Positions 1-64,000 of a stretch of 64,000 nt of DNA are shown here, one piece after another. Made by a program: the position numbers and the translations under genes. Origin of the DNA: a virus (Duplodnaviria; Caudoviricetes); IMG/VR virus record IMGVR_UViG_3300046463_000579, positions 943-64,942 of that record; one strand, 5' to 3'. The notes beneath the pieces were generated by a model. That model did no database searches. It saw only the letters and a list, made by a program, of their open reading frames with translations, and was not told where the DNA came from. The stretch's first letter is position 1, and every line of letters begins with the position of its first letter.

Positions 1-148
1 TGAACGCTGCATTGAAGTGCTCAACTTCACGGCGCAGGCGCGCGGCTTGGCGCTGCGGGCTTTCTTTCGGTTCCGGCATGTTTTCCTCTAAAGACGATTG
101 AGAATCATTCACAGCGCCACCCTATTCCAGCAGCGGCGCCATCGCCAC

Positions 149-559
149 CTAAGCGGCTTGCACAGGGGGGAGAGCACCCGCTTCGAGAGCGCCCTTCACG
201 GTGGCGCACAGAAGCTCGCGATACTTGCGCAGAGCCCGGGCGTACGTGTTGGTGCCGTTCAGGGGGTAGGCCTCGAGTGTTTCGAGCTCGCCATTGCAGG
301 CGTGGGCGTAGAGCGCATCGGCGTGCTTCTGGTAGCTGGCGTTCGCCTTCGACTTGAATACGAGCGGGGGAGGGGCTTCGCCCTTCGACACTGCGGCCTT
401 AGCCTGCTCGAGCATCGTGCCTTTGCGCTGCGTGGGGGTGGTGGTGGGTTGGTGGGCTTTGGCGTGCGCCATGATGGACGCGACCACTGCATCGGTGAGC
501 CCAAAGAGCGCGTCATGCGCCCCATTTGCAGAAACATTGCCGTACACTTGCGTTTGCAT
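149..559 (-). CDS. Hypothetical early protein; stand-alone copy of the helical repeat domain of the 14673-18533 protein
   Basis: ORF 149..652, likely ATG at 559 after a GAGGGAG RBS. Segment PPPLVFKSKANASYQKHADALYAHACNGE...GTNTYARALRKYRELL resembles repeats in the polyvalent protein. Confidence 0.6.
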   Translation of the reverse strand: MQTQVYGNVSANGAHDALFGLTDAVVASIMAHAKAHQPTTTPTQRKGTMLEQAKAAVSKGEAPPPLVFKSKANASYQKHADALYAHACNGELETLEAYPLNGTNTYARALRKYRELLCATVKGALEAGALPPVQAA

Positions 560-610
560 CACGTTTTCTCCCTCTTCACATGCCGCCCACACATCGGGGC
601 GAGTGCCTAG

Positions 611-665
611 ACTATGGCGCATAGCGCGCCTATCGTCAACACCTTTTATCACGAGAGTAATAAAA
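611..665. promoter_or_regulatory. Divergent control region: leftward sigma70-like promoter with box A in the spacer and adjacent box B palindrome
   Basis: Minus strand TTGACG-17nt-CATAGT; GGCGCATAGCGCGC at 616-629; TTTTATCAC-GAGA-GTAATAAAA at 644-665. Confidence 0.6.
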
Positions 666-667
666 GC

Positions 668-1336
668 ATGGCTGCTAAAAAGCAGTCGATCCCGCTATCT
701 GCCGGGTCGAGAAGCCGTGCGCCATCCACGCGCGCACGTAGTGAAAAACTGACACCTGTAAAAAGCGCTGCTGCACCGACTTCAAAACCGGCTGCAAAGC
801 GCACTTCAAAAGCTGCTGCGAAGAAGCCCGCCGCTTCAAAACGCGCTGCTTCAAAAACGCTCGAGCCGCGTGAGTCGATCTCGCCGGTGATGCGTGAGAG
901 CCGCAAGCGCTACATGCCGTCTGCCGGCGATCGCGTGCTCGTGTCGCTCGCCAAGGCCTGCGGCTACACCGACGAGCAGATCCGCTTCTGCGTGAACGCG
1001 CCTTACGGCCTCGCGCTGAACACGATGAAAAAACACTTCGCCGACGAGCTCGAGCACGGCGCGGATCTCGTGAACCTGAAGGTCGCGGGCAATCTGCTGC
1101 GCATCGCTACGAGCGGTGGTGAGAAAGCGGCGGTTACTGCGGGCATCTTTTGGGCCAAGACGCGCATGGGCTTTAGCGAGAAGAGCGCGGGCCTGAGTGC
1201 CACGATCGAGATGGGCGGGGCCAAGCAGAGCGCCGACGAGAAGGATCCGGAAACGGGCCTGCCGAAGGATGCGCCTATCCGCTTCACGCTCACGATGGGC
1301 GATGCCCCGGGCAAGCCTTCGGAGGACGGCAAATGA
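668..1336 (+). CDS. terS: Terminase small subunit
   Basis: TMKKHFADELEHG...NLKVAGNLLRIATSG...AGIFWAKTRMG is typical of TerS; K/A-rich N-terminal extension; upstream of TerL. Confidence 0.75.
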   Translation: MAAKKQSIPLSAGSRSRAPSTRARSEKLTPVKSAAAPTSKPAAKRTSKAAAKKPAASKRAASKTLEPRESISPVMRESRKRYMPSAGDRVLVSLAKACGYTDEQIRFCVNAPYGLALNTMKKHFADELEHGADLVNLKVAGNLLRIATSGGEKAAVTAGIFWAKTRMGFSEKSAGLSATIEMGGAKQSADEKDPETGLPKDAPIRFTLTMGDAPGKPSEDGK

Positions 1337-1794
1337 GCCGCCTCGACCTGGACACCGCGGCCGTGATCGTCGCCGCACCCGACAGCGAGTGTATGGAGCT
1401 GCGCGTCTCTGCCGATCTCGCGTGCGAGCTGGGCGAGCTGGCGCGCAAGCAGGGCACCTCGCTCGCCAAGGTGCTCGAGGCGCACAAGTGCGTGCTCGTG
1501 GTAACGGACGCGTCGGCTGTTGAGCGCCTCGCCTCACTGGCTCACGAGGCCCGCCTCTCGATGCCTCACCTGCGCTCCCAGCTCGCCGAAGACGTGGTCT
1601 TTCTGAGCCCGGGCGATCGCCTCGAGCTCGAGCCGCTCGACCTCGACGAGCTACGCATTCAGCCCATGCTCGTGCGGCAGCTCGACGAGATCGAGCCCGA
1701 ACACTACGAGGACCGCCGGCCGCGCTGCGCCAAGTGCAAGCGCGTCGTGAGCAGCGGACGCCGGCACTGCTTTCCCTGCGCTCTGAGGCGGTGA
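1333..1794 (+). CDS. Hypothetical protein with C-terminal CxxC...CxxC zinc ribbon
   Basis: ATGA overlap with terS; CAKC...CFPC. Confidence 0.55.
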   Translation: MSRLDLDTAAVIVAAPDSECMELRVSADLACELGELARKQGTSLAKVLEAHKCVLVVTDASAVERLASLAHEARLSMPHLRSQLAEDVVFLSPGDRLELEPLDLDELRIQPMLVRQLDEIEPEHYEDRRPRCAKCKRVVSSGRRHCFPCALRR

Positions 1795-2605
1795 TGACGC
1801 GCATCCGAACCCGCCTCTCACTCGTGGCCGCTATGGCGTTCGCCTCGAGCTCGAGCGTCTCGCTCTACGGCTATCCCACGATCCCCCAGCCGCCCACGAA
1901 GAGCCGCGAGCGTCACTGCTCGAGCTGCCGCGTGGGGATTCTCACCGGCCGTCTGTGCCAATCCTGCCAACGAAGAGGAAAACGATGAACGTCCAAATGA
2001 TCGGCGGCTGCTCTGTTTGCGGCGATCCAGCGCCTCACTCGCACACGGCCGAAGAAATCATGCGCTCGACGCAGATCCCCGCACAGAAGCCGGAAGAGGG
2101 CGCCGCACAGCCCGCACAAGGGGATGCGCAATGAACGTCCGCACGCCACTGCCGGCCGCGCTCGAGCGCCTGCTCGAGCCGGCACAGCCTGCCCCGCGCA
2201 TCACCGCGGGCTTCAACGCTTACGCCGCGCTCGGCATCGATATCGACCGCGCCAAGGCCGCGACGATCGCGCTGGTGCCGATGGGGGAGGGCGACGAATG
2301 AAACGGATCCTCTGCTGCTGCTGCATCGCCGTGTGCGTGCTCGCGCGCGCGCTGCTGTGGCCATCGCGTGATGGCCACATGCTCTCGCTGCTGCTCGCCG
2401 GCCTGATCGCGCTCGCGTTCCTGCTCGCGTGGCTGCTCACCTCGCTCGAGCAATCGATGCGCGCGCTGATGAAGAGCTACGAGGACGGCGAACTATGAGC
2501 GGCCTGACGATGTACACGCTCGCGGTGCGCCTCGGCTTCATGGTGTGGGCGTCGTGGTGCCTGCCGCCGGCGGCGAAGAAGCCGCAACCGAAGGCCGAAG
2601 AGTAG
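1794..2605 (+). CDS. Run of small translationally coupled hypothetical genes (1794-1988, 1985-2134, 2131-2301, 2298-2498, 2495-2605)
   Basis: Successive TGATG/ATGA overlaps; two carry Cys motifs, two are hydrophobic. Confidence 0.45.
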
Positions 2606-2614
2606 GGCGCACGC

Positions 2615-3913
2615 GTGATGCACCGAAGCATCGAATTCGTCCGCCCGTGGCTGTACAAAAAGCAGCTTCAGGCGATCTTCGAGCCGAAGGATCTGCACGG
2701 CAATCCCGCGCGCTACTCGATGATCGAGGCCAGCACGAAGGCCGGCAAGACGCACGGCTGTATCTGCTGGATCTTCGAGCAGGCCGCTGTCTACGGGGCG
2801 CCAGGTCGAAACTATTGGTGGGTCGCGCCCGTGTACGGGCAGGCCCGCATCGCGTTTCGACGCATGAAGCGCGCGGTGCCGCGTCCGCTCTACAAGGCCA
2901 ACGAGACAGAGCTCACGATCGAGCTGCTCAACGGCGCGATTATCACGTTCAAATCGGCAGAGAAGCCCGACAACCTGTACGGCGATGACGTGCACGCGGC
3001 CGTGCTCGACGAGGCGAGCCGGATGCGTGAGGACGCATGGTTTGCGATCCGCTCGACGCTCACGGCCACGAACGGCCCGATCCGCGCGATCGGCAACGTG
3101 AAGGGCCAAAAGAACTGGTTTTTCAAAATGTCCCGCATGGCGCAAGCGGGTGAGAAGAACATGGCGCACTACAAGATGACGGCGTATGACGCGGTCGAAG
3201 GTGGCGTGCTCAAGCTCGAGGAAATCGAGGACGCGAAGCGCCTGCTGCCTGAGAACGTGTTTCGCGAGCTCTACCTCGCAGAGCCGTCCGATGATGGCGG
3301 CAACCCGTTCGGCATGCAGCACATCGCCAAGTGCGTCGGCCCGCTCTCTGACGAGCGCATGGTCGCGGCGGGGCAAGACTTGGCGAAATCCTACGACTGG
3401 TCGGTGCTCACCGGCCTCGACCGGCAGCAGCGCGTGTGCGGCTTCGATCGCTGGCAAACGAGCTGGGAAGAGACGGAGAAGAAGATCCTCGCGATTGTGG
3501 GCCACACGCCCACGCTGGTAGACTCCACCGGCGTCGGCGATCCCATCGTCGAACGCCTTCAGAAATCCCGCCCCTCGTCGATCTCCGGCTATCAGTTTTC
3601 CACGGCAAGCAAGCAACGCCTCATGGAAGGCCTCGTCGTGGCGATTCAGAGCCACGCCGTCACCTTCCCCGATGGCCCCATCAAAGCAGAGCTCGAAAAC
3701 TTCGAGTACGAATACACCCGCACCGGCGTGCGCTATACGGCACCGCCCGGGTTTCACGATGACTGCGTGATGAGCTTGGCCCTCGCTGTGGAGCAATACA
3801 GACGCATTTCCCCCGCCATGTTCGGAGCGGGCGATACGCCGGATCTGCCGCGCGTCTCGCCGTTCCTCTCGGACATGGGCCACGAATACGACGAGGAAGC
3901 AATCTATGACTAA
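2615..3913 (+). CDS. terL: Terminase large subunit
   Basis: Walker A-like STKAGKT, WWVAPVYGQA, Walker B AVLDEA, nuclease GQDLAKSYD and HDDCVMSLALA. Confidence 0.93.
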   Translation: MMHRSIEFVRPWLYKKQLQAIFEPKDLHGNPARYSMIEASTKAGKTHGCICWIFEQAAVYGAPGRNYWWVAPVYGQARIAFRRMKRAVPRPLYKANETELTIELLNGAIITFKSAEKPDNLYGDDVHAAVLDEASRMREDAWFAIRSTLTATNGPIRAIGNVKGQKNWFFKMSRMAQAGEKNMAHYKMTAYDAVEGGVLKLEEIEDAKRLLPENVFRELYLAEPSDDGGNPFGMQHIAKCVGPLSDERMVAAGQDLAKSYDWSVLTGLDRQQRVCGFDRWQTSWEETEKKILAIVGHTPTLVDSTGVGDPIVERLQKSRPSSISGYQFSTASKQRLMEGLVVAIQSHAVTFPDGPIKAELENFEYEYTRTGVRYTAPPGFHDDCVMSLALAVEQYRRISPAMFGAGDTPDLPRVSPFLSDMGHEYDEEAIYD

Positions 3914-5567
3914 GGCGGCAGCAACGAAGGCACCGCGCGCGCCGCGCACGAAGGGCAGCTCGAGCTCGAGCGTGGCCGACAAGGCGGCGGTCGCGCTCGC
4001 GCTCGGCAACACGAGCGGCGCGGAGATCGATCCGGACGTGCACGCGGTCGAATACGATCCTGGCATCATTGGCTCGACGGGCCTCAAGCAATACGGCGGG
4101 TTCGTCGTTGAAGAATTCGTCAAGGAGCTCAAGGGCGTCCGCGGCTCGAATACCTTCAAGGAGATGGCCGATAACGACCCGGTCTGCGGCGCGGTGCTGT
4201 TCGCGATCGAGATGCTGATCCGGCAAACGAAATTCGAGGTGCAATCGGCCGACGAGAGCACCGCGGCCGAAGCCGATAAGGAATTCGTCGAAGAGATCCT
4301 GACGGATATGAGCGCGTCCTTTGCCGATGTGCTCACCGAGATTGTCTCGATGTTCACCTACGGCTATGCGCCGATGGAAATACTGTGGAAGAAGCGCGGC
4401 GGCCCGGATCAGACGGATCCCTCGCAGCGCAGCCAGTACAGCGACGGCAAGATCGGCATTCGCAATATCGCCTTGCGCGCGCAGACCTCGATCGTGCGCT
4501 GGGCGTTCGATCCGGAAGACGGCGGCCTGCTTGGCGTGTGGCAGCAGCCGATCGCCGGCCCGCAGGTGTTCATCCCGATCACGAAGCTGCTGCTCTTTCG
4601 CACGCGCAACGAGCGCAACAACCCGGAAGGGCGCTCGATCCTGAGAAACGCTTACCGTCCGTGGTTTTTCAAAAAGCGTATCGAAGAGATCGAGGGCATC
4701 GGCATCGAGCGCGATCTCGCGGGCCTGCCGGTGGCGGCGATTCCGTCTCAATACCTCGATGTGAACGCGGACGCCCAGCAGAAGGCGATCGGCGCGGCAT
4801 GGAAGCGGCTCGTGACGAACGTGCGGCGCGACCGGCAAGAGGGCATCCTGATCCCAAGCGATCGCGATCAGCACGGCAACCCGCTGTTTGATTTCAAGCT
4901 GCTCGCCTCGGGCGGCTCGCGCTCGATCGATACCACGAAGATCGTCGACCGCTACGACAACCGGATCACGGCCACCGTGCTCGCTGACTTCATCATGCTC
5001 GGCGCCGGCGGCCGGGGCGGCTCGCACGCGCTCTCGGCGGACAAGACCGATATTTTCGTGACGGCGATCGAGGCGTTTCTCGATACGATCTGCGACACCT
5101 TCAATCGGCACCTCTTCCCGCGGCTGTGGAAGCTCAACGGCAAGAGCGTCGAGACCATGCCCGTGATGAAGCACGGCGATATCGAGCGCAAGGATCTCGC
5201 GGGCCTCGCCTCGCTGCTCACCGCACTGTCGGGCGCCGGCGCCACGCTCTTCCCGGATGCCGATCTCGAGAACCATATCCGCGAAGAGGCGGGCCTGCCG
5301 CCGGCGGCAGAGGACGGCGAAGGGTGGGGCGCACCGGATCCGCAGGAAGCGGCCAACGCGGCGGCCGTCGCCGCGACCGGCGTCGCGAACCCGCAGCCAG
5401 GTCAACCGGGCGGCACGCCGGGGGCGAAACCCGGGGCGATTCCTCAGAAAAATCCGGCCGCTCAGAACGGCGCAGGCGCCGCTCGAGCAGCTCAGTCCGA
5501 TACAAACCCTGCGCCGAAGGCCGCGAAGCCCGCCACGGCGCCAAAATCCAATCCGGGGGCAAAATGA
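3906..5567 (+). CDS. Portal protein (DUF935/Mu gp29-like)
   Basis: NNPEGRSILRNAYRPWFFKK...EGIGIERDLAGLP signature; follows terL. Confidence 0.9.
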   Translation: MTKAAATKAPRAPRTKGSSSSSVADKAAVALALGNTSGAEIDPDVHAVEYDPGIIGSTGLKQYGGFVVEEFVKELKGVRGSNTFKEMADNDPVCGAVLFAIEMLIRQTKFEVQSADESTAAEADKEFVEEILTDMSASFADVLTEIVSMFTYGYAPMEILWKKRGGPDQTDPSQRSQYSDGKIGIRNIALRAQTSIVRWAFDPEDGGLLGVWQQPIAGPQVFIPITKLLLFRTRNERNNPEGRSILRNAYRPWFFKKRIEEIEGIGIERDLAGLPVAAIPSQYLDVNADAQQKAIGAAWKRLVTNVRRDRQEGILIPSDRDQHGNPLFDFKLLASGGSRSIDTTKIVDRYDNRITATVLADFIMLGAGGRGGSHALSADKTDIFVTAIEAFLDTICDTFNRHLFPRLWKLNGKSVETMPVMKHGDIERKDLAGLASLLTALSGAGATLFPDADLENHIREEAGLPPAAEDGEGWGAPDPQEAANAAAVAATGVANPQPGQPGGTPGAKPGAIPQKNPAAQNGAGAARAAQSDTNPAPKAAKPATAPKSNPGAK

Positions 5568-5866
5568 AGCGGTTTTATCTGCGCGCGGGCTCGTTTGAAG
5601 AGCTCCGCGATGGCCTGATCATGGCCGGCGTGCTGCAAGAGCTCGGCGGCGGGCACGTGATGCCGACCGGGCACGTGTGGATCATGATGCTCGGCACGAT
5701 CTTTTCGAAACCTGCAAAGAACGACGAGGGCGAGGTGATCGAGCCGGTGGCGCTCGCCGGGTATCACGCGAATCTCACCGTGTTCGACGGTTTCAAGGGC
5801 GATGTGAGCGTGCTCGAGCCGTTCGTGATCGAGGCGCCGACCGACCCGTACATGCCGCACGGTTGA
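5564..5866 (+). CDS. Hypothetical phage protein
   Basis: ATGA overlap with portal; MKRFYLR...GYHANL...LEPFVIEAPTDP. Confidence 0.6.
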   Translation: MKRFYLRAGSFEELRDGLIMAGVLQELGGGHVMPTGHVWIMMLGTIFSKPAKNDEGEVIEPVALAGYHANLTVFDGFKGDVSVLEPFVIEAPTDPYMPHG

Positions 5867-5963
5867 TCGCCACCTGATCGCAGCTCGATATCAGGTTTCC
5901 ATAATCGCAATGAGTTGCTATAGTCGCACCCGCCGGTGCCACCGCACCGGATTCGGCGCGAAC

Positions 5964-6008
5964 AAGGGCCCGCACGCTTCCCCTCGGGGCGTGCGGGCCT
6001 TGCCTTTT
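5964..6008 (+). terminator. Rho-independent terminator
   Basis: GGCCCGCACGC...GCGTGCGGGCC stem followed by TTGCCTTTT. Confidence 0.7.
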
Positions 6009-6089
6009 GTGGCGCGCGCTGGCAAGCTGGGTGTGAAGCCGTTAGAGCCTGAGAGGACCGCCCCATAAGGGTTTGGGGGCGATCGGCAA

Positions 6090-6117
6090 AAGTTCGTTAA
6101 CTATCATTACGTCAAAT
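6090..6117 (+). other. dif-like XerC/XerD recombination site
   Basis: AAGTTCGTTAA-CTATCA-TTACGTCAAAT has the 11-6-11 layout; right arm differs by 2 nt from the E. coli XerD arm TTATGTTAAAT. Confidence 0.6.
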
Positions 6118-6335
6118 TCGGCAGCCGCTTAATAAAAGCGCGAAGCCAATCAAATCAAGGGCTTGGCGCATCACGCGCCTTTTTACAATCGCACCCTTGC
6201 GCATCCCGTAACAATCCCGCCCGCACTGCCCCGCCCCGTGTACGCCTTACAACGTGCGAAAGAGCGCGCCATGCGCTAGTCTGTGCGTGCGCGCCCGGTG
6301 CGCGCCTACAATCAACCAAAAGAAAGGACAGGACG

Positions 6336-6614
6336 GTGCAAATGGCTACGATGATCAACACCCATCGGCTAATCAAGCGACTCACGAGCGAGGGGGAAAT
6401 GAGCGAGCAGGCCGCGGAGGCCGTTTCCGAAGCGATCAATGAGGCGCTCTCGGATTCGGTCGCCACGAAGGCCGATATCACGGCCGTGCGCGGCGATGTG
6501 GCGCTGCTGAAGCAGCAGATCGATACGGTTGAAACGCGCCTTTCGAACAGGCTGTACGTGGTCGGCTTTAGCGTGGTGCTGGCGCTGGGCGTCATTCAAC
6601 ATTTCTTGAAGTGA
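6336..6614 (+). CDS. DUF1640/CCDC90-like coiled-coil membrane-anchored protein
   Basis: INTHRLIKRL...SEQAAEAV...VATKADI, coiled coil, C-terminal TM helix. Confidence 0.75.
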   Translation: MQMATMINTHRLIKRLTSEGEMSEQAAEAVSEAINEALSDSVATKADITAVRGDVALLKQQIDTVETRLSNRLYVVGFSVVLALGVIQHFLK

Positions 6615-6925
6615 GGCCCGCGATGCCGGTCATTTACACGGAATTCGATAACGGCTTGGTACTCGCCACCACTGACACGAGCGGCAAGCGCGCGATTCCC
6701 GGCAGCGTGTTCCGCTTCGGCGGTGCGGGCCGCACGGGCGAAGGCTGGACGCCCGTCGAGATCTACCAGCGCGGCGGCGTGAGCGCCACAACGAGCCTGC
6801 GCATGCCAGAAGGCGAGGTGCGCGCGTTCCTCACCGGGCTCGGCTTAATCGAGGCGGGCGGCATTACAGCGGAATTCCCGCTTAAAGAGATCGCGGATCG
6901 CATCGCGCCGGCCGGGGGCGCGTGA
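6611..6925 (+). CDS. Hypothetical protein
   Basis: Coupled ORF (GTGA overlap). Confidence 0.5.
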   Translation: MRPAMPVIYTEFDNGLVLATTDTSGKRAIPGSVFRFGGAGRTGEGWTPVEIYQRGGVSATTSLRMPEGEVRAFLTGLGLIEAGGITAEFPLKEIADRIAPAGGA

Positions 6926-7203
6926 CGCAAAGGCCAGAGCCTACGCAGGCCGAATACATCGAGCACATGCGAAAGCTCGCAGACGAGCTGCGCTTTCGCA
7001 TCACCGACGCCAACAAATACCCGCACGATTCGAAGCAGCGCCGCGCCTGCATCGGCACCGCCTATAACGTGCTGCAAGGCACGCTGCGCATATGGGCGGT
7101 TCACCCGCAAGACGAGCGTTACCTGCGCGCGATACTGGACGCAGAGGGGGTGCCGGCGCCCCGTGGCTGCGAGCCGCGGCCCGGGCTCGACGAGGAAGAT
7201 TGA
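6922..7203 (+). CDS. Hypothetical protein
   Basis: Coupled ORF (GTGA overlap). Confidence 0.5.
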   Translation: MTQRPEPTQAEYIEHMRKLADELRFRITDANKYPHDSKQRRACIGTAYNVLQGTLRIWAVHPQDERYLRAILDAEGVPAPRGCEPRPGLDEED

Positions 7204-7206
7204 CGC

Positions 7207-7266
7207 CTTTACACGTGGTGTAAAGCCGGGGTTATCCACAGAAACCGTGCATAACCCTGTGCACAA
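7207..7266. promoter_or_regulatory. Palindrome plus DnaA-box-like cluster
   Basis: CTTTACAC-GTG-GTGTAAAG at 7207-7225; perfect TTATCCACA at 7232-7240; degenerate boxes at about 7246-7254 and 7258-7266. Confidence 0.4.
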
Positions 7267-7296
7267 AAAAGCCCGCACGAAGCGGGCTTTTTCTTT
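7265..7296. terminator. Bidirectional terminator between convergent genes
   Basis: AAAAAAGCCCGC-ACGAA-GCGGGCTTTTT. Confidence 0.8.
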
Positions 7297-7311
7297 GGTG
7301 CTGCGTCGGCT

Positions 7312-8148
7312 TCAGCCGGCCGCGTGCTCGGCGATCAGCACGGCTTTCTGCCGGATGAACGAGACGAGCTCGGCGGGCACGTGCGCGATCGCGTTTGCCA
7401 TCTTCGCGAGCTCGGCGAGGTGCTGCTCGACGCTCGCTTCGCCGGCCGCGATCGCGCCGCGGATCATGCGCGCCTTCACCTCGACGTACTCGACGAATTC
7501 CGCGGGCGTTCCCTGCACGGCCGTGGCCTGCGTGGTGCTCACGATCGCGTCGATGTGCGCCGCGGCCGGGTGATCTCCGAGATCCGTGTCGGGCGTGGCG
7601 AGCGCTTGCAGGCGCGCATTCACGATCGGCGGCAACGACAGCGGGTTCGGCGCGGCGAACACCGGCGAGGGCACGAATTCCGGCTGCGGATCAGCGGCAG
7701 GCGGCACGGGCGCCGGCGGCGTCTCAATCACAGGCGCATGCGGCGCCGGCTCGAGTGTGGGATCGACCGCCAGGTCAGACGTGGGCGAATCCCCAGCTTG
7801 CTCGAGCTGCGCGCTCGGCAATGAGGTGAGCGAACCCGCGGCCGGCGCCGACGACGATTGTGCGAGCTGCTCGTTTTGCTGCGATTCGCTCGAGCTCGGC
7901 GACGCCAATGGGGCATCGCTCGAGGTGTTCGCCGGTGCGCCCGCAGCAGAGGCACCGGCGTCCACGTTTCCCGATTCACCTGAACCAGACAGAGCGGCCG
8001 GCGACGATTCGCTCGACGAAGCCGTGCCTTGCGTGCTCGTGCCCGCCGGCGCGGTGTTTCCCTGCGCAATGTCCTGAGTTTTCAGGGTATCGCTCGAGGT
8101 GTTCTCGATCTGTTGGCCTGCGGCCGTGTTGTCTTGCGTATCGGACAT
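7312..8148 (-). CDS. Hypothetical protein with long disordered S/A/P-rich N-terminus and helical C-terminus
   Basis: 278-aa ORF ending at the terminator. Confidence 0.6.
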   Translation of the reverse strand: MSDTQDNTAAGQQIENTSSDTLKTQDIAQGNTAPAGTSTQGTASSSESSPAALSGSGESGNVDAGASAAGAPANTSSDAPLASPSSSESQQNEQLAQSSSAPAAGSLTSLPSAQLEQAGDSPTSDLAVDPTLEPAPHAPVIETPPAPVPPAADPQPEFVPSPVFAAPNPLSLPPIVNARLQALATPDTDLGDHPAAAHIDAIVSTTQATAVQGTPAEFVEYVEVKARMIRGAIAAGEASVEQHLAELAKMANAIAHVPAELVSFIRQKAVLIAEHAAG

Positions 8149-8257
8149 TCTTCAGTGCTCCGGTGCGTAAACGAAAAACGGCCCGAACCCATAGAGGGGC
8201 GAGCCGAAGGAAGGGGTGAAGCTGGGGTGCTGCGGGTGCTGCTGTGCTGCTGTGCTG

Positions 8258-8485
8258 TTATCGACGCGGGGCGAGGATATTCAGCAGGCTCTCGGGCAGG
8301 CGCGATTCGGGCACTACCTCGAGCAATTCGATCAGGATCGACGCGTACGGGGGCACCTCGAGCGTGCCGTTCGCCCAGCGCTTCACCGTGGCGTAGTCCT
8401 TGCCGGTGATCTCGGATATGCGACGCATCCAGCCTCGCCCGCCAAGCACCGCACCCGCCCGATCGCAAAATTCTGTCGTGTTCAT
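8258..8485 (-). CDS. Small helix-turn-helix regulator (probably leaderless)
   Basis: GWMRRISEITGKDYATVKRWANG HTH; CATAAT -10 element 6 nt before the ATG. Confidence 0.65.
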   Translation of the reverse strand: MNTTEFCDRAGAVLGGRGWMRRISEITGKDYATVKRWANGTLEVPPYASILIELLEVVPESRLPESLLNILAPRR

Positions 8486-8571
8486 CCGTGCATTATGGCG
8501 CATAGCGCGCTGTTTGTGTTACGGTGGGCGCGTCATGCGCTATATTCGCCCATTCTTCAGACGAGGTGATG

Positions 8572-8979
8572 ATGAAACGATTCGCGCTGCTCGCCCTTCC
8601 CGTGCTGCTCGCCGCGTGCGCGTCGCCGCCCGGATCGATCCCCGATAGCGCGTTCGGCTGGCAGGAGATCACCGTCGCGAGCACGGCGCCGCAGGTGTTC
8701 CGGTCGGTGATGGAGCGTGATCGCCGCTGCGGCAGCTTCGCCGGCGGCTTGCCTGAAGGACAGTTCTATCCGGATCTCGCGCAGCAGCGCATCGATCTCT
8801 TCACGCCTCAGTCGTTCGGCCATGCGAGCAGCGGCATCGTGAACGGGCGCATTGATATCGCCCCTGAAGCGGCCGGCACGCGCGTGCGCGTGGGCGTGCG
8901 CAATGTGTTCGGCGGTGAGGGGCAAGCGGCCCGGTGGGCGCGCTACATCGCCGACCCCTCGCTTTCCTGCGATGCCTAA
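8572..8979 (+). CDS. Lipoprotein (moron, possible superinfection exclusion)
   Basis: MKRFALLALPVLLAA-C lipobox; GAGG RBS. Confidence 0.7.
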   Translation: MKRFALLALPVLLAACASPPGSIPDSAFGWQEITVASTAPQVFRSVMERDRRCGSFAGGLPEGQFYPDLAQQRIDLFTPQSFGHASSGIVNGRIDIAPEAAGTRVRVGVRNVFGGEGQAARWARYIADPSLSCDA

Positions 8980-11500
8980 CGCGCGCGCTGCGCGATGATG
9001 TCGTAGGCGCCGCGCAACAGCTCTTGCAGGCGCCGCACTTCGCCCTCGAGCCCGCGCTTATCCCGCACGACCACGGCGAAAACCTCGAGGTGGCCCTCGA
9101 TCGTGGCTGCGGCCTCGAGCAGGCGCTTCGCTGCGGCCGGCGTCGCCTTTTCGGCATCGCGGCGCAGCTCGTCGGCGAGCTGGGCGGTGTGCGCGCGCGT
9201 CTCGCGTTCGTGCTGATCCATCAGAAAAGCGCCCCCTGCGCGAGCTCGAGCTGCGGCTCATCGGCCTTCGGCGCCGGCGCCTCGAGCTGCGGCACCTCGA
9301 CGGCCGCGGCCGGCGCACGGTACACGGTGCCACCCGCCTCGAGGCTCGCGAACAGGCCGCGGATCGCGTCGTACGCGCTCGCGTGCGCCGTGGGCTTCCC
9401 CGGCACGAACCAGCCCGCGTTATGCGGGATATCGTCATTGAACGCGCACCCCAGCTCGCGCGCGAGGGCGCCTAGCGCGGCTTCAGTGCTCTCGAGCAGC
9501 TTGGCCGATGGCGGCGCCGTGAGCACGGGCCTCGAGGCCGCAGCGGGCGCGACGAGCGGCACGGGCACGGCCGCGGCCTCGAGCTCGAAGCCCTCTTCTG
9601 GCGTTCCCGGCCCCTTCGGATCCTTCCAGACCATCACGCGCGCGAAATCCGCCGGATCCGGAAACCAGCGCGTCGATGCCAGGTCGACGATCGCCTTCGT
9701 CTGACGCGTCGGGCACGTGAGCACGTAGCCGGTGAGCTCATATTTGCACCGCTCGATGATGGCCGCGGCCTTCGTTTCGGTTGCCTCGAGCATCACTTCC
9801 CCCTGAAGACCGGCTGCGCGAAGCGATCGCGTGCGGCTGCATTGCGGCAGGCCGGCCCGCAGTACGCCGTGCGGCCCTCGCGCGCCTTGCGCATCTGCGA
9901 ATCGCTGCCGGTGAAGAGCTTGGCGCACCGGGCGCACTTGAGCTGCGCGTTCATGCCTCACCTCGCTCGAGCGCATTACGCTCTGCGAGCCGCGCCTGCT
10001 GCTCGTCGTATGCCTCGCCGGCGTCCTGCCAGCCTTCCGGCGGCAGCTTCGCCATAAACAGGCGATCGGCGTCGGTGATCACCGGCTCGCCCGTGGGCGT
10101 CTCGTCGGCCGGGTTCGCGCGGTGCAGCTCGATCTCGTTGTCGACCGCCACGCGCAGGCTTTGCGTGCCTACGTATTCCCAGCGCTCGTCGAACGCCCAC
10201 TCGAAGCCTTCGGGCTCGCCCTTCGCCGGATCGGCGCCGTGCTGATCGAACCAGTGCGCTTCAATGTGATCGAGCCGCGCGCGCTCTTCGTCGAGCTCGC
10301 GCTTGAGCTGGGCGACGCGATCGCGCTGCGCCTGCTGCCCTGCGAGGAAGCTCGAGATCAGCGCGGACTCGACGGCCTTGCGCGCTTTTGCATCGAAATT
10401 GGGATCGAGGTGAACGTGAACCCCGATCGCCTGCATGTGCTGCTCTACGTCATTACCGGCCGCGTTCCACAGATCGAGCGCCTCGAGCACGGCCGCATGG
10501 CTGTCGCGGTGGCCGGCGCCCAGCAGCAGGCCCGCGGCGAGCGCGAGGCGGGAGGATAGGGGCATAGATTCATTCATGATTGACAAATGTTGACGTAATG
10601 ATGGTTCAGTAACGGGATCCGCAGCCGCACGAGCCCCAGCCGCGGCCGGTGTAGATCACCCCGCTCATGCCGTCCGGGTGCTCGTGCACGTAGTTTTGCG
10701 CCCAGCCGATGCAACCCTGAAGGGACAGGCACAGCAGCGCGATCGCGGCGGCTTTCATGCGTGCGCCGCGTCGATGGTGGCGACCAGATCCGCGCTCACG
10801 CGCGTGCCCGGATCGAGGCGGAATACGAGCACCTGCAACGGCTTGCCTTCGCCGTCTGCGCCCCATTCGAAGTCGGCGCCGATGAAGCGCTCGGCGAGCC
10901 AGCCGAATCTAACGGCCGCGGGCCGGCCGTCCTTGAGCTGCGTCTCGAGCGTGCGGATCCGATCTTGCAGCACGGCCTCGCGATCGAGCGCATCCTGCGC
11001 GCGCACCCAATCGCCGTCGAACTCGCTCACCATATCGATGTGCTGGGGCGACAAGCGCTCGCCGTCAAAATAGAGATCGAACCGCTCGAATTGGAAGCTG
11101 CGGCGGCTCATACCGTGCCTCGCTTCGGCCATGCCTCGACGTGCGGCGCATGGTTCCCCATTGCGAGCGGATCCTGCGGCCGGCGCTCGATCGTGACGAT
11201 CACGCCTCGCTGCTCCCACTTCCGCGCGAACCGCAGCGCCTCAGAAGCCGCTTCGACGGTGCTCTCGCCGGTCGGCGGTGCGGTGTAGGCTTCCTTCAAC
11301 TTCCGAACGTCCGCCCATTCCTGTTCAAGCTGAATGCGCAGTGTGCGGTTATATGCGTCCGCCTCACCCTTGCCGCCATCGGCGCGGGCCTCGGCGAGGA
11401 TCGCGCGCACGCACCCCACGAAATCACCTTTCTCGAAGTCGAAAAATCCCGGCTCTTTCGCCCACTCGCGGCCGATCTCTTCAATACGTTTGTCGTCCAT
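8976..11500 (-). CDS. Leftward operon of coupled hypothetical early genes (8976-9221, 9221-9793, 9793-9954, 9951-10586, 10606-10758 small lipoprotein-like, 10755-11111, 11108-11500)
   Basis: Overlapping start/stop codons; no recognised domains. Confidence 0.5.
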
Positions 11501-11958
11501 CACTTTCCCCCGATAGCGCGCAGGTATTCGGCAAGCTGGGCGCGCTGATAACCGATTCCCTTGCCAGTGGTTTGATAGATATCCGCATCGGGCGAGAGGT
11601 CGCCGATCATGCGGCGCCGGAAGATCGCCGCGTGCATCACGCGCCGGTAATGCTGCCCGCCGGCGAGCATCACGGAGCGCACGCCAGCCGGCCACGGATC
11701 CGCAAAATCGAACCGCGCCACGCTCAACACGTCGCCCATTTCTTCGGCGCGCGCGGGCGTCATGCGCTGCTCATACGGCGCGATCACGCGATGCGCCGGC
11801 ACGAAGCCGTGCAGCGCAGAGAGCACGATCACGGCCGGCTTCTGATCGGGCATGTGCGCGCGCAACGTCTGCCACATCACGCCCTTGTAGAGATCGATCG
11901 CCGGCGCCGGCAGGTGCCCCTTCAGGCCAGAGCAGGCCATGAGAACGAGGTGCGTCAT
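11500..11958 (-). CDS. DUF6884-like (YaaA-related) protein
   Basis: LVLMACSGLK...PAIDLYKG...VLSALHGF...IAPYEQRM...GIGYQRAQL. Confidence 0.65.
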   Translation of the reverse strand: MTHLVLMACSGLKGHLPAPAIDLYKGVMWQTLRAHMPDQKPAVIVLSALHGFVPAHRVIAPYEQRMTPARAEEMGDVLSVARFDFADPWPAGVRSVMLAGGQHYRRVMHAAIFRRRMIGDLSPDADIYQTTGKGIGYQRAQLAEYLRAIGGK

Positions 11959-12170
11959 GCTGCCTTCTGAATGAAACGGCGAATCTCGAGATCCGCCAGC
12001 GGGTTATAGATCTGCGCGTGAACGAAGCGCGGTTTCTTGCGGCCCAGCACCTTCATCCACTCGATGCCGGCCTTTTTCGCGTTCCCGACGCTCGAAGAGC
12101 GCACCCACACGGACGGCCCGCACACGCGGCCGGCGCTCGTGATCGGAAACACCTCGTAGGTCGCGCTCAC
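11955..12170 (-). CDS. Hypothetical protein
   Basis: Coupled ORF at the start of the leftward operon. Confidence 0.5.
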   Translation of the reverse strand: MSATYEVFPITSAGRVCGPSVWVRSSSVGNAKKAGIEWMKVLGRKKPRFVHAQIYNPLADLEIRRFIQKAA

Positions 12171-12284
12171 TCGCCGTCCTCTTCATCAACCGGAAACGGA
12201 TAGGCCGGCGGCTCTTGCGGCCCGCCCTTCGTGTAGCATTCGTTTGCCATCGTTTTCCCCTCGGAATGTGTCATTGCGGAACGG

Positions 12285-12314
12285 ATCATAAGGCGCATAG
12301 CGCGCTCAAGTCAA
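12285..12314 (-). promoter_or_regulatory. Leftward sigma70-like promoter with box A in the spacer
   Basis: Minus strand TTGACT-18nt-TATGAT; GGCGCATAGCGCGC at 12292-12305. Confidence 0.6.
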
Positions 12315-12332
12315 TCAGAAAATGTTACCCCT

Positions 12333-13472
12333 ATGACACTAATTACCAGCATCGGCAGATACAAGCGGTACGCAGTAATCGAGAAGCGGCGGGGCGATGC
12401 AGACGAGCAGGCGAAGCTCGAAGCGCTCGCCGCGAAGCTCGAGCCCGAACTTCAGAAGGCGGTGCTCGCCGCGCTCGAGGCGCAGAAGGGATCGATCGAC
12501 CTGGCGGATCTCGAGCGGGCGCTCGCGTCGGGCGACAAGGAAGCCGTGCTCGAGCTGCTGCACCTCGACGAGTACAAGATCGCCGCCGGCGAGGTGGGCG
12601 CCACTATCACGCGCGGCGCCACGGCCGCGGGCCTCGCCACGGCCGCCGCGCTCATTCAGCCGAAGCTCGGCGAGGTGCGCTTCACCTTCGGCGAGCTCAA
12701 TCCGACGCTCGTGAATCACCTTCAGAACTATCAGCTCAACTTGATCCGCCAGATCAACGAGAAGACGAAGGAAGGCGTGCGGCAGGTGCTCACCGACGCG
12801 ATCATTGCCGGCGAGAACCCCAAGCAGGCCGCGGTCGCGATCAAGCAGATCGTCGGGCTCACCGAAAAGCAGTCGCAAGCGGTGATGAACTTCCGCGCGC
12901 AGCTCGAGAAGATCCACCTCGGCGGCGGCGGCACGTGGGGCATCGGCAACAAGATCGATCGGGTCAACGGCTCGCAGGTGATCCGGCTCGACGAGAACGG
13001 CAACCCGAAGGACGGCATTCTCGGGCGCCGGCTGCGGGATTTCCGCTATGACGGCAAGCTGAAGAGCGCGATCGAGAGCGGCAAGCCGCTCACGCAGGCC
13101 GAAATCGACAAGATGGTCGACGCCTACGCCCGCAAGTATCTGAAGCACCGCTCGCAGGTGATCGCCCGCACCGAAGCCACGCGCACCAACAATATCGGCA
13201 TACAGGACGCGTGGCGGCAGGCGATCGACGGCGGCAAGGTGAGCGCGGAGCTCGTGCGGCGCATGTGGATCGTGGCGAAGGACGAGCGGCTGTGCGAGTG
13301 GTGCGCGCCGGTACCGCGCCAGAACGGCAAGCGGGGCGTGAAGATGGACGAACCCTTCGCGACGCCAATGGGAAAGGTGATGATGCCGCCCCTGCACCCG
13401 CAATGCCGCTGCACGATCTTCATTCAGCTTTTCGAGCCATCGCAACTCGAGGAAGAGGATCAAGCCGCTTGA
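12333..13472 (+). CDS. Phage head morphogenesis/minor capsid protein (MuF, SPP1 gp7 family)
   Basis: RSQVIARTEATRT...WIVAKDERLCEWC...PPLHPQCRC. Confidence 0.9.
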   Translation: MTLITSIGRYKRYAVIEKRRGDADEQAKLEALAAKLEPELQKAVLAALEAQKGSIDLADLERALASGDKEAVLELLHLDEYKIAAGEVGATITRGATAAGLATAAALIQPKLGEVRFTFGELNPTLVNHLQNYQLNLIRQINEKTKEGVRQVLTDAIIAGENPKQAAVAIKQIVGLTEKQSQAVMNFRAQLEKIHLGGGGTWGIGNKIDRVNGSQVIRLDENGNPKDGILGRRLRDFRYDGKLKSAIESGKPLTQAEIDKMVDAYARKYLKHRSQVIARTEATRTNNIGIQDAWRQAIDGGKVSAELVRRMWIVAKDERLCEWCAPVPRQNGKRGVKMDEPFATPMGKVMMPPLHPQCRCTIFIQLFEPSQLEEEDQAA

Positions 13473-13548
13473 TCGAGCGGATCCAGTGCCCTACCATAGC
13501 CTTGATATCACCTGTGACCTCACCGTTTCACCTTCTGAGAGAGTCAAA

Positions 13549-14256
13549 ATGTCAAGGAAAGGGCGGATCTATACGATCGGCAACAGCAAAGGCGGCGTCG
13601 GCAAGTCCACGCTCGCCGTACAGATAGCGCTCGGGCTCGCTGCGCGCGGCCATGCCGTCTGGTTTGTGGACGGCGACGAGCAGGCCAACGGGCTCGATGC
13701 GATGACCGTGCGCGCGAACAACGGGCAAACGCCACCGGATGCGGCCAACTATCACAAGGGGCCGAACCTGCGCGCGCAGGTGAAGCTACAGGCCCACAAG
13801 TACGATTTCACCATCATTGACGCCGGCGGGCGCGATAACGGCGCGCTGCGCGCGGCCCTCACCCTCTCCCATGCGGCGGTCGTGCCCTTCAAGCCCCGCG
13901 GCTTCGATACGTGGGCGCTGCCGAAATTCGACGAGATCATGCGCGATGTGCTCGACGTGCACGAAGAGCTCGAGGTGTATGCGCTGATCAACGAGGCGGA
14001 TTCAGCCGGCCCGGATAACGACGACGCGCTGCGCGCCGTGTGCGCCTTCGAGTACATGCGCCCCCTCGCGCTGCAAATCGGAAGCCGCAAGGTGATCCCC
14101 ACCGCCAGCACGACCGGCCGTTACGTCGACGAGCTGCGCACCAACAAGCCGTCCGTGCTCGCCGCGTGCAAAGAGATCGGCGAGCTTGTAACGATGATCG
14201 AGCATCACCGCTTCGCGGTGCGCCAGATCGAAGCCGTCGAAGACGACGAGGTGTAA
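13549..14256 (+). CDS. parA: ParA-family partition ATPase
   Basis: Deviant Walker A NSKGGVGKST, VDGDEQ, IIDAGG; no N-terminal HTH (type Ib). Confidence 0.9.
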   Translation: MSRKGRIYTIGNSKGGVGKSTLAVQIALGLAARGHAVWFVDGDEQANGLDAMTVRANNGQTPPDAANYHKGPNLRAQVKLQAHKYDFTIIDAGGRDNGALRAALTLSHAAVVPFKPRGFDTWALPKFDEIMRDVLDVHEELEVYALINEADSAGPDNDDALRAVCAFEYMRPLALQIGSRKVIPTASTTGRYVDELRTNKPSVLAACKEIGELVTMIEHHRFAVRQIEAVEDDEV

Positions 14257-14258
14257 TC

Positions 14259-14507
14259 ATGGCAATTCAACGCAAGCCCACGACCAAGCAGGCGCAGGCC
14301 AAAGAGAAAGCCCTCGATCGGATCGTCTCGGAAGCCCCGGACGAGCGCGGCAAGCCAGAGCGCGAGGCAAAAAAGGTAATCAGCCTCACCGTTTTCCCCT
14401 CTGTGATCAAAGCCGTGGATCGAGCTGCGGCACGCCGCGGCATGAGTCGCGCCGCATTTTTCTCGATGGCCGTAACTCGCGCCATTGAGGACGAAGAGAA
14501 CCGTTAA
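14259..14507 (+). CDS. Ribbon-helix-helix partition partner (ParG/CopG-like)
   Basis: KVISLTVFPSVIKAVDRAAARRGMSRAAFFSMAV, directly after parA. Confidence 0.8.
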   Translation: MAIQRKPTTKQAQAKEKALDRIVSEAPDERGKPEREAKKVISLTVFPSVIKAVDRAAARRGMSRAAFFSMAVTRAIEDEENR

Positions 14508-14672
14508 ACTGCTCGCCGGCGCATACAAAGCGCCTCGTTTTGCATAAAGTGCCAACTTGCGCCAAATCGCAAACTGGCACTTTCCCCTTCAGATCCCCCT
14601 CGTTCGCACCCATGCCGAAGACACCCACGAAGCCGCCCGCGCTTCGTGCTTCCCATTGCGACGAGGGGTTCG

Positions 14673-17600
14673 ATGCAGACCAAAAACCTGCCGCTGCTGA
14701 ACGCGCGGCTGCTATTCGAAAAGATCGACAAGGCTATCTCCCGATGGCCCAAGGGCTCGCCGAAAGGCGGGCAATTCGCGCCTAGCGGCGCCGGCAGCGC
14801 GGCCTCGGGCGATCTCTTCGCCCCGCCGGCGCACAGCTCGAGCTCGAGCGGCCCGCACGGCGTGCTGCCCCGCGGCGCGGCCTTCCACGCTCAGAAAGAC
14901 GATCACGGCAATTCTGTCGTCGTGCACGCGCCCACGCCGGCGAGCGCGCCTTCGACCTGGACTCACGCGGGCAAGACGGCCACGTTCGTCCCGGGCGGCA
15001 GCGCCCCGGCAACGCTCAACGGCACGAAGCTCGAGCCGTGGCACGACGCGCCCACTGATCACGCCGGCTGGCGGAAGGTCGAGGGCACGAACCCGGCGCT
15101 CGAGCACGACGCGCCGTTCCTGCCGCACCCGCAGAAGTACACGGCCGCCGGCGTGGTAATCGAGGAACCGGACGGCCGCGTATGGCTCACGAAGCCGACG
15201 AACCATTACGGCGGGTATCAGCACACCTTCCCGAAGGGCACCGCAGAGCCCGGCCTCACGCTTCAGCAGAACGCCATCAAAGAGGCCTACGAGGAAACCG
15301 GCCTGAAGGTGCAGATCACGGGCGTGCTGGGCGACTACGACCGCGACACGAGCCGTGCCCGCGTGTTCACGGCGAAGCGCGTGGGCGGCACCCCGACCGC
15401 GATGGGCTGGGAATCGCAGGCGATGCGGCTCGTTCCGCGCGAGCAGCTCCACGATTACCTGAACAAGCACGTCGACAAGGGCATCGCGAGCGACTACCAG
15501 TGGGAGACGCCCCACCCGGCCGGCAAGGTGAAGAAGAACGCCAAGCAGCCGCGATGGCCGAAGGGCTCGCCGCTGGGCGGCCAGTGGAAGTCGGCCGGCT
15601 CGGACGGCTTCACGGCGCCGCCGAAGATCGGCTCTGCCACGAACCCCACCTACCAGAAGATCGCGGACGGCATGCACAAGGCCGCGCAGGCGGGCGATTG
15701 GAAGCACGTGCAGGAAGCAACCGCGAAGCTCGACGCCAAGGTGGCCGGCCACGCCTCGAAGGACAAGCTCAACTCCCACGACAAATGGGCCGCGCAGGCG
15801 CACCAGTACGGCAAGGAGCTGCTCGCGGAGAAGGAGCACAAGACGAAGGCCGTGGCGAGCGTGCACGCCATCACCGGCCCGGAAAAGCTCTCGACCTGGA
15901 CGAAGGTCGGCGCCAAACCCGGCGGCTCGAGCGACGGCGCGATCTACAAGGATCAGCACGGGCAGAAGTGGCTCGTGAAGAGCTACGGCGACGACGATAT
16001 GGCGAAGAGCGAGGTGCTCGCCTCGCACCTGCTGCACGCCACCGGCGCCGGCGCGGCCGAAATGAAGCTCGTCGATCTCGGCGGCGCCCACAAGGGCGGG
16101 CTCGGCGTGGCGTCCAAGATGCTCGAGGGGCACGAGGCGCTGAACGCCGGCAACCTGATGCACAAGATGGCCGCGCAGAAGGATTTCGCCGCGCACGCAT
16201 GGCTCGCGAACTGGGACGCGATCGGCCTCTCGCACGACAACACGGTGATGCACGGCGGCAAGGCCGTGAACATCGACCCGGGCGGCGCCCTCGATTACAA
16301 GGCGATGGGCGGCAAGAAGGGCGCGCTCTTCGGCACCACGGTCGGCGAGCTGGACACGATGCGCGACGCGAGCATCAACCCCTCGGCGAAATCGATCTAC
16401 GGGCCGATGACGCACAGCGATATGGTGAAGAGCGCAGAAGGCGTGCTCGCGCTGCCGCCGGAAACCATCAAGAAGCTCGTCGACACCTACGGCCCGGGCG
16501 ATGCCACGCACAAGGCCGCGCTCACCGCCAAGCTGCTCGCGCGGCAGCAGGATCTCGCCTCGAAGCTGGGCGCCGCACCTGCGCACAAAACACCTCACCT
16601 TGATAGCGCTCCCGTATCAGCTCACCATACACCTGATATCGCCGCGCACGCGCCGGTGAAGCCGCATATCAACGGCGTGGCGTACGCGTCGGTCGCCGAC
16701 GAGATCGAGGCCGCGCACAAGGCCGGCAACAAGGCGGCCGTCGAGCAGGCGCTCGCGGGCGTTCCGGACAACACCCTGAAGGGCAAGAAGGTGCACGCCT
16801 ACGGCGCAGAAGTGCTCGCGCACCTCGCGGCCAATGGCGGCAAGCCCGCGGCGAAGCCGATGCCGGCCGTCCCTGATGTGAGCAAAGAGACGTGGGGCCA
16901 CACGATCGGTGATGCGCAGGCACACCACGCGAACGACGCGCCGGAAGGCTTGAAGCACCTGCACACGACGATGGGCGGCATGAAGAGCCCCGCAAGCCAG
17001 AAGGTGAAGGCCTACGTCTCGGCGCTGCACGAACATCTCACCGGCAAGGCGCTCGAGGCGCCCGCGCCGGCCGCAGAGCCCGCGAAGCCGCTGCGCGCGC
17101 CGAAAGCCGCTGAAGCGCACGTCGCCGTCGCCACGGCGCACGCCGCGCAGGCCGCGACGCCGATCGCGCTGCCGGCCAAGCCGACGAAGCTCTCGAGCGC
17201 GGCGAACCCGAATCACGGCCTGATCAAAAAGGTCGACGCCATGCACGCGCACGCGGAAGCGTTCGCGGCCGGCTCGATCCCGAAAGACGTGGCACTGGCG
17301 GCGATCGCATCGCACACCTTCGGCAGCAACACCTTCGGCAAGACGGCCGCGAAGCATCAAGCCAACTTGATCGCGGCGATCGCCTCGAGCACGAAGGAGC
17401 ACGTCGCAGAGCAGGCGAAGGCCCACGCGGACGCCGTGCAGGCGCACGCAGCAGCGGCCAAGCCGGCGAAGAAAGAGCCGAAATTCGACCCGGCCAAGCT
17501 CTCGACCCCGCCGAACTTTATGTCGTGGGGCGCCACCGGCAAGCCCGGCCCCAGCTCGAAGCAGGCGATCAACGAGGCGAACGCGTACGCCGTGGGCCAG

Positions 17601-18533
17601 ATCCACGAGGCGGCGAAGACTGGCAAGCCCGAAGCGATCGACGCGGTGAAGCTGCCGGTCGTGGCCGACGCAGCCGGCACCGTGAAGCACGTGAGCCCCA
17701 GCGAGCACCCCTCGCAGCACGTGAAGGGCTTCGCGCAGCAGATGAAGAACGAGATCGACGCGCAGCTCAACCCGCCCAAGAAATTCCGCCTCGCCGAAGG
17801 GCACCCGCTGCATGCGCTCGACGCGATGTTCCCGGCACACAAGGGCGCAACGAGCGGCGCCGGCGTAAAGAACGTCGCCAAGTACATCGAGCTCGGCGCC
17901 CCGGGCGCGCTGCACAAGCCCCTCGATCTGCCGAAAATCACCTTCAAGGGCAAGAAGCTCACCACTTCGACATACGCGAAGACCGCGCAGACGGGTTTCG
18001 CGAAGCTGGGCGCCACCCAGCAACAGGCGGTGCAGTCCTATACCGGCTCGGGCTATCACGAGATGAATAGCTCGCTCTGGAAGGGCGCCCCGAACGAGCA
18101 AGCAAAGGCGGCGAACTCGGCGATCCACACGATTGGCCACGAGATCGCCCCGGGCACGATCCTCTCGCGGAAGATCTCGATCAGCGGATCGGACCTCGAG
18201 CAGGTGCTCGCCAGCACGGGCAAAGTGATTCAGGAACCCGCTATCATGTCCACATCGATTAGCCCCGATGTGTGGAGCGGTAACGTTCACCTGAAAATGA
18301 CGGTCGGCCCGGGCGTGAAAGGCCTGTACGTTGGCCAAGGTTCGAACCCGACCGGCGGCTCGATCTCGCACTTCAGCAACGAGAAAGAGATCCTGCTGCC
18401 GGCGAACACCCGCCTGCACGTTCAGAAGGTGGAGACGAATCACGGCACGCCGGATGCAGACGGCTTCGGTAACGGCCTCTCGCATATCGTGCACGTGATC
18501 GTGCTGCCGACCCACGCGAGCGATAAGGAGTAA
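14673..18533 (+). CDS. Polyvalent protein: NUDIX hydrolase + HipA/PI-kinase-like domain + helical repeats + C-terminal ADP-ribosyltransferase
   Basis: Nudix box GTAEPGLTLQQNAIKEAYEETGL; kinase-like GGSSDGAIY..KWLVK..EVLA..WLANWD..DN..IDPGG; ART YTGSGY.EMN.SL, R, STS, EKE. Confidence 0.8.
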   Translation: MQTKNLPLLNARLLFEKIDKAISRWPKGSPKGGQFAPSGAGSAASGDLFAPPAHSSSSSGPHGVLPRGAAFHAQKDDHGNSVVVHAPTPASAPSTWTHAGKTATFVPGGSAPATLNGTKLEPWHDAPTDHAGWRKVEGTNPALEHDAPFLPHPQKYTAAGVVIEEPDGRVWLTKPTNHYGGYQHTFPKGTAEPGLTLQQNAIKEAYEETGLKVQITGVLGDYDRDTSRARVFTAKRVGGTPTAMGWESQAMRLVPREQLHDYLNKHVDKGIASDYQWETPHPAGKVKKNAKQPRWPKGSPLGGQWKSAGSDGFTAPPKIGSATNPTYQKIADGMHKAAQAGDWKHVQEATAKLDAKVAGHASKDKLNSHDKWAAQAHQYGKELLAEKEHKTKAVASVHAITGPEKLSTWTKVGAKPGGSSDGAIYKDQHGQKWLVKSYGDDDMAKSEVLASHLLHATGAGAAEMKLVDLGGAHKGGLGVASKMLEGHEALNAGNLMHKMAAQKDFAAHAWLANWDAIGLSHDNTVMHGGKAVNIDPGGALDYKAMGGKKGALFGTTVGELDTMRDASINPSAKSIYGPMTHSDMVKSAEGVLALPPETIKKLVDTYGPGDATHKAALTAKLLARQQDLASKLGAAPAHKTPHLDSAPVSAHHTPDIAAHAPVKPHINGVAYASVADEIEAAHKAGNKAAVEQALAGVPDNTLKGKKVHAYGAEVLAHLAANGGKPAAKPMPAVPDVSKETWGHTIGDAQAHHANDAPEGLKHLHTTMGGMKSPASQKVKAYVSALHEHLTGKALEAPAPAAEPAKPLRAPKAAEAHVAVATAHAAQAATPIALPAKPTKLSSAANPNHGLIKKVDAMHAHAEAFAAGSIPKDVALAAIASHTFGSNTFGKTAAKHQANLIAAIASSTKEHVAEQAKAHADAVQAHAAAAKPAKKEPKFDPAKLSTPPNFMSWGATGKPGPSSKQAINEANAYAVGQIHEAAKTGKPEAIDAVKLPVVADAAGTVKHVSPSEHPSQHVKGFAQQMKNEIDAQLNPPKKFRLAEGHPLHALDAMFPAHKGATSGAGVKNVAKYIELGAPGALHKPLDLPKITFKGKKLTTSTYAKTAQTGFAKLGATQQQAVQSYTGSGYHEMNSSLWKGAPNEQAKAANSAIHTIGHEIAPGTILSRKISISGSDLEQVLASTGKVIQEPAIMSTSISPDVWSGNVHLKMTVGPGVKGLYVGQGSNPTGGSISHFSNEKEILLPANTRLHVQKVETNHGTPDADGFGNGLSHIVHVIVLPTHASDKE

Positions 18534-18538
18534 AGCGC

Positions 18539-19078
18539 ATGGCTTTCCAGATGGACACCACAACGAAAGCGGGATCGTCCGGCTTTCATATCGCGATGGA
18601 CAAGGTCAACGGCCAAAAGCCGTACCTTGGCGATCCGGAAGTGATCGGCGCGCTCGTGCGCCAGGTCGTCTCGCAGACAGCGCAGCGCATCGGCCAGGTC
18701 GCCGATGGCCAGCTCGAGCAGAACGTCGCGGCCGACGCGAACCGGGACGATGTGCTCGCGCTGGCGGCAGTGCTCTGCGGCGAGAATGATGCCTTCGAGA
18801 CGGTCGGCGATTGGAACCCGCACGGGCTCGCGATCGCCGTGCGCCAGAATCTCGCGCCCTCGCTCGATGCAGAAGCCGCGGCCGACGATACGGACGCGGT
18901 GCAGCAGGCGTGCGCCGTTCTCATGCTCGAGGTGTATGAGGTGATCGGCACGCTCATGCAGGACGGCAATCAGGAAGCCGCGACCGACGCGCTCGAGGGC
19001 GTGATCGGCGATTTCACAAACCTATTCGCAGGCCTGCCGGTGGACGGCGATCTGCAAGAACAAGAGGACGCGCCGTGA
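18539..19078 (+). CDS. Acidic hypothetical protein (immunity-like, paralog 1)
   Basis: Immediately follows the ART; shares C-terminal pattern with the next gene. Confidence 0.6.
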   Translation: MAFQMDTTTKAGSSGFHIAMDKVNGQKPYLGDPEVIGALVRQVVSQTAQRIGQVADGQLEQNVAADANRDDVLALAAVLCGENDAFETVGDWNPHGLAIAVRQNLAPSLDAEAAADDTDAVQQACAVLMLEVYEVIGTLMQDGNQEAATDALEGVIGDFTNLFAGLPVDGDLQEQEDAP

Positions 19079-19479
19079 AGGGCAAGCACATCGAATGCAT
19101 CGACAATTACGTCAAGGTGCACATCAACGGGATTAACGAGCGGTATGCCGGGGTGATGGCCGGCAAGATCTCGGGCCCGGTTGCGCAGGCGATCGATCTC
19201 GAGTCGACCAACCAGCTCGCCGAAGCGCTCGGCGCGCGCGAGGACGCGGAGCGCATCGCAGAGCAGGCGCACGCGCAACTCTACATTCACCTGCCGAAGG
19301 ATCTGCCGGATACCCCGGCCGTGCTGAAGGGCGTGTGCGCGATCCTCACGCTCGAGGCCTATGCCGTCTTGAAAGATCTCGCGCTCTCGGGCGATACGGA
19401 CGGCGCGAAAACCGCCTTCGAAGCGCTCGCCGACAAGTACTCGGATCTCTTCACCTGTAAGATCGCGCTGCTGCACTGA
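19075..19479 (+). CDS. Hypothetical protein (immunity-like, paralog 2)
   Basis: DT.AV...CA.L.LE.Y.V...L...G...LF shared with the preceding gene. Confidence 0.6.
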   Translation: MKGKHIECIDNYVKVHINGINERYAGVMAGKISGPVAQAIDLESTNQLAEALGAREDAERIAEQAHAQLYIHLPKDLPDTPAVLKGVCAILTLEAYAVLKDLALSGDTDGAKTAFEALADKYSDLFTCKIALLH

Positions 19480-19650
19480 CGCTGTTTTGCCGTGATCGGT
19501 TGCACATTTCGATCGATCACGGCTAAGATACGCGGCAATTCTTCATTTCCCCCCTTCGGACACACCTGAGATAAGCCCGCAGCACAGCCTCGCCCCCTTG
19601 GCGAACCCGGCGTGCTTGCATCCCACGGCTCATTTCCCCGAAGGGTTCCC

Positions 19651-20046
19651 TTGGAACAGATCGGCATTACCTTTGCGTTTGCGAAAGCAGACAACGAAGG
19701 CCGCTATGTGCGCGGCTGGGCTTCTGTCGTCTCTAAGGACGGCGAGCCCGTAGAGGATTGGCAGGGCGACGTGATCCACATCGAGGATCTGCGCACTGCC
19801 GCTCATCAATTCATCACCGACACCCGCGTCGCGAAAGCGATGCACAACGGCTCGCAGATCGGCGAAGTCGTTGAATCCCTCATCGTTGACGACGAAGTAG
19901 CCAAAGCGCTCGGCATCACGGACCCCCGCCGCGGGTGGTTCGTGGGCATGCACGTCCATTCCCCCGAAATCCAAAAGCGCGTCCGCAGCGGAGAGCTCAC
20001 GGCTTTCTCGATCGGCGGGCGCGGTACGCGCAAAGAGATCGCCTGA
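19651..20046 (+). CDS. XkdF-like prohead serine protease domain
   Basis: VRGWASV...DWQGDVI...AAHQF...AMH...IGEVVES...GWFVG...GELTAFSIGG. Confidence 0.85.
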   Translation: MEQIGITFAFAKADNEGRYVRGWASVVSKDGEPVEDWQGDVIHIEDLRTAAHQFITDTRVAKAMHNGSQIGEVVESLIVDDEVAKALGITDPRRGWFVGMHVHSPEIQKRVRSGELTAFSIGGRGTRKEIA

Positions 20047-21050
20047 TGCCGAAGCAACTTACGAACCTCGTGCTCGAAGAGCTCTCGCTCGTCGACGAAG
20101 GCGCGAATGAAGAATCGCGCGTGCTGATCGCCAAGCGCAAGCCCGAAGAGATGGATCCGAAGACCGGCAAGCCGAAGAAACCCGGCTCGATGCTCGGCAC
20201 CAGCTCGAGCCCGGGCGTGATCAACGGCGACCCGGCAACCAGCACCCCGAACGCAGGCGCAGACGCAGGCGCGGCCGTCGCAAAGGCGCGGCTCGCGATG
20301 CTTCAGCACCTCCCCGATTTTGCAGATCAATTGATCGCGAAAGCTCTGGCAGCGAGCCCCGCTGCCGACCAGAACGCAGCCGCATTGGCTGCGGCTTCCA
20401 TCACGGAGATTTTCATGGACTTGGCACAACTGTCCGCCGCTCTCGAGAAAGCCGAAGCCGATAACGCAGTGCACAAAGCACGTGCGGACGCGGCCGAAGC
20501 ACTCGTGAAATCGCACGAAACCACGATCGCAAAGATGAAGGGCGACCTCGAGGAAGTGCAGAAGGGCCGCGGCCTGACCGACGAACAGCAAGACGAGCAG
20601 TTCCTCAAGGGCCTGCCCGAAGGCGTGCGCAATCGCATCGTCGCCGATCGCGCAGCAACGAAGCTGGCGCTCGAGTCGGTCGAGAAGATGCGCAGCGAGA
20701 AGGAAGAAGGCGAAGCGATCGCGAAGGCCCGCACGCTGGGCGTGGCGGAACCGGAAAGGGCCGGCCCGCTGCTCGTTCGCGTCGCCAAGGGCATGACCAC
20801 GGCTGATGACGTGGCAACGATCGAAACGATCCTGAAGGCCGCGGGCGCGCAAGCGACCGAAGGTGGCCTGTTCCGCGCGCACGGCACGAATGCCGGTGCG
20901 CACGTCGATGGCACCGATCCGGAAGCCGCGCTGAACGCAGCGGCAACCGAAATCGCCAAGTCGAAGGGCCTCTCGCACGCGAAGGCCTACGAGCTGGCGA
21001 TGAAGGAAAACCCGGGCCTGTATCAGGCCTACATCGCAAAGCGCCGCTAA
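20046..21050 (+). CDS. Capsid scaffolding protein with N-terminal ELSLVDxGAN motif
   Basis: TGATG-coupled to the protease; long coiled coil; precedes capsid genes. Confidence 0.75.
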   Translation: MPKQLTNLVLEELSLVDEGANEESRVLIAKRKPEEMDPKTGKPKKPGSMLGTSSSPGVINGDPATSTPNAGADAGAAVAKARLAMLQHLPDFADQLIAKALAASPAADQNAAALAAASITEIFMDLAQLSAALEKAEADNAVHKARADAAEALVKSHETTIAKMKGDLEEVQKGRGLTDEQQDEQFLKGLPEGVRNRIVADRAATKLALESVEKMRSEKEEGEAIAKARTLGVAEPERAGPLLVRVAKGMTTADDVATIETILKAAGAQATEGGLFRAHGTNAGAHVDGTDPEAALNAAATEIAKSKGLSHAKAYELAMKENPGLYQAYIAKRR

Positions 21051-21121
21051 CCGGCCTCTGTTGAAACCCTGTCGCGGCGCCTTCGGGCGTCGCTTTTGAA
21101 CGCTCAATTTTCGGAGTTTCT

Positions 21122-21487
21122 ATGAGCTGGGAACAAGACATTAAGTCGATCTCGCGCACCGCTGCGGTCGATCTGTCGGCGCTGCGCAATCGCTTCGTCT
21201 CGCAAAACAACCTCGGGCAAGTGCAGCCCACGGCCGCAGGCGCCAAGGCGCTCGGCGTGAACCGCACGAACCCGCTGGCCGGAAACATCTGCACGGTGGC
21301 GTACGCCGGCGTGCTGAAGGTCCAGGTCGGCGCAACGGCCGTCACGGCAGGCGATCAGGTGGCGGCAGCAGCGGGCGGCTTGGCCGTCACCGCAGCGACC
21401 GGCAACGTGATCAACGGCGAAGCGCTCGATTCGGGCAACCCCGGCGACGTTATCCCGGTGCTGCTCTTCACCGGCGGTAAGGCTTAA
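21122..21487 (+). CDS. Head decoration/capsid cement protein
   Basis: Small A/G/V-rich beta protein between scaffold and MCP. Confidence 0.75.
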   Translation: MSWEQDIKSISRTAAVDLSALRNRFVSQNNLGQVQPTAAGAKALGVNRTNPLAGNICTVAYAGVLKVQVGATAVTAGDQVAAAAGGLAVTAATGNVINGEALDSGNPGDVIPVLLFTGGKA

Positions 21488-21533
21488 AGCCCCGCAGAGC
21501 AAACCCATTCCGCAATTTTAGGAGAGCAGCAAC

Positions 21534-22517
21534 ATGAATCCGACTCCGGGCGACGTTCACGTCAATACCCCGCTCACGAACATTTCGATCGCGTATATCC
21601 AAGACGCATCGGCGTTCGTGGCCTCGCAAGTGTTTCCGAACATTCCCGTTTCGAAGCAAAGCGATCGTTACTACACGTACGACCGCGGCGAATTCAACCG
21701 GGACGAAATGCAGGAACGCGCACCTGCAACCGAATCGGCCGGCGGCGGCTACAACGTGGACAACACGCCCACGTATTTCGCCCCGCGCTACTCGTTCCAC
21801 CGCGACGTGCCGGATGAAGTGCGCGCGAACGCCGACGCGGTGCTCAACGTCGACAGCGAGGCAACGATCTACGTCACGCAAAAGGCGCTGATCAAGAAAG
21901 AGAAGCTGTTCACCGCGAAGTATCTGAAGTCGGGCGTGTGGACGCACGATTACTCGGGCGTGGCTTCGGCACCGGGCGCGAATCAGGTGGTCAAGTGGAG
22001 CTCGGCGAGCTCGACGCCGATCGAAAACATCCGTATGGCGAAGCGCACGATCCGCCAAGACACCGGCTACGAGCCGAACACGCTTGTGCTGGGCCGCGTG
22101 GTGTACGACGCGCTGCTCGATCACCCGGAAATCATCGACCGCGTGAAGTACGGCCAAACGGCCGGCGCCCCGGCTGATGTGAACGACGCCGACCTGGCGA
22201 AGCTCTTCAAGGTGCAGCGCATCCTCGTGATGAACGCGATCGAGAACACCGCGAAGGAAGGGCAGGCTCCGAGTCACCAGTTCATCGGTGGCGCAAGCGC
22301 ACTGCTGTGCTACAGCACGCCGACGCCGGGCCTGATGACCCCGACCGCGGGTTACACGTTCTCGTGGACCGGCCTGCTGGGCTCGGGCGCAGACGGCGCG
22401 CGGATCCGCTCGTTCCGCATGGAAGCGATCGGCGCGGATCGCGTGGAAATCGATATGTCGTTCGCCTGCCAGCTCGTCGGCGCCGACCTCGGTTTCTACT
22501 TCGGCGCGATCGCCTAA
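21534..22517 (+). CDS. Major capsid protein
   Basis: VNTPLTNISIAYIQ...FVASQVFPNIPVSKQS...PNTLVLG; strong AGGAG RBS. Confidence 0.9.
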   Translation: MNPTPGDVHVNTPLTNISIAYIQDASAFVASQVFPNIPVSKQSDRYYTYDRGEFNRDEMQERAPATESAGGGYNVDNTPTYFAPRYSFHRDVPDEVRANADAVLNVDSEATIYVTQKALIKKEKLFTAKYLKSGVWTHDYSGVASAPGANQVVKWSSASSTPIENIRMAKRTIRQDTGYEPNTLVLGRVVYDALLDHPEIIDRVKYGQTAGAPADVNDADLAKLFKVQRILVMNAIENTAKEGQAPSHQFIGGASALLCYSTPTPGLMTPTAGYTFSWTGLLGSGADGARIRSFRMEAIGADRVEIDMSFACQLVGADLGFYFGAIA

Positions 22518-22537
22518 GCGGCAGCGCCACGGCGCAA

Positions 22538-22573
22538 AAGGCGGCACGGGCACCCCTCGTGCCGCCTTTTTTT
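22538..22573 (+). terminator. Terminator after MCP
   Basis: AAGGCGGCACG...CGTGCCGCCTTTTTTT. Confidence 0.8.
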
Positions 22574-22596
22574 CACCCCTTCAAGGAACTCCCCAC

Positions 22597-23037
22597 ATGC
22601 CACGCACCAAGTACGACCGTATTCCGTTTTCCACCCTCTTCCAATTCGTCGTGATCAAGGCCTTCGAGCTCGAGGCCGAAAAGCTGCGCGCCGGCGACGT
22701 GATCGATCGCGAGGACGTGACGAACGAGCGCCTGTTCCGCCAGCTTCACGAGGGCCGCTTCATCGACGTTCGCACCGATGCAGACGGCAATCCGATCGTG
22801 ATCGGCACGGCCGAAAAGCCGGCCCGCCAGCCGGCTCCCGAACCCTCGCCCGATGCAAACCTCGAGCAGGCGGTCGCGAGCGGCGACACGGCCCCCGTAG
22901 GCGGTGGGCTCGAGGCTCGGCACGAAGGCTTCGGCAAGTGGTTCGTGTTCGCCGGCGAAGTGAAGGTAAGCGGCCCGCACTCGAAGGACGAAGCACTGAA
23001 GAAGGCCGGCGCGAAGCCGGCGAAAAAGGCCGCGTAA
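22597..23037 (+). CDS. Hypothetical head-associated protein
   Basis: AAGGA RBS; position after MCP. Confidence 0.6.
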   Translation: MPRTKYDRIPFSTLFQFVVIKAFELEAEKLRAGDVIDREDVTNERLFRQLHEGRFIDVRTDADGNPIVIGTAEKPARQPAPEPSPDANLEQAVASGDTAPVGGGLEARHEGFGKWFVFAGEVKVSGPHSKDEALKKAGAKPAKKAA

Positions 23038-23049
23038 CAGGGGAACCGC

Positions 23050-23664
23050 ATGGGTATCTTTAGCACCGCCCTCGTCGTCGAAGATGGCACCGGCATCGCC
23101 GGCGCCGACAGCTACATCGGCGTCGATGATCTGAAGCAGTACTGCGCCAACGTGGGCTATGCGATCGATGCCAGCTCGAGCGACGAGTACCTCGCCACGC
23201 GCCTGCGTGCGGCGACCAACTGGATCGATACCGCGTTTCGCTACAAGGGCACGCGCATCACCGCGGCGCAGTCGCTCGAGTTTCCGCGCGCAGGCCTGCT
23301 CGATTGGAGCTCGCAGCCGGTGACAGGCGTGCCGCTGCGCGTGGCGAAGGCGTGCGCAGAGCTCGCCTTCAAGGCGATCGCGGACGTGGATCTCTTTCAG
23401 GATCTCGAGCGCGGCGGGATGATCCACAGCGAAACGGTCGGACCGATCTCCACCACGTACGCGGAGAGCGCGCCGGCGCAGAAGGTGTATCAGCAGGCCA
23501 CGGCGTTCCTCGAGCAGTACGTGCGCGACAAGGACTACATGCTTGCGGCGCCCCAGCTCGCGGGGCCGGTGGCCGAAGATCCGGTACCGCCGTCCTACTT
23601 CCACAACGATATGCAGCACAACCCGGGCAGCAACACGGGCGGCGCTGAAGATCTCGCTGAGTGA
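23050..23664 (+). CDS. Head-tail adaptor (DnaT-like ssDNA-binding family)
   Basis: LVVEDGTG..GADSY...RYKGTR...QSLEFPR...VAKACAELA...ETVGPISTTY. Confidence 0.85.
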   Translation: MGIFSTALVVEDGTGIAGADSYIGVDDLKQYCANVGYAIDASSSDEYLATRLRAATNWIDTAFRYKGTRITAAQSLEFPRAGLLDWSSQPVTGVPLRVAKACAELAFKAIADVDLFQDLERGGMIHSETVGPISTTYAESAPAQKVYQQATAFLEQYVRDKDYMLAAPQLAGPVAEDPVPPSYFHNDMQHNPGSNTGGAEDLAE

Positions 23665-23672
23665 GGTAGGCC

Positions 23673-24047
23673 GTGGGTAAGTACGACAGCCAAGCGGCGA
23701 CCGCGCTGCGGATCCTGACGAAGAAAGGCGGCCTGATCACCATCGAGCGCGAGCGGCCCGCCTCGATGGATCCGGTCACGCGCCGCGAGGTGCCGGCCGA
23801 TGCCACGACGCGCACCTTCGCGTGCCTGAAGCTGCCCGCGGGCTCGTCGCTCGCGCTCGTGCCGCAAACCCTGCGCGAAAAGATCGAGGTCGAGCTGCAC
23901 CTCTCGCAACAAGGCGTGCGCGATTTCGAGCCGGCCCCGGGCGACGTGGCCGTGGTGGGCGCGGTGCGGTACCGCATCCTCTGGTCGCGCACCTACGATC
24001 CGGCCAGCGACGGCGCCGTGTACACCCTCGCCTACGGGGCGCGCTGA
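23673..24047 (+). CDS. Head closure/stopper protein
   Basis: Synteny; size; EPAPGDV motif. Confidence 0.65.
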   Translation: MGKYDSQAATALRILTKKGGLITIERERPASMDPVTRREVPADATTRTFACLKLPAGSSLALVPQTLREKIEVELHLSQQGVRDFEPAPGDVAVVGAVRYRILWSRTYDPASDGAVYTLAYGAR

Positions 24048-24493
24048 TGGCGAGCTCGGGCGAAAAATTCCGTATGGCGATGGGGAAATGGGCGAGCAAG
24101 TCGCAGGCCCAGCTCGACGCCCTCGCGCGCCAAACCACGCAGGAGGTGGCGAAGGCCGTGGTGCTCGCCACGCCGGTCGACACTGGCTTTCTGCGCGGCT
24201 CGTGGCAACCCTCGGTGGGCGCTGTCCAGGTCGCCGATTCCGCGAGCGTCGGGCTCGACGCCGGCGGCGCCGCGGCTATCTCGCAGATCTCGCTCGCGGT
24301 GGCCGGCATGAAAACGGGCGACGTGTTCCACATGCGCAATAACGCCGCGTACGCGCGCCGGCTCGAGTACGGCTTCGTCGGGCAGGACTCGCTCGGGCGC
24401 ACGTACAACCAAGCCGGCCGGTATTACGTGAGCGACACCATCAAGTCGTGGCCGCAGATCGTCGCGCGCGTGGCGAAGGATCTGAAGCTGTGA
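24047..24493 (+). CDS. HK97 gp10-like neck/tail completion protein
   Basis: TPVDTGFLRGSW...NNAAYARRLEYG. Confidence 0.85.
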   Translation: MASSGEKFRMAMGKWASKSQAQLDALARQTTQEVAKAVVLATPVDTGFLRGSWQPSVGAVQVADSASVGLDAGGAAAISQISLAVAGMKTGDVFHMRNNAAYARRLEYGFVGQDSLGRTYNQAGRYYVSDTIKSWPQIVARVAKDLKL

Positions 24494-24957
24494 TGCGCCG
24501 CTCGCCCATGAAACGCAGCACGCCGCTCGCGCGCTCGGCGCCGATCGCGCGCAGCTCGAGCTCGAGCTCGTCGCTGAAGAGCGCCGGCTTCAAAAAGAAG
24601 CGCGGCAGGGCCAAGCGCCCCGCCGGCTATGCCGACGCGAAGATGCGCAACGCCTGCGCCGGCCAGCCCTGTTATCTGCGCTATCCGGGCGTGTGCTGCG
24701 GCGATCACCTCACGGTGGTGCCCGCGCATTCGAACGAGGGCGCGCACGGCAAGGGCGGCGCCCTGAAGGCGCGCGATCGCTTCACGCTGCCCGCCTGCCA
24801 CACGTGCCATTACGAACACGATCAGGGCAAGCGCTTCGACTACGAATACAAGTGCGCGCGGTGGCGTGCGGCTTACCGCGAATGGACGCCCGCGCGCGCG
24901 CGCCTGCTGGGGCACGAGCTCGAGGCTGAAGACGCTGAATTTACGGAGATCCTATGA
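24493..24957 (+). CDS. DUF1364/YbcO-like putative nuclease
   Basis: C.GQPCYLRYPGVC...TVVPAHSN...GKG...PACHTCH..HD. Confidence 0.8.
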   Translation: MRRSPMKRSTPLARSAPIARSSSSSSSLKSAGFKKKRGRAKRPAGYADAKMRNACAGQPCYLRYPGVCCGDHLTVVPAHSNEGAHGKGGALKARDRFTLPACHTCHYEHDQGKRFDYEYKCARWRAAYREWTPARARLLGHELEAEDAEFTEIL

Positions 24958-25610
24958 GCGGCGCCGCCCTCTTTCATGATCAATTACGCTCTGCCGTGCG
25001 CGCGCGCCTGCTCGAGCTCGTGAAGTGCTCGAGCGGCCCCCTCGAGGGCGTGATCGCCGCCGGCAAGTCGTTCACGCGCGTGGACGGCGGCAGCTTCTTC
25101 GCCGATGGCTTCACCCCGGGCGACGAGATCACCGCAAGCGGCATCGATGGCGTGATGTATGTCCGCGGGGTGCAAGATGCGCAACTCACCGTGGATCGCT
25201 TGCCCGCGTCGGTCGCGGGTGGCATGATTTCGCCCGTGACGTTTTCTTGTGGCCTGCCGATCGGCATGGCGTGGGAAGACGTGATTTTCTCCCCTGTTGA
25301 CGGCCAGCCTTACATAGCTGAGAGCATCCGGCCGATCTCTTCCGTAGTGCGCGGCCTCGGCAAAGGTGGCCTGCAAGCGCACACGGTCTCCGCGAATTTT
25401 GTTGTGAACTATCCGGCCACGGTCGGCGCTCGAGGCGCTGAACTGATGGCCGGTGCAATGCTGGATCTCTTCGAGCCCGGAAGCCAGCTTGTGTATGGAT
25501 CCTCGTCGGGCACTGTGACTGCCGCAGAGCGCAAGCCGCTCTTGCTCAATGCTGATTTCATCGGCGTCCCGGTGCTGATAACCCTTGTCGGTTACACCGC
25601 GCGTATCTGA
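24954..25610 (+). CDS. Tail terminator-like protein with inserted beta domain
   Basis: Synteny before the tail tube; AWEDVIFSPVDGQPYI motif. Confidence 0.6.
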   Translation: MSGAALFHDQLRSAVRARLLELVKCSSGPLEGVIAAGKSFTRVDGGSFFADGFTPGDEITASGIDGVMYVRGVQDAQLTVDRLPASVAGGMISPVTFSCGLPIGMAWEDVIFSPVDGQPYIAESIRPISSVVRGLGKGGLQAHTVSANFVVNYPATVGARGAELMAGAMLDLFEPGSQLVYGSSSGTVTAAERKPLLLNADFIGVPVLITLVGYTARI

Positions 25611-25634
25611 TCCATTTTTCACACACGAGGGGCT

Positions 25635-26843
25635 ATGTCCACCACTCAACAGGCAGTAACCGCATCGATAGCGTACGCGGCTGAAAGCACTTTCGGCGTG
25701 GCGGCATTGCCCGCAACCGGCAAGGCAATGCGCCGCGTGAGCTCGACGCTCGCGATCTCGAAAGACACCTTCAAATCGGCCGAAGTGCGCGCCGATCAGC
25801 AGGTTTCCGATATGCGCCACGGCCTGCACAAGGTCGGCGGCACGATCTCGGCAGAGCTCTCGACGCAATCCTTCGACGATCTGCTCGCCGCGCTGTGCCG
25901 CAGCTCGTGGCAGGCCGGCATCACCGCCAGTCAGACCGATTTCACCGGCGTCACCGCGAGCGCAGCCAGCAGCAAATTCACGAACGCTTCGGGCTCGTGG
26001 ATCACGAAGGGCTTCAAGGTCGGCGACGTGGTGCGCTTCACCGGCCTCACGCCGGACGGCAACAACAACAAGAATTTCCGCATCCTGTCGATGACGGCCG
26101 CGGATATCGCTGTTTTCCCGGCGCCGCTCGATATGGTCTCGCAGGCGAACTTCACGATCACGGTCGTGGGGAAGAAGCTGCTGATCGGCACGGATCAGCC
26201 GTCCTTCACGGTCGAGCAGAATTACACCGATGTGGACGTGAGCGAGCTCTTCACGGGCATGCGCGTCGACAAGGGGCAATTCAAGCTCCCCGTGAACGGC
26301 ATGGCGACGATCGATATCGATTTCGTGGGCCAAGACGGCAAGGTGCTCACCGGCGGCTCGGCGCCCTACTTCCCGAACCCGACCGCGGCCCCGAACACAG
26401 GCATCCTCGCCGGCCCTTCGGGCTCGATCGATATCGGCGGCACCTCGCAGGGCGTCGTGACGGCGTGCGATTTCATGATCGCGCACTCGTGCTCGGCGCC
26501 GGCGGTGGTGGGCTCGGTGATCTCGCCGAACATCTTCTACGGCCGAACCGAAATCAGCGGCACGATCGCGGCTTACCTTCAGGACGCGAGCCTGCTCAAT
26601 GCGTTCCTGATGGAATCCGAGATCGATATCGTCGTGCAGCTCGACGCGGCCCCGCCCGCTGATGGCAGCGCGCCGGACTTCCTGTGCTTCGGCTTCCACC
26701 GCGTGAAATTCACCGGCGCCACGAAAACGCTCGCCGGCGACGGTGGCGTGATCGTCACCCTCCCCTTCGAATCGCTGCTCGCGAACGCCACGAACGGCAA
26801 CGACGCTTCGTCGGTCGTGATCCAGCGCAGCAACGCGGCTTAA
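25635..26843 (+). CDS. Major tail (tube) protein
   Basis: AYAAESTFG...SAEVRADQQVSDMRHG...VGGTISAELS...SFTVEQNYTDV. Confidence 0.88.
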   Translation: MSTTQQAVTASIAYAAESTFGVAALPATGKAMRRVSSTLAISKDTFKSAEVRADQQVSDMRHGLHKVGGTISAELSTQSFDDLLAALCRSSWQAGITASQTDFTGVTASAASSKFTNASGSWITKGFKVGDVVRFTGLTPDGNNNKNFRILSMTAADIAVFPAPLDMVSQANFTITVVGKKLLIGTDQPSFTVEQNYTDVDVSELFTGMRVDKGQFKLPVNGMATIDIDFVGQDGKVLTGGSAPYFPNPTAAPNTGILAGPSGSIDIGGTSQGVVTACDFMIAHSCSAPAVVGSVISPNIFYGRTEISGTIAAYLQDASLLNAFLMESEIDIVVQLDAAPPADGSAPDFLCFGFHRVKFTGATKTLAGDGGVIVTLPFESLLANATNGNDASSVVIQRSNAA

Positions 26844-26908
26844 CGGCTACGCACCCGGCCGGCGCTCGTACAGGCCGGCCCCTCCCTATTCCTTCGCCTT
26901 AATCAGCC

Positions 26909-27352
26909 ATGAACGAACAAGACCTCGAGCTCGAGATCCAGAAGAAAGGCCTCAATGCGCCCCGCCTCACGCCCGACGATATCGACGCGGTGATCGCCGA
27001 CGAGCAATACCACGTGTTTCCCGGCACCACGCTCACCGTGTGCGCGCTCACGCTGAAGAACGGTTTTCAGGTGACCGGCGAAAGCGCGGCCGTGAGCTTC
27101 GGCAACTTCGACCCGGAAATCGGGCGCCAGGTCGCGCGCAAAAACGCCCGCGAAAAGATCTGGGCGCTCGAGGGCTACCTGCTCAAGCAACGGCTCAACT
27201 GCCCGCCGCAGGAGCTCGTCCGCGCGCGCAAAGCGGTCGAGAACGTGCGCCGCGCCTACTTCAATCGCAACCCGGCGAACACCCCGCTTGCGGCCGGCTT
27301 CAACGCGATTTTGAGCGAGCTGGACGGCAAGCCGACCACGTTCGTCGAGTAA
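26909..27352 (+). CDS. Gp49 (Phage_gp49_66)-family protein
   Basis: APRLTPDDIDAVI...TLTVCALTLKNGFQVTGESA.VS..NFDPEIG...IWALEGYLLKQ. Confidence 0.85.
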   Translation: MNEQDLELEIQKKGLNAPRLTPDDIDAVIADEQYHVFPGTTLTVCALTLKNGFQVTGESAAVSFGNFDPEIGRQVARKNAREKIWALEGYLLKQRLNCPPQELVRARKAVENVRRAYFNRNPANTPLAAGFNAILSELDGKPTTFVE

Positions 27353-27385
27353 CCCCTTCACCCCTTCACAGAACAGAGAAAGCAC

Positions 27386-27814
27386 ATGGACTTCGAATTT
27401 GATACCCGCGTCGACTCGGTTTCGCTTTCCGAAGCCGGCGTCGAGCTCGCGCTGAACGATGCGCGCGGCCTGCCGATGGTGAGCAAGGGCGGCGCCGTCT
27501 CGGTGACGGTGCTGGGCCCGGATGCGGCCGGCTACCGCACGGCGATCGAGAACGTGGCGCGGGCGCGCGCAGAGCGCGTCGAGAAGGCGAAAGCCGCCGG
27601 CGTGGAGTACTCCGACGCCCCGAACGAGAACGAGATCGCCGTGCTCACGGCCATCACGATCGCGTGGAAGAACGTGAACACGAGCGCGGGCGAGCCGGTG
27701 GAATTCTCCGCTGCGAACGTGCGCGCGCTGTACGCGTACCCGGTCGTGCGCGAGCAGGTTGATCGCTTCGTGTCGACCCGCGCAAATTTTTTGAAGGCGT
27801 CGTCGCCGGCCTGA
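27386..27814 (+). CDS. Tail assembly chaperone (G-like)
   Basis: Precedes TMP; ends REQVDRFVSTRANFL with a slippery site. Confidence 0.8.
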   Translation: MDFEFDTRVDSVSLSEAGVELALNDARGLPMVSKGGAVSVTVLGPDAAGYRTAIENVARARAERVEKAKAAGVEYSDAPNENEIAVLTAITIAWKNVNTSAGEPVEFSAANVRALYAYPVVREQVDRFVSTRANFLKASSPA

Positions 27815-28158
27815 TGGCCCATGCAGAGCACCACTTCGAGCGCGGGCGCTCGGCGGGCGGCGCAGCCGTCTCCGATCACCTCGCCTCGGTGGCGCGGCAG
27901 CTCGGCAAGCCCATACAGGCGATCGCCGCTGCACCCCCTGAATTACCCCTCGGAGCCCGCCATATTTGGCGGGCTTTTTTGGAGCTGCATCGAACGCGCA
28001 GCGGCGGATTCGGCCCCGGGCCGATCACGTACGCGGAGATCGACGCATGGCAGCGAACTATGTGCCTTCGCCTGCTGCCGTGGGAGATCTTCGCGCTGCG
28101 CCGGGTGGACGACGCCTTTCTCGAATCGACCATGAAACAGCCGGAAACGGTGAAGTGA
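27814..28158 (+). CDS. Tail assembly chaperone T-part (-1 frameshift extension)
   Basis: IWRAFLELHRTR..GFGPGPITYAEIDAW; in the -1 frame from T TTT TTG at 27787-27793. Confidence 0.8.
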   Translation: MAHAEHHFERGRSAGGAAVSDHLASVARQLGKPIQAIAAAPPELPLGARHIWRAFLELHRTRSGGFGPGPITYAEIDAWQRTMCLRLLPWEIFALRRVDDAFLESTMKQPETVK

Positions 28159-28175
28159 TCTAGGAGTGTTGTTAG

Positions 28176-31100
28176 ATGGCAGACGATATCGTTCCGCTTG
28201 GGTTTGACGTTGATACCTCGGGGCTCAACTCGGCGAAGAAGGAAGCCGCGAGCGCCGCGAGCGAGATCAGCAAGCTCGGCGATGTGGTCGACAAACTGGC
28301 GAAGGCCGCGAGCAACCTGAACAGCGCGGCGATGAAGCCGCTCGAGCAGACCACGAAGGCCGTCACCACGGACGCCAAGGCGCTATCCGATGCGCTCAAG
28401 CCGCTCGACGAGAACACGAAGAAGGCCGCGACCGACCTCGCGCAGCTCGTTGAGATCCAAAAGAAGGCCGCAGCCACCGGCGACGCTCACTTGCAAGCCA
28501 CCAGCGGGCTCGCCAAGCAGATCGAGGCGCTCGCCGGGAAGCTGAACTCGAGCGCCGCGGCGCACGATCGGATGAACACGGCCGCAAGCCGCACCGGCAA
28601 AAACGCGCAGGAAGCCACCGACAAGCTGACCGGCTTCGCTTCGGTGCTCGACAAGCTGAAGAACGCCGGCGGTACCGCGGAAAGCAGCGTCGGCAAGATC
28701 GGCCAGAACTTCGCGCAGGTGGGCGAGGTGCTGGGCGGCGGCGGCCACGGCGGCGGTGGCGTTACGGCCGCGCTCGGGCTCGCGCAGCGCGCTTTTCAGG
28801 GGCTCACGGGCTTCGTTACCGGCTCGGCTGTCGGCGCCATGACCGGCATCGCCGCCGGCGTGGCGGTGGTTTCTGCCGCGTACATGAAGCTGCAAGGCGT
28901 GCTCGCCGAATCGCAGGACGAATATCGCCTGCTCTCGGGGCAGATCCGCATCGCCGTGCACGACGCCGACCTGGCGGCCGAAGCGACGCAGCGCGTTATC
29001 GATAGCGCGAACCGGGCGGGGATCTCTGTCGAAGCCTATGCGGACACCTTCACCCGCTTCGAGCGGATCCGCAAGGAAATGGGCCTCACCACGGAAGGCG
29101 TGCTCGACTTCACCGAAGCGATCACGAAGCTCGGGAAGATCTCGGGCTCGTCGCCGCAGCAAATCCAGATGGGTTTGATGCAGCTCTCGCAGGGCCTCGG
29201 CTCGGGCAAGCTGCAAGGCCAAGACCTGAAATTCATGATGGAAGACATGCCGGCCCTTGGCGAGTACATCGCGAAGGGCATGGGCGTGTCCATCGGCCGG
29301 CTCAAGGATATGGGCTCGAATGGCGAGCTCACGCCTGAGAAGGTGGTCGGCGCGCTGAAAAAATCGTACGAAGATATCGACAAGGAAGCCGCGCACCTGC
29401 CCGAAACCGTGGCGCAGGCCACGCAGCGCATGAAAAACGACTTCGGCGGGCTCAAGGCCGCGCTCGGCGAAGTGCTGATGTCGACGCAGGTGGTGCAGGC
29501 CGGCCTCAATGCGATGGATGGCGGCATGCAGTGGGCGAAGAACCGGCTCACTGACAATTACACGCTCGCCCAGCTCGAGAAGCTGAAGGCCGATCTGCAA
29601 AAGGATCAGGTCGATTTCCGCATGCAGGGCATGAACACGTCGGGCCTCGACGCGCGCATGAAAGAAGTGCAGGCCTTGATCGACAAGCAGCAAAAGGCCG
29701 CAGCCGCGTCGAAGAAAGAAGCCGCGGAGCAGCCTGAGCACGATGCCGACAACCTCAAGACGCGCATCGCCGAATCAGACACCTACGCGAAGAAGCAGAA
29801 AGAGCTCAAGCAGAACATCGCCGATGTGACGGCGCAGATCGAGAAGCTCAATAACGGCATCGGCTACAGCACCGACAAGGACAAGGCCGATAAGCTCGAT
29901 TACTTCACGCGCGCGCTCGGCCGCATGAATGAGGAAATGCGCAAGAGCGGCACGGCCGCGCAGCAAATGGCGCAGTCGCTCGATAACGCGACGTCCGATC
30001 GCAATATCTACGGCATCGGCTCGAGCGGGATCGCGCAGAGCACGCGCAAGCTCTCCGAAGACGCGGCGAGCAAAGGCCAGCCAATTATCCCGGGCGACTA
30101 CGACGCATTGTTCGCGAAGGGCGAGCTGTCGACCAACATCGATAAGAACGCGCTCGCCAGCATCTCGGCGAAGGCGGAGCTCTCGAAGATGGGCGGCGTC
30201 GGCGCATCGGGCAGCACGCGCGCGAAGCTCAACGCGGCAGCGAGCGCGGAGCAATACCGGGCGCAAACCTTCGGTACCGGCTTGCAGGCGTACACGCCGG
30301 AAGCGAACGATGCGGTCAAGCAGTATCAGGAGTCGCTCGAGAAGGTGGCGCTCGCGCAAAACGCCGTCAACGAGGCGACGGCTCGCTTTGGCGCCTCGAG
30401 CTCGTTGCGCGTGGCGCAGGCCGGCCTCGCCGTGGCCGGCGACGGCCCGTACGCCGTGCAGCTCGCGCAGCAGCGTGCGCAGCGCTCGCAGCGCAACGCG
30501 CAGAGCCCGGGCGTGGGCGATCTCGAATTCAGCTCTTGGCAGGCGCAGCAAGATCTCGCCGTGAAGCAGCAGCTCGCCGAAGCGCAGCGCACGACGCAGC
30601 AGCTTCGCGACGAGATCGGCTCGGCTGGAAGCCCCAACTCGCTCGCCGCGATCCGCGCGCAGGCCGAAGCCGACAAGATCCGGCGCAGCACCGCACCTGG
30701 CGCCGCGCAGGACGGCCTCATTGCCGACGCCATGCAGCAGCCGCAGCTCAAGCAGGACCAGCAGCTCGCGGACCAGACGGAGCAAATGAAGCGGCAGCTC
30801 GATCTCGCGCGCGAGCAGGCGGCGATCTACCGCAAGGGCGGCGCCGATATGGACGAGCAGCTCGCGATCGTTCAAAAGCGCTACGAGCTCGAGCAGGCCG
30901 GCCTCACGCCGTCGAACCAGTATTACCAGACGCAATTGCAGCTCACCGCAGAGCTCGCGAAGCAAACCCGCGAAATGAATCAGCAGAAGACCTTCGCCGG
31001 CGACTTCCAAAAGGCGTTTGGCGATGTGGCGCGCACGATCGGCACCGATCTCACGCGCACCTTCGACACGCTCTTCACGACCACGGGCTCGAAGATGAAG

Positions 31101-31754
31101 GCCCTCCTTAACGGGATCTCGGGCCTCGTGCAGAACGTGTCGAACACGATCATCCAAGACATGATCGTGAAGCCCTTCGAGCAGATCGCCACGCAGTACG
31201 GCTCGAGCCTCTTGCAGAAGTTTCTCAACGGCTTGGGCGGCGGTACCGGCTCGACTTCCACGCTGGGCCTCGGCAGCGGCATCGACTCGAGCGTGGCTTC
31301 GTCCACCTCGAGCCTCTACACGCCGTCCGTGAGTGCCTACAACTTCACGATGAACGCCAAGGGCGGCGCCTACGACTCGCCCTCGCTCTCTTCCTACAGC
31401 GGACAGGTGCTCACGAAGCCCACATTCTTCGCGTTCGCATCCGGCGCGGGCGTGGCGGGCGAGGCCGGCCCCGAAGGCATCCTGCCGCTCGCACGCGGCG
31501 CGAACGGTTCGCTCGGCGTGAAGGCCTACGGCGGATCCTCGGGCGGCGACAGCGCCCCGGCGATCACGATCATCGATCAGCGCACCGCGAAGGATTCGCA
31601 GCCGGTGCAGACCTCGAGCGGCAGCGACGCGAGCGGCAAGAAGTTCATTCAGGTGCTCGTGCGCGACACGGTAAAGGGCGGCATGGCCGCCGGCGAGTAC
31701 GACGCCACGATGAAAGCCAACTTCCAAGCAACTCGCCCACTCACGAAGAGGTAA
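28176..31754 (+). CDS. Tape measure protein
   Basis: 1192-aa helical A/Q-rich protein; QLSQGLGSGKLQGQDL tape-measure motif; C-terminal GEAGPEGILPL. Confidence 0.93.
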   Translation: MADDIVPLGFDVDTSGLNSAKKEAASAASEISKLGDVVDKLAKAASNLNSAAMKPLEQTTKAVTTDAKALSDALKPLDENTKKAATDLAQLVEIQKKAAATGDAHLQATSGLAKQIEALAGKLNSSAAAHDRMNTAASRTGKNAQEATDKLTGFASVLDKLKNAGGTAESSVGKIGQNFAQVGEVLGGGGHGGGGVTAALGLAQRAFQGLTGFVTGSAVGAMTGIAAGVAVVSAAYMKLQGVLAESQDEYRLLSGQIRIAVHDADLAAEATQRVIDSANRAGISVEAYADTFTRFERIRKEMGLTTEGVLDFTEAITKLGKISGSSPQQIQMGLMQLSQGLGSGKLQGQDLKFMMEDMPALGEYIAKGMGVSIGRLKDMGSNGELTPEKVVGALKKSYEDIDKEAAHLPETVAQATQRMKNDFGGLKAALGEVLMSTQVVQAGLNAMDGGMQWAKNRLTDNYTLAQLEKLKADLQKDQVDFRMQGMNTSGLDARMKEVQALIDKQQKAAAASKKEAAEQPEHDADNLKTRIAESDTYAKKQKELKQNIADVTAQIEKLNNGIGYSTDKDKADKLDYFTRALGRMNEEMRKSGTAAQQMAQSLDNATSDRNIYGIGSSGIAQSTRKLSEDAASKGQPIIPGDYDALFAKGELSTNIDKNALASISAKAELSKMGGVGASGSTRAKLNAAASAEQYRAQTFGTGLQAYTPEANDAVKQYQESLEKVALAQNAVNEATARFGASSSLRVAQAGLAVAGDGPYAVQLAQQRAQRSQRNAQSPGVGDLEFSSWQAQQDLAVKQQLAEAQRTTQQLRDEIGSAGSPNSLAAIRAQAEADKIRRSTAPGAAQDGLIADAMQQPQLKQDQQLADQTEQMKRQLDLAREQAAIYRKGGADMDEQLAIVQKRYELEQAGLTPSNQYYQTQLQLTAELAKQTREMNQQKTFAGDFQKAFGDVARTIGTDLTRTFDTLFTTTGSKMKALLNGISGLVQNVSNTIIQDMIVKPFEQIATQYGSSLLQKFLNGLGGGTGSTSTLGLGSGIDSSVASSTSSLYTPSVSAYNFTMNAKGGAYDSPSLSSYSGQVLTKPTFFAFASGAGVAGEAGPEGILPLARGANGSLGVKAYGGSSGGDSAPAITIIDQRTAKDSQPVQTSSGSDASGKKFIQVLVRDTVKGGMAAGEYDATMKANFQATRPLTKR

Positions 31755-31757
31755 CAC

Positions 31758-32123
31758 ATGGCAAATGCCGTATGGCCGACGACCCTGCCTAGCTTTGTGC
31801 TCGAGCAGGGCTTTCAAGAAAACCTGCCCGATAACAACCTCGAGTCGAGCGTCGATGCGGGGCAGGCAAAGATCCGGCCGCGCTTCACCGCGCAATTTCA
31901 GCGCTTCGTCCTGCAAGTGCAAATGGATCAGGCGCAGTCGGCCGTGTTCCGGGTTTTCTTCAATAGCACGCTGAACACGGGCTCTCTGCCCTTCGATTGG
32001 GTGCATCCGATGACGCGGCAGGCCGCGACGTTCCGCTTTCGCAAGCCGGCGCCGCAGGCGAGCTCGCAGGGCGGGATCTATTCGGTGTGGACGCTGAACC
32101 TCGAGCTGCTCTCGTATAACTGA
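31758..32123 (+). CDS. Distal tail protein
   Basis: WPTTLP...G.AKIRPRFTA...GSLPFDWVHP; follows TMP. Confidence 0.75.
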   Translation: MANAVWPTTLPSFVLEQGFQENLPDNNLESSVDAGQAKIRPRFTAQFQRFVLQVQMDQAQSAVFRVFFNSTLNTGSLPFDWVHPMTRQAATFRFRKPAPQASSQGGIYSVWTLNLELLSYN

Positions 32124-32124
32124 T

Positions 32125-32592
32125 ATGCGCAATCTCTCGTTTAAAGCCATCCAATCGATGCAGGCCAGCAACACCGCAGAGGTGTGGCTGCTGCTGCTCA
32201 CGATCTATCACCCCTCGCTCGCGGTCCCCATTTTTCTCGTGAATAACAACGAGAACATTGTGAGCCGCGGCAATACCTATATCGCGCTGCCGTTCGACGT
32301 GGATCTGCCGAACGAGGATCAGGAAGCGCCCGGCGCCGCAGCGCTCACGGTGGATAACGTCGACCGCTCGATCATCGATGCGATCCGCGCGATGGACGTG
32401 CCGCCCACGGTGACGATCGAGGTCGTGCTCGCGAGCCAGCCGGATTCGGTCGAGGTGGGCTTCAGCGATCTCGTGCTGCGAAACGTGAACTACGACGCGA
32501 CCACGATCAAGGGCTCGCTGCAATGGGAAGACATTCTCGTCGAGCCGATGGCGCTGCAAATGACGCCGGCCCGTTTCCCGGGGATGTTCTGA
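32125..32592 (+). CDS. DUF1833-family tail tip protein
   Basis: LLTIYHPSL..PIFLVNN...ALPFDVDLP...TVDNVDR...TPARFPGMF. Confidence 0.8.
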   Translation: MRNLSFKAIQSMQASNTAEVWLLLLTIYHPSLAVPIFLVNNNENIVSRGNTYIALPFDVDLPNEDQEAPGAAALTVDNVDRSIIDAIRAMDVPPTVTIEVVLASQPDSVEVGFSDLVLRNVNYDATTIKGSLQWEDILVEPMALQMTPARFPGMF

Positions 32593-33008
32593 TGCGCGAC
32601 TTTCCGGAATGGGTGAACCGCTTCACCGATATCCCTTTCAAGGTCGGCGGGCGCGGCTTCGATGGCTGCGACTGCTGGGGCCTGTTTCAACTGGTTTCGC
32701 GCGAGGTGTGTGGCGTGGAACTTCCCACTTATGGCGGGGTGGCATGGCGCCCTGATGGCGACGATGCCGCTGTCGCGCACGACGCGGCCCGACACGCCGC
32801 TCTCTTCAGCCAGGTCGATCCAACTGAGGCACGCGCGGGCGATGGCCTGCTGCTGCGCGTTATGGGGATGCCGATGCACGTGGGCGTGGTGGTGTGCCCG
32901 GGCTGGATGCTTCACATCGAGGCCGGCGCCGATGCCGTGCTCGAGCAATACGACGCGATGCACTGGAAGCGCCGCGTGCTTGGGATCTATCGCTACACGG
33001 GGAATTAA
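32592..33008 (+). CDS. NlpC/P60 tail-associated peptidase
   Basis: GGRGFDGCDCWGL...HVGVV...MLH. Confidence 0.88.
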   Translation: MRDFPEWVNRFTDIPFKVGGRGFDGCDCWGLFQLVSREVCGVELPTYGGVAWRPDGDDAAVAHDAARHAALFSQVDPTEARAGDGLLLRVMGMPMHVGVVVCPGWMLHIEAGADAVLEQYDAMHWKRRVLGIYRYTGN

Positions 33009-36000
33009 TGAACGAACTCGAAACACTGCCGAAGCTCAACGCCGTTACATCGGTCATTCTTCAGCACAACCCCTTCAGCACCGGGTGCACGGTCGTCGAG
33101 GCGCAGGAAGGCCGCACCCTGCTCGAGATCATCGAGCAGGCGGCCGTCGAGCCGCGCTTTATGCCGTATCTGCGCGTGTTCATCGAGGACCGCGAGGTGC
33201 CTAAGCGCCTGTGGGGCGTGACGCGCGCGCGGGCCGGCAAAACCGTGTATCTGCGCGCGGTACCGCAAGGCGGCAACGGTAAGAACCCGCTCGCCTCGAT
33301 CCTGATGGTGGTCGTCGCCGTGGCGGCGATCGCCACCGGGCAGGTGTACGGCTTGGCGCTGGCGCAGGCGGTCGGCGGCGCCGGCATCGCGGCGGGCAGT
33401 GCAGCGGCGGCAGTGGGCTCGGCGGTGATCGCCGCCGGCGTCTCGCTCGTGGGCGCAATGATCGTCTCGGCGCTCTTCCCGCCTCCGCGCAGCGATTCGG
33501 GCACCACGACCGCGCGCTACCAGATCACCGGCACGCAAAACCAGCTTCAGCCGTACGCCTACATTCCGCGCGTGTTCGGCAGGCGCCGGCTTTACCCGAT
33601 GCTCGCGGCGCACTCGTATTCGGAAAACCAAGGCAATGACCAGTACATTCGCATGCTGCTGTGCGTGGGCTATGGGCCGCTGAAGATCGAAGATATCCGC
33701 ATCGGCGACACGCCGATCGGCGTGTTCGCGAACGTGCAGATCGAAACGCGTGAGGGCTGGCTCTCCGATGCGCCGGTGACGCTCTACACGACCGATATCA
33801 ACGAGCAGCACCTTCAAATCGAGATGCACTCGACGAACGTGAACGATGGGAACGCCGACTACGTTTCCCGCTTCACGGAGATCAACACGAGCGAGATCAT
33901 CGTCGATGTGTCGTGCTTGGCCGGCCTCGCGCACTTCAAGAGCGACGGCGGGCGCGAAGCGCAGTCGGTGCAGGCCTCGGTGCAATACCGGCAGGCGGGC
34001 ACCTCGAGCTGGCTCACGCCGGCGTGGACGAATTCGGGCGACGATGGGCTCGGCACGAATGGCCTTATCACGATCAAGGATCTCTCCACGTCGACGGCGG
34101 TGCGCTCGGGCCACTTCAAGACGCCTTTCGCTTCGCAGTGGGAAGTGCGCGTGCGCCGCAATCAGGCGGAACGCGATCCGGCGCACGACGCCGACACGAT
34201 CTATTGGACCGCGCTGCGCAGCATCAAGTATCAGGCGCCCGTGACGCAGAAGGGCCTCGCGCTGATCGCGCTGCGCATCAAGGCAACCGAACAGCTCAAC
34301 GGCGTGCCTGACGCGGTGAACTGTCTCGCGAGCTCGTATCTGCCGACCTGGTCGTCGAACAGCGCCCCGGGCCAGTACACATGGCAGGTTTCCCAAAACC
34401 CGGCGTGGGCGTACCTGCTCGCCATGCTTTACCGCGGGCTCGACGATCCGCTGATTCCGCCTACTCGCATCGATCACCCGGCGCTGCTCTCGTGGGCGCA
34501 GGCGTGCGATGCCGCGGCCATCAACGACCCGGGCCGGCCGCGGTGGACGTTCAATGCCGTTTTCGAGGGCGGGTCGGTCTTTACCGCGCTTCAGCAGATC
34601 GCGAACTCGTGCCGCGCGAGCTTCAGCATGCGCGACGGCAAGTACTCCGTTTTCGTGGATCTGCCGCAAACCGTGCCAGTGCAGCACATCACGCCCCGGA
34701 ACTCGTCGAACTACTCGGGCAACAAGGCGTGGGCGGATCTGCCGCACGCGCTGCGGATCACGATCAATAACGAAGACAAGAACTTCGCCGACGATGAAGT
34801 GCTCGTGTTCGACGATGGGTACGATCAATCGAACGCCACGAAGTACGAAACCCTGCCTATGTCCGGCTGCACGCGCTCGGCGCAGGCGTGGCGCGAGGGG
34901 CGTTACTTCATCGCCGCGGCCAAGCTGCGCCCGGAAACGCACACGGTGACGATGGATATCGAAAACCTGCGGTGCACGCTGGGCGATTTCGTGCGGTTTT
35001 CGTATGACGTGGTTTCGATCGGGCTGAACACCGGCCGGATCAAGGCGCGGCTATGGGATGCGAGCGGCAACATCAAGGGCTACCAGCTCGACGGCCCGGT
35101 GCAAATGGACGGCGGGCGCAGCTACGCGATGCGCGTGCGCATGGTGGACGGCTCGAGCACCACGCTCTCGCTCGTGACCTATGTCGGCGTGTCGGACACC
35201 GTTACGCTGATCTCGCCGATCTCGGCGGGCCTCGCGCCCGATGGCGACGACCTCTACATGTACGGCGAGGCCTCGCGCGAGAGCGCGCCGATGATCATTA
35301 AGAGCATCAAGCCCTCGTCGAACCTCACCGCCACGGTGACGATGGTCGATGCGCAGCCGGGAGTGTGGACGGCCGATTCGCAGGCGATCCCGGCCTTCGA
35401 CGACTACGTTACGCAGCAGACGCCCTTCCAGCAGCAAGGGCCGCAGCCGCCGGTGATCTCGACGATCCTGTCCGATGAAACGGTGATCGAACGGCTCTCC
35501 GATGGCACGCTGCAAGACCGGATCCTCGTCACGCTCGCACCGCAGAGCGGCGGCTTCGTGCCGGCCGCCGGCTTCGAAACGCAGTATCGGATCTCGGGCG
35601 CGGTGAAGTGGACCGATGGGCCGAACACGACGCCGGCCGATCCGAACTGCTACATCGCGCCGGTGCTCGAGCTGGGCTTCTACGATCTGCGCGTGCGGGC
35701 CGTGTCGAAGTACGGCGTGCCGTCGACCTGGACTCAGGTGAACGCCTATCAGGTGATCGGCAAAACCAGCAAGCCGCAGGACGTGACCGGCTTTGCGGCC
35801 ACGGCGAACGCGGCCGGCGCCCAGCTCACGTGGAACCAGAACCCGGATATCGACCTCGCCGGCTACACGCTCAAGAGCGGCGGCAACTGGGACACCGCGA
35901 CGCTGCTCTCGCAGGTGATGTCGGGCACCTCGTACTTTCTGCAATTCACCGATGCGCTGCCGAAAACCGTGCTGATCAAGGCCGTGGACGTGCTCGGAAA

Positions 36001-37144
36001 CGAGAGCGTGAACGCGGCCGTGCTCACCACGCAGGCGGTTGCACCGGAAGACGTGACCGACTTTCAGGTGTATCCGCAGAGCGATTCATTCATGTTTAAG
36101 TGGGTGAAGATCGCCGACGCGGGCTACGAGTATGAGATCCGGTGCGGCGATGCGTGGGCGCTCGGGCAGGTGGTCGGCCGCTTCGCCGGCGACACCGCGA
36201 CCGTGAAGTGGCCGGTGAGCACGGCCGATCACGTCACTTTCTGGATCAAAGCGCTTTCGCAAGCCGGCCTGTATTCTGCCGATGCGCGTTATGCGACAAT
36301 TTACGCGGAGCCGTTACCCAGCCGAAACATGGTTTTCACCCGCGATTTCGTGGGCGCGTCCTTCCCGGGCGTGAAGCTGGATATGACGCTCGATGGGGAA
36401 TTCCTCGATCTCTCGAAGAACGTCAGCGGCAGCAACCAGCCGGCCGGCGATTATTACGAAGAGATCGTCCTGTCGAACTCGTTCTACGCGCGTAACTGGA
36501 TGACGTTGCGCGCGAACAGCGTTTCGCAGGCGGGGCTTTCGTGGGATGCCGCGACGTTTGCGTGGGATTCCCCGGATGATCCAACGTGGCAAGGCGTCTT
36601 GGGCGACGCCGATGGTGCGCAGGTGAAGGCATACATCGCAACAGCTCAAGCCCTCGACAGTAGCGTGGTCGAGGGCTGGCGTTTGAACGGTTCGCTCGCC
36701 GGCACGAAAGGCACCGCCCCTGTTGAACAGGTCGGGATCTCCTACGCGCCGGCGTGGTTTTCGAACGGTTTGGACGTAACGGCCAAGACCCGCGCCTCGT
36801 GGGCCGTGGCCGTGCCCGCTACCTTCAGCCTCACTTTCGACTTCAGACCTGATCAGGTGAACACGAGCGACGATTCAGCGCTCGTCAAACTCGCCGGCCC
36901 TGCGTATTCCCTGCTGCTCTTCTTCGACCGACTCTCGGGCACGTTCGCGCTCGTGGATCCGCTCGGACAGCGCTTGGAAATCGCATTGCCGCTCGAGCTG
37001 GGCGACAACCTCGTATTTGCCATCTCGCAATCCTCTTCGCAGCGTTCGCTCTTCGGCGCAACGCGGCGTTACCCGACCCCCGTTGCTGCGCAGGCGCCTT
37101 TCGCGCCGCTCGGCACGTTTTCCACTCTGGCGCTGCACGCCTGA
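33008..37144 (+). CDS. Central tail fibre/host-specificity protein (lambda I+J-like, with FN3 repeats)
   Basis: YQITGTQNQLQPY..IPRVFG; SQNPAW; FN3-like YDLRVRAVSKYG and IKAVDVLGNES. Confidence 0.88.
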   Translation: MNELETLPKLNAVTSVILQHNPFSTGCTVVEAQEGRTLLEIIEQAAVEPRFMPYLRVFIEDREVPKRLWGVTRARAGKTVYLRAVPQGGNGKNPLASILMVVVAVAAIATGQVYGLALAQAVGGAGIAAGSAAAAVGSAVIAAGVSLVGAMIVSALFPPPRSDSGTTTARYQITGTQNQLQPYAYIPRVFGRRRLYPMLAAHSYSENQGNDQYIRMLLCVGYGPLKIEDIRIGDTPIGVFANVQIETREGWLSDAPVTLYTTDINEQHLQIEMHSTNVNDGNADYVSRFTEINTSEIIVDVSCLAGLAHFKSDGGREAQSVQASVQYRQAGTSSWLTPAWTNSGDDGLGTNGLITIKDLSTSTAVRSGHFKTPFASQWEVRVRRNQAERDPAHDADTIYWTALRSIKYQAPVTQKGLALIALRIKATEQLNGVPDAVNCLASSYLPTWSSNSAPGQYTWQVSQNPAWAYLLAMLYRGLDDPLIPPTRIDHPALLSWAQACDAAAINDPGRPRWTFNAVFEGGSVFTALQQIANSCRASFSMRDGKYSVFVDLPQTVPVQHITPRNSSNYSGNKAWADLPHALRITINNEDKNFADDEVLVFDDGYDQSNATKYETLPMSGCTRSAQAWREGRYFIAAAKLRPETHTVTMDIENLRCTLGDFVRFSYDVVSIGLNTGRIKARLWDASGNIKGYQLDGPVQMDGGRSYAMRVRMVDGSSTTLSLVTYVGVSDTVTLISPISAGLAPDGDDLYMYGEASRESAPMIIKSIKPSSNLTATVTMVDAQPGVWTADSQAIPAFDDYVTQQTPFQQQGPQPPVISTILSDETVIERLSDGTLQDRILVTLAPQSGGFVPAAGFETQYRISGAVKWTDGPNTTPADPNCYIAPVLELGFYDLRVRAVSKYGVPSTWTQVNAYQVIGKTSKPQDVTGFAATANAAGAQLTWNQNPDIDLAGYTLKSGGNWDTATLLSQVMSGTSYFLQFTDALPKTVLIKAVDVLGNESVNAAVLTTQAVAPEDVTDFQVYPQSDSFMFKWVKIADAGYEYEIRCGDAWALGQVVGRFAGDTATVKWPVSTADHVTFWIKALSQAGLYSADARYATIYAEPLPSRNMVFTRDFVGASFPGVKLDMTLDGEFLDLSKNVSGSNQPAGDYYEEIVLSNSFYARNWMTLRANSVSQAGLSWDAATFAWDSPDDPTWQGVLGDADGAQVKAYIATAQALDSSVVEGWRLNGSLAGTKGTAPVEQVGISYAPAWFSNGLDVTAKTRASWAVAVPATFSLTFDFRPDQVNTSDDSALVKLAGPAYSLLLFFDRLSGTFALVDPLGQRLEIALPLELGDNLVFAISQSSSQRSLFGATRRYPTPVAAQAPFAPLGTFSTLALHA

Positions 37145-37158
37145 CGGAGAGAGAGAGA

Positions 37159-37677
37159 ATGGATCAGATCATCAAAATCAGCGGCGACGCTGAACTCGAG
37201 CAATACCTGCGCGCGCACCGCGAAGCCCTCGCGGGCGCCACGAAATTCAAGATGCACGGCGCGATGCGCGCGATCTTGAAGAAAGGGAACGGCGAGATCC
37301 TCGTCTATGCGAAGGACAACATCATCGTCGCCGGCGGCTTCGATTTCATCGCCGATGCGATCGGCAAATCGGCGAGCCGCCCGAACGTGATGGGCTTTAT
37401 CGGCGTGGGAACGGGCACCACGGCCGCGGCGGGCTCGCAGACCGCCCTCGTTACCGAAACGCTGCGCAAGGCCGCCACGTACGCGCATACGGCCGGCACG
37501 CAGGTTTTCAGCTTTGCCTCGACGTTCAACCCGGGCGAAGCCACCGCGGCAATCACCGAAGCGGGCGTGTTCAACGCCTCGAGCGCGGGCACGATGCTCG
37601 ATCGCGTGGTGTTCAACGTGATCAACAAGGGCGCAAACGACACGCTCACGCAGACCTTCAGCTTCACCATGAGCTAA
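37159..37677 (+). CDS. Virion structural protein (fibre-base/adaptor type)
   Basis: NIIVAGG...FIGVGTGTTAA...ITEAGVFNASSAGTMLDR. Confidence 0.75.
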   Translation: MDQIIKISGDAELEQYLRAHREALAGATKFKMHGAMRAILKKGNGEILVYAKDNIIVAGGFDFIADAIGKSASRPNVMGFIGVGTGTTAAAGSQTALVTETLRKAATYAHTAGTQVFSFASTFNPGEATAAITEAGVFNASSAGTMLDRVVFNVINKGANDTLTQTFSFTMS

Positions 37678-37687
37678 GGCGGGCGCG

Positions 37688-38875
37688 ATGGCCGTCACGA
37701 TCAATTCCACCGATACGCTCGACTACACGTGGGCGAACGCCCCCGGCACGTGGGCGAGCGCGGACGCCGGCAAGCCGTGGTCCGATTTCTATCAACAAAC
37801 CGTGACGGCCACCGCGGCGGAAACGCTCGCGACGGCCGAAGCGCTCGGCAACGATTACGCCGACCAGCAAAGCGAAGCATTCGCCACCGTCGAAGCGCGC
37901 ACCAGCGCGATCGCGCCGCTCGCGCTCGAGGCTTTTGCCACCTCTGACGTGGCGATGGATCTGATGAACTGGATCCACAACACCAACGAGAATTTCGCCA
38001 CCGCGGAGCTCGACACGCGCGAGGCGGCGCAGGTGATCCTCGAGGCGGTTTCAACGCTCGAGCTGCTCGCCAATGCCTACGGCAATCAGCAGCTCGAGGC
38101 CTTCAGCACGGACGAGGATCTCGTGCCGACGACGACCTGGCTGCGCGATATCGCCGAAAGCTGGCTCACCGACGAAGGGCGGGCTTCGGCCTACATCGAC
38201 GCGCAGAGCGAGAACTTCTGGCTCACCGACGATCAGCGCGCGGCCTACACGGTCGCGCAGCTCGAGGCGTTCGGCACGACCGACTCGATCACGCCGGTTT
38301 CGCTCTGGACGCGGCAGATCGCCGAAGCGTGGGGCACGACCGACGCCGTGGTGCAGCAAACCGCGCAGGTGCTCGTCGAAGCGTGGAATACGCGCGACAT
38401 GATGCTGCGCAACGCCGGCGGGGTGATGGCCGATCTTGAACTCAGCCAGCTCGCGCTATCGCTCAACGACTTTACGAACATGATGAACGGTCACGCCCCC
38501 ACGGGCTTCGCGCCGTTTAAGGAGCTCGTCGCCGGCGACTACCTGTATCAGGACGCGATCGTGTGGCTGCGCCTGCAATCGCAGCGCAGCTCGACCGACA
38601 ACGTTTCGATCACCGCGGCCACGCTCGAGGTCGACGTGCCCGATCAATTCGACAGCGGCTCGATCGATATCCCGGCCGGCGGCAAGCGCGTCACCTACAA
38701 CCGCAAATTCAATGTCGTGCCGTTCGTGGTGGCGCAGGTGGTGGGCGGCACGCAGCTCGCCTATCCGGACATTACCGAAATCGACGAAGAAGGCTTCTTC
38801 GTTTCCTGCTTAAACATGGCGAACACCTCGCAATCGGTTGAAGGCGTGGTTTCGTGGAAGGCCAGCGGCTACTAG
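37688..38875 (+). CDS. Virion structural protein with about 11 E-x-(F/W)-x-T-x-(D/E) repeats
   Basis: EAFATVE, EAFATSD, ENFATAE, EAFSTDE, ESWLTDE, EAFGTTD, EAWGTTD etc. at 18-20 aa spacing. Confidence 0.7.
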   Translation: MAVTINSTDTLDYTWANAPGTWASADAGKPWSDFYQQTVTATAAETLATAEALGNDYADQQSEAFATVEARTSAIAPLALEAFATSDVAMDLMNWIHNTNENFATAELDTREAAQVILEAVSTLELLANAYGNQQLEAFSTDEDLVPTTTWLRDIAESWLTDEGRASAYIDAQSENFWLTDDQRAAYTVAQLEAFGTTDSITPVSLWTRQIAEAWGTTDAVVQQTAQVLVEAWNTRDMMLRNAGGVMADLELSQLALSLNDFTNMMNGHAPTGFAPFKELVAGDYLYQDAIVWLRLQSQRSSTDNVSITAATLEVDVPDQFDSGSIDIPAGGKRVTYNRKFNVVPFVVAQVVGGTQLAYPDITEIDEEGFFVSCLNMANTSQSVEGVVSWKASGY

Positions 38876-38884
38876 GAGAATTGA

Positions 38885-40441
38885 ATGTCGCAAACATGGA
38901 ATCCGATCAACGGCGGCGACAAGCTCGCGCAGAGCCGGCAGGATCTCGTCGATCGGATGGACTCGCTGAAAACGAACTTCAGCGGCACCTCGTTCCCGAC
39001 GACGAACGTGGTGCAGGGGCAATTCGCCTATCGCACCGATCTTAACCAGCTCTACCAGTGCGATATCTCGAGTCAGACACAGGTCGAATGGAAGCTGATC
39101 GCGGATCTGAATGTCGGCGTGTTCAACAAGCGCGGCGACACGATGGCGGGCTTCCTCACGCTCTACGCCGATCCCGCACAGCCGCTCCACGCGGCGACGA
39201 AGCAGTACACCGACGCCCTGTTCAATCTCGGCGTGAAGAAGGCCGGCGACACGCTCTCCGGGCCGCTCAACCTCTACCGCGATCCAGTGAACACGATGGA
39301 GCCGGCGACGAAGCGCTACGTCGATGGGCGGGGCGCTTACGTGAGCGGCGGGCCGCTCGGCGTGTCCGGAAACCTCGGCACGGGCATCGGGATCTCGCAC
39401 AACGGCTCGGGCGTGGCCGCGGGCACCTACGGCGGCAGCGGCGCGATCCCCGTTATCACGGTCGACGGCTACGGGCACGTGACGAGCATGGGGCAGGCGA
39501 GCCTCTCCCTCTCCAACTTGCTCGGCAAGTACGGCGACACGGCGAGCGAGATTTACAACAACGGGTGGTATCGCAGCAACGGCTCGACCGGTTGGTATAA
39601 CGCGTCGTTTGGCGGCGGCATTTACATGTACGAAGGCTCGACCGTTCGCGTGATGGGCGGCAAGCAATTCGCGACCGACTGGCACACGTTCCAAAGCGAC
39701 GGCCGGATCTGGACGAGCGCGTACGGCTACCTCGATCAGCGGTTCGCCGATGCTTCGGCCAATGGCGCGCTCAATAGCGTCGGTACCGGCAACGCCGGCG
39801 GCGGCAACGTGATCAACCCCGCGTCGTTCTATCTGAGCACCTCGGGCCGCCAGGTCGTGCTTAACCGGGTGTTCGGCAATTGCGCGTGCGACTGCGTGTG
39901 CTCGTGCTTCGTGGCAGGCACGCCGGTGCTGATGGCAGACGGCACGTGGAAGGCCGTCGAGCTCGTGCAGGTGGGCGATTTCGTGATGACGACCGAAGGG
40001 CCGGCCGAAGTGTGGGACTACGAGTACCCGGTGCTCGGCTCGCGCCGGCTGATGCGCTTCGAGGGCGATGAATCGGGCCTCGCATGGTCCGAAGAACACC
40101 CGGTATGGGCTCGCCGCGATGGCAAACAGTGGTGGTGGACGGCGGGCCTCGAGGCGTATCTGCACGAGGTGGCGGTCGGCCGCGCTTCGGGCCTGCTCGA
40201 TAACCGCTCAATGATGGCCGGCGACGAGGGCGTCGAATTCGCCCACATCGACGCGCTCAATGGCTTCCGCGCCGCACGCGTGGTGCCGGTCGAAGGCGCG
40301 AGCGCTTCCACCCTGCTCTATTTCCCGAAGACGCGCGGCTCACAAACCCTGATTCTCGGCTCGGGCTGGGTGTTCAGCGGCGGCATCAACGAATTCACCT
40401 ACGACTACAACCTGATCGACTGGAAGGGCCTGCCGCGATGA
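38885..40441 (+). CDS. Tail fibre 1 with CxCxCxCxC motif and C-terminal Hint domain
   Basis: KxGDT fibre repeats, ATKQY/ATKRY motifs, YNNGWYRSNG; GNCACDCVCS-CFVAGTPVLMADG..K.VE.VQVGD, SEEHP. Confidence 0.85.
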   Translation: MSQTWNPINGGDKLAQSRQDLVDRMDSLKTNFSGTSFPTTNVVQGQFAYRTDLNQLYQCDISSQTQVEWKLIADLNVGVFNKRGDTMAGFLTLYADPAQPLHAATKQYTDALFNLGVKKAGDTLSGPLNLYRDPVNTMEPATKRYVDGRGAYVSGGPLGVSGNLGTGIGISHNGSGVAAGTYGGSGAIPVITVDGYGHVTSMGQASLSLSNLLGKYGDTASEIYNNGWYRSNGSTGWYNASFGGGIYMYEGSTVRVMGGKQFATDWHTFQSDGRIWTSAYGYLDQRFADASANGALNSVGTGNAGGGNVINPASFYLSTSGRQVVLNRVFGNCACDCVCSCFVAGTPVLMADGTWKAVELVQVGDFVMTTEGPAEVWDYEYPVLGSRRLMRFEGDESGLAWSEEHPVWARRDGKQWWWTAGLEAYLHEVAVGRASGLLDNRSMMAGDEGVEFAHIDALNGFRAARVVPVEGASASTLLYFPKTRGSQTLILGSGWVFSGGINEFTYDYNLIDWKGLPR

Positions 40442-41148
40442 TTATCTGCACGCACCGCGCCGACGCAGAGGCGCACGACACCATCACCATCACGCCCACG
40501 GCCGCGGGCTACCGCATCGAGAACGCAGAGCGCGCGCTGCGCTTCGAATTCGATCTCTCGGCGGTTTCCTTCGGCCCGGACATTCTGTACCTCTCGCAGA
40601 ACGCCGCCGGCGGCATCGTGAAAACGTGGGCGTCGGAGACGGCCAACTCGCGCGACGGCCACGCGGCTGCGCACGGGCGCCAGTACGGGCAAGCCGTGGG
40701 CTCGCCCGTGTGCGCGATCGCCATCGAACCGGGCAAGGCCGCGGCGCACGTGGCGACGATCTACGGCGTGATTTCGCCCGCGCCGAACGTGGTGATCGAC
40801 AGCCAGGTCACGAGCACCGACCGGCTGCTCGATCGCAACGTGTCGGCGATGCGCCCGTTCATCGCGAAAATGTGGACGAAGAGCCGCCTGCTCGCGCAGG
40901 TGAACACGCAGGACAGCCTCGCCGCGCTCGAGCAGCAGCTCGATCTGATTACCGCGCTGCTCGCTTCCCTGTATGACCCGAAAAACCCGGCGCTGCCCGA
41001 TTGGGCGCCGGCATTCTTCGAGGCAATGGCCTCGAGCTCGAGCCTCACGCTCACCCAGCCGGCCGCGGCGATCGAGAAAGCCGGCACCTTCAAGCGCGCG
41101 CTGCGCGCCCTTCAGGCGACATACTTCAAGGCGGTGGGCCGTGGCTAA
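40438..41148 (+). CDS. Hypothetical protein coupled between fibre 1 and the radical SAM gene
   Basis: ATGA overlap; helical C-terminus DSLAALEQQLDLITALL. Confidence 0.65.
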   Translation: MIICTHRADAEAHDTITITPTAAGYRIENAERALRFEFDLSAVSFGPDILYLSQNAAGGIVKTWASETANSRDGHAAAHGRQYGQAVGSPVCAIAIEPGKAAAHVATIYGVISPAPNVVIDSQVTSTDRLLDRNVSAMRPFIAKMWTKSRLLAQVNTQDSLAALEQQLDLITALLASLYDPKNPALPDWAPAFFEAMASSSSLTLTQPAAAIEKAGTFKRALRALQATYFKAVGRG

Positions 41149-42508
41149 ATTCATCATCACCGGCCACCGCGCCGGCGAGCGCAAAACGTTCCTGTACGAC
41201 AACCTCACGAGCGAGCTGCGGCACGCGAACGGTCTGCCGGTGCAGGTGGAAGCCCTCGAGCCGCGCGAATACGCGCCCGCCACGCCGCTCGCGGGCACGC
41301 GCCCCTCTCAACCCTCGGGCAAGAGCTCGCCGGCCGTGCTGAAGGTGCAGCTCGGCCTCTCCTGCAACTATTCGTGCGACTACTGCTCGCAGCGGTTCGT
41401 GCCGCGCGCCGATGAAACGAGCGCGAAGCACGTCGACGGCTTCCTCGAGCGCGTGGTGCAGAACGTGGACCTCGCCAAGCTCAAGCGCGTCGAGTTTTGG
41501 GGTGGCGAGCCCTTCGTGTATTGGAAAACGCTCAAGCCGCTCGCGGAGCGCATGCGCGAGCTGCTGCCGGCGGTTGAATTCCTGATCATCACGAACGGCT
41601 CGCTGCTCGATCTCGGCAAAAACGAGTGGATCGACCGCATGGGCTTCGTGGTCGGGATCTCGCACGATGGCCCGGGGCAACCCGTGCGCGGCCCGGATCC
41701 GCTCGAGGACGCCGACACGCGCGCGGCGATCCTCGATCTTTACCGGCGCCTGCGCCCGCATGGGCGGATCTCGTTTAACGCCATGATGAACCGCAGCAAC
41801 ATGAGTCGCGCGGCCGTGGCAGCGTATTTCCGGGCGTTCACGGGCGACCCTGATGTGCCGATCGGCGAGGGCTCGTTTGTGGATCCGTACGACGAGGGCG
41901 GGCTCGATAACTCGCTCTCGAGCGATGACGAGGCGCTGCGCTTCCAAGGCCTCGCGCTGCGCGAGATCCGCGACGGCAGCGCGGCGAATTTCGGCATCGT
42001 GCACAGCCGGATCGCGGAGATCATCAACGCGATCGCGAACCGCCGGCCGGCGTCGGCGCTGCGCCAAAAGTGCGGCATGGACCGCGAGGACCGGCTCGCC
42101 GTGGATCTGCACGGCCGGGTGCTCACGTGCCAGAACGTGTCGGCCGCGGCACTGGCGCCGAACGGCCGCTCTCACCATATTGGTGATATCACCGATATTG
42201 CGGGTGTGCAGCTAGACACGAGCACGCACTTCGCGCACCGTGACGAGTGCCGCAAGTGCCTGCTGCTCCAACAGTGCAAGGGCACCTGCATGTTTCTCGA
42301 GGGGCATCTTTTCGATGCCTCGTGCGACAATTCGTACGCTGATCACCTCCCCTTCTTCGTTGCAGCATTCGAGTACATCACGGGCTTCACGCCGGTGTAC
42401 GTTGCCGGGCCCCAGCGGGCAGACCGGCACGAAATCTTCGGTTCGACAAATCTGCGGAACAAAAACCGGCCCGCCCGCCGGGTAATCCCGATCGTGGCGG
42501 CGGCTTAA
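41141..42508 (+). CDS. Radical SAM protein with SPASM domain
   Basis: CNYSCDYC at 41363-41386; FWGGEP; IITNGSLL; ISHDGP; SPASM KCG...VDLHGRVLTC...CRKCLLLQQCKGTC. Confidence 0.92.
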   Translation: MAKFIITGHRAGERKTFLYDNLTSELRHANGLPVQVEALEPREYAPATPLAGTRPSQPSGKSSPAVLKVQLGLSCNYSCDYCSQRFVPRADETSAKHVDGFLERVVQNVDLAKLKRVEFWGGEPFVYWKTLKPLAERMRELLPAVEFLIITNGSLLDLGKNEWIDRMGFVVGISHDGPGQPVRGPDPLEDADTRAAILDLYRRLRPHGRISFNAMMNRSNMSRAAVAAYFRAFTGDPDVPIGEGSFVDPYDEGGLDNSLSSDDEALRFQGLALREIRDGSAANFGIVHSRIAEIINAIANRRPASALRQKCGMDREDRLAVDLHGRVLTCQNVSAAALAPNGRSHHIGDITDIAGVQLDTSTHFAHRDECRKCLLLQQCKGTCMFLEGHLFDASCDNSYADHLPFFVAAFEYITGFTPVYVAGPQRADRHEIFGSTNLRNKNRPARRVIPIVAAA

Positions 42509-42529
42509 TCCTGCTCGGATCCGAACCGA

Positions 42530-45142
42530 ATGCAAAGCTATACCGCTATCGCGCCATCGCAGACGATCACCTCGTCGCTGGCGCTGCTGCTCAATAACGA
42601 CCAGACCGCCAACAGCCAGAACAGCGGCACCGCCTTCCCCACGGCTAACCTGCTTGTGGGGATGGCGTGCTTTCGCACCGACCTGAATCAGCTCTGGCAG
42701 CTCACGACGATCACGCCGTCCGCGACCTGGCAGCTCGTGTGCGATTTCAACCAGACGCAGATCTACGCGAACGCCAGCGGGCGCGTGCTGATCGGCACGA
42801 CGACCGACGATGGTTCAACCCGGCTGCAAGTGGCGGGCTCGATCGTCGCGGCCGGCGTGATCAAGGGCATGGCCGCACAGAAGGCGATCATCGCCTCGAA
42901 TGGCAGCGGCACGGGGCAAACGTCGATGTTCTTCAACCGCGAGGGCGCGGCCACGGACGAAAAGACGTGGGAGCTCGTTCACAACTCGAGCGGCGGCTTC
43001 GCGCTGCGCTCGATCAATGACGCGTACTCGGCATCGCAGAATGCGATCTTCGTCGGGCGCCCGGCTGGCGGCGGCATCGCACTGTCGAACTTGCAGCTCA
43101 TGCCGGGCGGTGGGCGCGTGCTGATCGGCACGACGACCGACGATGGCGCGACGCTGCTGCAAGTGGCGGGTGGCACTCGCGTGGCCGGCGCGCTTCAGTT
43201 GACGCAGTTCGCGACGCCGGGGGCACCAACCGGAGTCGGATCGAGCACGGGCGGCTCTCTCGCTGCGGCGACGTGGTACGCGAAAATCGTGGCGGTGGAT
43301 TCGCTCGGCAATTTGACGCCGGTGGGCGCCGAATCTTCGGGCGTTACAACCACTGGCACCACGAGCTCGATCTCGTGGACGTGGGCGGCCGTGGCTGGCG
43401 CGGTTTCATACCGTATCTATTACAGCACCACGGCCGGCGGCGAAGCCGCCTACTACACGAGCTCGGCGAACAGCTTCACGCTCACGGCCTCGAGCGGCAC
43501 TGCGGGCACGCCTCCGACCGTCAATACCACGGGCGGGATTTTGGCCGGCGGGCCGCTCACGGTGAACGGCGGGGGGAGCTTCGGCGGCCTGCTCACGGCA
43601 AACAACGGGCTGACCGTCAGTGGCACGACGATCTTCAACAGCGGCATCAACGTGCTCGGCGGCAGTTTCGAGTTCGGCTCGACGACCGCCGCGATGACGC
43701 CGTTCATCGACTTCCACTCCTCGGGCTCGGCCAATGACTTCGACTCGCGGATCATTGCGACGGCCGGCACCGCCGGCTCGACAGGCGCGGGCAATCTCAC
43801 GTTTCAAACCGCGCAGGCCATCATCTATCACGGCTCGATGGCGCAGTTGAAGCTCTCGTCGGGCACCTACGTGCCGGTCATTCGTTCGAATCTTGCCACT
43901 AGCGCGATCGAGTTCGTCAACAGCGCCAACACCGCGGTCAACCTCACGGTGAGCGATGCGGGTGATCTGACGGCGCGGGGCACCGTCTACAGCCAGTTGG
44001 GCGGGAGCAGCTCGACCGGGGCCTTCCGCTTAACCGGTGACGTTGGGGGCGGGTTCGTAGATTGGAGCAATAACCGCAACTACGCAGTCCAGATTGACTC
44101 GCCCAACGCTGCTTCTGCTTACGGCGGCATCCGCTGGACGCGTTGGGGCGGGCGGCATGTAGCGGCAATCGACGCCTACGAAGGCGGCTCGACCAGCTCG
44201 CAGCCGTCGCTCGTGTTCCACGTCGCGAACCAGAACAATGCGTGGACGTTCAGCAACGCGGACATCACGCGCGGCGCGGGGGGTTACGTGTATGGCACGT
44301 GGAACTTCAACCCTTCCAACTACGTTTGGAAGGCCGGCGACACGATGAGCAACCCGCTCGCGGTGGTCTCCGGTGGTGACTCGAACGGCTATCAGGGGCG
44401 CCTCGGCCCCGGCTACATCAAGCTGAATGAATACAGCTACGGCGCATACGTCGACTTTGCACGCATGTCGTCCGAAGACTTCCGCTGGCGCATTCACTAC
44501 AACTTCAGCAGCGGCCAACTGGAATTCATCAGCAACGGCGGACAGACCATCGACTTCCTCTCAGACGGCAACATCTATTGCGGTGGTCGCGGCTACGTGT
44601 GGGATGCGATCAACGCGAAGTTGCCGACGAGCGGCGGCACGCTGGGTTACGTCTACCTGAACGGCGGGGGGGTAGTCGGATACCAGAACTTCGGCTACCT
44701 CAATCAAAACGGCGCATCCACCTACAGTTCCCCGACCAATAACGGCACGTTTGGCGCCATCGCTGCAAACATGATCGCGGCAAGCCAAGTCTGGGCCGTG
44801 TCGGATGAACGTCTGAAAACCGATATCGAGGATATCGCCGAAGACGAGGCGATCTCGTTCGTTCAGGAAGTCGCACCGAAGCGCTACCTGAAGGAAGGCG
44901 TGCGTGAGTGGGGCTTTGTCGCGCAGCACGTCGGTAAGGCCTTGCGCGGCAAGGGCAGCGAACTCTTGACCGTCACGCCGCGCGAAGAGCTCGAGGAACA
45001 GATCGACGAAGACGGCTTTGTCTCGCCGGCAGGCCACGCGCTGAACGTGAGCCATAACCAGATCATCCCGATCCACGCGTCCGTGCTGCGCAACCTGCTG
45101 CGCCGCATGGCTGCACTCGAAGAACTTGTCGGAGCCCACTGA
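42530..45142 (+). CDS. Tail fibre 2 with C-terminal Peptidase S74 intramolecular chaperone
   Basis: G/T/S-rich; PFIDFHSSG..NDFDSRI; KAGDTM; SDERLKTDI...WGFVAQHV. Confidence 0.88.
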   Translation: MQSYTAIAPSQTITSSLALLLNNDQTANSQNSGTAFPTANLLVGMACFRTDLNQLWQLTTITPSATWQLVCDFNQTQIYANASGRVLIGTTTDDGSTRLQVAGSIVAAGVIKGMAAQKAIIASNGSGTGQTSMFFNREGAATDEKTWELVHNSSGGFALRSINDAYSASQNAIFVGRPAGGGIALSNLQLMPGGGRVLIGTTTDDGATLLQVAGGTRVAGALQLTQFATPGAPTGVGSSTGGSLAAATWYAKIVAVDSLGNLTPVGAESSGVTTTGTTSSISWTWAAVAGAVSYRIYYSTTAGGEAAYYTSSANSFTLTASSGTAGTPPTVNTTGGILAGGPLTVNGGGSFGGLLTANNGLTVSGTTIFNSGINVLGGSFEFGSTTAAMTPFIDFHSSGSANDFDSRIIATAGTAGSTGAGNLTFQTAQAIIYHGSMAQLKLSSGTYVPVIRSNLATSAIEFVNSANTAVNLTVSDAGDLTARGTVYSQLGGSSSTGAFRLTGDVGGGFVDWSNNRNYAVQIDSPNAASAYGGIRWTRWGGRHVAAIDAYEGGSTSSQPSLVFHVANQNNAWTFSNADITRGAGGYVYGTWNFNPSNYVWKAGDTMSNPLAVVSGGDSNGYQGRLGPGYIKLNEYSYGAYVDFARMSSEDFRWRIHYNFSSGQLEFISNGGQTIDFLSDGNIYCGGRGYVWDAINAKLPTSGGTLGYVYLNGGGVVGYQNFGYLNQNGASTYSSPTNNGTFGAIAANMIAASQVWAVSDERLKTDIEDIAEDEAISFVQEVAPKRYLKEGVREWGFVAQHVGKALRGKGSELLTVTPREELEEQIDEDGFVSPAGHALNVSHNQIIPIHASVLRNLLRRMAALEELVGAH
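42779..43146 (+). repeat. 35-bp perfect direct repeat within fibre 2 (42779-42813 and 43112-43146)
   Basis: GGGCGCGTGCTGATCGGCACGACGACCGACGATGG twice, 333 bp apart. Confidence 0.9.
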
Positions 45143-45144
45143 GT

Positions 45145-45705
45145 ATGTTTTTTTTCATCTTCGACCCCGCCACGGGCGCGATCCGCGGCTCGATGGAGCT
45201 CCCAGACGGCAGCGCCGCACCGATGCCTCACACGATCGAATGCACCGCCGAACAGGCGGCAAACCCGATCGGGTATAGCGTCGACGTGAACGCCACGCCC
45301 ATCGCGCTCGAGGCGATCGACCCGGCGGTGGCGCTCGCCACCCTGCGCACCTCGCTCGCCGATGGCATCGATAACCTCGTCGCCAGCATTTATGCGACCT
45401 GGACTCGCTTTCAGACGGAGTACTTCGCGCGCGAGGATGCCGCGAACGCCTTCAAGGCCGGCGGCTACGTGGGCGATCCCGGGCCGTGGGTCACCTCGTA
45501 TGCATCGGCCGCAGGGAAGGGCTACATCGACGCCACCGACACGATCCTCGCGCAAGCCGCGGGGCTGCGCAGCGCGCTCGCGCAGATCGGCGAGCAGCGC
45601 ATGCGTAAGTACGAAATTCTCAAATCCTCAGACGCCTCCATCGCCCAAACGTTGAACACCGAAATCACGACCAACATTAAGGCGATCGCTGCGGCGGTCC
45701 AGTGA
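45145..45705 (+). CDS. Tail fibre assembly/chaperone-like protein
   Basis: Follows the fibre; TRFQTEYFAREDAANAFKAGGY...ILAQA...RMRKY. Confidence 0.65.
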   Translation: MFFFIFDPATGAIRGSMELPDGSAAPMPHTIECTAEQAANPIGYSVDVNATPIALEAIDPAVALATLRTSLADGIDNLVASIYATWTRFQTEYFAREDAANAFKAGGYVGDPGPWVTSYASAAGKGYIDATDTILAQAAGLRSALAQIGEQRMRKYEILKSSDASIAQTLNTEITTNIKAIAAAVQ

Positions 45706-45712
45706 GGGAAGC

Positions 45713-46168
45713 ATGCAAGTAGCGTTTTTCAAGGGGACGAAGAGCGGTTTCTCGGGGCTCTTCGAGATCGCAGTGCGCGAGTGGACGGCGGGCAGCTATG
45801 CGCACGCGGAGCTGATCTTGTCGGACGGCCGCGCCTGCTCGAGCACCTTCCTCGAGGGCGGGGTGCGGATCCTGCCGCCCGGCACGCTCGATGTGTCGGA
45901 TCCGGCGCTGTGGGACGTGCTCGATATCACCGGGCTCTTCGACGAGGCCGCGGCGCTCGAGTGGTTCACCGCGCACGATGGCGACACTTACGACTCGTGG
46001 GGCGATGCGCACCTCGTGGTCGGGTTTATCCGCGAGAAACACGGCGCGGAGTTTTGCAGCGAGGCCGTGGCTGCGGCGCTGGCCTTCGAGGAAGCATGGC
46101 GGCTCGATCCGAACGCCCTGTACTTTGTACTGAAGCGTTTTTGTCTGATGAAAACGAAAGCTGTCTGA
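45713..46168 (+). CDS. Permuted papain-like (NlpC/P60 YiiX-type) protein
   Basis: YAHAELI (His) precedes YD..G and FCSEAV (Cys). Confidence 0.7.
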   Translation: MQVAFFKGTKSGFSGLFEIAVREWTAGSYAHAELILSDGRACSSTFLEGGVRILPPGTLDVSDPALWDVLDITGLFDEAAALEWFTAHDGDTYDSWGDAHLVVGFIREKHGAEFCSEAVAAALAFEEAWRLDPNALYFVLKRFCLMKTKAV

Positions 46169-46373
46169 TCGGTCAACTTTCGCGCGGGGCCACCGTTTAC
46201 CCTATGATCGGCCCCGCCCAGCGTCTTTTTGTTACGTTCCGAAACGAATTGCAAGCAAGGTTGACCGCCTGAAAAAATTGTGAAGACGGTATTACACATC
46301 GTACAAATTCAGCTTTAGAATGTGCGCGCGGTATCACCCACTAAACAATTCATTCAGACGGCACATCAAAAGC

Positions 46374-46709
46374 ATGGAAACCCCGGCACAACAACATCAA
46401 GCCCCTGCTCAACAGATCAACCCGAACAGCCTGATCAATGCGATTTCGGGCCAGCGTGATCAAGCGCTGAATGCTCTTGCGATCTCCGAAGCCCAGCGTG
46501 CCGACCTCGGCGCCGCGCTTCAACAAGCCGCCACCGAACTCGAAGCGCTGAAGGCCAACGCCGAACAGCAGCAGGCCGAACGCGACGCAACGATCGACGC
46601 CCTGAAGGCCCAGCTCGCGAAGCTGCAAGACGTGAACGCACAGCTCGACGCGATCGCGCCGGCCGCCGCCGCCGACCTGGCGCCCCAAGCCGCAGTCGCA
46701 GCCGTCTAA
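46374..46709 (+). CDS. Hypothetical coiled-coil protein
   Basis: A/Q/L-rich heptads. Confidence 0.6.
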   Translation: METPAQQHQAPAQQINPNSLINAISGQRDQALNALAISEAQRADLGAALQQAATELEALKANAEQQQAERDATIDALKAQLAKLQDVNAQLDAIAPAAAADLAPQAAVAAV

Positions 46710-46733
46710 GCACCGCACGCTCGAGGGGTTTCC

Positions 46734-47273
46734 ATGAAAAGCAAATTCATCCTTGGCCTGATCGGTGAGCCGGCATCGGGCAAGATCGCGATTGCGAAGC
46801 ATCTGATTGAACGCCACGCCTTCGCGCGCGTGCGCATGATGGAGCCGGTTCACCGCATGCTCGAGGTTGGCTTCGGGCTCGGCGACGAGGACTTCGAAGG
46901 CGAAGCGAAAACCCGCCCGCTGCCGCAGTACGGCGGCCTTACGCCGACCGCGCTCAAGACGATGCTTGGCTACGATTGGGGCCGGCGTACGGTGCACTCC
47001 GATGTGTGGGCGACGCAGTACGCACGCATCGTGAACGAGCTGGCGGCCGAATTCATCGTGACCGACGATATCCGTTTCCCGAACGAGATCATGAAAGCGC
47101 GCGAGCAGGGCGCGGTGATCGTTCGTGTCGACCGCCCTTCTGTGCAGGAAGGCCGCGCGCAAAAGGATCTGCCGTACGACTTCGTGATCACCAACGACAA
47201 GACGCTCGACGATCTGTTCAGCGCGGCCGATGATCTCGTCGCCCGCCTCATGGATCTGCGCAAGGCCGCTTGA
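46734..47273 (+). CDS. Deoxynucleoside monophosphate kinase (T4 gp1-like)
   Basis: GLIGEPASGK, LTP..L..LG.DWGR..VHSDVW, DDIRFPNE. Confidence 0.8.
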   Translation: MKSKFILGLIGEPASGKIAIAKHLIERHAFARVRMMEPVHRMLEVGFGLGDEDFEGEAKTRPLPQYGGLTPTALKTMLGYDWGRRTVHSDVWATQYARIVNELAAEFIVTDDIRFPNEIMKAREQGAVIVRVDRPSVQEGRAQKDLPYDFVITNDKTLDDLFSAADDLVARLMDLRKAA

Positions 47274-47872
47274 CCGTGAACGGCTATCTCAAGCTGGCTA
47301 TCGCCGCCGCCCTGCTCGCCGCGGGCGCGGCCGGCGGCGTTTTCGTGACCGCCAATCACTACGAGGCGCAGCTCGCCACCGCGCACGAAAGCGCCAAGCA
47401 GCTCGAGCTCGATCAGGCGCAGTACAAGCTCGATCTAGCTGCGGAGAGCGCGCGCATCAAGGATGCGAAGCAAGCCGCGGCCAGCGAGGCGTCGCGCTTC
47501 TGGCAGGCAAAATTTGCCGCCCACGATGAACAACTCGCAGAGGACAAACGCAATGAAATCGCCGCTCGTGATCGCACTATCGCTGCTCTGCGCACTGGCG
47601 CTCGCAGCCTGTACGTCGCCGCAACTTGCCCCAGCACAGAAGCCGGCGGATCCGCCGGTCGTGGTGGCGACGGCGTGTCCGGAGCTGCCGCCAGTGCCGG
47701 CGGCGGCAATGGAGCCACACGCGTCAGACTTTCAGTCGAGGCTTCTGAGTTTCTTGTCGCCTTGATGGCAGAGGCCGATCAGGTCGCGGATCAGTTGCGC
47801 GCTACGCAACAGTTTTTGAAGGATGAACGGGCTAAACAGCCCGTGCCGGGGCACACCTCACCGGCTACGTGA
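47270..47872 (+). CDS. Rz: Rz-like inner-membrane spanin
   Basis: N-terminal TM, coiled coil, LRTGARSLYVAATC...EADQVADQLRATQ. Confidence 0.85.
   Translation: MTVNGYLKLAIAAALLAAGAAGGVFVTANHYEAQLATAHESAKQLELDQAQYKLDLAAESARIKDAKQAAASEASRFWQAKFAAHDEQLAEDKRNEIAARDRTIAALRTGARSLYVAATCPSTEAGGSAGRGGDGVSGAAASAGGGNGATRVRLSVEASEFLVALMAEADQVADQLRATQQFLKDERAKQPVPGHTSPAT
47553..47765 (+). CDS. Rz1: Rz1-like outer-membrane lipoprotein spanin embedded in Rz
   Basis: +1 frame; LALAA-C lipobox; Pro-rich CPELPPVPAAAM. Confidence 0.85.
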   Translation: MKSPLVIALSLLCALALAACTSPQLAPAQKPADPPVVVATACPELPPVPAAAMEPHASDFQSRLLSFLSP

Positions 47873-47938
47873 TAGACTTTGTTCGGGCACTTGCACTGCC
47901 CTTTGGCGTTTGCACCGCCTACTGCTCTAAATTCTTGT

Positions 47939-47965
47939 GCCCGCCTCGTGCGGGCCTTTTTTTTG
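47939..47965 (+). terminator. Terminator ending the late operon
   Basis: GCCCGC-CTCGT-GCGGGC followed by a long T run. Confidence 0.85.
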
Positions 47966-47966
47966 C

Positions 47967-48287
47967 CTACGCATCCAGCCGCGGCGCCACATAGCGCAGC
48001 GTAAAAACCAGCACAGTACGGCCGCGCGCTTCAGGCCGCGTCGACACAATTCGGCCAATTGGCTCGAAGCTGTGCTCTTGAAACACCTTCCCATAGAGAT
48101 TTAACGGCAACCCTTCCGGCAAAGGACAAAGCCTACGAATATCGTCGATCGTGACTACGATATTTTCAGTGCAGATTCGCTTTCCTACCCTTCTCGCTTC
48201 CTCAAGCCAACGACCATTAGGCGTGTCCAGGTCGCGACGGCGACGAGCTCGGGGCTCTTTAAAAGCTAGGGAAAGCTGCTCAAGCAT
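47967..48287 (-). CDS. Hypothetical protein
   Basis: AT-richer ORF coupled to the XRE gene. Confidence 0.55.
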   Translation of the reverse strand: MLEQLSLAFKEPRARRRRDLDTPNGRWLEEARRVGKRICTENIVVTIDDIRRLCPLPEGLPLNLYGKVFQEHSFEPIGRIVSTRPEARGRTVLVFTLRYVAPRLDA

Positions 48288-48741
48288 TGGCTTCTTCGTC
48301 CTCGACCAATTCAGCGAGGGGCGCATTTAGGCAAATTGCCGCGCGCCTCAATTGATCCTTCTCTAGCATTTGGACGCCCATCTCATGCCACTTTATTTCT
48401 GCGGGCGTCGCACGGATCTCTTTGCCTAGAATTTCGACTTTCATCGTGGCGCGGATCCGATATAAAGCGAAGCGCTCCCCTCGCTTTATATCTTCCTCTC
48501 TGATCGTTAGAAGATCACCCGGGGGGATATTCATGATTCGAGCTGCTTCAGCTATTTGGTCGGCGCGCAGCATACGCGCGCCAGCCTCGTGCCACCGTAG
48601 AGTGTTCATCGAGACGTTAAGCTGCTTGGAGAGCTCCGATAGCGTTACCTTGCACCCGTATCGGTTGCGCGCGGCTTGGAACCGCGCTCCAAGCTTCGCG
48701 GCGAGCGGGCTCGCCGCCTCTGGCTTAGTTGCGTGTGTCAA
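48280..48741 (-). CDS. XRE-family transcriptional regulator with tandem HTH halves
   Basis: TLSELSKQLNVSMNTLRWHEAG; second copy KWHEMG. Confidence 0.75.
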   Translation of the reverse strand: MTHATKPEAASPLAAKLGARFQAARNRYGCKVTLSELSKQLNVSMNTLRWHEAGARMLRADQIAEAARIMNIPPGDLLTIREEDIKRGERFALYRIRATMKVEILGKEIRATPAEIKWHEMGVQMLEKDQLRRAAICLNAPLAELVEDEEANA

Positions 48742-49909
48742 ATGTCACTCCCTGCTCTATCAGTAGTTTTTCAACTTGTTTTGCGGCGCCACTGGCTCGG
48801 GCCACTTCAAAGAACTCGGCAAACTGGTCGACGAATTCCTGTTTTACTTTTGGATCTGCAATTTTCGGGAGAGTGACGGAGAGCCAACTGAACGCCGGCA
48901 TCCACTTCCCACCTTCCCTAAATTGTCGGGCGGCTGCTGCTGGCATGGTCATAGACGCACCAATCAGATCATCACCGTCCGTCGTTTGTTGTTTTGCACC
49001 GCTTGTTGGGGCGATTCTATCTGCTTCTAAATCAATGTTGCTGTTTACTTCTTTACCTTCGCGGACATTTGTTGTACGGGTTTTTACCGTCTGTTGGGAA
49101 TCGGACGCTTTTTCCGCTTTACCCGGCGCCGGATCCGCCTTTTTGCCGGCAAAGGCGTCCAGCGTGCTCGCCGTGGCCTTTCCGGAGATCGAGCGCTGTT
49201 GTTTCGGTGCCACGCGGCCGGCGCCCTCGACCTCTTCGGCCTCGCCCATATCGACGTAGTCCATCGCTTCCTCTGCCACTTTGAAGCCGCGCATCACATC
49301 GGCGAAGCCGTCGCGCAGCGTGAAAGCACGCGCGCGCATCTTGCACATACGCTTCGGCGCCGTCTGCCACGGGCCGGTCTTCGTGAGCAGGGCCGCCTTC
49401 GCCGCGTCCTCGAGCGTGAACGTGTTCTCGATCGGCTCGGGCCGGCCGCGGCGCAGCGCCGTGCATTTCCAGCCTTCGAATTTGCCCGCGCCGTCGAAGA
49501 GCTCGATCTCTTTGAAATCCTCGACCAGACCGCTCGAGAGCACCACGCCCAGCGCGCCGTCGCCCCACAGGCTCGGCATGCCATTGATCACGGCGATGGA
49601 TTGGACCGCCGCCATCGGCGTGAGCCCCACCTCGAGCCCCTGCATGATCGCGATCGCGATCTTTTCCGGCGAGTAGCCAAGGCTCGGATTCGAGGAATTG
49701 ACGAGGTAGCTCTTCGGCGCCCAGCCGGCGATCGCGATCAGCTTGGCGAGGCGGAAAGCCTCGTCCATCGTCTGCGGGATGATCGCGCTGATCATGCCGC
49801 CCGCCTTCATGCCGGAAAGCGCGCCGCTCGGCTTGTGCGCCGGCAGCGAGGGCTCTGCCCCTTGCGGGGCGTCGAGGGTTTGCGGTGCTTCGATCGTTTG
49901 GGTATTCAT
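48725..49909 (-). CDS. recT: RecT-family single-strand annealing protein
   Basis: AIMQGLEVGLTPMAAVQSIAVING.PSLWGD...GPWQTAPKRM...RARAFTLRDGFADV. Confidence 0.88.
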   Translation of the reverse strand: MNTQTIEAPQTLDAPQGAEPSLPAHKPSGALSGMKAGGMISAIIPQTMDEAFRLAKLIAIAGWAPKSYLVNSSNPSLGYSPEKIAIAIMQGLEVGLTPMAAVQSIAVINGMPSLWGDGALGVVLSSGLVEDFKEIELFDGAGKFEGWKCTALRRGRPEPIENTFTLEDAAKAALLTKTGPWQTAPKRMCKMRARAFTLRDGFADVMRGFKVAEEAMDYVDMGEAEEVEGAGRVAPKQQRSISGKATASTLDAFAGKKADPAPGKAEKASDSQQTVKTRTTNVREGKEVNSNIDLEADRIAPTSGAKQQTTDGDDLIGASMTMPAAAARQFREGGKWMPAFSWLSVTLPKIADPKVKQEFVDQFAEFFEVARASGAAKQVEKLLIEQGVTFDTRN

Positions 49910-50991
49910 GCTGCCACCTCTTCGTGATATTGCGGCGCTGCGGCCGGGGCTTTCTTCGTCGTCTTCTTCGGCGCCTTGGGCGGCTTCAGCTTCGAGAGCG
50001 TGAGCCGCAAGCGCCACGTTTTTCCCTCGACATACTTCGGCTCAGACCAGCCGGCCGGCCGGGTGTAGCTGGGCCACGTGCAGCGGTGCTCGTCGGTAAC
50101 GAGCACGGTGGACTCGTCGGTGAACTGGACCGCGATCTGCGCCTTGATGTTCTCCGCGCGCTTCGTGAGCCGCTTGATCACGCCGTCCCAGCGGTTGAAG
50201 CGCCGGATCAGCACGTCGAGCTCGGGCATGCCGTGGCGCTCGACCGTCTTGTCCTTCAGGCCGTTCGCGTGCGTTTCCTTCACCGTGTCGAAATCCGCGA
50301 GCCACGTGGGGACGATGCCTTCGGCCGCTGCCGCCCAAAACGCGAGGATCGCTTCAGCAATGCGCTCCTGCGTGGGCTCGTGGCGATCGATCCGGCCGCG
50401 ATACAGCTTGTTGCCGCCCACGCACGCCACGATGTAGCCGTGATCCGCGCCGCTCGCGCCGATCTCGTGCTGCACCTGAATCTGATACTGCAAGGGCATG
50501 CCGACGATCTGATCGTCCTCGTCAAGCTCCCATTTGTCCTTGAACATGCCGTAATCGATGTTCTTGAACTCGACCGGCGGCCGACCTGGCACGTTGATCT
50601 CGTAGTCGAGCGAGGCGCCCCAGCCCATCACATCGTCGTGCGTCATGTAACGGCGCACCTTTTGCAGCTTGTCCCACTGCCACCGATCCTTAGCCCATGC
50701 GGCGATCGCCGGCTCGAGGAACTTGCCCGCCTGCACACGATCGCTCTCGCCGAAGTCTTCCGGCATCAGCAGGCCGCCTTTTTCCATATACATGCGGTAT
50801 CCGGTGCGGAAGCTCCCCAAGCACCCCAGCACCTCGTCGCCCTCGTTGAACGACTCAAACATGTGCCGCACCACGATCTCGCCATTCGGCAGAAGCCACT
50901 CATAGAAGAGGCTCGTGATTTCCGAACCCCCGATGTGCTGCTCTCGAATGGCGAGCCATTCGGCCTCATTGTTCACTGTGATGTTTGCCAT
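49906..50991 (-). CDS. YqaJ-like (lambda-exo family) exonuclease
   Basis: EWLAIREQHIGGSE...GASLD...VEFK...YQIQVQH. Confidence 0.88.
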   Translation of the reverse strand: MANITVNNEAEWLAIREQHIGGSEITSLFYEWLLPNGEIVVRHMFESFNEGDEVLGCLGSFRTGYRMYMEKGGLLMPEDFGESDRVQAGKFLEPAIAAWAKDRWQWDKLQKVRRYMTHDDVMGWGASLDYEINVPGRPPVEFKNIDYGMFKDKWELDEDDQIVGMPLQYQIQVQHEIGASGADHGYIVACVGGNKLYRGRIDRHEPTQERIAEAILAFWAAAAEGIVPTWLADFDTVKETHANGLKDKTVERHGMPELDVLIRRFNRWDGVIKRLTKRAENIKAQIAVQFTDESTVLVTDEHRCTWPSYTRPAGWSEPKYVEGKTWRLRLTLSKLKPPKAPKKTTKKAPAAAPQYHEEVAA

Positions 50992-51023
50992 TTTGTTCCC
51001 CGTTTGGTTGTGTTGGCGAGAGA

Positions 51024-51052
51024 ATTATGTCGCCCGGGTGATAAAAACGCAA
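51024..51052 (-). promoter_or_regulatory. Leftward promoter with box B in the spacer
   Basis: Minus strand TTGCGT-TTTTATCACCCGGGCGA-CATAAT. Confidence 0.65.
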
Positions 51053-51144
51053 GTCACAAAACAACGTACCTGACACTTTTTTGCGTTACTTAGTCATAGA
51101 TCGAGGTGTATGATTCGCCTCGTTGTAACCCTAGACATAACGCG

Positions 51145-51507
51145 ATGAAAGCTGCCGACTATCTGCAACAGATCAGGGGTCATAAGCCCCGAAAGTACAA
51201 AAACACCGTTACGCATGTAGCGGGGGAAAAATTCGACTCAAAGAAGGAGGCCAAGAGGTACGGTGAGCTCAAATGGCTCGAGCATTCGGGGAAGATTGCC
51301 GACCTGCGAACGCAAGTGCGTATTGATTGCCGCGTAAACGGCGCTAAGATCACGACCTACGTCGCAGACTTCCAATATCGCCTCATCGAGCGAAACGTCC
51401 TGATCACCGAAGATGTGAAAAGCGACGCGACCCGGAAGCTCCCTGTCTATCGCCTCAAAAAGAAGCTCGTGCTTGCTTGCACGGGCATCGTGATCTCCGA
51501 AATCTGA
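51145..51507 (+). CDS. DUF1064-family endonuclease
   Basis: KYKN...FDSKKEA.RY..L...YVADF.Y...EDVKS...YRLKKKL. Confidence 0.88.
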   Translation: MKAADYLQQIRGHKPRKYKNTVTHVAGEKFDSKKEAKRYGELKWLEHSGKIADLRTQVRIDCRVNGAKITTYVADFQYRLIERNVLITEDVKSDATRKLPVYRLKKKLVLACTGIVISEI

Positions 51508-51642
51508 GATCTAGACATCGTTAGCCGCCGGCGCCGCGTGCGTCAGGTGCGGAACTTCCGTGGAGCAGTGAACAGTGCAAGTGCAAAAAAACAACAGGGC
51601 AGGCATGCCCTCGGCATCGCTATGTCTGGGCGAGGTGCGCCC

Positions 51643-52836
51643 ATGATCATTCGCGGCCCGCGTCCAGAATCCAGCTTCTACACACTCGACAAACGCATCA
51701 GCGAAGACCTTCGCCTCTCATGGGCGGCTCGAGGTCTGCTGATCTATTTGCTCGGCAAGCCTGACGGCTGGGAAGTGAGCGTGCAGGCGCTCGTGAACGA
51801 AACCCAGCATTGCATTCGAGGCGAAGGCCTCGAGCCCGGGGCAGCGAACCCGGGGCACACGAAACGCGATGGCGTGAAGGCGATCCTCTCGGAGCTCATG
51901 AAAGCCGGCTATTTGAAGCGCGGCGAGAAGCCTCGCCACAATCCTGATGGCACGATGGCCGGCTACGATTACTTCGTTTCTGAAGTGCCTTCAATCCCTG
52001 CCCCTTTGCGGGACAAGGGTTTCCGGGCAGCTTTAACTTCAACTTCACCATCACCGGATCAGCCGGCGACGGTTCAACCGTCGCCGGTTCAACCGTCGCC
52101 GGTTCATCCGACACAAGTAAGTACTGAATTTGAAGTAAAGACTGAAGTTAAGCAAAACACCGTAAACCCTTCTTCACCGGCTGCGCCGGCGAAGGCCGAT
52201 GCGGCGCAAGGCAATGAAAAAAGCAGCGAGGCGTACCCCGCTGATTTCGAGCTCTTCTGGCAGGCTTACCCGCGCAAGCAGGGAAAGCTCGTTGCTTTCA
52301 AACGCTGGAAACAGGCGATCAAGATCATCGGCGGCAAGCGGGCCGATGCGATCGGCACCCTGCTCGCCGGCGCCATGCGCTACGCCAAGGCAACCGCGAC
52401 GATCGAGCGGCGGCTCGTGAAGATGGCCGAAGGCTGGCTGAATGACGGCCGCTGGGATGACGAAGAGACGCCCGAAGCCGGGGGCCAGGTCGTTTGGTGG
52501 ACGAACACGCCGGGGATCGAGGCCAAGGGCAAAGAGCTCAACCTGCACCGCAAGCCCGACGAAGCGCCCGCGGCCTTCAAGCTGCGCGTGCTCGTTGCTG
52601 CCGGCCCGGGCAAGTGGCAGGACGACGAGGTCGCCAAAGCGGAGCGCGACAACGCCTTCGGCTACGTGGCGCACCTGAAAAAGCTCTTCGGCTGGGCGGA
52701 TATCGAAGCACCGGCCGCGGCGCCCGCGCCAGCACCGGCGCCCCTTCCGCGCGCAGAGCCGGCGATGAAAAGCGCGCCGACCGCGGGCTTCAAAACCGCC
52801 CTCGCCGTGCTGAAATCGCAGAACGCGGTGAAGTAG
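51643..52836 (+). CDS. Replication initiator (lambda O-like, N-terminal HTH)
   Basis: RLSWAARGLLIYLLGKPDGW; FELFWQAYPRKQGK..AFKRW...WLNDGRWDDE; internal iterons. Confidence 0.8.
   Translation: MIIRGPRPESSFYTLDKRISEDLRLSWAARGLLIYLLGKPDGWEVSVQALVNETQHCIRGEGLEPGAANPGHTKRDGVKAILSELMKAGYLKRGEKPRHNPDGTMAGYDYFVSEVPSIPAPLRDKGFRAALTSTSPSPDQPATVQPSPVQPSPVHPTQVSTEFEVKTEVKQNTVNPSSPAAPAKADAAQGNEKSSEAYPADFELFWQAYPRKQGKLVAFKRWKQAIKIIGGKRADAIGTLLAGAMRYAKATATIERRLVKMAEGWLNDGRWDDEETPEAGGQVVWWTNTPGIEAKGKELNLHRKPDEAPAAFKLRVLVAAGPGKWQDDEVAKAERDNAFGYVAHLKKLFGWADIEAPAAAPAPAPAPLPRAEPAMKSAPTAGFKTALAVLKSQNAVK
52048..52107 (+). repeat. Four 15-bp iteron-like repeats (candidate origin) followed by an AT-rich tract
   Basis: CCATCACCGGATCAG, CCGGCGACGGTTCAA, CCGTCGCCGGTTCAA, CCGTCGCCGGTTCAT; AT-rich at about 52110-52160. 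Confidence 0.7.
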
Positions 52837-52920
52837 GCGGGATTTTTCGGCAGGGATAGGGCAAATCGGCCCGCCCTGCCGCTTTCGCCCCTTCGGCAGT
52901 GCGCAGGTAGCCAGAAAAGC

Positions 52921-52946
52921 AAAAAGCCCCTTGTCGGGGCTTTTAT
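52921..52946. terminator. Bidirectional terminator
   Basis: AAAAGCCCC-TTGTC-GGGGCTTTT. Confidence 0.75.
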
Positions 52947-52988
52947 GGGCTTCAGGTGATTATCGGGCTTCGGCTTCTGTCTGCCCGC

Positions 52989-53453
52989 TCACACTTTCGC
53001 AGTGGTTTTTCGCTTCGCCGGGGCTTTCCGGGCCTTCACATCGCGGAACTCGAGCTGCACGTCGCGCGGGGCGTCCTCGATATCGGGCAGGGCCCAGCCG
53101 GGCGTGCGGTACGAAGGCGCGCGGCGTGCGGGCTTCCGGTCGTACCGGCCAAGCTGGTAGTCCATCATCACCGTCCACACGCCCATGTAGGCATCGTGGC
53201 GCGCGTCGTCTTTCACGCTGCCCTTGAAATTGCCGTAATCGATCCGGCTGATCTCGAGGGCGATCGTCGAGGCCACGAGCTCGCGCGGGATCTCCGCGCG
53301 GAACGCGTAGTCGGTACCGCCGTCCGCTTTGCCCTTGAAGCCCGGAAACACGGCTTCGATTTCGCCGGCGCGGCGTGCGCGCACCATCAAGCACTTTTGA
53401 TCGCGGGCCTTGTCGACGATCGAGAGGAAGGCCTTATTGAGCATGATCCACAT
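52989..53453 (-). CDS. Hypothetical phage protein
   Basis: AGGAG RBS; MWI....FLSIV...VRARR...TDY.FR...IDYGNFK. Confidence 0.65.
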   Translation of the reverse strand: MWIMLNKAFLSIVDKARDQKCLMVRARRAGEIEAVFPGFKGKADGGTDYAFRAEIPRELVASTIALEISRIDYGNFKGSVKDDARHDAYMGVWTVMMDYQLGRYDRKPARRAPSYRTPGWALPDIEDAPRDVQLEFRDVKARKAPAKRKTTAKV

Positions 53454-53468
53454 TTTATTTTTCTCCTG

Positions 53469-53980
53469 TTATCGGGTTTTCACTGCAACGATGAAGATGC
53501 GGGCGACGCCCTCCATCGTGCGGGTGCTGTCGAAGAGCTCGCGCCACGCTGCGTCCACGGTGCGAGCTCGAATCACTACCTGTTCAACCGATTCGCCGTC
53601 ATGGCTGGCGAATCCGAAAGTAACGAGCAGCGAGGCGTTCATCGTTACTGATGCGGCTCGAGGATCGCCGCGATCGCGGCCGGATCGCCGATGCGGGCGA
53701 AGGTGGCGAAGCGGTTGCCCTGCACGGTCCAGTCGGCCGTCCAGTGCGCCGGCATCACGCCTTCCGGATACCCGGCTTCGTGCCCCATGTGCGCGGTGGT
53801 GAACCAGATGCACGCGCCGGCCTCTTCGCTGCGGATCTCGTGCGACGTGCTCACGTTGCGCTCGAGCAGCCGGAACACCTCGCCGTGGCACACGACCAGA
53901 TCGCCGACCGCCAGGTCGTGCGTGTTCACGAGCTCGAGCTCGCCGCGCTTCAGGGTGATTTGCTTGATGGTGGTTTGCAT
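53469..53980 (-). CDS. Two small hypothetical genes (53645-53980, 53469-53642)
   Basis: AGGAG RBS; downstream of a leftward promoter at about 54031-54060. Confidence 0.5.
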
Positions 53981-54063
53981 CGCCTGCTCTCCTGTTTTTT
54001 GTGGCGCCCAATGAAAAAGGGCATGACTGGACAATAGCGTCCAGATCATGCCCCTTGCAAGTC

Positions 54064-54087
54064 TTTTTATCACCCAAGTGATAAAAA
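54064..54087. promoter_or_regulatory. Box B operator palindrome
   Basis: TTTTTATCAC-CCAA-GTGATAAAAA next to minus-strand TTGCAA-18nt-TATTGT. Confidence 0.7.
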
Positions 54088-54113
54088 ATGTTAGCTGCCG
54101 TTACTTCAGGTGA

Positions 54114-54305
54114 CTATTTTCGCGGTTCCTTGGTGATCTCGAGCGGGTTGATCGGCGTGTGCCCGCGGATCAGGATCTCGAGCGTGCTGAAGCGCTCGCC
54201 GCACGTGTCGTCCGTGCACACGCGCCGGCGGCGCACCTCACCTCGCGGCCCGGTCGGCAGCGATTCGATCACACGGGTTTTCTCGTCGCATTTCGGGCAT
54301 CGCAT
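54114..54305 (-). CDS. NrdR-type zinc-ribbon small protein
   Basis: MRCPKC...TRVIES...VRRRRVC....CGERFSTLE. Confidence 0.75.
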   Translation of the reverse strand: MRCPKCDEKTRVIESLPTGPRGEVRRRRVCTDDTCGERFSTLEILIRGHTPINPLEITKEPRK

Positions 54306-54454
54306 CAGGTTCTCTCCTGCAAAAGCTCACCGACTCGCGTAGCACGTGCTCGGCGTATCCGGGCCTTTCGGCAGGTGCGGATAGACGAGCGCGAGCACGA
54401 CGAGCCATGCCGATATCAGAGCGATATCGAAACGATATTTACGCAGCATAGACC

Positions 54455-56085
54455 TCATGCTGCTTTCGCCATCGGCTCGAAGGCGCCGATCCGATCGAGG
54501 TACGCCGCCAGCTTGGCCGTGTCCTCGGGCGAGAGCTCGATTGACTTGCCGCCGGCGCGCACGAGCAGGCGATCGTCGTCGAAGAGCGCGCACGAGAACT
54601 TGTGCTCGGTCGGCACGGCCTTTTCCTTATCCTTCCGGTCATAGACGCCGCGGGGCATGGTGGTTTCCTTTGAAGTAGCGGCCGGCTTCGCTTTGCGCGC
54701 CGGCGTGGGTTTCGTGGTTTTCACTGCTTCGACAGGGGTGCTTTCCGAAGGTACGGCTTCTGAAGAGGGTGCGGCGGGCGCCGGCGCGACCGGGCCGGCG
54801 ACGATGGTATGCACGTTCGCCGCGGCCAGCTCGTCGGCGCTCAGGGGCTTGGGCTCGTTGCGCGGCTTCGCGCCTGCCGGCGACACCGGCTCGGGCCGAC
54901 GCAGCGGCGCATCGGGCGGCAGCAGCGGGCGCTCGTTGTAGTCGTGCGTCACCGTGTACAGGCGCACGGGCTTATTCGAGAGCGGGCGCTGCCGGACAGC
55001 CATCGTGAGCCAGCCGCTCGTCACGTAGCGATCGAGCGTGCGGTGCACGAGCTCGACCTCGATATCGTGCTCGGCTGCGATCTCAACGTCGAGCAGCTCC
55101 GTGCGCGGCGCGCGCTGCACGGTGGCGAAAAGCTGGTTGCTCAGTTGCAGCGCGTAGTTCGGACGGTACTTGCTCATGCTGCCAGTGCCTCAGTTTCGAT
55201 TGTGTAGAACTCACCGGCGTCGCGGCGCTCGTGGATGATCTTTTGCGCCTCGCGAAGCTGCCCCTGCGTGACGAGCTCGAGCTGCTGGTCGTGCAGCTCG
55301 AGCATCATGCGAATGTCGCCGATGCTCGGGCCGCTCAAACCCCAGCGGCCGGTTTTGGCGCCGCGGGCCTGCGCCTCGACGAGCCCGCGGCGCGCGCGCT
55401 GCGGGATATCGATGTACTCCGCCCCGACGCCCAGCTCGCAGAGCACAAGCGCGTAGTTCAGCGAGCACGCGAGGTTGTGATAGTGGTCTTCGTTCCCGTG
55501 CCCGCGCATCATCGCCTCGAGGGCGAGGTACGCGGAGACGGAGATTTCGACGACCTGGCGCTTGTCCATCGGCCGGCGAGCGGTCACGCGCTGCTCTTGC
55601 GCGTAGATCCGCATCGCCCGGTTGACGACGCTGTGCTTCTTTCGGGGCTTCTTGTTACCGGGCATTGCTCAGACTCCAACTCCGTGTGCGAAAAGATCTC
55701 GAGCTCGAGCGCGCAGGCGTGCCGCCGAATCGCGATACGCCGCGCCGGCCGTGCCGCCGATCGCGTCGGCCGTTTGCTCGAGGTGTTCAGCCGCAGCGAT
55801 CCAGCCGCGCAGCTCGGCCGCTTTCTCGGGCGGCAGCGCGACGTGCTCGCCTTTCTTCGGCGCGTGTGAGGGGTGCGCGATGTAGCGCTCGCCAAGCCGC
55901 GCGATCGCATCGAGCCGCTTCTGCTCGAGCTTCGGATCGGCGAACGCGGCGCGCGGGGTCACGTGCGCCTCAAGCTGCGAGGCGGTTGCGATCTGGAAAG
56001 GCTCGCGGCGCGGGGCCTGCGCGCTCGGCAGCGGTTGCGCCTTCGGCGTGGGCTGGTGCAGAAACGGAAACATGGTTGTCAGCAT
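54455..56085 (-). CDS. Leftward hypothetical genes (54455-55177, 55174-55665, 55669-56085)
   Basis: Coupled ORFs; the first has a winged-helix-like N-terminus. Confidence 0.55.
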
Positions 56086-56210
56086 GGGAATCTCCGAGAG
56101 AAACGAGAACGACGATCACTCCAAAGGCGAAGGCGAAGACGGCGATGAACCATTCACGCTCGGTGAGGTTCAGCGCCGCGGCCACGCGATTGCGTTTAGC
56201 GGCGCGCATA

Positions 56211-57392
56211 TCAGGCCTCGACCGTTACTTTGTCGAGCACCTTGCCGGCCATCAGCTCGAGCACGAGGCGGCGGTCTTGATGCTCGGCGCGGCGCGCGTA
56301 CGCGGTGAGGGCCTGCGCGAAATCCCACGCGCTCGAGGGCGGCTCGCCCTCTTCTTCGAGTGCGTTCAGCATCACGGCCGTGGCCTGCTTGTCGGAAAGC
56401 CCCAGCTTGCGCAGGAACTCGCCGCGCTCTTCGCCGGTCTGCGCGAGGATCAGCTTCTTCGCGGCCTTAACGCCCTTGATCAGGTGCGCCGAACCCTTGT
56501 CGCTGAATTGCTCGAGCAGGGGCGCCGCTTGCGTGGCGAACTTTTCCGGGGCGCCGCTCGTGTGCTTGAAGGTGAGCTCGTTGAAGCCCTCCACGCCCCA
56601 CAAATTGCGGTTCTGACACACACCCCGCAAGTACATCGTCGCGATGCCGAAGCTGCGCTGCCCCACTTCCGAATTCCACACATAGAAGCCGCGGAACATC
56701 AGGTCGTCGTCGCCGTTCTTCAGCTTGCCGACGCAGATCGGGTGCAGATCGTCCACGAGGAACAGGAACACATCGCGATCGCTCGCGTAGAGCGTGGTGG
56801 TTTCCTTCGTGATATCCACGTTCGGGTTATAGGTCACGCCAAAGCGCGAGCCCCAATCGATCGTGCCCGGCACCTTCCAGTGCGTGTCGCCCGTGCCATT
56901 GCCGGCGATCTTCATTACCGCGTCCACCACATCGCGGTCGAAGATCCGGCCGTACTTCAGGCTCGTCACGCCGCGCACGAGGCGGCTCTCGCTTTCGATC
57001 TGATCGGCCGGCAGGCGCAGGTATGCGCCGACCGCCTTCTGCTCAGTGCGCGTGAGCCCGTAGTTCAGGTTCACCGCGGCCAGTGCGCCCGGAAGCGTCG
57101 CGAGGTAATCGGCCGGCGCCTTCGCGATCGAGCAGATCTGCTTGAAAGCGAAATTCGTGGGCGAGACCTTCGCATCACCCACCATCACCGACAAAGCCAA
57201 CGGATCGCTTGCATCGTGCACCGCCACCATTTCGGCCGGCTTCACAGCCGACACATAGCTTTCGTCGGCCCACTGCGCGACCTGGCTGCGCAGCTCGCCC
57301 AGCGAGAGGAATTTTTGATCGTCCGGGCGGCTCGCCCACTGCTGCGAAACCGTACCGATGCACTCGCCTTTGCTCACGTCAATGGTGTTCAT
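56211..57392 (-). CDS. DUF932-family protein
   Basis: QWASRPDDQKFLSL...TSLKYGRIFD...LYASDRDVFLFL...RGFYVWNSEVG...VCQNRNLWG. Confidence 0.8.
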   Translation of the reverse strand: MNTIDVSKGECIGTVSQQWASRPDDQKFLSLGELRSQVAQWADESYVSAVKPAEMVAVHDASDPLALSVMVGDAKVSPTNFAFKQICSIAKAPADYLATLPGALAAVNLNYGLTRTEQKAVGAYLRLPADQIESESRLVRGVTSLKYGRIFDRDVVDAVMKIAGNGTGDTHWKVPGTIDWGSRFGVTYNPNVDITKETTTLYASDRDVFLFLVDDLHPICVGKLKNGDDDLMFRGFYVWNSEVGQRSFGIATMYLRGVCQNRNLWGVEGFNELTFKHTSGAPEKFATQAAPLLEQFSDKGSAHLIKGVKAAKKLILAQTGEERGEFLRKLGLSDKQATAVMLNALEEEGEPPSSAWDFAQALTAYARRAEHQDRRLVLELMAGKVLDKVTVEA

Positions 57393-57447
57393 TTGCTGAT
57401 CATCCTTGTTTTTAGTTACTTGCCCAACCCGGGGCCAGTGATGAAAC

Positions 57448-57467
57448 TTTATCACCCCGGTGATAAA
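57448..57467. promoter_or_regulatory. Box B operator palindrome inside a leftward promoter
   Basis: TTTATCAC-CCCG-GTGATAAA; minus strand TTGCGT-16nt-TAAAGT. Confidence 0.7.
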
Positions 57468-57572
57468 ACGCAAGCGGTATTTAGCAAAACCCCGTCTTTG
57501 TGGGGGTTTTCGTACGAAATGCCACAGTGAAAGCTAGGGCTATGTGTTACGGTCTAAGCTCTTCAGTGCTCA

Positions 57573-58130
57573 ATGGCCGATCCAATGCGATCACAAGCTG
57601 TTGGAGTGATTCGGGTTGTGCCGGGTGCGTACGCGATTTCGAGAGGCAACTCTCGGGATCGCGGGCTCGGTTTCAAAGCGATCTCCGAAGCCGACCGACG
57701 CCGGCAACCTTTCTGCTCCCTTTGGCTTTCCTCACAGTGTTCTCGCACTGCCAAGCTGGAAGTCCATCACCTGATCCCGTACCGATTGACCGCCGATAAC
57801 AGGCCAAGCAACCGCATCGTCGTGTGCGGTTCGTGTCACCGGCGCGTCGAGGCCCTCACCGAAAAAATCGAGGCAATGGGTGCGCCGGAAAATCCTGAAG
57901 AGTTTTTTGCGCCGCTGATCGCGATGCTTCGCATGCGTCAGGCGTCCATCTTAGAAATGGCGCGCAGTGCGCTATTATCTCGCCAATACAATCACCTTGG
58001 CGAGAGTTTTGATGGAAGAAAATCAGCAGCCGTTGCTTGCGACGGACGATCCGGCGTTTACGGGCCTGCGCATCGTGTACATGAGGGCCGACGAGCTCGA
58101 GCCGTACACGAACAACGCGCGCACGCATAG
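57573..58130 (+). CDS. HNH endonuclease-like protein
   Basis: LEVHHLIP...DN..SN.IVVCGSCHRRVE; 3' end overlaps the MTase start. Confidence 0.6.
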   Translation: MADPMRSQAVGVIRVVPGAYAISRGNSRDRGLGFKAISEADRRRQPFCSLWLSSQCSRTAKLEVHHLIPYRLTADNRPSNRIVVCGSCHRRVEALTEKIEAMGAPENPEEFFAPLIAMLRMRQASILEMARSALLSRQYNHLGESFDGRKSAAVACDGRSGVYGPAHRVHEGRRARAVHEQRAHA

Positions 58131-59385
58131 CGAAGATCAGGTCGAGCAGCTCAAGGCCTCGCTCAACGAATTCGGCTTCACGAACCCGGTGCTGCTCGAC
58201 GGCAAGCGGCTGCTCGCCGGCCACGGCCGCACGATCGCCGCGCTCGATATCTTCAAGAAGGGCGGCTCGATCAAAATGTGCCCGCCCGGGCAGATCCCGA
58301 CGATCGATCTCTCGCACCTCACGCCCGTGCAGCAGCGCGCGTACATCATCGCGGACAACAAACTCGCCGAAAACGCCGGCTGGGACTACAACATCCTGAA
58401 GATCGAGATCGACGCGCTCGGCGAGCTCGGCTTCGACCTGGACCTTCTCGGCTTCGGCGCCCAGCTCGCGGAGCTGCTCGCCCCCAGCGAAGAGAACGAA
58501 GGCCTCACCGATCCGGACGAAGTGCCGCCGGTGCCTGACGAGCCCGTGTCGATCGAGGGCGATGTGTGGCTGCTCGGGCGCCATCGCCTCGTGTGCGGCG
58601 ACTCGACGCAAACCGATCTCGTGATGCAGCTCATGGACGGCACGCGCGCCGATATGCTGCACACTGATCCGCCCTATGGCGTCTCCTACAAGGGCGGCCA
58701 GAAGGAATGGGACGGCATCAAAAACGACGCTCTCACCGACGATAGCCTCGTCGACTTCCTGTACGAAGCATTCGCGAGCGCGGTACCGGCCACGAAGCCC
58801 GGGGCGCCGTGGTACGTGTGGCACGCCGATATGACGACCGCGGAATTCGTGAAGGCGCTGAAGATGGTCGACCGCAAGCTCTCGTCGCACATCATCTGGG
58901 TAAAAAACCAGATGGGCGGCGGCTGGGGCGACTACCGCGCGAAGCACGAGCCGTGCATCTACTCGTCCGGCGGCAAATCGGCGTGGTACGGCGGGCGCGA
59001 TCAAAGCACCGTCTGGAATGTGGACCGCGAGCGCGATTATGTGCATCCGACGCAGAAGCCCGTCGAGCTGGTGCGCCGCGCGATCGACAACTCGAGCAAG
59101 GCCGGCGACGCGGTGCTCGATCTCTTCGGCGGATCCGGCTCGACGCTGATCGGCTGCGAGCAGTCGGGCCGCACCGCTTACCTGATGGAGCTCGATCCGC
59201 GCTACGTCGATACGATCGTATTGCGCTGGCAAGGGTTCACCGGGCAAAATGCCGTCCTAGAAAGCGATGGGCGCACGTTCACCGAAATCCTCGCGGAACG
59301 GAAACCGAACGCCGTCCTTACTCCTTCCTCTGAACCCCCAGCCTCCAAGCCCAAGCGTGCCAAGCGCGCTAAGGCCACTGCGTAA
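58012..59385 (+). CDS. ParB/Srx-domain DNA N6-A/N4-C methyltransferase (beta class)
   Basis: NNARTHS..QV...EFGFTNPVL...AGHGR...IADNKL; TDPPYG; HPTQKPV; DLFGGSGST. Confidence 0.92.
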   Translation: MEENQQPLLATDDPAFTGLRIVYMRADELEPYTNNARTHSEDQVEQLKASLNEFGFTNPVLLDGKRLLAGHGRTIAALDIFKKGGSIKMCPPGQIPTIDLSHLTPVQQRAYIIADNKLAENAGWDYNILKIEIDALGELGFDLDLLGFGAQLAELLAPSEENEGLTDPDEVPPVPDEPVSIEGDVWLLGRHRLVCGDSTQTDLVMQLMDGTRADMLHTDPPYGVSYKGGQKEWDGIKNDALTDDSLVDFLYEAFASAVPATKPGAPWYVWHADMTTAEFVKALKMVDRKLSSHIIWVKNQMGGGWGDYRAKHEPCIYSSGGKSAWYGGRDQSTVWNVDRERDYVHPTQKPVELVRRAIDNSSKAGDAVLDLFGGSGSTLIGCEQSGRTAYLMELDPRYVDTIVLRWQGFTGQNAVLESDGRTFTEILAERKPNAVLTPSSEPPASKPKRAKRAKATA

Positions 59386-59472
59386 AAACACCATCGGGCG
59401 CCACACGGCGCCCTTTTGTTATCGCGCGTGGCCGTCCAGTGTGGCGCCGCGCGCCGCATTGGAGCGCTCTAC

Positions 59473-59820
59473 ATGCCCCCTGCTTCTCTCGATCCGGTTG
59501 TCGCGGCCATTGACGGCCTGCGATCGGATCTCACCGCCCGCCACACGCAAAGCGCAGAAGCGATCGCAGAGGTGAAATCCGGCCTCGAGGACAACACCCG
59601 AAAGATCGAGGCGATCCTCAAGGGATTCCCCGATGGAAACCCGGAAGGACACCGCGTCTATCACGAAGAGATCATGCAGGCGATCGCCGACCGCAAGCGC
59701 ATCCGGCAGGCGGTGCTCGAGCACCTGCTCAAGACGAGCACGTGGCTCGTGGTGCTGGGCCTCGGCGGCATGATGCTCGCGTCCGCGCGCAACTGGATCC
59801 GCGGGGTGATCGGTCAATGA
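59473..59820 (+). CDS. Membrane protein of the lysis cassette (holin/antiholin-like)
   Basis: GFPDGNPEGHRVYHE plus C-terminal TM helix. Confidence 0.6.
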   Translation: MPPASLDPVVAAIDGLRSDLTARHTQSAEAIAEVKSGLEDNTRKIEAILKGFPDGNPEGHRVYHEEIMQAIADRKRIRQAVLEHLLKTSTWLVVLGLGGMMLASARNWIRGVIGQ

Positions 59821-60068
59821 AGCTCTCCCCGAACTGGAAAACCCAGCACAAGCGCTATTCCGTCCAAGCGCTCGCCATCGGCGCCACGCTCACAGCCGCA
59901 TGGAACCTCGTCCCCGCTGAACTCCGCACCGATCTGCCCTCGTGGGCGCCGCGCGCGCTCGCCGGCGCGATCTTCGTCTTCGGCCTGATCGGCACCTACC
60001 TCGCACAGCCGTCGCTCAATGGCGACGACGCAACTCAGGGGGAAGGCGATGCCGCGGATCACTCCTGA
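59817..60068 (+). CDS. Holin (2 TM)
   Basis: MKL..NWK...KRYSVQ; two hydrophobic helices; directly before the endolysin. Confidence 0.7.
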   Translation: MKLSPNWKTQHKRYSVQALAIGATLTAAWNLVPAELRTDLPSWAPRALAGAIFVFGLIGTYLAQPSLNGDDATQGEGDAADHS

Positions 60069-60552
60069 AGCTGCCGGCGGGCTGAACGTCTGCGCGTTCC
60101 TCGACGCGATCGCGCATAGCGAGCTGGCCGCGCTGCTCACCGTGCCCGGTTCCGACGATGGCTATAACGTGCTGGTCGGCTGCACGCCGGCCGCGCCCGC
60201 CTTCTTCGCGTCGTACGCCTGCCACCCGCTTCCCAATCCGCCAGGTCGAAAGGCGGGCGCTGTCTGGTCGACGGCCGCGGGCCGGTATCAGATCCTCTCG
60301 AGGTGGTGGCCGCAGTATCAGCGCTCGCTCGCGCTGCCCGACTTCGGGCCGCTCTCACAAGATCGATACGCGATTCAGCAGATCCGCGAGCAGCGCGCGC
60401 TCGACGATGTGAAGGCGGGCCGCTTCGAGGCCGCGGTCGCGAAGTGCCGCAACATATGGGCGAGCCTCCCGGGCGCCGGCTACGGGCAGCACGAGAACAC
60501 GCTCGAGAGCCTGCGCGCGGCTTACCTGCTCGCCGGCGGGACGTGCGCGTAG
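60049..60552 (+). CDS. Endolysin, lambda R-like lytic transglycosylase
   Basis: AFLDAIAHSE, GYNVLVG, STAAGRYQIL, LPDFGPLSQD, WASLPGAGYGQHE. Confidence 0.93.
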   Translation: MPRITPEAAGGLNVCAFLDAIAHSELAALLTVPGSDDGYNVLVGCTPAAPAFFASYACHPLPNPPGRKAGAVWSTAAGRYQILSRWWPQYQRSLALPDFGPLSQDRYAIQQIREQRALDDVKAGRFEAAVAKCRNIWASLPGAGYGQHENTLESLRAAYLLAGGTCA

Positions 60553-60560
60553 CACAGACG

Positions 60561-60590
60561 AAAAAAAGGCCCGCGGTTGCGGGCCTTTCT
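60561..60590. terminator. Bidirectional terminator
   Basis: AAAGGCCCGC-GGTT-GCGGGCCTTT. Confidence 0.8.
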
Positions 60591-60605
60591 CTTTGCGGCG
60601 GGGCT

Positions 60606-62281
60606 TCAGGCGGCGGCACGCGCCTCGAGCGCCTCGAGTGCCGCGCGCAGGCGCGAGATCTCGCCGTCCCTGTCGCGCAGTTGCAGGCGCGTGCGGGCGA
60701 GCGCCTCACGCAGGGCTTCGGCCTCGAGGCCGGCTTCGCGCTGCTGCGCGATCGATTGCTGGCTGAAGGCGTGGTCGGCGGGCACATCGTACGGCTTCGT
60801 GAGGGCGAGGTACGCACGAATCAGTCTTTTCACTTTGCTGCTCTCCTGTTGTCGTCGTTATGAGGGGTTACTTCGTGCGGGCCACGAGATCGCGGCCGGC
60901 CTGCGTGGCGACGTACTGCGTGCGTGCGTCGCCATCGGCGCCGGCGCGCTCCTGCCGCTCGACGAGCCCTCGAGCGGCAAGGCTCTCGAGCATGCGCGCA
61001 CCGCGCGCCGAACCGCTCCACGTGTAAGAGCCGGCGACGATCGCGCGCAGGCACTCGCGCTGCTTGGGTCCGAGAGCGCGGGCCATCAGTGCGCCTCCCG
61101 CTTGACCCAGTTGTCGCCCTTCGCCGCTTTCGTGGGCGGCGAGAGGAACTCGATGTGCATCGAGCCCAGCAGCTCGTCGCCGTGGAACATCAGCACCGTG
61201 TCCTCGCCCACGAGCTTGATCAGCGCCGGGGCCGCCGGATCCGCCGACGCCTTGATGAACTCGAGCGCCTTGGCGCGCATGTAGCGGCGCGCTTCTTTCT
61301 CGCTCAGGTGGCCGATCATCTTTTTCGGGGTGGTCTTCTGTGCCACCGCAGTAAGCCAAACGCTCGACATTTTTTCTCCCTTATCCCTTGATGCGGTATT
61401 CAGCGCGCACGGCCGTCTTGCGAAAAGCGGCGAGCGAACCTTCGATTTCTTCAACGATCGCCGGCGTGGTCACTTCGGCGTTTGCAGCCTCGGTCTTGGC
61501 CGAATCGAGCGACCAGTAATGCCCGATCACCAACGTGGCGAGCGGCTTGCGGTTCTCAGTGAAAAACACGGCTTCGAGCGCGTACGGCGAGGGGTAAATG
61601 CTGCTCATGGCGTGCTCTCCGGTTCAGATATCGAGGCGGCGCATCGCCGCGATTTCGGCCGCTTCTGCTGCGAGCGCCGTGCCACCGCTGTGCTCGCGCA
61701 TCGCCTTGTCGGCCTGCTCCTGAGTAAGCACGCCGCGGCGCACGAGCGCCATGAGATCGCACCCGGGGGTGGCGCTGCCGCTGATCACTCTCTGCACTGG
61801 ATGATTCACTTTTATCTCCGTGGTGATTACATGGACGGACTATAGGCGCGCTATGCGCCCTTCGCAAGTCTTTTATTTATCACCGGGGGAATAAAAAAGC
61901 GCGGGGCTCGCCCGCGCTTATCGCCAATCGCCCGGGTTGCCCCGGTTGCCCTTCTTCCACTGCTCGACCGCTGCATTGCGCAGCGTGGTCGCGGCTGGGG
62001 CGCCTCGTTTCTTCGTGACGAGCTCGAGATAGTCGTCCCGGGCGCCCTCGCCTTCCTCAAGCCGCAGCTTCAGAAACTTCCTCACCTCGCACCTGAAGCG
62101 GTGCTGCTCTGTTGTGCTCATGCAACGATCGTGCAGGTTGATATCGTGGTGATGTTACCAGTCCATCGGGTTCATCGAACTCGGGCTCGAGCTCGAGCTC
62201 TTCATCGTCCGCTTCCGGGCATCCGGGCGCGTGCCCGAACGAGATAAAGCATTCGCTGCACCTTCGCCATTTACGCACCAT
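60606..62281 (-). CDS. Leftward small hypothetical early genes (60606-60833, 60868-61086, 61086-61370, 61381-61608, 61624-61809, 61918-62121, about 62118-62281)
   Basis: Short ORFs, several with GGAG RBS. Confidence 0.45.
61839..61896 (-). promoter_or_regulatory. Leftward promoter with inverted box A in the spacer and a degenerate box B upstream
   Basis: Minus strand TTGCGA-AGGGCGCATAGCGCGCC-TATAGT; TTTATCACCGGGGGAATAAA at about 61876-61896. Confidence 0.65.
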
Positions 62282-62339
62282 GTTCCCTCCATCGAAGTGA
62301 TATCAAAACGATGGAGGGACTATAGCGTCGAGCCGCGCG

Positions 62340-62777
62340 CTAGTGTCGGTTTTTTGTTACCGCTGTGATGATTTCGATCGCGCGTTTGCACTGCTCGATA
62401 TCAAAATAGCCCACGTGACATTGCTTCACGTCGATCCCCATTTCGCCGGCCAGCCACTTATAGCCGGCGTTCCGGGCTTCGAACTGGTTACAGCCGTCGC
62501 GGCGCATCTTCACCTTCCAGAGCGGATCGAAGGCGTCGTGCACCTTCGTCTTCCACTGCCGCAGCTCCGCGTCGGCGAGCCGGCCTAACGGCACATGCCG
62601 GGTGCTGTTGGCGTGGCATCCGACCCACGCCGCGCACGGCACGCACGTCCAGGTCGGCCCGTAGTCGCGCGAGCCGTACGGATAGCCCGCGTCGGCCGCG
62701 CGCAGCAGCACGGCCTTCGCATTGCAATACGGGCAGTACGGCTGCGGCATGGCCTTCACCGGGCGAGCGACTCGCAT
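62340..62777 (-). CDS. DUF3268-like zinc-finger protein
   Basis: CPYC...C.PC.AWVGCH...PLGRLADAELR..K..VH..FDPLWK...YKWLA..MGI....CHVGYFD. Confidence 0.8.
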   Translation of the reverse strand: MRVARPVKAMPQPYCPYCNAKAVLLRAADAGYPYGSRDYGPTWTCVPCAAWVGCHANSTRHVPLGRLADAELRQWKTKVHDAFDPLWKVKMRRDGCNQFEARNAGYKWLAGEMGIDVKQCHVGYFDIEQCKRAIEIITAVTKNRH

Positions 62778-63717
62778 CAGTGCATTGCCGCGCGCTGCTG
62801 CTCGGGGCGCGTCATGGTGAACGGGCCGTGCAGCAGGTTGCGGTTCAGCTCGCCCTTCGTTGCGTGCCGCGGCTCGCCGTCGATCACAGACGTTCCGAGA
62901 TACGTGCCGTTGAGCGTGTGCACGTTGCACATGATCACTTCCTTCGAGCCGTCCCATTCGGAGAGCTCGCGCGGCTTGCCAGTGCGATCGGGGCGATCGG
63001 TCGTCACGTGATAGCCGTGAGTCACGAGATACACCGCGTTCGGCACGATGCCGCCGGGGCCATCAGGCGCCACGAGGATCGAGCGGATCAGGTTCGCGAC
63101 GAGGTGCTGCTTCGCCGTGAGCTCGTCGCGATCCTCCGCGTCGTAGAACGGCAGCAGCAGGTGATCGGGAAATTGAGCCACGCGCACGCGCTCGCCGGGT
63201 CTGATATCGACGATGAAAAGCGCCGCCGCGAGATCCACCTCGCCCCGTTCCCCGTTGAAGTTGTCGACGGCCGTTTGCATGATCAGGTCATAGGTGCGCT
63301 TCAGCTCGTCGAAGCTGGGGGCGTGCTTCTGCATCACTCGCCCCCCTTCGCTGCCAGCAGCGCGGCGCGCGCAACGAGCGGCGCGTCGTTCATCGCTGCG
63401 AGCGTTTCCGCGTCGAAGTAGCTGGCGCCGATGTTCGTCTTCTGCATCGCTGCGCTGTGCATCGCGCACATTGCCTCGAGCGCGGCCACGAGCTGCGCGT
63501 GCGTGTTCCACCGCAGCGCGATCTCGGCGGCGATCTCCGCGGCCTCTTCCTGATCGCCCAGCACGCCCGTGTTTCCCTCGTCGTAATTGCCATGACCGGC
63601 ATACTCGAGCGTCGCCACGTGCACGCCATCGTCGGCCTCGCAGGCCATCAGGACGACCGTGCCATCGGCGTCCACTGCGTGAAGCTGCTGATCGTTCAGA
63701 TTGCTTTTTGCTGCCAT
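62777..63717 (-). CDS. Two hypothetical genes (62777-63334, 63334-63717)
   Basis: TGATG-coupled ORFs. Confidence 0.55.
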
Positions 63718-64000
63718 GTTGATATCACCCCTATGGTTAGAATCGGGTAAGAAGCCCGCGCACCTTCGCCAATGCTTGCGCGAGGGCAGGGCGATCTTCG
63801 ACGGCGCGCTCGATCCAGATCCCGCCGGTGAGCTCGTGCACCGCGGCCTCGAGCTCGGCGCGATCGTCGGCCGCGGCCTGCGCGCGCGAGATCCAGCCTT
63901 GCCATTCGCGTTCTGCGTTCTCGTCGACGAAGGTGCGGCCGAAGGTGGTGCTGCGCTCGAGGTTCAGCAGGAAGGCGCGCGGCGAAGCCTTGAAGCGCTC

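What the first reader, a model, noticed from the sequence alone, without database searches (positions are those of the whole stretch)
39905..40441. Non-splicing Hint domain as the C-terminal module of a tail fibre
Seen: block A CFVAGTPVLMADG, block B-like WSEEHPVW, but no terminal His-Asn and no real C-extein (ends ...SGWVFSGGINEFTYDYNLIDWKGLPR). Established: Hedgehog/BIL-type Hint domains lacking the Asn perform only the N-terminal acyl shift and cleavage, and can transfer the thioester to a nucleophile (cholesterol in Hedgehog). Inference: it may act as a self-removing folding chaperone or ligate the fibre C-terminus to a small molecule, another protein, or an upstream Cys.
Basis: partly seen in the sequence, partly recalled or inferred. 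Interest (0 to 1): 0.75.

Follow-up and report, generated by a model that had tools for sequence, protein, structure and literature searches.

The report
Self-cutting Hint cap on phage fibre
The last 178 residues of this phage tail fibre form a genuine Hint (intein/hedgehog-type) domain that most likely cuts itself off, leaving the fibre ending in a short cysteine ladder that a neighbouring radical-SAM enzyme probably modifies.

Summary
Window 39905-40441 encodes residues 341-518 of a 518-aa tail fibre. It has block A (CFVAGTPVLMADG) and block B (WSEEHPVW) but no His-Asn.

AlphaFold gives pLDDT 96.4. The fold is Hint: VIA-align Z 16.6 to Tetrahymena BIL2, 14.1 to a bacterial intein-like domain, 12.9 to hedgehog.

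It belongs to a phage family with 173 cluster representatives at E<=1e-10. In 108 of 108 full-length members the domain is C-terminal. Cys1 is kept in 108/108 and the block-B His in 106/108. His-Asn is replaced by Gly-Ala, followed by a conserved 19-aa tail.

New here: the Hint follows an Asn-Cys ladder (NCACDCVCS). The adjacent radical-SAM/SPASM gene family travels with such ladders. Of 52 unique ladder proteins beside that enzyme, 48 end at the ladder and 4 continue into a Hint. Two loci 95-99.6% identical in DNA differ only by a clean 574-nt Hint cassette.

So self-removal at S340|C341 is the best reading (about 0.75 for cleavage). Why the domain is kept is open: chaperone or cap, selfish cassette, or thioester ligation.

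No cleavage was tested. No searched paper describes this. The scan noted the same system earlier on other DNA.

The parts
38885..40441 (+). Tail-fibre gene, 518 aa (P0001)
   Evidence: ORF list. PHROG tail-fibre hit phrog_16641, E 2e-06. It follows the GpJ-like gene at 32894-37144 (phrog_31, E 3e-130). Relatives in Achromobacter phages 2-1 and JWF are 36-37% identical over 94% of the query.
38885..39112 (+). N-terminal anchor domain shared with the second fibre of the same phage
   Evidence: BLASTP of residues 3-76 against residues 2-74 of the 870-aa fibre: 24/74 identical, E 7e-10. The same N-terminus occurs in Hint-less ladder fibres L102, L121 and L117/118.
39878..39904 (+). Asn-Cys ladder N332-S340 (NCACDCVCS); Cys341 continues its register
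   Evidence: Sequence. It is the only (Cx)>=3C hit in six frames of the window. The same ladder type precedes the Hint in JWF, L003, L007, L010, L013/14, L015 and L026.
39905..39943 (+). Hint block A, CFVAGTPVLMADG; Cys341 is the predicted nucleophile and S340|C341 the predicted scissile bond
   Evidence: Cys1 is kept in 108/108 members and F2 in 106/108. Pfam Hom_end_hint matches residues 341-374 at E 1.2e-06, below the cut-off.
39905..40381 (+). Hint fold (residues 341-499)
   Evidence: AF2 pLDDT 96.4, pTM 0.91. Foldseek top match is 1at0 at 8.2e-06. VIA-align gives Z 16.6 to 6y75, 14.1 to 2lwy and 12.9 to 1at0, covering model residues 1..159-165.
40085..40108 (+). Hint block B, WSEEHPVW (S402, E404, H405)
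   Evidence: S/T in 107/108, E in 101/108, H in 106/108 and W in 106/108 members.
40376..40381 (+). Position of the intein His-Asn, here Ser498-Gly499 (family consensus Gly-Ala)
   Evidence: Register NGYVVGA versus intein NG..VHN. Intein C-termini align to model residue ~159.
40382..40438 (+). Conserved post-Hint tail of 19 aa (GINEFTYDYNLIDWKGLPR); +1 is Gly, so there is no nucleophile
   Evidence: Column conservation. pLDDT of the last block is 89. A similar D-[FY]-x-Y-x-x-W ending occurs in the divergent Hints of L108, L109 and L177; L026 ends VDYSRW.
40438..41148 (+). orf236, unknown protein between the fibre and the radical-SAM gene (its start overlaps the fibre's stop)
   Evidence: No Pfam, PHROG or NCBIfam hit and an uninformative Atlas result. 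Homologues sit at the same place in JWF and L003 (28-33% identity), with partial hits in L106, L120 and L133.
41141..42508 (+). Radical-SAM/SPASM enzyme (likely GTG start at 41141)
   Evidence: Pfam Radical_SAM 33.4 bits (cut-off 29.5). phrog_1802, E 2e-52. SPASM domain TIGR04085 at 26.6 bits, just under the cut-off of 27, and PapB-type core hits. Start codon read. There are 305 relatives in IMG/VR.
42530..45142 (+). Second fibre, 870 aa, ending in an S74 self-cleaving intramolecular chaperone
   Evidence: Pfam Peptidase_S74 at 28.5 bits (cut-off 22), residues 758-805. phrog_13481 tail fibre, E 1.4e-52.

Best explanation
Residues 341-518 are a cleavage-only Hint domain that acts as a self-removing C-terminal cap of the fibre. 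It resembles type-B bacterial intein-like and hedgehog Hog domains.

Inferred mechanism: Cys341, helped by block-B Ser402 and His405, attacks the Ser340 carbonyl in an N-to-S acyl shift. There is no His-Asn and no +1 nucleophile, so splicing cannot follow. The thioester is therefore hydrolysed, perhaps with the family-invariant Glu404 as base.

Predicted products: a 19.8-kDa Hint domain and a 36.0-kDa mature fibre ending ...NCACDCVCS. This is the same kind of Asn-Cys ladder C-terminus that Hint-less relatives encode directly. The ladder, not the Hint, is what the adjacent radical-SAM/SPASM enzyme is tied to, probably for Cys-to-Asn/Asp thioether cross-links.

My odds: about 0.75 that the domain cleaves at S340|C341, and about 0.4 that its purpose is a transient assembly aid or protective cap for the fibre tip.

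Shown here: the fold, the residue conservation, the domain position, the gene linkage and the presence/absence pairs. Inferred: every chemical step.
For: 1. Fold. The AF2 model has pLDDT 96.4. VIA-align gives Z 16.6 (140 aligned, rmsd 2.5) to Tetrahymena BIL2 6y75, 14.1 to C. thermocellum BIL 2lwy, 12-14 to many inteins and 12.9 to hedgehog 1at0. Foldseek E-values are 8e-06 to 1e-05.

2. Catalytic residues are conserved among 108 full-length cluster representatives: Cys1 108, Ser/Thr62 107, Glu64 101, His65 106.

3. The domain is always terminal, with 0-77 residues after the aligned end in 104 single-domain members. It sits behind low-complexity linkers. Of 104 members, 23 have a ladder (13 strict, 10 loose), 12 are Pro-rich, 11 Gly-rich and 58 other.

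4. His-Asn is replaced by Gly-Ala and the +1 residue is Gly.

5. Mature-form equivalence. Of 67 radical-SAM loci with at least 1500 nt upstream, 47 carry a same-strand ladder ORF. Of the 52 unique ladder ORFs, 48 end within 7 aa of the ladder and 4 continue into a Hint of 161-193 aa.

6. Ortholog pairs with and without Hint. L109 versus L110 is 79/84 identical, L143 versus L162 is 240/323, and L143 versus L133 is 185/334. At DNA level, L109 and L110 are 94.8% identical before and 99.6% identical after a 574-nt Hint segment.

7. The window fibre's residues 1-305 are homologous to Hint-less ladder fibres (L102, E 3e-18).

8. The same phage's second fibre shares the N-terminal anchor and ends in a known self-cleaving S74 chaperone. 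A removable C-terminal module is therefore normal in this position.

9. Type-B BILs, which lack block G, catalyse cleavage uncoupled from splicing (PMC4031507, passages).
Against: No cleavage was observed, and there are no proteomic data. The JWF paper, which might hold virion mass spectrometry, is not in the library.

A stop codon would give the same mature protein more cheaply. The wide, well-conserved family therefore implies some added benefit that this explanation does not identify.

Near-identical Hint-less orthologs show the domain is not needed for folding of at least one partner protein, which weakens the chaperone purpose.

I could not inspect model coordinates, so the active-site geometry (His405 facing Cys341, the role of Glu404) is unverified.

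The trimer prediction that might have supported a trimerising chaperone could not be run.

In the radical-SAM-first sample, 20 of 67 loci showed no ladder by my regex.
Confidence: 0.6

Rival explanations
1. The Hint thioester is not hydrolysed but captured. The fibre's C-terminal carboxyl would be ligated to a nucleophile: a Lys of another virion protein or chain (isopeptide), a ladder Cys (thiolactone), or a small molecule or host surface group.
For: The best structural match, Tetrahymena BIL2 (Z 16.6), resolves its thioester onto a lysine to form an isopeptide (PMC8616854, passages). Hedgehog transfers its thioester to cholesterol (established knowledge, recalled). An activated C-terminus is the one thing a Hint provides that a stop codon cannot, which would explain why the family is maintained. 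The residue at -1 is Thr, Ser or Cys in 101 of 108 members, and no explanation so far accounts for that preference.
Against: Forty-eight of 52 ladder proteins beside the same enzyme have a plain encoded C-terminus. Orthologs 94% identical lack the Hint, so the ligated and unligated forms would have to be interchangeable. There is no sterol-recognition or other acceptor-binding region, only a 19-aa tail. No candidate acceptor was found.
Confidence: 0.12
2. The domain cleaves itself off but is essentially a selfish or neutral cassette. On this view it is a C-terminal relative of inteins that persists because it removes itself and moves by recombination at fibre 3' ends, giving the phage no benefit.
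For: There is a clean presence/absence indel between near-identical flanks. Ladder association is scattered over the Hint tree: 18 changes observed against a mean of 21.1 in 500 label shuffles, with 16 shuffles at or below 18. That pattern indicates frequent shuffling. The domain is attached to many unrelated N-terminal partners.
Against: There is no homing endonuclease; the domain is a 178-aa mini-Hint, and the Pfam Hom_end_hint hit covers only the first 34 residues. A single stop codon would delete it without cost, yet the whole domain, including the non-catalytic tail, is conserved across at least 173 clusters at 50% identity.
Confidence: 0.15
3. The Hint domain is not cleaved and stays as the distal knob of the fibre, for example as a receptor-binding or structural tip domain.
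For: Distal C-terminal domains of fibres are usually the receptor binders (general knowledge). No cleavage has been shown for any member.
Against: The invariant Cys1 and near-invariant S/TxxH are hard to explain for a binding module. The domain is 30-50% identical across phages of very different hosts or sources (Achromobacter and Providencia phages, a Caballeronia genome and a Chloroflexi MAG), whereas receptor binders diverge fast. It is joined by Pro-, Gly- or Cys-rich linkers. Orthologs end where it begins.
Confidence: 0.12

Closest known systems
Type-B bacterial intein-like (BIL) domains (Amitai et al. 2003, as summarised in PMC4031507)
   Same: [quoted passage not shown] The solved C. 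thermocellum BIL 2lwy aligns at Z 14.1; which BIL type 2lwy belongs to was not checked.
   Different: Pfam Hint_2 matches only residues 341-374, at 16.5-19.2 bits against a cut-off of 28.4. This family has its own helix insert (residues 82-90 of the domain), a WSEEH block B and a conserved D-Y-x-x-x-W tail. It is found on phage tail proteins rather than bacterial secreted proteins.
BIL2 of the Tetrahymena thermophila BUBL1 polyubiquitin locus (PDB 6y75, 6tmm)
   Same: It is the best structural match: Z 16.6, 140 residues aligned, rmsd 2.5. Its Hint thioester is used without classical splicing.
   Different: Identity is only 13%. BIL2 keeps a C-terminal Asn (the crystal construct is C1A-N143A) and lies between two ubiquitin-like domains. 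Its thioester is passed to a lysine. Here the domain is terminal and lacks Asn.
Hedgehog C-terminal autoprocessing (Hog) domain (PDB 1at0)
   Same: A C-terminal Hint that cuts at its own Cys1 and stays out of the mature product. It is the Foldseek top hit (8.2e-06), with Z 12.9.
   Different: There is no sterol-recognition region after the Hint fold, only 19 residues. The -1 residue is Ser/Thr/Cys here rather than Gly (recalled). Profile-to-sequence similarity to hedgehog is weak (E 0.04-0.3).
S74 intramolecular chaperone of endosialidase-type tailspikes and T5 pb1 (Pfam PF13884)
   Same: A C-terminal module of a phage fibre that is cut off autocatalytically after assembly (PMC4690869, abstract in a search listing). 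The window's own second fibre carries one behind the same N-terminal anchor.
   Different: An unrelated fold and chemistry: Ser-Lys proteolysis in a trimeric helical domain, against a thioester in a Hint beta-fold (recalled). No S74 hit occurs in this protein. Whether the Hint trimerises or chaperones is untested.
Canonical (mini-)inteins
   Same: Same fold (Z 12-14), with blocks A and B present. The profile hits PI-SceI and other inteins at E 1e-9 to 1e-12 over the N-terminal half.
   Different: There is no His-Asn, no +1 Cys/Ser/Thr and no C-extein protein to ligate. The domain lies at the end of the host protein rather than inside it.

Membership tests
Hint (hedgehog/intein) superfamily | Hint beta-fold | tested here: met
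   AF2 pLDDT 96.4. All 50 entries shown by VIA-align are Hint domains with Z 11-16.6. Foldseek against PDB gave 35 matches at E<=1e-3, and those listed are inteins, BIL, hedgehog or Vint.
Hint (hedgehog/intein) superfamily | N-terminal Cys/Ser nucleophile (block A) | tested here: met
   Cys341 in the window; Cys in 108 of 108 family members.
Hint (hedgehog/intein) superfamily | Block B T-x-x-H | tested here: met
   S402-E-E-H405 in the window; Ser/Thr in 107 of 108 and His in 106 of 108.
Hint (hedgehog/intein) superfamily | Autocatalytic N-S acyl shift and cleavage at the N-terminal junction | not testable with these tools
   Needs expression and mass spectrometry. Only comparative support is available.
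Inteins | Block G His-Asn and a +1 Cys/Ser/Thr on a C-extein | tested here: not met
   The equivalent positions are Ser498-Gly499 with Gly500 at +1. The family consensus is Gly-Ala-Gly.
Inteins | Insertion inside a host protein whose halves are ligated | tested here: not met
   The domain is C-terminal in 108 of 108 members, with only 0-77 residues following in the 104 single-domain ones.
Pfam Hom_end_hint (PF05203), the name given to the JWF homologue | Score at or above the gathering cut-off; Hint split by a homing endonuclease | tested here: not met
   29.1 bits for the whole protein and 31.1 bits for the domain alone, against a cut-off of 32.1. Only profile positions 1-34 of 228 matched. 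A 178-aa domain has no room for an endonuclease.
Type-B BIL / Pfam Hint_2 (PF13403) | Sequence membership at the gathering score | tested here: not met
   16.5-19.2 bits against a cut-off of 28.4. Seven of 42 members matched at E<=0.01. The operational features (no block G, terminal position) are shared.
Hedgehog Hog domain | Sterol-recognition region following the Hint module | tested here: not met
   Only 19 residues follow the Hint fold.
S74 intramolecular chaperone (PF13884) | Sequence or fold of the S74 domain | tested here: not met
   There is no PF13884 hit in this protein, while the neighbouring 870-aa fibre has one. The fold here is Hint.

The most novel reading that the evidence does not exclude
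The Hint domain is kept because it delivers the fibre tip as a thioester. On this reading the activated C-terminus of the Asn-Cys ladder is captured, either by a lysine of another virion protein or chain or by a ladder cysteine. Together with radical-SAM thioether stapling, this would give a covalently locked fibre tip made by two kinds of chemistry not known for virus particles.
Probability: 0.12. Interest if true: 0.9.

Novelty: new variant of a known kind. Interest (0 to 1): 0.65.

Why it matters
Self-cleaving C-terminal modules of phage fibres are so far known from the S74 chaperone family. A second, unrelated module based on intein/hedgehog chemistry would widen the picture of how phages mature their host-binding organelles.

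It would also add a large, phage-borne, cleavage-only branch to the Hint superfamily. Such a branch could serve as a small self-removing tag.

The comparative result also fixes the mature C-terminus of the fibre: an Asn-Cys ladder. That defines the likely substrate end of a widespread phage radical-SAM/SPASM enzyme (305 stretches in IMG/VR). A SPASM enzyme was recently shown to install thioethers on a whole protein (CrpC/CrpA, PMC13692751, abstract). Such chemistry on a virion protein is described in none of the papers I searched.

Tried and rejected
1. Complex prediction with three copies of the Hint domain, to test a trimerising-chaperone role. The queue was full and the tool was then declared unavailable. 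Nothing was folded, so this says nothing either way.

2. The search for related loci with the 42-row alignment A1 failed for lack of a conserved stretch. I used the 10-row alignment A2 instead.

3. The genome-contig scan returned mostly generic Hint or intein N-terminal matches. Among the 79 loci, tblastn matches spanning more than 120 query residues came only from six. Three reach the end of the domain (L021 Caballeronia, L022 Chloroflexi MAG, L026 Rhodospirillales MAG). Three are partial (L038, L061, L081). The family is essentially viral.

4. orf236 gave no Pfam, PHROG or NCBIfam hit. The Atlas features scored 0.85 at most and its own model had pLDDT 0.38. It is left as unknown.

5. Idea that the radical-SAM enzyme is tied to the Hint itself: rejected. 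All 8 ladder-bearing Hint loci have the enzyme. Of 10 ladder-less Hint loci, 9 have none, and L011/12 has only a distant radical-SAM hit at 25-30% identity. Most enzyme-linked ladders also have no Hint.

6. Idea that Asn/Asp162 could act as a displaced intein Asn: rejected on register. NGYVVGA aligns with NG..VHN, and intein C-termini align to residue ~159.

7. Literature: searches, plus a term search inside the RBPseg fibre atlas, found no description of a Hint-terminated fibre. The phiCbK and CBB papers mention only terminase and RNR inteins. The Achromobacter phage JWF paper (recalled; DOI tried) is not held.

8. The search of earlier findings by sequence and by place returned nothing.
Full report
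**What is there**

The window is nearly all of a 64,942-base IMG/VR virus record that CheckV rates complete. The plus strand carries a siphovirus-type tail module in this order:
- A GpJ-like central fibre at 32894-37144 (phrog_31, E 3e-130).
- Two small ORFs.
- A 518-aa fibre at 38885-40441.
- A 236-aa unknown protein at 40438-41148.
- A radical-SAM/SPASM enzyme, with a likely GTG start at 41141 and its end at 42508.
- A second fibre of 870 aa at 42530-45142, ending in a Pfam S74 self-cleaving chaperone.

The finding's coordinates run exactly from the Cys341 codon (39905-39907) to the stop codon.

**Is it a Hint domain?**

Pfam sees only the first 34 residues, and below its cut-offs: Hom_end_hint at 29.1 bits against 32.1, and Hint_2 at 16.5 against 28.4.

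A profile of 42 family members hits inteins over the N-terminal half in the PDB sequence set. PI-SceI scores 1.9e-10 and an intein-containing protein (8w20) scores 5.7e-12. The profile only weakly hits hedgehog (E 0.04-0.3) and a BIL (E 0.13).

Structure settles it. AlphaFold2 on that alignment gives mean pLDDT 96.4 and pTM 0.91. Foldseek's best PDB hits are the hedgehog autoprocessing domain 1at0 (8.2e-06), PI-SceI domain I, Tetrahymena BIL2 and the Prp8 intein. VIA-align gives these scores:
- Z 16.6 (140 residues aligned, rmsd 2.5) to BIL2 6y75.
- Z 14.1 to the C. thermocellum bacterial intein-like domain 2lwy.
- Z 12-14 to many inteins.
- Z 12.9 to hedgehog 1at0.

The matches cover model residues 1 to about 160.

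**The family**

A scan of 1.84 billion cluster representatives found 515 hits at E<=1e-3 and 173 at E<=1e-10.

Among the 150 best listed plus the word-index hits, 108 carry the whole domain. Of these, 104 are single-domain proteins, and in them the domain is C-terminal with 0-77 residues after the aligned end. The remaining listed hits are mostly multi-Hint proteins that match only blocks A-B, or fragments.

Conservation among the 108:
- Cys1 in 108.
- Phe2 in 106.
- Arg47 in 106.
- Ser or Thr at position 62 in 107.
- Glu64 in 101.
- His65 in 106.
- Trp68 in 106.
- Glu88 in 102.
- Gly154-Tyr155 in 105 and 99.
- Asp167-Tyr168 in 95 and 100.
- Trp173 in 101.

The intein end motif NG..VHN reads NGYVVGA here, so His-Asn has become Gly-Ala (Ser-Gly in the window), followed by Gly at +1. 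After that comes a conserved tail of about 19 residues. Only the N-terminal reaction of a Hint domain is chemically possible.

The residue before Cys1 is Thr in 49, Ser in 35 and Cys in 17 of the 108. I cannot explain this preference.

**Partners of the domain**

I scanned 88 members against PHROGs. I left out the window protein, which was scanned, and the three longest members, for the size limit. The results:
- 24 had tail-category hits (tail fibre, tail collar, central fibre J).
- 4 had only virion-structural or head hits.
- 11 had only unknown-function families.
- 49 had no hit at E<=1e-5.

Best-matching stretches lay in the N-terminal parts.

BFVD's closest predicted structures are 'Hint domain containing protein' of uncultured Caudovirales (TM 0.86) and an uncharacterised protein of Providencia phage PSTNGR1 (TM 0.81). 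Achromobacter phage JWF gp28 is deposited as 'Hom_end-associated Hint family protein'. Databases therefore label the domain automatically, but nothing more.

In one-genome-per-species prokaryote contigs, tblastn matches spanning most of the domain appeared in six of the 79 loci kept. Three reach its end: a Caballeronia prophage, a Chloroflexi MAG and a Rhodospirillales MAG. Three are partial (L038, L061, L081).

**The ladder and the radical-SAM gene**

In the window, the Hint is preceded at once by N-C-A-C-D-C-V-C-S, and Cys341 continues the alternation.

Achromobacter phage JWF has the same gene order: a fibre with NCNCDCNCNCS|C plus Hint, then a 240-aa unknown protein, then an 'anaerobic sulfatase-maturating enzyme'.

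Starting from the Hint, I examined 18 distinct loci including the window. I merged L001/L004, L008/L021, L011/L012, L013/L014 and L017/L018 as duplicates.
- Eight have a ladder before Cys1: the window, JWF, L003, L007, L010 (two tandem genes), L013/14, L015 and L026. All eight have a homologue of the window's radical-SAM enzyme just downstream, at tblastn E 2e-79 or lower.
- Ten have Pro-rich, Gly-rich or other linkers. Nine of these have no such hit. L011/12 has only distant radical-SAM matches at 25-30% identity.
- Some of these loci have little downstream DNA (L016, L022).

Within the protein family, 23 of 104 members have a ladder within 25 residues of Cys1, 13 strict and 10 loose. Ladder presence is scattered on a FastTree of the Hint domains: 18 changes observed, against a shuffle mean of 21.1 with sd 1.3, and 16 of 500 shuffles at or below 18. 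The Hint and the ladder are therefore separable modules that have been combined repeatedly.

**Starting from the enzyme**

The radical-SAM protein has 305 relatives in IMG/VR. The best 80 loci were fetched.
- Of the 67 loci with at least 1500 nt upstream, 47 carry a same-strand ORF with a (Cx)>=3C ladder ending within 3.5 kb upstream, and 20 do not by this regex.
- The other 13 loci had too little upstream DNA and were dropped from the count.
- Of 52 unique ladder ORFs, 48 end within 7 residues after the ladder. Typical endings are ...NCNCNCACDC-stop. Proteins range from 84 to 730 aa, and several loci have three small tandem genes.
- Four ORFs (L108, L109, L143, L177) continue into a Hint domain of 161-193 residues.
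- In a control of 769,318 bases of unrelated loci, read in six frames, the regex hit four times. One of those hits is the ladder-Hint gene of L026, which also has the enzyme.

The four extra Hints are divergent. They have TxxH block B, and Pfam Hint, Hom_end_hint, Vint or Hint_2 match only below threshold. All lack His-Asn. Three of them end with a similar D-[FY]-x-Y-x-x-W tail.

**Why this bears on cleavage**

If the Hint cuts at its Cys1, the mature product ends with the ladder, just as the Hint-less majority is encoded.
- L109 (274 aa, with Hint) and L110 (85 aa, without) are 79/84 identical up to ...CVCGNG. L110 then stops and L109 continues S|CFLAGA....
- At DNA level the two loci are 94.8% identical over the first 251 nt and 99.6% identical from the intergenic region into the radical-SAM gene. 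A 574-nt Hint segment in L109 replaces 16 nt in L110.
- L143 (with Hint) is 240/323 identical to L162 and 185/334 identical to L133, both of which end at the ladder.
- The window fibre's residues 1-305 align with Hint-less ladder fibres such as L102 (E 3e-18).

Together with the invariant catalytic residues, I take this as good comparative evidence that the domain removes itself. I put cleavage at S340|C341 at about 0.75. The predicted products are 36.0 and 19.8 kDa from a 55.8-kDa precursor.

**What it is for**

This remains open. The same phage's second fibre shares the first ~74 residues with the Hint fibre (24/74 identical, E 7e-10) and ends in an S74 chaperone. A removable C-terminal assembly module is therefore the obvious analogy.

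Against a strict chaperone role, near-identical proteins lack the Hint. Against a purely selfish cassette, there is no endonuclease, and a stop codon could delete the domain at no cost, yet the whole domain is conserved.

A thioester-capture role has precedent in the best structural match. BIL2 passes its thioester to a lysine (PMC8616854, passages read). That role would explain why the family is maintained, but it has no direct support here. I also could not inspect model coordinates.

**The enzyme**

The enzyme has a radical-SAM core (Pfam 33.4 bits, cut-off 29.5). Its SPASM-domain hit falls just under the cut-off (26.6 against 27). Its best NCBIfam core matches are to peptide thioether-forming maturases: PapB 2.5e-13, QhpD-type, SCIFF and CcpM. 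All of these are far below their equivalog cut-offs.

NxxcB links Cys to the beta-carbon of Asn (PMC9389541, passages). CrpC installs thioethers on a whole Cys-rich protein (PMC13692751, abstract). Cys-to-Asn/Asp thioether stapling of the ladder is thus a reasonable guess, but it is untested here.

**Earlier notes of this scan**

After I had reached this reading, a word search of earlier findings showed that other agents had described the same radical-SAM-plus-ladder system on other DNA. One note covers an 82-kb prophage whose fibre ladder is 'capped by a self-cutting Hint domain' (e1-5887619). That agrees with my reading, but it is not independent evidence. Those notes gave me the two paper leads above.

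**In print**

Seven literature searches and a term search inside the RBPseg fibre atlas found no description of a Hint-terminated phage fibre. The library lacks most subscription journals, and the JWF genome paper could not be read.

**Verdict**

This is a cleavage-only Hint family in a new setting, and I class it as a new variant of a known kind. It is linked in a subset of phages, including this one, to an undescribed radical-SAM/ladder system.

Noticed in passing
window 41141-42508 (+); loci L100-L179: The radical-SAM/SPASM enzyme belongs to a large phage family (305 stretches in IMG/VR). It almost always sits downstream of proteins that end in an Asn/Asp-Cys ladder. This suggests RiPP-type cross-linking of virion proteins.
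   Followed up: partly
L105, L136/137, L140-142, L146, L151/157, L154-156, L172 (about 2.3-3.5 kb into each locus): Three small tandem paralogous ORFs (stop-to-stop frames of 92-167 codons) each end in CNCNCNC-type ladders upstream of the radical-SAM gene, like multiple precursor genes of a RiPP cluster.
   Followed up: no
L109:2492-3316 versus L110:4668-4925: Two IMG/VR phage loci with 95-99.6% identical flanks differ by a clean 574-nt Hint cassette between the ladder and the intergenic region before the radical-SAM gene.
   Followed up: yes
L010:4819-7881 (same 109-kb contig as L007): Two tandem collagen-like (GPPGPPGP) fibres each have a ladder plus Hint and are followed by one radical-SAM gene. 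The same contig carries a third ladder-Hint-enzyme set at L007.
   Followed up: no
window 42530-45142 (+): The second fibre shares its ~74-residue N-terminal anchor with the Hint fibre but ends in an S74 self-cleaving chaperone. The phage thus has two alternative fibres, each with a different self-processing end.
   Followed up: partly
window 40438-41148 (+): orf236 overlaps the fibre's stop codon (ATGA). It is conserved at the same place in phage JWF and L003 and partly in L106, L120 and L133, and it has no known family. It may be a helper of the fibre or of the enzyme.
   Followed up: partly
window 37688-38875 (+): The 395-aa protein has about seven degenerate repeats of an acidic motif (..EAF.T.D..). 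Its C-terminal part is homologous to JWF gp27 and to L003 and L010. No family hit was found.
   Followed up: no
window 32894-37144 (+): The GpJ-like ORF of 1416 aa also matches the tail-assembly protein I family (phrog_32, residues 94-234) at its N-terminus. In phage JWF these are two genes, so this may be a fusion or a mis-set start.
   Followed up: no
P0001 residues 217-302 (window 39533-39790): There is a sub-threshold match to the constant region of shufflon PilV proteins (Pfam Shufflon_N, 25.2 bits against a cut-off of 27.5) in the fibre's distal domain. The motif NNGWYRSNGSTGWYN is shared with Shewanella and Aeromonas phage fibres.
   Followed up: no
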